From NCBI GenBank assembly GCA_031414955.1, contig JANOQV010000015.1, forward strand, positions 1 to 16,335: a stretch of DNA of 16,335 nt, given 5' to 3'. Made by a program: the position numbers and the translations under genes. The DNA is from Pedosphaera sp. GTDB lineage: Bacteria > Verrucomicrobiota > Verrucomicrobiia > Limisphaerales > SIBH01. Under the pieces are notes generated by a model. It did no database searches, was not told where the DNA came from, and saw only the letters and a program-made list of their open reading frames with translations. Numbering within the stretch: position 1 is the stretch's first letter; each line of letters opens with the position of its first letter. Shown one piece after another: positions 1 through 16,335 of this stretch.

Positions 1-798
1 GGCCGCTGGTCCGTGCGCCAGTTGCAGCGCCAGATCGGTTCCCTCCTCTTCGAGCGCACCGGCCTTTCCCGCGACAAGGCCGCCGTCCTGCGCCGCGCCC
101 AGCAGATGGACCGCCCGCCCGACATCGCCGACCTCCTGCGCGATCCCTACGTGCTTGAATTCACCGGTCTCGCCGAACGCGCGGCCTATTCCGAAAACGA
201 TCTCGAAACCGCGCTCCTCGACCACCTCCAGAATTTCCTGCTCGAACTCGGCGCCGGCTTCTGCTTCGAGGCCCGGCAGAAACGCCTCACCGTCGGCAAC
301 CGCCACGAGCACATTGACCTCGTCTTCTACCACCGCCTGCTCCGCTGCCATGTCCTGCTCGATTTGAAAATCCGCGCCTTCGAGCACGGCGACGCCGGCC
401 AGATGAACTTCTATCTCAACTGGTGGAAGACCCACGCCGTCGCGCCCGGCGACCAGCCGCCCGTGGGCATCGTGCTCTGCTCAGAACAGGACCAGGCCAC
501 CGTCGAGTTCGCTACCGGCGGACTGGACCAGAAACTTTTCATCTCCCGCTACCTCGTCGCCCTGCCGTCCGCCCGGCAGCTTACCCGCTTCCTCGAAAAA
601 GACCGCGACCGCCTCGAAGCCCTCTGGTTCCGCGCGCGAAAAAAGCCCGCCGCCCGACCACGAAAACGCCACCGCTTGCGCCCCGCCACTCTGAACAAAG
701 TCCGCGCGCCGCACCGCAAGACCGGCACCGCGAAGAAGGTCACGACCAGCCGGAAGATCGCCAAGCGCGGGAGCAGCGTGAGGTTGAAGAAGTCCTGA
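1..798 (+). CDS. YhcG/DUF1016 family PD-(D/E)XK nuclease-domain protein, 5'-partial, with Lys/Arg-rich C-terminal tail
   Basis: Frame 1 is open from base 1 (GRWSVRQLQRQIGSLLFERT). DUF1016 motifs RDPYVLEF, YSENDLETALLDHLQNFLLELGAGFCFEARQKRL, HIDLVFYHRLLRCHVLLDLK, GQMNFYLNW, PPVGIVLC. Stop TGA 796-798. Confidence 0.92.
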   Translation, partial: GRWSVRQLQRQIGSLLFERTGLSRDKAAVLRRAQQMDRPPDIADLLRDPYVLEFTGLAERAAYSENDLETALLDHLQNFLLELGAGFCFEARQKRLTVGNRHEHIDLVFYHRLLRCHVLLDLKIRAFEHGDAGQMNFYLNWWKTHAVAPGDQPPVGIVLCSEQDQATVEFATGGLDQKLFISRYLVALPSARQLTRFLEKDRDRLEALWFRARKKPAARPRKRHRLRPATLNKVRAPHRKTGTAKKVTTSRKIAKRGSSVRLKKS

Positions 799-822
799 AG
801 ATTGAGACCGCACAGGTGGAAA

Positions 823-839
823 GCCTCGCGCTGCGAGGC
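823..839 (-). terminator. Possible weak intrinsic terminator between converging yhcG-like and hicB genes
   Basis: GCCTCGC-3 nt-GCGAGGC hairpin, followed on the minus strand by only TTT. Confidence 0.25.
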
Positions 840-902
840 GAGTCCCGATCCCCGCGCAAACAGGCAGGGTTCCGGGGTGAAGTATCGAACAGGATCCCGC
901 CG

Positions 903-1139
903 CTACGCTGGAATCGCCTCGCGCATTGGTCGTGTGGTGGGAGGCGGAAGTTCCTTGCCGTTCGCGCGCAACTCCGCGACCTCATCAGCCACGAGCGTGC
1001 AAATCTGGCGGTAAGCCTCCTCCTCGCTGGCTCCATGACACACGCCGCCCCAAGGAAAAAGATCGGGACAATAGCCGACGTAAAGACCGTCTGCCTCCTC
1101 CCACCGGACAAATTTCAAATACTGGTCTTGTGCTTTCAT
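903..1139 (-). CDS. hicB: HicB-family antitoxin (short, 78 aa, no obvious C-terminal DNA-binding domain)
   Basis: YLKFVRWEEADGLYVGYCPDL...CHGASEEEAYRQICTLVADEV...GKELPPP matches the HicB partial RNase H pattern. Its ATG overlaps the TGA of an upstream HicA-like fragment (ATGA). Confidence 0.85.
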   Translation of the reverse strand: MKAQDQYLKFVRWEEADGLYVGYCPDLFPWGGVCHGASEEEAYRQICTLVADEVAELRANGKELPPPTTRPMREAIPA

Positions 1140-1225
1140 GGTTTGGCTTTCTGGATGGCCTGCCGCACTTGTTTCTCCTGATAGTGATGCGCGTCACCGC
1201 CACTCACCGAGCACGGAGCCATCAT
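1136..1225 (-). pseudogene. hicA: C-terminal remnant of a HicA-family toxin
   Basis: Manual translation MMAPCSVSGGDAHHYQEKQVRQAIQKAKP*. 'GDAHHYQEKQVRQAI' resembles HicA C-terminal helices (G.DAK.YQEKQV..AI). The N-terminal GSH catalytic motif is missing. Stop overlaps the hicB start. Confidence 0.7.
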
Positions 1226-1237
1226 GGTGGCCAACCG

Positions 1238-1642
1238 TCACTTGAGCCAGTTGATTTTGATTTCCTTCTCCAACGCCTTGAACTCCGGGTCGCCGGTGAC
1301 GAGTTCGGCTTTCTTCTCCTTCGCCAGTGCGGCGGCGAAGGCGTCGGCGAGGCTGAGTTTGAAACGGGCTTTGAAGTCGGCGGCGGTATCGGCCATGCGG
1401 CGGTCGGCGATGTGGAATTCGATGGGGAGCGTCTCCAGAATGCGTGCCGCCTCGGCCCAGGCGTCGTCACCCTCCTTTTTGCGGATCGTGTAATTGGCCT
1501 CAGCATAGTTCACCTCGGTCATGTGCAGGGGGCGATCCGCCGTGACGGCCTTGTGAAAGAGTTCTTTGACGCGTTCCCCGCCCGGTTCCTGCCGGAAGTA
1601 GGCGAGCAGCGCGTGGCTATCGAGAACCAGTGCTGCGGGCAT
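1238..1642 (-). CDS. vapC: VapC PIN-domain ribonuclease toxin (134 aa)
   Basis: Start ATG at 1642 (MPAALVLDSHALLAY). PIN acidic residues in VLDS, NYAE, SLADA and LVTGDPEF. Overlaps the 3' end of the upstream AbrB gene. Confidence 0.92.
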   Translation of the reverse strand: MPAALVLDSHALLAYFRQEPGGERVKELFHKAVTADRPLHMTEVNYAEANYTIRKKEGDDAWAEAARILETLPIEFHIADRRMADTAADFKARFKLSLADAFAAALAKEKKAELVTGDPEFKALEKEIKINWLK

Positions 1643-1916
1643 ACTTGGCTTCCTCCAGTTCGATTTCCTCGCGCTTGTGCTCGGCCCGTTCCTCGGCAAA
1701 GGACTTTTCGCCCGGCTTGCGCTCGCGCTTGAGCAGGCCGTGGCCGCGGTCGATGGCCCAGCGGGTCACGGGCTTGAGGAGAATGCCCTCCGGCGTAGCC
1801 TCAATCACTGCCTTGGTGCCGTCCTCGATGTGGAACTGCTTGCGCAGCCAGCTCGGGATGACGACCTGGCCCTTGGTGGTGAACCAAACGGAATCAGACT
1901 TTGTTGTTGTGCTCAC
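1617..1916 (-). CDS. AbrB/MazE/SpoVT-family antitoxin (VapB-type)
   Basis: GTG start. Swapped-hairpin motif FTTKGQVVIPSWLRKQFHIEDGTKAVIEATPEGILLKP with an acidic C-terminus. Overlaps vapC by 26 nt. Confidence 0.92.
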   Translation of the reverse strand: MSTTTKSDSVWFTTKGQVVIPSWLRKQFHIEDGTKAVIEATPEGILLKPVTRWAIDRGHGLLKRERKPGEKSFAEERAEHKREEIELEEAKYARSTGSR

Positions 1917-1923
1917 GGGTGAA

Positions 1924-1982
1924 AGATTGATTTACGAGTTAAAGTCCGTCAACAGGTAAAAAGTCAGAAAGTTTTACCTGTT
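1924..1982 (-). promoter_or_regulatory. Sigma70-type promoter of the TA operon with an overlapping inverted-repeat operator
   Basis: Minus strand TTGACG (1952-1947), 17 nt, CAATCT (1929-1924), 7 nt before the GTG. Perfect 11-bp inverted repeat AACAGGTAAAA (1951-1961) / TTTTACCTGTT (1972-1982) in a locally AT-rich tract. Confidence 0.6.
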
Positions 1983-2172
1983 TCTGATATTGCTGCGCAA
2001 ATGCAGCGGCAGGGCCAGATGATCACTTTCTTTTCAAAACGGCCCCCTGGGCAGACGCCAGTCGCGGCGCGCGGGCGGGGTTTCTTTCGGCGGCAGCGGG
2101 GAGTTCGGCCATTCTTGCGCGTGCTGGGCACGATCGGCGTCGGTGTGTCCGGCGCCCAAGCCGTCGTTCCCT

Positions 2173-3072
2173 TCAACCAGCTCCGGGTGCTTGCTTGTTT
2201 CCTGTCGCGGCCAGGTAAATTCCCGCGAGGATGAGGGCGGCGGCGGCGGCGTTGCCCCAGGTCAGCGCTTCGTCAAAAAGCCACCAGGCGATCAGCGAAC
2301 TGAGCACGGGTTCGCCCAGCAGGCACACGGCGATGAAGCCGGCGCTGAAGTATTTCATCGCCCAGTTGTAGCTGCTGTGGCCGAGGTGCTGGCTGACCAG
2401 CGCCATGCCGAGGAGCGCTCCCCAGGTCTGGGCGTTGAAGTCGGTCGCGGGCTGTCCCGCCGCGAGAACGGCGACCCAGAGTAGCGCGGTCGCGCTGCTG
2501 TAGCACACCGTCAGGTAAGCGGGCAGAGAGAGCTTCGCGCGCAGGTTCCGGCCACACAGCATGTAGAAGGCGAGGGCCAGACTTCCGGCCAGCGCCAGTC
2601 CGTCGCCGAGCAAGGCGCGCGGGTCGCTTGCGAAGTCGCCGCAGCCGATCACGATCCCGCCGGCCACGCTGACAGCGATGCCCAGCCACGCGCGGCGTGA
2701 AACACGATCCCGCGTCAGCCACGGCGTCAGGAGGGCCACCCATAACGGGGTGGCGTTCACCAGCACTGTGCTGTTGGCCACGGAGGTGAAGTTGAGCGAG
2801 GAAATCCAGGTGGCGAAATGCAGCGCGAGAAAGAAACCAGCGAGCGCGCCGAGGCCGATCTCGCGCCGGGAAAGTTGGCGCAACTCGGCCCGCGCCTGCC
2901 AGAGGGCGTAGGGCCAAAGGAGCGCCGTGGCGAAAGTCAGCCGCCAGGCCGCCGTGACCAGCGACGGTGCCTCCGCCAGGCGGACGAAGATGGCTCCGCT
3001 CGAAACCGACAGCACGCCCACGAGGAGGATAAGGGCGGGATTGAAGCGTGGGCGGATGGGCGACGATTGCAT
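2173..3072 (-). CDS. EamA/DMT-family transporter
   Basis: 299 aa, about 10 hydrophobic segments in two repeats. Motifs SSGAIFVRLA, AAWRL, ALHFATWISSLNFTSVANS, GHSSYNWAMKY, LGEPV. Confidence 0.93.
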   Translation of the reverse strand: MQSSPIRPRFNPALILLVGVLSVSSGAIFVRLAEAPSLVTAAWRLTFATALLWPYALWQARAELRQLSRREIGLGALAGFFLALHFATWISSLNFTSVANSTVLVNATPLWVALLTPWLTRDRVSRRAWLGIAVSVAGGIVIGCGDFASDPRALLGDGLALAGSLALAFYMLCGRNLRAKLSLPAYLTVCYSSATALLWVAVLAAGQPATDFNAQTWGALLGMALVSQHLGHSSYNWAMKYFSAGFIAVCLLGEPVLSSLIAWWLFDEALTWGNAAAAALILAGIYLAATGNKQAPGAG

Positions 3073-3314
3073 GTCAGGGCGGAGTTTTGTGCGAAGGCGT
3101 GCCGGGCGTCACGAGGAGAATGGAGAACAAGGAGCGCCACGCCTGCTCGCAAACTTGCCGTGGCCCGCGAATAATTTGCCGCGTGAGCCGGCCGGCCGCA
3201 GGAACGCGCCCGCTCCAAACTGAAAATGATGGCGCGGCGCATGGGCTGTTTTGCCAGCAAGAGGCGCGCGCGCCTGAGGCGGGCTTGACCCGGCTGGCCC
3301 CGACACCCATCGCA

Positions 3315-3569
3315 TCACCGCCCTTCTTTCCGCTTCCGTTCCGCCTCCAGTTCCTTCTCGCTCGGCGGCACGACATAGTTTCCGGCGGCGGTGGTCACGA
3401 GCAACTTTTTGTCCTTGAGACCGGACAGGAAAGGGTAGGCCCAACGCTCGTTCTCCTTCCACCGGTCCTTGGTGGAGGACTTGCGGCAAATCTCGCGCGG
3501 CGACGCGCCGTTCTCGCCGCATTGCTGTACGAATCTCATGATGTTCTGCTCGTCATCGTTCAACCACAT
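3315..3569 (-). CDS. Small hypothetical protein, probable winged-helix fold (84 aa)
   Basis: MWLNDDEQNIMRFVQQCGENGASPREICRKSSTKDRWKENERWAYPFLSGLKDKKLLVTTAAGNYVVPP...; fills the gap between EamA and the M3 peptidase. Preceded by TTGAGC-17-CACTGT. In the ORF track it is only the tail of the 3315..5234 ORF. Confidence 0.75.
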   Translation of the reverse strand: MWLNDDEQNIMRFVQQCGENGASPREICRKSSTKDRWKENERWAYPFLSGLKDKKLLVTTAAGNYVVPPSEKELEAERKRKEGR

Positions 3570-3644
3570 GCGCGCACAGTGGGGCTGCGCGCGGTCTGGC
3601 TCAAATCTTTTGTCTTTTGCCGGATTCGCCCCATGCTTGCCGCC

Positions 3645-5375
3645 ATGAATTTGCTGCCGTTTGGAAATCTGCCCGTACACACGCCGCGCCAGTTGGTGCC
3701 GGTTGAAATTAATCTTGGGGATTGGAATCGGATTGCACCCTTGTTTGACGCTGTGGAAGCGAAGCTCACCGGAGCGAAGATCGTGGCGGAACTGGAGCTG
3801 GCGCTGCTCGACTGGAGCGAACTTTCCGCCGCCCTCGATGAGGAAGCGGCCAAGCGTTACATCGCGATGAGTTGTCATACGGACAGTGCCGAGGCCGAGC
3901 AGGCTTATCTGCACTTCGTCGAGCACGTCGAACCCCAGACCAAGCCGCGCCAATTCAAGCTGGAGCAGATGTACCTGGCGCAGCCGCTGCGGGCGCAGTT
4001 GCCGAAGGCACGCTATGAAGTCTTCGATCGCGACACGCAGCAGCACGTCGAGCTGTTCCGGCTGGAAAATGTGGCCCTCGAAACCGAGGAGGCCAAGCTC
4101 GGCCAGCAGTTCCAGAAACTGTCCGGCTCGCTCACGGTGAAGTTTCGTGGCGAAGAGAAGACGCTCGTCCAGATGGGCCGTTACCTCGAGGAACCGGATC
4201 GCGCGCTGCGGCAGGAGGCGTGGGAATTGGTGTCGCGCCGGCGCGGCGAGGAGCGCGAGAAGTTCGAAGAACTCTTCGACGGACTGGTGAAACTGCGCGG
4301 TGAGATCGCGAAGAATGCCGGCTTCGCCAACTACCGCGACTACGCCTTCAAGGCGCGCGGCCGGTTTGATTACTCGCCGGACGATTGCTTGGCCTTCCAT
4401 GAGGCCATCGAGACGGAGCTGATGCCGTTGCTGCGCGAGTTGCAGTCTGCGCGACGCGAGCAGTTGAAGCTGCCCGCGCTGCGCCCGTGGGATCTGGCGG
4501 TCGATCCGTTGAATCGCGCGCCGTTGCGGCCCTTCGAGAAAGTGGACGACATGGTGGCGCGCACGCAGAAGATTTTCGACCGCATCGATCCGGGATTGGC
4601 CGGTGGTTTCCGCGACATGCAGGAGAAGAAGCTGCTCGACCTCGACAATCGCAAGGGCAAGGCGCCCGGCGGCTATCAATCCACGCTCTCCGAGTCGCGC
4701 CTGCCGTTCATCTTCATGAACGCCGTGGGTTTGCAGCGTGACGTGGAAACAATTCTGCACGAGGCTGGCCATGCCTTTCACGCGCTGGCCACGCGCGAGG
4801 AACCGCTCTACGCCTATCGTGGATCGCCGATTGAGTTTTGCGAGGTCGCGTCCATGAGCATGGAACTGCTCGGCAATGAATTCCTCGAGGAGTTTTATGC
4901 CGCCGGGGACGCGGATCGCGCCCGACGCACGCATCTTGAAGGCATCGTCGGCATCTTCCCGTGGATTGCGACGGTCGATGCGTTTCAGCACTGGATTTAC
5001 ACGCACCCGAATCACACCCGCGCCGAGCGGAGCGCGGCGTGGCTGGCGTTGATGGATCGTTTCGGCGGCGACGTGGACTGGAGCGGCCACGAGCAGGCGC
5101 GCGCCAACCTTTGGCACAAGCAACTGCACATCTTTCTCTACCCGTTCTACTACGTGGAATACGGGATCGCGCAGCTCGGCGCTCTGCAAGTCTGGGCCAA
5201 CTCGAAACGAAACAAAGCCGAGGCGCTGGCGCAATATCAGCGCGGTCTGGCCTTGGGCAATTCACGTCCGCTGCCCGAACTGTTCGCCGCCGCCGGCTGC
5301 AAGTTTTCCTTCCATCGCGAGACGGTCCAGCCTCTGGTGCAACTGCTGAAGGACGAGCTGGCGAAGTTGAACTGA
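3645..5375 (+). CDS. M3-family oligoendopeptidase (PepF/M3B-like), 576 aa
   Basis: Zn motif TILHEAGHAFH, downstream EVASMSMEL, GKAPGGY, HIFLYPFYYVEYGIAQLGALQVW. Start placed at ATG 3645 because the upstream part of the 3048 ORF overlaps other genes. Confidence 0.93.
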   Translation: MNLLPFGNLPVHTPRQLVPVEINLGDWNRIAPLFDAVEAKLTGAKIVAELELALLDWSELSAALDEEAAKRYIAMSCHTDSAEAEQAYLHFVEHVEPQTKPRQFKLEQMYLAQPLRAQLPKARYEVFDRDTQQHVELFRLENVALETEEAKLGQQFQKLSGSLTVKFRGEEKTLVQMGRYLEEPDRALRQEAWELVSRRRGEEREKFEELFDGLVKLRGEIAKNAGFANYRDYAFKARGRFDYSPDDCLAFHEAIETELMPLLRELQSARREQLKLPALRPWDLAVDPLNRAPLRPFEKVDDMVARTQKIFDRIDPGLAGGFRDMQEKKLLDLDNRKGKAPGGYQSTLSESRLPFIFMNAVGLQRDVETILHEAGHAFHALATREEPLYAYRGSPIEFCEVASMSMELLGNEFLEEFYAAGDADRARRTHLEGIVGIFPWIATVDAFQHWIYTHPNHTRAERSAAWLALMDRFGGDVDWSGHEQARANLWHKQLHIFLYPFYYVEYGIAQLGALQVWANSKRNKAEALAQYQRGLALGNSRPLPELFAAAGCKFSFHRETVQPLVQLLKDELAKLN

Positions 5376-5428
5376 AGTCCGGGGAACGGAGGGGTTGAAG
5401 TGGTTCGACCGGGCGGGCGACCGCCAGT

Positions 5429-7795
5429 TCACGGTGCGGCCAACCGGTAGAAGCGCGGCGCGACCTCGGGGACCAGCAGTTCGTACTCCTCGCCGCGCAG
5501 GTTGGGCAGGCCAGGGTGCGGAAGCCAGTTCGTGTTCCCCAGCGCAGGGTTGAATTGCACGCGGAAGCCCGGCACTGCCGCCGGCCAGCGCAGCCGATGG
5601 GTCGTGTTACTGAGCGTGATCGACAGGCGCGGGGCCAGCGTGGCGGCGAGAGCCAGGTCGAAGCCGAGATCGCTGCTGTTCGCCGCCGCCTGGTGAACCT
5701 CGACCGCGAGCACGTTCAGCCCGTTGGTCAAAGCCGGCGTCCCGAGGCTCGTCTGCAGCCAGTTCGTTTCATCCGCGCCGCTGATGGTGGTGAGCGCGAG
5801 ATTCGTGAACGTGAGCGGACCGGCGGGGAGATTGGTGCGAAGGATTTCCACTCCGTTCAGGTAAACCACCGCGCCATCGTCGCGTTGCAGACTCAGGTGC
5901 AAGGGGCCGAACCAGGCGGCGTCCTCGATCTGAAAAGCGTGGCGAAAGTAGCAGGTGACGGGTTTGGCGGCGGGGTTGGTGCCGGATTGAAGGGTCGTCC
6001 ATTCGCCGTCGAGGCCATAGCCGAGCCGGCCTCGACCCGAGGGCCAGCCGCTGTCGTCAAAGGTGCGGGCCGTCCAGGCGGCGGGCGGATTCGTGCCTGC
6101 ATCCAGATAGCGCCAACTTGCGTGCGCCGGGATGAGCGAACCGCGCGCCGATTCTGTCTGGGCCAGCAATTGCAGCTCAAAGCTGAGGTCGCTGCTCGCC
6201 CCCGCGCTTTGGTGGATTTCCACCGCCACGACATTCGTGCCGTTGCGCAATCGCGCGGGATCCAGGGCGGCGGTCGCAAACAGCGTGCCCTCCTCCGCGC
6301 CGCCGATCGCGGCCAGGGCCAGGGTGGCGGCGTGGATCGCGCCGGTGGGCAGGTTGCTGCGGAATACTTCGGCACCGTTCAGATACACCACCGCGCCATC
6401 ATCGCGCAGCAAACGCAGCGTCAACGAATGAATCGACGCCGTGCTCGCCACCGTGAACGCGCGCCGGAACCAGGTGGTGATGAACTTGTTCGTCATGACG
6501 GAGCCGTAGCCCACGAGCGTGGCTTCATCGCCATCGCCATAACCGAACGGGGCCAGGCCCGACATCCACGCGCCGTCGTTGAAGGTGTTTGATTTCCAGG
6601 CCGCCGCAGGGCTCAGGCCCGTGTCGAGGAAGCGCCAGGTGGCCCTCGTGTCCACCAGCGCGAGCGGATTGATCGGCGGTGGCGAGGCCAGGCCGCCCAA
6701 CGAACGATCGCCTGCGCGCCAGGCCACGATGGCGTCGGTCAGTTGCGGGTTGTCGAGGTCTTCATGGCCGATTTCCCAAAAGCCCAGGCCGCGCGCGATG
6801 GCACCGCCGGCGAGGACGGTCTCCCGTTCGTCGAGCAGGACGTTCAGCTTCTGCTTCAGATTGTCCGGCGTGGTCCACCAGGCGCCGTCGATCAAGACCT
6901 CGCGGTAATCCGGATCGGTGGCGTTGAGAAAGCCGAGGCGGTTGGTGGCCCACAGCCCCGCGCCGCTAAACCAGGAGCGGTTGTCCGAGGAATAGAACGG
7001 CAGGCCCACGAGGATTTTCTCCGCCGGATAACCGTGCGCGATCATGTAGTCGATGGCGCCCTTGCCTGCGGCCTCAATGCTGCCGCCGCTTAAGCCGAGG
7101 AATTGCACGCTCCCTGGTTTGCGGATGGGACCATTGGCCGGGTTCTTCCAGTCATAGACAATGGCGAAACAGAAATCACTCCAGGGTGCGACCGCCGGCC
7201 AGTCCGTGCCCGCCAGCCAATAGCCCGGACCTTGCACGAACATGACGATGTATTCCGGGCTACGCGCCTTGACCGCCGTATGCACGGCCTGGAGGAAGGC
7301 GGTGAAGTTCGTCCGATCCGCCGCCGTGTCCGGCCACTCCCAATCGAAGTCCACGCCATCGTAGCCGTAGGTCTCGAGCGCGCTGGCGATGTTGGTCGCG
7401 GCGATTCCGCGCAACGCGGCGCTGGCGGCGACGGCCGGGAAATCGCCGTTCATGCTCATCAACACCGAGCGACCGTGCGCATGCGCCTGCGGTAAGAGCA
7501 GCGGCCGGTAAATCTCTGTGCTGCCGTAGTTGTGATCGAGCGAGCCGTCGGAGTTCAGCCAGGTGAAAGCGAGCAGGATGAGATCCACGGCTTCGTAGTT
7601 CAGCGAGGCAATTTTGTTCGAAGTAGTGCCGGTGCCCTGGCGCAGGGCGTTCAAGTAGCCCGCGCTCACCTGGCGGGCCGGCACCGTGCTCAAGCCCCGG
7701 ACCGGGGCGGCGGCCGGCAGGACCGTGGCCGTCACCAGCAGGAGCATTTTCGCTGCGAGCAGACGCAGCCAGAGTGGGGCGAGGGCGTGGTTCAT
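5429..7795 (-). CDS. Secreted glycoside hydrolase family 18 (chitinase-like) with two tandem beta-sandwich modules and a C-terminal 'RFYRL' domain
   Basis: Signal-like N-terminus from ATG 7795. Intact DGVDFDWE (DxxDxDxE) motif, YDW, VGLPFYS, GLGFWEIG. Two internal repeats WR(F/Y)LD.G...RDDGAVVYLNG.E..R.NLP.G...NV.AVE.HQ...SSDL.F.L. Confidence 0.9.
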   Translation of the reverse strand: MNHALAPLWLRLLAAKMLLLVTATVLPAAAPVRGLSTVPARQVSAGYLNALRQGTGTTSNKIASLNYEAVDLILLAFTWLNSDGSLDHNYGSTEIYRPLLLPQAHAHGRSVLMSMNGDFPAVAASAALRGIAATNIASALETYGYDGVDFDWEWPDTAADRTNFTAFLQAVHTAVKARSPEYIVMFVQGPGYWLAGTDWPAVAPWSDFCFAIVYDWKNPANGPIRKPGSVQFLGLSGGSIEAAGKGAIDYMIAHGYPAEKILVGLPFYSSDNRSWFSGAGLWATNRLGFLNATDPDYREVLIDGAWWTTPDNLKQKLNVLLDERETVLAGGAIARGLGFWEIGHEDLDNPQLTDAIVAWRAGDRSLGGLASPPPINPLALVDTRATWRFLDTGLSPAAAWKSNTFNDGAWMSGLAPFGYGDGDEATLVGYGSVMTNKFITTWFRRAFTVASTASIHSLTLRLLRDDGAVVYLNGAEVFRSNLPTGAIHAATLALAAIGGAEEGTLFATAALDPARLRNGTNVVAVEIHQSAGASSDLSFELQLLAQTESARGSLIPAHASWRYLDAGTNPPAAWTARTFDDSGWPSGRGRLGYGLDGEWTTLQSGTNPAAKPVTCYFRHAFQIEDAAWFGPLHLSLQRDDGAVVYLNGVEILRTNLPAGPLTFTNLALTTISGADETNWLQTSLGTPALTNGLNVLAVEVHQAAANSSDLGFDLALAATLAPRLSITLSNTTHRLRWPAAVPGFRVQFNPALGNTNWLPHPGLPNLRGEEYELLVPEVAPRFYRLAAP
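5645..6658 (-). repeat. Intragenic tandem duplication of a ~165-aa domain (about 6658-6161 and 6136-5645)
   Basis: Shared protein motifs GYG.DG, T.(W/Y)FR..F, RDDGAVVYLNG, NV.AVE.HQ, SSDL.F.L. Boundaries are approximate. Confidence 0.85.
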
Positions 7796-8055
7796 AGTTC
7801 GCCGAGAAAATGCCCGCCGCCGCCCGGAATGCAACTGCCGAGGCGGAGGTGGGCCAGGCGGGATGCGTCGCCACCCGTCCGCTGGTTTGCAATTTACGAC
7901 CCGCGCGCCGCGCCATTATGCTCGCCCCCTGACCACCACGACGCTTATGCCACCACCCGCGAAGGATCGTTCGCGGCCAGCGGCCGCGCGCGCAGGACGG
8001 TCAGGCGGAAATCCTCGCCCGACGACGCGACCGCGACCGAGGCACGGAGCTATTT

Positions 8056-8808
8056 ATGAAGAGACACGAGCTTAGGCACCCCCAGACTGGGAGAGCAAAA
8101 TGGGCCTCTATTTTTCTGGCCTTCATTTTCCTTTTGGCCGGGGCGGCTTTGCTCGGCCCGGGTTGCGCGCGACGCCACGCACTGGAACCCGTTTTTACCC
8201 GGCTCTTCCCGGAGGACGGCGTGCCCGTCGGCTGGCGGGTGGGCGCTTGGAATGACGTTTCCAAGCCCGGCCCGACCGGCACGGTCTGGCGGGTGCAGGG
8301 CGGTGTGCTGCAACCCGAAGGCCCGCGCGGCTCGTGGTTGATGAGCGAGAAGGCTTACGGGGATTTCGTGCTCGAATACGAGTTCAAGCTCGGCGTGACC
8401 GGCAACAGCGGCCTGGCCCTGCGCGCGCCCATGAAGGGTGATCCCGCCTTCGACGGCCTCGAACTTCAAATGGCGGATTTCCGTTACAACCCCAGCGCCA
8501 AGGATTCAGAACTTACCGGCGGCCTCTATCGCGCACTCGCTCCGACCAGGCAGGTTTACAAACCGACCGAGTGGAACAGCTACCATGTCGAGCTACGCGG
8601 CTCGCGCATCCTCGTGATCCTGAACGGTGAGAAAATTCAGGACGCGGACTTGAACACGCAGACGAACACGGTGAAGCGCCACGACAACACCCTGGCTGTG
8701 CCCCTCACGGATCGCCCGCGCCGCGGCCACATCGGCTTCCAGGAATTGAGCAAGGGCGAGATTCCGCATGTGATGATCCGCAACGCGCGGATTCAGGAAC
8801 TGAAGTAA
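8056..8808 (+). CDS. DUF1080 (3-keto-disaccharide hydrolase-like) exported protein, possible lipoprotein
   Basis: GGAG RBS. Hydrophobic stretch ending LGPGC. Motifs W.VQGGVL, YGDFVLEYEFK, GNSGL, GLELQ, TGGLY, EWNSY, RGHIGFQ. Confidence 0.9.
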   Translation: MKRHELRHPQTGRAKWASIFLAFIFLLAGAALLGPGCARRHALEPVFTRLFPEDGVPVGWRVGAWNDVSKPGPTGTVWRVQGGVLQPEGPRGSWLMSEKAYGDFVLEYEFKLGVTGNSGLALRAPMKGDPAFDGLELQMADFRYNPSAKDSELTGGLYRALAPTRQVYKPTEWNSYHVELRGSRILVILNGEKIQDADLNTQTNTVKRHDNTLAVPLTDRPRRGHIGFQELSKGEIPHVMIRNARIQELK

Positions 8809-8810
8809 CC

Positions 8811-8877
8811 GGAGCGCCGCGCATCGCTCGACTCATTCTTTCCGGGGTGTCTGCCGCCGAGCCATGCGCGGCACTCC
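8811..8877. repeat. REP-doublet (REPIN-like) inverted repeat, copy 1
   Basis: Arms GGAGCGCCGCGCATCGCTCGAC (8811-8832) and GCCGAGCCATGCGCGGCACTCC (8856-8877), 19/22 complementary, between converging genes. Same family as 14038-14106. Confidence 0.7.
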
Positions 8878-8895
8878 CACCGAAAATCTTGCGGC

Positions 8896-9726
8896 CTACT
8901 TCTCATCCAACTGCGCCTCGGCCTTCTTCAACTTTTCCTCCGGCGCGGGCTTGGCCTGGCGGGCTTGCTCCGCGATCTCCAGCACATCCGCCGCCGGGAT
9001 GACGACGAGGTGGGATGATTTGCCCCGGACGAACCGCGTGACCGCGATGCCGACGAGCTTGCCGTCCATCGAGAACGTCGGGCAGCCGAGGTTGGAGCCG
9101 GTGACCCGCATGAACTCGCGCGGCTTCTTGGTCACGGAAGTGACCTGGCCGCGGGCCACGCTGCCCACGCGGTTCAACACGTCGTCCATGCGGCTGATGC
9201 TGACCACATCGTCGCCGACGTTCACAGCGGCGGTGTTTTTCAAGTCCACGGCCTTGAACTCCACGCCTTTGCTTTCTTTGCTGCCGGCTTTGATCCGCAG
9301 AAACGCCAGGTCGAGATCGGTGTCGCGCATGAGGACGTCGGCGGGGATCTCCGTGCCGTCGGGCATGGTGACGCGGACTTCCTTGAGCGTGGCGCTGGCC
9401 TCGATCTTGACCGTGCCATCGCGGGTGCGGACTTCGCGCCCGCTGAGTTCGCGCGTCGGGTCGATGGAACTGAGCGCGGTGACGATAAATCCTGACGCGT
9501 CGAGAATGGTGCCGAGCGTCTCGGCCTTTTGTTCCCGGTCGGGAATGTTCACCGCCTCCTTCGCGCCCTCGGCCTGCATGGAAATTTTGGCCACGACCGA
9601 AATCCAAACCACGGTGTCCTGGCGATCCGCGAAAACTTTGCGGGCCTGGGCGGCGAGCGAATCCTGGGCGCGAGTCGTGGTGGCGGCCAGCAGCGCCGCG
9701 GCTAAAATGGTGTTGAGCAGTTTCAT
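8896..9726 (-). CDS. Secreted trypsin-like (HtrA-type) protease-domain protein, predicted catalytically inactive
   Basis: GGAG RBS, signal peptide MKLLNTILAAALLAATTTRA. Fold motifs GTILDASGFIVT, DTDLDLAFLRI, GCPTFSMDGKLVGI. TNxH appears as TALS and GNSGGP as SNLGCP. No PDZ domain. Confidence 0.85.
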   Translation of the reverse strand: MKLLNTILAAALLAATTTRAQDSLAAQARKVFADRQDTVVWISVVAKISMQAEGAKEAVNIPDREQKAETLGTILDASGFIVTALSSIDPTRELSGREVRTRDGTVKIEASATLKEVRVTMPDGTEIPADVLMRDTDLDLAFLRIKAGSKESKGVEFKAVDLKNTAAVNVGDDVVSISRMDDVLNRVGSVARGQVTSVTKKPREFMRVTGSNLGCPTFSMDGKLVGIAVTRFVRGKSSHLVVIPAADVLEIAEQARQAKPAPEEKLKKAEAQLDEK

Positions 9727-9763
9727 GATAAATCTCCGGAGCGTTGCTGGGCGATGGCGCGGC

Positions 9764-11830
9764 CTACCACTTCGGCTCCAGTTCGATGAAGGAAGTGCGG
9801 ATGCCGCGCTTGATGAAGAAGGTGATGCGGCGCGACCTGCTCTCGCGCACCTTGTTTAAGATGCGCTTCAACTCGCCGATGCTGCCGACGGCCTGACCGT
9901 CGATAGCCAGCAGGATGTCGGTCGAGGACAACCCGGCCAGGGCCGCCCAGCCCGCGTTCTGCACGGAACCAATGCGCACCCCTTGGTCGGTCTCGGCCAG
10001 TTTGGCGTCGAGGCGGTCGTTGAGCGAAAGCTCGCGCGCGGAGAACTCGAACTGCTCGTCCTTGTATTCCTCCAATTCGGAGCTGGGCTTGGGCTGGCGG
10101 CCGAGCGCGACGGAGAGTTTGAGCGGCTGGCCGGCGCGCACCCCGTCCAGCTCGGCGGTGCCGTTGACCTTGTACTGGCGGACCAGGTTCTCGAACAGCT
10201 CCTGGTCCGAGGGCGTGCTCGCCGCGATGACTTGCCCATCGAGCTTGAGGAAAATGTCGCCCGTCTTGATGCCGCCCTTCTCGGCCGGCGAGCCAGGCAT
10301 GACCCGGGTGATGCGGATGCCCTTGCGCCCCTCGAGTTCGAGGGCTTCCGCCAGCTCGCGCGTGAGCACCTGCGACTGCACGCCCAGCCAGGCCTTGGCC
10401 GGACGCGCGGGTTTGTCCTCCTGCACCTCGGGGCCGATCTTTGCCACGGTCACGTACTCCTGTGCATCGCGTTCGAAGGTGACGACGAGCGGCTTGGGCT
10501 CGCTGAGGCCGTTGGTGAACTGCCTGGTAAAAGCCACCAGGGCCGCCGTGTTCGCCACGATTTGGCCGGCGACCTTGGTGATGACGTCGCCGCTGCGCAG
10601 GGCGGGCTTCGCCTCGGCGGCGGCACCACCCGGACGAACGCCGTCCACCAGCACACCCGAGCGATCGGCTCGCTGATTCTCCAAGGCCGACAGCCGCGTG
10701 AAATCCCGCGTGGTCATGGCCCAGGCGAGCAGTTCCCCTTCGAGCGCCTCGTTCGGTTCACGTTCGACCGTCGTGAGGGTCCAACTGGCGGGCTGGCCGG
10801 CGCGGGTGCCCTTGAGCGTCACCCGCGCGCCGACCGCCGTGTTTAGAATCATGCGGTTGAAGAGGGGAAGATCCTCGGGCGCACGGCTCTCGACCACGGC
10901 GGCACGATCGTAATCGCTGATAAAATCCCCGGCCTGCAATCCTGCTTTCTGGGCCGGGCTGTCCGGCAGCACATGCGCCACCAGCACGCCTTTGGCATCG
11001 TGCATCTGCTTGAGCAGCGGCTGCACCTCGACCCCGATCCAACTGCGCGAGACGCGGCCCTTGGCGATTAACTCCTGGGCGACGGATTGCGCCAGGTTCG
11101 AGGGAATGGCCCCGCCCAGGCTGCCGATGCCGACCTCATTCACGCCGATGATCTCGCCGCGCAAGTTGACCAGCGGCCCGCCACTGTTGCCGCCGTAGAT
11201 CACCGCGTCGTGGCCGATCCAGCGCACGAGTTCGCCCACGCGCTCGCCGTCGAGAATCATGCTGCCACTCGGGGAAATCATGGCGGTGTTGGCCACGATG
11301 CCCTTGGTCACGGATTGCGAAATGCCGGCCGGGCTGCCCATCGCGAGCACCACGTCGCCCACGGCGAGTTCATCGGAGTTGCCAAACCTGGCCACGGGCA
11401 ACTTCTCCTTGGGGTTGCGGCGGCTGGAGAGATCGAGCTTCAGGATCGCCAGGTCGCTCAAGGCATCCGTGCCCACGAGCACGGCGTCCACCTCCTCGCG
11501 ATTGGAGAGACGGCAGACCAGGCGCGTGGCCCGCCCGGCGACATGGTGGTTGGTCACGATGTAACCGTCCTCGGAAATGATGGCGCCGCTGCCGCTGGAA
11601 CGGCGCTTCTGCATCCGCCCGCCCTCGCCTTCCTCGAACACGACGTGGATGCGCACCAGCGCCGGATAGACCGCATCCACCGCGCGCTGGATGGCCTCGC
11701 GCGTCGTGTCATCAGCCCTGGCCTGGGCGGAAGCCCGGCCCGCCGTGGAAGTCGCACAGCCCGTGGGCAAAAGCAGAACCGGAGTGGCGAGCAGGAGCGT
11801 GGCTCCCAGAATTGTTTGGCGCAGGGTCAT
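9764..11830 (-). CDS. HtrA/DegP-family serine protease, probable lipoprotein, with four PDZ domains (688 aa)
   Basis: Start ATG 11830 (MTLRQTILGATLLLATPVLLLPTGC, lipobox-like). Triad motifs IVTNHHV, SDLAIL, GGNSGGP. Four PDZ signatures: GVLVAHVLPDSPAQKAGLQAGD, GVLVDGVRPGGAAAEAKPALRSGD, GIRITRVMPGSPAEKGGIKTGD, GVRIGSVQNAGWAALAGLSSTD. Confidence 0.92.
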   Translation of the reverse strand: MTLRQTILGATLLLATPVLLLPTGCATSTAGRASAQARADDTTREAIQRAVDAVYPALVRIHVVFEEGEGGRMQKRRSSGSGAIISEDGYIVTNHHVAGRATRLVCRLSNREEVDAVLVGTDALSDLAILKLDLSSRRNPKEKLPVARFGNSDELAVGDVVLAMGSPAGISQSVTKGIVANTAMISPSGSMILDGERVGELVRWIGHDAVIYGGNSGGPLVNLRGEIIGVNEVGIGSLGGAIPSNLAQSVAQELIAKGRVSRSWIGVEVQPLLKQMHDAKGVLVAHVLPDSPAQKAGLQAGDFISDYDRAAVVESRAPEDLPLFNRMILNTAVGARVTLKGTRAGQPASWTLTTVEREPNEALEGELLAWAMTTRDFTRLSALENQRADRSGVLVDGVRPGGAAAEAKPALRSGDVITKVAGQIVANTAALVAFTRQFTNGLSEPKPLVVTFERDAQEYVTVAKIGPEVQEDKPARPAKAWLGVQSQVLTRELAEALELEGRKGIRITRVMPGSPAEKGGIKTGDIFLKLDGQVIAASTPSDQELFENLVRQYKVNGTAELDGVRAGQPLKLSVALGRQPKPSSELEEYKDEQFEFSARELSLNDRLDAKLAETDQGVRIGSVQNAGWAALAGLSSTDILLAIDGQAVGSIGELKRILNKVRESRSRRITFFIKRGIRTSFIELEPKW

Positions 11831-11915
11831 CGGGGAGATGAGTTCACATTCAGAGGGCGGCGTCGAGCCTGAGTTGCGCCTGGCGCGCGGACAGGAATGT
11901 CCGCGCCCCGCCAGC

Positions 11916-12398
11916 TCACCGTGTCCGCCCATCCGCCGCGAACCGGCAGGCGTCGGCGACGAGCGCGAGCTGCTCCAGAAATTGCTCCCGGCCGGCTTCC
12001 GGCAGCACGGCCAGCACTTCGCCCTGGAGCTGAAGGGCGATTTCTCGCGCGGCTTCGTAGGTCTGGCGGCCCTTGGGCAGGAGCTTGATGCGGTGGGCGC
12101 GGCGATCCTTCTCGTGCGGCGTGCGCGCGATGTAATCCACTTTCTCCATGCGTTCGAGCAACGACGCAACCGTGTTCGGATCGCTCGACATGAGCCGCGA
12201 CAGTTCGCGCTGGGTCAGCCCGAGGTGGTCGCCCTCCAGCAGGATGCGCAGCACGGTGAATTGATCGGGCGTGAGTTGAAGATGGACGAGGCGGCGCCGG
12301 AAGGCCTGGTTCAACCCGTACCAGGAGCGACGCAGCAGGGGCGGCAGGCGGCGCCGGCTTGGCGAATCAATCGGCTCCGGGATTTCGGGCAAGGGCAT
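11916..12398 (-). CDS. MarR-family transcriptional regulator (160 aa)
   Basis: LTPDQFTVL, LTQRELSRLM, TVASLLERMEKVDYIARTPHEKDRRAHRIKLLPKG. ATG 12398 lies 5 nt after the lpxD stop. Confidence 0.92.
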   Translation of the reverse strand: MPLPEIPEPIDSPSRRRLPPLLRRSWYGLNQAFRRRLVHLQLTPDQFTVLRILLEGDHLGLTQRELSRLMSSDPNTVASLLERMEKVDYIARTPHEKDRRAHRIKLLPKGRQTYEAAREIALQLQGEVLAVLPEAGREQFLEQLALVADACRFAADGRTR

Positions 12399-12403
12399 GG
12401 CGT

Positions 12404-13441
12404 TCAGGACTTGGGCATGGCCTCGAGCAGCGGGCCAAATTTCTTCTCCAGCTCGGCGAGCCGGCGCAGCAAGTCGGGCAGGCGGCGAATGGCGATGTAT
12501 TGGCGCTTGGCTTCCCGGTCGGGGCACGCGGGAGCGCCCAGCCATTTCTCGCCGGCCGGGATGTCGCTCATGACGCCGGACTGCGCGGCCACGGTGACTT
12601 GACTGCCAATCTTCAAATGACCGCCCAGCCCCACCTGGCCGGCCAGGGTGACGAAATTACCGAGCTGGGTGCTGCCGGCGATGCCGACCTGGCCGACGAT
12701 GATGCAGCCTTCGCCCATCACGACGTTGTGCGCGACTTGCACGAGGTTGTCGATCTTCGTGCCGCGGCCGATGACCGTCGAACCGAGCGCGCCGCGATCG
12801 ATGGAGGTGTTGGAACCGATCTCCACGTCATCGTGGATGATCACGTTGCCCAGCTGCAGCACTTTCCGATGCTGCCCGGCGTCGAACACGTAGCCGAAAC
12901 CATCCGAGCCGATGACGGTGCCGGCGTGGATGCGAACTCGACGGCCAATCTGGGTGCGAGCATAGAGGACGACGTTCGGGAACAAGCGGCTGTCCTCCCC
13001 GAGCTGCGAGTCGTCGCCGACGTGGTTGCCGCCAAGCAGGGCGGAGCGCGCGCCGATCTTCACGCGTTCACCCACCACGCAGTGCGGGCCGATGTGTGCG
13101 GCAGGATCGATCTGGGCCGACGGCGCGACCACGGCACTGGCGTGAACGCCGGGCGCGTACTGCGGCTCGGGGAAAAACAGAGGCAGCACTTTCGCAAACG
13201 CCAGGCGCGGGTTCTTCACCCGCAACAAGGTCTTCGTCGCCGGGGTGACATGGCCGCCCACGAGAATCGCGGAGGCTCCGCCCTGCTCGGCCTGGGTGAA
13301 GTAGTCCTCATTCTCGGCGAAGGTCAGATGCCCGGCTTGCGCCTGGTCTGCGGGGGCAAAGCCGGTGATCTGAATCGAAGCATCGCCCAGGAGTTCGGCC
13401 CCGAGTTGTTCAGCCAGTTGGGAAGTGGTGAAAGTGGGCAT
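12404..13441 (-). CDS. lpxD: UDP-3-O-(3-hydroxyacyl)glucosamine N-acyltransferase
   Basis: N-terminal LpxD domain, hexapeptide repeats, IGSDGFGY, VEIGSNTSIDRG, KIDNLVQVAHNV (catalytic His), GQVGIAGS. Confidence 0.95.
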   Translation of the reverse strand: MPTFTTSQLAEQLGAELLGDASIQITGFAPADQAQAGHLTFAENEDYFTQAEQGGASAILVGGHVTPATKTLLRVKNPRLAFAKVLPLFFPEPQYAPGVHASAVVAPSAQIDPAAHIGPHCVVGERVKIGARSALLGGNHVGDDSQLGEDSRLFPNVVLYARTQIGRRVRIHAGTVIGSDGFGYVFDAGQHRKVLQLGNVIIHDDVEIGSNTSIDRGALGSTVIGRGTKIDNLVQVAHNVVMGEGCIIVGQVGIAGSTQLGNFVTLAGQVGLGGHLKIGSQVTVAAQSGVMSDIPAGEKWLGAPACPDREAKRQYIAIRRLPDLLRRLAELEKKFGPLLEAMPKS

Positions 13442-13460
13442 GGGTTAAAAGACAAATCAG

Positions 13461-13481
13461 GAATGACGAATGACGAATGAA
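13461..13481. repeat. Heptamer tandem repeat (GAATGAC)x3
   Basis: gaatgac gaatgac gaatgaa, just upstream of the lpxD start. Confidence 0.7.
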
Positions 13482-13609
13482 CTGGCGCGTGGCCCGCCGC
13501 GAGCGGAGTCGCGGCCCGCCCTGTCCGCAGTCCCCAGTTCTACTGAACCCGCCGCCCCCGGCCTGTTCAATGGCATGACCACAGCGGACCTGGCTGTCCG
13601 TTGCTCCAC

Positions 13610-13642
13610 CGACCTTGGACTTTGGACCCTGGACTTTGGACT
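13610..13642. repeat. Heptamer tandem repeat (GGACTTT-like) x~4.7
   Basis: cgacctt ggacttt ggaccct ggacttt ggact, just downstream of the panD stop. Confidence 0.7.
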
Positions 13643-13647
13643 CATTT

Positions 13648-14010
13648 TCAAATCCCCCGGTGATTGATGACGGCGTTCTTCGCTCCCAGCACGATGACGC
13701 GCGGCTCCCATTTCATGGCCTGCGTTTCCTCGACCATCGTGTAGCTCATGATGGTGAGGAGGTCGCCGGGCTTCCCGAGGTGGGCCGTCGCGCCGTTGAG
13801 CACGATGTGGCCGGAGCCGCGCTCACCCGCGATCAGATAGGTTTCGAAGCGGTTCCCGTTCGCCAGGTTGCTGCACAGCACGCGCTCGTAGGGCCGGAAG
13901 CCGACCTGGTCCATCAGGTCGAGGTCGATGGTCAGGCTGCCCTCGTAGTTCAGGCTCGCGTCCGTGACCGTGGCGCGATGGATCTTCGATTTCAGGATGT
14001 GAATCTGCAT
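13648..14010 (-). CDS. panD: Aspartate 1-decarboxylase (pyruvoyl proenzyme)
   Basis: LKSKIHRATVT, YEG|SLTID self-cleavage site, NGNRFETY, LNGATAHL. ATG at 14010 (TTG at 14013 is an alternative). Confidence 0.96.
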   Translation of the reverse strand: MQIHILKSKIHRATVTDASLNYEGSLTIDLDLMDQVGFRPYERVLCSNLANGNRFETYLIAGERGSGHIVLNGATAHLGKPGDLLTIMSYTMVEETQAMKWEPRVIVLGAKNAVINHRGI

Positions 14011-14037
14011 CAATGATTGGCGAGCCGTCCGCGGCTT

Positions 14038-14106
14038 GGAGCACCGAGCATGGCCCGGCCCGAACTGGAGATTTCACCCTCCCGGCCGAGCCATGCTCGG
14101 CGCTCC
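14038..14106. repeat. REP-doublet (REPIN-like) inverted repeat, copy 2, in the panD leader
   Basis: Arms GGAGCACCGAGCATGGCCCGGC and GCCGAGCCATGCTCGGCGCTCC. Extended arms 14036-14060 / 14084-14108 are 23/25 complementary. The unit is itself a palindrome (GCCGAGC-ATG-GCTCGGC) after a GGAG head. Confidence 0.75.
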
Positions 14107-14118
14107 AAACTCCCGTCG

Positions 14119-14168
14119 TTGACTCGCAATTGGCGCGGAATATAGAGTCCGGGCGATTTCCCGCGCAA
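14119..14168. promoter_or_regulatory. Overlapping divergent sigma70-like promoters for the oxidoreductase (+) and panD (-)
   Basis: Plus: TTGACT (14119-14124), 18 nt, TAGAGT (14143-14148). Minus: TTGCGC (14168-14163), 18 nt, TATATT (14144-14139). Confidence 0.5.
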
Positions 14169-14221
14169 TCAAAGTTTGCCGGGAGCACGACGCAGCAGGC
14201 AGAAATTCAACACACAAATTT

Positions 14222-15385
14222 ATGAGCAGGAAGATTCGTTACGGCATGGTGGGCGGCGGGCGCGGAGCCTTCATCGGCGCGGTGCATCGCATCGCGGCCG
14301 CGATGGACCAGCAGATCGAACTCGTCTGCGGGGCGCTGTCCTCGGACCCGGAGCGCGCCAAAGCCAGCGGCGCGGATTTGTTCCTGCCCGCCGCGCGCTG
14401 TTACGGCAGCTACCAGGAGATGATCCAGGCGGAGAAGAAGCGGCCCGCTGATGAGCGCATGGACTTTGTGGCCATCGTGACGCCCAACCACATGCACTTC
14501 CCGCCGGCCAAGCTGGCGTTGGAGAATGGCTTTCACGTTTTAAGCGACAAGCCCGCGACGTTAAACCTCGCCCAGGCCAAGAAGCTCGCCGAGATCGTCA
14601 AGAAGACCGGCCTGCTTTATGGGCTTACGCACAATTACACCGGCTATCCGCTGGTGAAAGAGGCCCGCGACCTGATCCGCGCGGGCAAGCTGGGCAAGAT
14701 TCGCAAAGTCGTGGCCGAGTATCCGCAAGGCTGGCTGGCCACCCGCCTCGAAGCCAGCGGGCAGAAACAGGCCGCCTGGCGCACCGACCCGAAGCGCAGC
14801 GGCGCGGCGGGCTGCGTGGGCGACATCGGCACACACGCCGAGAACCTCGCCGAGTACATCACCGGCTTGCAGATTGAGGAACTGGCCGCCGACCTCACCG
14901 CTTTCGTCAAAGGTCGCAAGCTCGATGACGACGCGAACGTGCTGCTCCGTTTCAAAGGGGGTGCCAAAGGCGTGCTGCACTGCTCGCAGATTTCCGTGGG
15001 CGAGGAGAACAACCTGAACATCCGCGTCTATGGCGAACTGGGCGGACTCGAATGGCATCAGAAGGAACCGAACACCTTGCTGCTCAAGTGGCTTGACCAG
15101 CCCATGCAGGTCTATCGCACGGCCAACGGCTACCTCGGCGACAACGCCAAGGCCGCCGGGCGGACCCCACCCTCGCATCCCGAGGGCTACCTCGAAGCCT
15201 TCGCGAACATCTACAAGAACTTCGCCAACGCCATCCGCGCCCGCGAAGCCGGCCAGAAACTGGCGAAGAACTCTCCGGCCAACGATTACCCAAAGATTGA
15301 GGATGGTGTCCGCGGCATGGCCTTCATCGAAGCCGTCGTGAAGTCATCGAAGAAGAACGCGGCGTGGACGGGACTGGATGTGTGA
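14222..15385 (+). CDS. Gfo/Idh/MocA-family NAD(P)-dependent oxidoreductase
   Basis: [54 protein letters not shown]. Confidence 0.94.
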
Positions 15386-15415
15386 TCGAAAGGCTCGCGG
15401 GTCTGGGACAACAGA

Positions 15416-16099
15416 TCATCGCCCGAGCCGTTCGCGCACAAACACCGCCGCCTGCTCCAGCGTGGCACTCAAATCCCTCTCGACGGGAAATGCCTTTTGA
15501 AAAGGCGTGCCCCTTGCGCGGCCGGTAACGCGCACTTCCCCCGCTGTCCGGTCGTAAATGATCTTCGCGAACGATCCTTTGCCGGCCGGCGTTCGCTCCC
15601 ACTGCTCCAACTCGCCAGGCGTTGAGAATTGCCGCACGTCCTTCCACCGCGCTTGCAGCAGGGCGATTTGATTTGTCTCCGCGCCGCGCGTTCCGCCCGC
15701 CGTGTCGAGCATGGCGACTTCGATCACGGGTCGGCTGGGATTCAACAATGTAAGGGCGAACACGATCATCGCCGTGGCTGTGGCCAGGCCGAGCGCCCAG
15801 CGCCAGTTCCAGCCGCGATGCTTTGCATTGTCGGGGCTGCCGAGCGTTTGCCGCACCTTGGTCTGCAACCGCTCGCGGGCGTAAGCGGGGAATTCCGGCT
15901 GCGAAGATTCCATTGCTGATGTCAGTGGAGCGGCTTCGCGGGCCAGCCTCGCATCGGTTTGCAGCCGTTCCCACTCCGCCTTGAGTTCGGGCTTCGCCGA
16001 CAGCAACGCCTCAAGCTCCGCCCACTCCGCCTCCGTGCAGCGTTGTGCGATGACCTTCATGGCCAGATCGAAAAACCGTTGGTCATTCATTGAGTTCAT
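15416..16099 (-). CDS. Putative membrane-anchored anti-sigma factor
   Basis: Directly downstream of an ECF sigma gene. N-terminal helical segment (CTEAEWAELEALLSAKPELKAEW), one TM helix (WALGLATATAMIVFALTLL), then a small extracytoplasmic domain. Alternative start at 16090. Confidence 0.7.
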   Translation of the reverse strand: MNSMNDQRFFDLAMKVIAQRCTEAEWAELEALLSAKPELKAEWERLQTDARLAREAAPLTSAMESSQPEFPAYARERLQTKVRQTLGSPDNAKHRGWNWRWALGLATATAMIVFALTLLNPSRPVIEVAMLDTAGGTRGAETNQIALLQARWKDVRQFSTPGELEQWERTPAGKGSFAKIIYDRTAGEVRVTGRARGTPFQKAFPVERDLSATLEQAAVFVRERLGR

Positions 16100-16121
16100 C
16101 GCAAATGCCGGGCCGCTTCTT

Positions 16122-16334
16122 TCAATTTTTCTCCCGCCGCTCCCATGCGTGGCGCATCACCTCCAACCCGCGCTTCAAATAGACGCCAACCGAACCGACC
16201 GCCACGCCATGCTTCTTCGCCATTTCCTCGTAGCTCAATCCGTTGACGAAGAAATCTTGCAGCAACTCGCCTTGCGGCGGCTTCAACTCCGCCATCATCC
16301 CGCCCAGCACGTTCGCCAGTTCCTTCTGCGTCAG
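16122..16334 (-). CDS. ECF RNA polymerase sigma factor, region 4 (5'-partial)
   Basis: Frame is open to the window edge: LTQKELANVLGGMMAELKPPQGELLQDFFVNGLSYEEMAKKHGVAVGSVGVYLKRGLEVMR, a sigma-4 HTH pattern (GLSYEE.A...G...GSV...L.RG). Confidence 0.85.
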   Translation of the reverse strand: MTQKELANVLGGMMAELKPPQGELLQDFFVNGLSYEEMAKKHGVAVGSVGVYLKRGLEVMRHAWERREKN

Positions 16335-16335
16335 C

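Follow-up and report, generated by a model that had tools for sequence, protein, structure and literature searches.

Textbook HtrA proteases are homo-oligomers whose subunits activate one another, and in ordinary HtrA trimers the LD, L1, and L2 loops of each subunit are put in order by an L3 arginine from its neighbour. Trans-activation of DegP and DegS requires Arg187, Gln200, and the L2 Phe, as described in PMC11642142. Plant DEG7 and yeast Nma111/Ynm3 carry one active HtrA domain, one dead HtrA domain, and four PDZ domains in a single chain of order P-Z-Z-P*-Z-Z, an inventory that arose from a duplicated protease-PDZ-PDZ unit (PMC3194040; PMC3473262). Magnetotactic bacteria provide two precedents: MamE/MamO, which couples a working HtrA to a degenerate counterpart, and LimO, a dead domain that stands alone (PMC4794232). 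A PDZ-less HtrA subunit also takes part in the mixed Deg5/Deg8 heterohexamer of plants (PMC3194040). The gene pair described here holds the DEG7/Nma111 inventory, likewise apparently derived from a duplicated protease-PDZ-PDZ unit, in two exported chains, P-Z-Z-Z-Z and then P*. We found no description of a four-PDZ/dead-HtrA pair in the literature, and the accessible text of PMC6411480 and PMC8103513 does not mention such a system; PMC4794232, in its large Deg tree, and PMC6411480, in its tables, may contain such proteins without a label.

The pair lies in the window, the whole 16,335-nucleotide stretch of Pedosphaera sp. DNA that was analysed, and has the following features.

9764..11830, minus strand: P0001 gene, four-PDZ HtrA with intact triad, 688 aa (ATG at 11830 to TAG at 9764)
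11756..11830, minus strand: P0001 export signal, residues 1-25, with Cys25 a possible but non-canonical lipoprotein Cys (sequence)
11057..11701, minus strand: P0001 protease domain, residues ~44-258 (Pfam, homologue alignment)
11543-11545, minus strand: P0001 H96, catalytic triad, motif TNHHV
11453-11455, minus strand: P0001 D126, catalytic triad, motif SDLA
11279-11281, minus strand: P0001 M184, at the position of DegP Arg187
11183-11185, minus strand: P0001 S216, catalytic triad, motif GNSGGP
within 11057..11701, minus strand: P0001 L3 insert, long and acidic (GExVG)
10763..11047, minus strand: P0001 PDZ1, of DegP PDZ1 type
10433..10735, minus strand: P0001 PDZ2
10091..10399, minus strand: P0001 PDZ3, PDZ1 paralogue, matching the first PDZ of the sister-operon dead chain
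9767..10057, minus strand: P0001 PDZ4, PDZ2 paralogue, matching the second PDZ of the sister-operon dead chain
9727..9763, minus strand: spacer, 37 nt, with RBS-like GGAGA at 9733-9737 (sequence)
8896..9726, minus strand: P0002 gene, PDZ-less HtrA-fold pseudoprotease, 276 aa (Pfam, AlphaFold2, Foldseek)
9667..9726, minus strand: P0002 signal-peptide-like residues 1-20, hydrophobic core and T-R-A end (sequence inspection)
8953..9657, minus strand: P0002 dead protease fold, residues ~24-258
9469-9471, minus strand: P0002 S86, in place of the catalytic His (profile alignment)
9310-9312, minus strand: P0002 D139, catalytic Asp kept (profile alignment)
within 8953..9657, minus strand: P0002 R179, conserved, LD loop
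9118-9126, minus strand: P0002 K201-P202-R203 (KPR), conserved, L3 loop
9088-9090, minus strand: P0002 L213, in place of the nucleophile Ser (profile alignment)

Profile comparisons confirmed P0001 as a DegP-type HtrA with an intact triad and four PDZ domains. The protease domain matched Pfam Trypsin_2 (E 1e-26), and the PDZ, PDZ_2, and PDZ_6 models each matched four stretches, bearing out the triad and PDZ signatures that an earlier note had read from the DNA; a conserved ExPxW closes PDZ4. The triad was intact in 69 of the 69 large-protein homologues whose protease domain is on the contig. P0001 scored 378.6 against TIGR02037 (DegP/Do), below the curated cut-off of 416.2, and the best sequence and fold matches were DegP, DegQ, and MucD, with which it shares the protease domain, the triad, and the PDZ1-PDZ2 pair. 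Unlike DegP, P0001 has two extra PDZ domains and replaced activation residues, and it would need a dead partner. Proline is unusual at position -3 of the lipobox consensus. In P0001, the residues at Cys25 read P-T-G-C and are followed by a signal-peptidase-I-like A-Q-A site; a simple regular expression for the lipobox matched 6 of 51 large-protein homologues, and Cys is missing from this site in the nearest relatives, L020-L023. The 'lipoprotein' label given earlier is thus weak for P0001 and does not appear to be a family trait, and the membrane tether proposed with it does not appear to be a family feature.

P0002 was confirmed as an exported HtrA-fold pseudoprotease. Pfam lists Trypsin_2 only (E 3.5e-13) and no PDZ, and the AlphaFold2 model (pLDDT 84.5, pTM 0.78) had DegP chains as its best Foldseek matches (E 3e-12), with MamO among the other fold matches; solved structures searched by sequence gave nothing better than E≥0.02. 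The alignment of S86, D139, and L213 agrees with the loss of His and Ser and retention of Asp reported earlier, and homologues consistently lack the pair, since a His near the site and a Ser motif occur together in 0 of 351. The DxDLDL motif served as the search pattern for the 80 loci compared below, where its invariance is circular; 149 representatives were therefore used instead, of which 137 keep D139. A dN/dS of 0.16-0.26 in four pairs of dead-gene homologues shows that the gene is under purifying selection.

The two genes are inherited together. The protease partner is immediately upstream of the dead gene in 78 of the 80 loci, and in 72 of these 78 the dead gene starts no more than 73 nt from the partner stop, with overlap in 24 (approximate counts). 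Of 301 genomes, 16 carry the dead gene and these 16 alone carry the protease gene as well, the two being adjacent in 14 and apart in 2. In a second phylum, hand counts from tables placed the dead gene in 47 of 47 four-PDZ genomes and the protease in 46 of the 48 genomes whose dead-gene match was strong. Linkage to four-PDZ HtrAs, on which the earlier reading hung, therefore stands, as do the 37-nt gap and separate ribosome-binding site, GGAGA lying 6 nt ahead of the P0002 ATG. Exceptions are G477 and G600, which have a dead gene without a four-PDZ match at E 1e-110, extra unlinked copies in L026 and G609, non-adjacent pairs in G330, G231, and G062, and a small number of orphan dead-gene copies.

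No sigma-70-like promoter or terminator-like site was found on the minus strand between 8700 and 12700, a search for an RNA holder listed none, and no neighbour gene recurred beyond single lineages. Because marR, lpxD, and panD had 0 matches across the 80 loci, we abandoned the idea of a connection with lipid A synthesis or with control by MarR. Searches for a single chain joining active and dead domains came up empty, with alignment A2 against proteins of 519-2000 aa and with a sister dead domain against proteins of 805-2295 aa; these searches are weak because they also missed known 530-aa tandem forms, and the best 150 representatives of the dead protein are at most 615 aa long.

Sister operons carry the same module inventory with other gene boundaries, chiefly protease-PDZ1-PDZ2 plus dead-PDZ3-PDZ4, which is the Deg7 order spread over two genes. 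This layout was found in 15 of 32 and 16 of 16 second-tier loci, and 11 of the 32 encode a partner of ~740 aa with two probable dead domains plus Z3-Z4. Active subunits of all types formed one clade (support 99; quick tree, SH-aLRT only). By profile comparison, PDZ3-4 of P0001 proved homologous to the PDZ pair of the sister-operon dead chains. Because these operons encode dead-PDZ3-PDZ4 as one chain, PDZ3-4 probably came from the dead chain, which gives evolutionary backing to the earlier proposal that the dead subunit belongs with PDZ3-4. The PDZ tree lacks resolution (support 76; quick tree, SH-aLRT only), so this ancestry rests on profile scores. In the history that we infer, a DegP-like gene would have been duplicated in tandem, the protease domain of the second copy would have died, the PDZ pair of the dead copy would later have moved to the active chain, and the activation cluster would then have been remodelled.

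In contrast to DEG7 and Nma111, the P0001/P0002 type has the PDZ3-4 pair on the active chain. Moreover, the active-domain profile scored 65-70 against Deg7-type and 349-375 against DegP-type, and the dead domain matched the Deg7-type dead domain with 5% probability, where the Deg7-type reference was 48 proteins from metagenome contigs. Both protease domains were DegP-type and fell outside the Deg7 clade (profile scores and a quick tree, SH-aLRT only, in which long branches meet). PF12812 (PDZ_1), which gave 94-99 bits in Deg7-type controls, was not listed for P0001 at E 0.1, had no match in genome G000, and gave borderline matches only in a survey of 101 genomes. One-chain Deg7-type proteins are thus a separate lineage and the likeness is convergent; the pair does not appear to be a member of Nma111/Deg7, and its design appears to have evolved separately from that of plants and fungi. 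The earlier note's overall reading accordingly survives in part: homologue traits, linkage, and the PDZ3-4 tie were upheld, and Nma111/Deg7 descent and the membrane tether were not.

P0002 is also unlike MamO, as it has no TauE domain and no conserved His pair, and it scored 18 against the NCBIfam MamO model (cut-off 800). Magnetosome genes were absent from the recurring neighbours, and PMC4794232, in its accessible text, does not describe a PDZ hand-over for MamE/MamO. The top structural match of a tandem dead protein was Deg5 (Z 19.8), tied with DegS; Deg5 carries a catalytic triad (PMC3473262), unlike P0002.

Sequence comparison showed that the residues used for HtrA trans-activation are gone from the four-PDZ clade. 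The Arg187 position is M or L in 66 of 66 parsed members, the Gln200 position is G or L in 68 of 68, the L2 Phe is Gly in 67 of 67, and an LD aromatic residue is present in 1 of 68; sister types retain Arg (14/14, 10/10, and 12/12 parsed) and Gln. R203 is found in 116 of 125 dead subunits of the P0002 type and in at most 1 of 15 and 0 of 15 of the sister type. L333, the earliest-branching four-PDZ member, still has Arg, Gln, and Phe, and KPR is absent from the dead protein that accompanies it. Loss of the activation residues from the protease together with fixation of KPR in L3 of its partner suggests that the dead partner provides activation in a mixed ring. K201 and R203 lie 8 and 10 residues after the anchor glycine, compared with 7 for Arg187, so the equivalence is approximate, and the correlation is a single evolutionary event, not a repeated one.

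We consider it about evenly balanced, and our leading reading, that the intact-triad HtrA and its co-inherited dead partner assemble into a single mixed ring in the periplasm, where the dead subunit would give its neighbour the contact that the protease has probably lost. The KPR of the dead subunit would order the loops of the active subunit, and the acidic L3 insert of the active subunit would pair with the LD arginines of the dead one. The most likely core would be one active and two dead domains; a natural dead-dead fusion is predicted to pack its two domains (pTM 0.79), with a disordered linker between them. PDZ1 and PDZ3 would capture substrate C-termini, PDZ2 and PDZ4 would, on the analogy of DegP, connect the rings to build larger cages, and the likely job would be envelope protein quality control or processing. 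The MamE/MamO precedent, by analogy, counts against activation by a dead domain in such a ring, as MamE activation needed the TauE domain of MamO and not its dead protease domain alone (PMC4794232).

A serious, if unlikely, alternative is a Deg7-like hub, the rival nearest the idea of the earlier note, in which the dead subunits make up their own trimer, a scaffold and not a ring neighbour, and three active chains dock on it through PDZ3-4 and the protease domain (3:3). Plant DEG7 trimerises via its degenerate domain, and its active domain alone is monomeric (PMC3194040); the predicted dead-dead packing and the position of PDZ3-4 on the dead chain in sister operons point the same way. Moreover, four genomes (G032, G088, G238, and G349) have exactly three dead domains per protease, which a dead homotrimer fits better than does a 1:2 ring. 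However, the ~740-aa partners with two dead domains suit a 1:2 ring, and a hub by itself leaves unexplained why the active clade lost Arg187, Gln200, and the LD and L2 aromatics and the dead clade fixed KPR.

It is rather improbable that P0002 is a separate chaperone or substrate adaptor that shares a pathway with the protease and touches it only transiently. P0002 does have its own signal peptide and ribosome-binding site, the genes do separate in some genomes, inactive HtrAs can serve as chaperones (PMC11642142), and MamO was repurposed to bind metal (PMC4794232), but a shared assembly accounts more easily for the almost one-to-one co-occurrence, the transfer of the PDZ pair between the two chains, and the reciprocal changes in the loops. 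We hold it very improbable that P0002 is a dedicated inhibitor, acting as a dominant-negative decoy subunit and holding the protease silent until it is removed under stress. Retention of the fold and of conserved loops at the surface without His and Ser, and the co-translated gene arrangement, would suit a decoy; however, trans-activation residues of its own are missing from the active clade, so that removal of the partner would be expected to lower and not raise activity, and the likely ancestral dead chain bore PDZ domains of substrate-binding type. Cysteine-protease and pseudogene readings are hardly credible and were dropped: most close homologues (111 of 120) keep C215, and the catalytic Asp is retained, but in the profile alignment C215 lies two residues past the nucleophile position, is C in 28 of 149 distant representatives, and has no His to act with, and the dN/dS values together with 410 homologue clusters at E≤1e-30 exclude decay.

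Dead HtrA copies as such are already known (MamO, DEG7); new here are sister operons with the same inventory and other gene boundaries. The system also provides a clear case of a PDZ pair shifting between genes of one proposed complex. More tentatively than the mixed ring itself, we propose an obligate heteromeric HtrA whose subunits divide catalysis from allosteric activation: the active chain would be unable to switch on other active chains and would rely on the L3 loop of a dead subunit. It would belong to a widespread PVC-group family whose modules (an active domain, one to three dead domains, and four PDZ domains) are distributed in four or more layouts across two or three genes, and which would be a second, independent origin of the Deg7/Nma111 design. 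The pair offers pieces that are small, soluble, and separately expressible, with which to study the role of the dead domain in Deg7/Nma111-like proteases. A natural family whose activating and cutting roles may lie in separate subunits would allow a direct test of the homo-oligomer model that needs no engineered mixed trimers.

Two genes of the window, both on the minus strand as the earlier note had stated, encode an HtrA-type protease and a PDZ-less partner:

11830-9764, minus strand: large gene, active four-PDZ HtrA, 688 aa, triad H96/D126/S216
9726-8896, minus strand: small gene, HtrA-fold pseudoprotease, 276 aa, Trypsin_2 as sole Pfam domain

The spacer is 37 nt, and GGAGA lies 6 nt ahead of the small gene's ATG. 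Besides the intact triad, the large protein has the four PDZ stretches proposed for it (three Pfam models), and its top NCBIfam match is the DegP/Do subfamily, at a score below the model cut-off. The lipoprotein label given to it earlier is doubtful: the lipobox has Pro at -3, and the pattern occurs in 6/51 homologues and in none of the four closest relatives. The predicted fold of the small protein is confident (pLDDT 84.5) and matches DegP chains best, in agreement with the trypsin fold suggested previously. In the profile alignment, the catalytic His position is occupied by S86 and the nucleophile Ser position by L213, and D139 falls on the Asp; this upholds the claim that His and Ser are replaced and Asp retained. 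Upstream of the protease gene, panD, lpxD and a MarR-family gene lead into it on the same strand (11916-14013), an arrangement not conserved across 80 related loci. A 3-keto-disaccharide hydrolase gene (8056-8808, plus strand) is convergent with the small gene, a position shared only by the four closest relatives.

The window also encodes an 801-aa GH18 (chitinase-like) protein (5429-7834, minus strand) with two repeated C-terminal beta-rich modules lacking a confident Pfam match. A lower-GC stretch contains a YhcG-type nuclease fragment (1-798, plus strand) and an AbrB/MazE-like and PIN-domain toxin-antitoxin pair (1238-1916, minus strand). An anti-sigma-like protein with a weak NCBIfam match ends the window (15416-16335, minus strand); an ECF sigma gene possibly lies ahead of it.

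A word search returned 245 homologues of the small protein, and clustering at 50% identity gave 410 clusters at E<=1e-30. The alignment of 351 sequences comprised 82 domains from loci plus 120 close and 149 distant homologues. Of these, 13 have a His anywhere in the ten-residue window around the catalytic site and 1 has a GxSG string; none carries both, so that the predicted loss of His and Ser is consistent across homologues. Compared with four relatives, dN/dS is 0.16-0.26 for the small protein and 0.12-0.14 for the protease. The conserved positions, D135/D139, R179 (LD loop), K201-P202-R203 (KPR; L3 loop) and G214-x-P216, are non-catalytic. On this sequence evidence, the small protein belongs to a retained, catalytically dead family.

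The two genes are inherited together. In the 80 best of 485 related loci across species genomes, a four-PDZ protease lies directly upstream of the dead gene at 78, the linkage that the earlier note proposed to check, and elsewhere in the same genomes in the two exceptions; its triad is intact in 69/69 loci having the protease domain on the contig. No neighbour gene in the related loci co-travels with both. The PDZ3-4 half (E<1e-60) occurs in 13 of 61 relatives, 12 of which also carry the dead gene; the one remaining relative has a protease that stops at a contig edge. Across 301 genomes of the same phylum, members of the four-PDZ clade (score >=517; next-best score 363) and of the dead family occur in the identical 16 genomes, with adjacent genes in 14. 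In a second phylum (251 genomes, taken as Planctomycetota), 47 genomes have the four-PDZ type and 46 of these the dead gene at E<=1e-12, adjacent in 45 (once in reverse order) and spread over two contigs in 1; in the remaining genome, the dead gene is split by an insertion directly downstream of the protease. Conversely, 46 of 48 second-phylum genomes with a strong dead-gene match also have the protease (exceptions, genomes G477 and G600), although, because the genomes surveyed are kin, such co-occurrence counts are not independent trials. We conclude that the pair family is real and widespread.

Within the large protein, PDZ1 matches PDZ3 (99.7%) and PDZ2 matches PDZ4 (99.0%), indicating by sequence that PDZ1-2 and PDZ3-4 are a duplicated pair. 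Second-tier matches, which end after PDZ2, proved to be sister operons. The same phylum contributes 32 such loci: 15 have a protease-PDZ1-PDZ2 gene and then a dead domain-PDZ-PDZ gene, in 11 the partner is ~740 aa long, with an extended N-terminal region and two PDZ domains, and 6 have no visible partner, some being cut by contig ends. In the second phylum, each of the 16 loci covered has a two-PDZ gene downstream. The small protein's profile detects a dead domain in 15 of these partners (42-86 bits), for which PDZ3 is the best or joint-best profile of the first PDZ and PDZ4 the best of the second. The sister dead domain matches the small protein at 98.7%, and 0/30 sister dead domains contain TNxHV or GxSGGP. 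The ~740-aa partner appears to contain two dead domains: its halves match each other at 94.9%, its second half matches the small protein at 92.5% and its first at 46%, and its language-model neighbours are Trypsin_2. A CxxCxxxH motif, potentially a zinc-binding site or a disulfide within a dead protease, occurs in the first dead domain of 11/11 such partners and in some three-domain operons (loci L136, L140-L142, L145, L159, L162, L163, L166-L168; also L118, L018/L019 and protein P0244). One locus (L163:3-1643 and 1746-3992) has the ~740-aa partner in two tandem copies behind a single active gene.

In a tree of active chains (protease+PDZ1+PDZ2, 59 rows), all four-PDZ and sister chains form one clade (99), separate from ordinary DegP-like proteins; the lineage with the ~740-aa partner splits off first, leaving the four-PDZ type (90) and the dead-PDZ-PDZ type as sisters. 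Since the other two branches both carry PDZ3-4 on the dead chain, an ancestral location there would be more parsimonious. A PDZ-only tree did not resolve the origin of PDZ3-4, and PDZ3 scores as high with ordinary DegP PDZ1 profiles (157) as with sister profiles (138); the argument therefore rests on the reciprocal view and gene structure. Nine genomes (G170, G251, G287, G391, G427, G445, G450, G497, G616) match both the four-PDZ type and the two-PDZ sister, implying that these forms are not simply interchangeable.

According to PMC11642142, DegS Arg178/DegP Arg187 (L3) and Gln191/Gln200 touch the next subunit's LD loop and order its active site, and substituting Arg187/Gln200-type residues reduces DegP activity. 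With numbering verified on K-12 sequences and by alignment with MucD and DegP, the four-PDZ clade has Met or Leu at the Arg187 position (66/66 parsed), Gly or Leu at Gln200 (68/68) and Gly for the L2 Phe (67/67), and retains the LD aromatic in 1/68; its L3, which has an invariant GExVG, exceeds that of DegP-like proteins by 9-14 residues. Sister active chains retain both Arg and Gln. R203 is present in 116/125 dead partners of the four-PDZ type versus <=1/15 and 0/15 sister dead chains, and R179 in 120/125 versus <=3/15 and 0/15. In the earliest-branching four-PDZ member, all three residues (Arg, Gln, Phe) are retained and KPR is absent from the dead partner; the dead gene adjoining this protease (L333:2112-3413, genome G402) has a ~100-residue acidic, proline-rich mid-domain insertion.

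We read the loss of Arg, Gln and the aromatic in the active clade, together with the gain of KPR and R179 in its dead partner, as a transfer of the activating contact, which would have passed from the active chain to the dead subunit inside a mixed ring. This correlation is a single evolutionary event, and KPR is offset from the Arg187 position by one to three residues. A stable complex of active and dead chains, whether mixed ring or dead hub, is probable; the mixed ring with an activating dead subunit has by itself a little under an even chance. A Deg7-like hub built on dead subunits is rather unlikely, but operons combining a single and a tandem dead gene, hence three dead domains (genomes G032, G088, G238, G349), point to a dead trimer and fit it better than the activating ring. 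Other operons have two dead genes (genomes G024 and G427, loci L082 and L094). Two dead domains are predicted to be able to pack together: a model of a natural dead-dead fusion has pTM 0.79 and linker pLDDT <50, and both halves are HtrA-fold. A role for the small protein as a stand-alone chaperone or adaptor is improbable, and one as an inhibitor highly so.

Magnetotactic bacteria likewise couple an active HtrA with a dead one, in pairs that arose three times (PMC4794232), and Deg5/Deg8 resemble the window pair in having a PDZ-less HtrA-type subunit, there in a mixed complex (PMC3194040). The literature searched, with most subscription journals and supplements outside its scope, gave no account of this pair family, which is apparently undescribed so far.

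The architecture of the pair had been called Nma111/Deg7-like. Metagenome stretches matching a pattern drawn from the DEG7 peptide (PMC3194040) served as a Deg7-type comparison set; there are 120 of them, all with the motif in frame. An unbroken ~960-aa reading frame with the Deg7 layout is present in 48, which are taken to be bacterial since introns are absent, and PF12812 scores 94-99 bits in two tested. The active domain of the large protein scores 349-375 with DegP-type profiles versus 65-70 with Deg7-type ones; the small protein's dead domain matches ordinary HtrA at 98.3% versus 5% for the Deg7-type dead domain, which itself matches the Deg7-type active domain at 97.7%. In the protease-domain tree, Deg7-type active and dead domains group together (92), as do window-type and sister dead domains (99, with a long-branch warning). 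Scores and tree do not support descent from Nma111/Deg7: both domains are DegP-type by profile, and the tree sets the Deg7 type apart. These separate lineages imply that the active/dead, four-PDZ design arose twice. DEG7, reported to have originated by whole-gene duplication and to trimerise via its dead domain (PMC3194040), is thus an analogue of the pair, not a member of its family. One-chain Nma111/DEG7-type proteins are reported only from fungi and plants in PMC3194040. The many uninterrupted ~960-aa one-chain frames on metagenome contigs (L170-L249, e.g. L172:2838-5735) are apparently bacterial and could have given rise to the eukaryotic gene.
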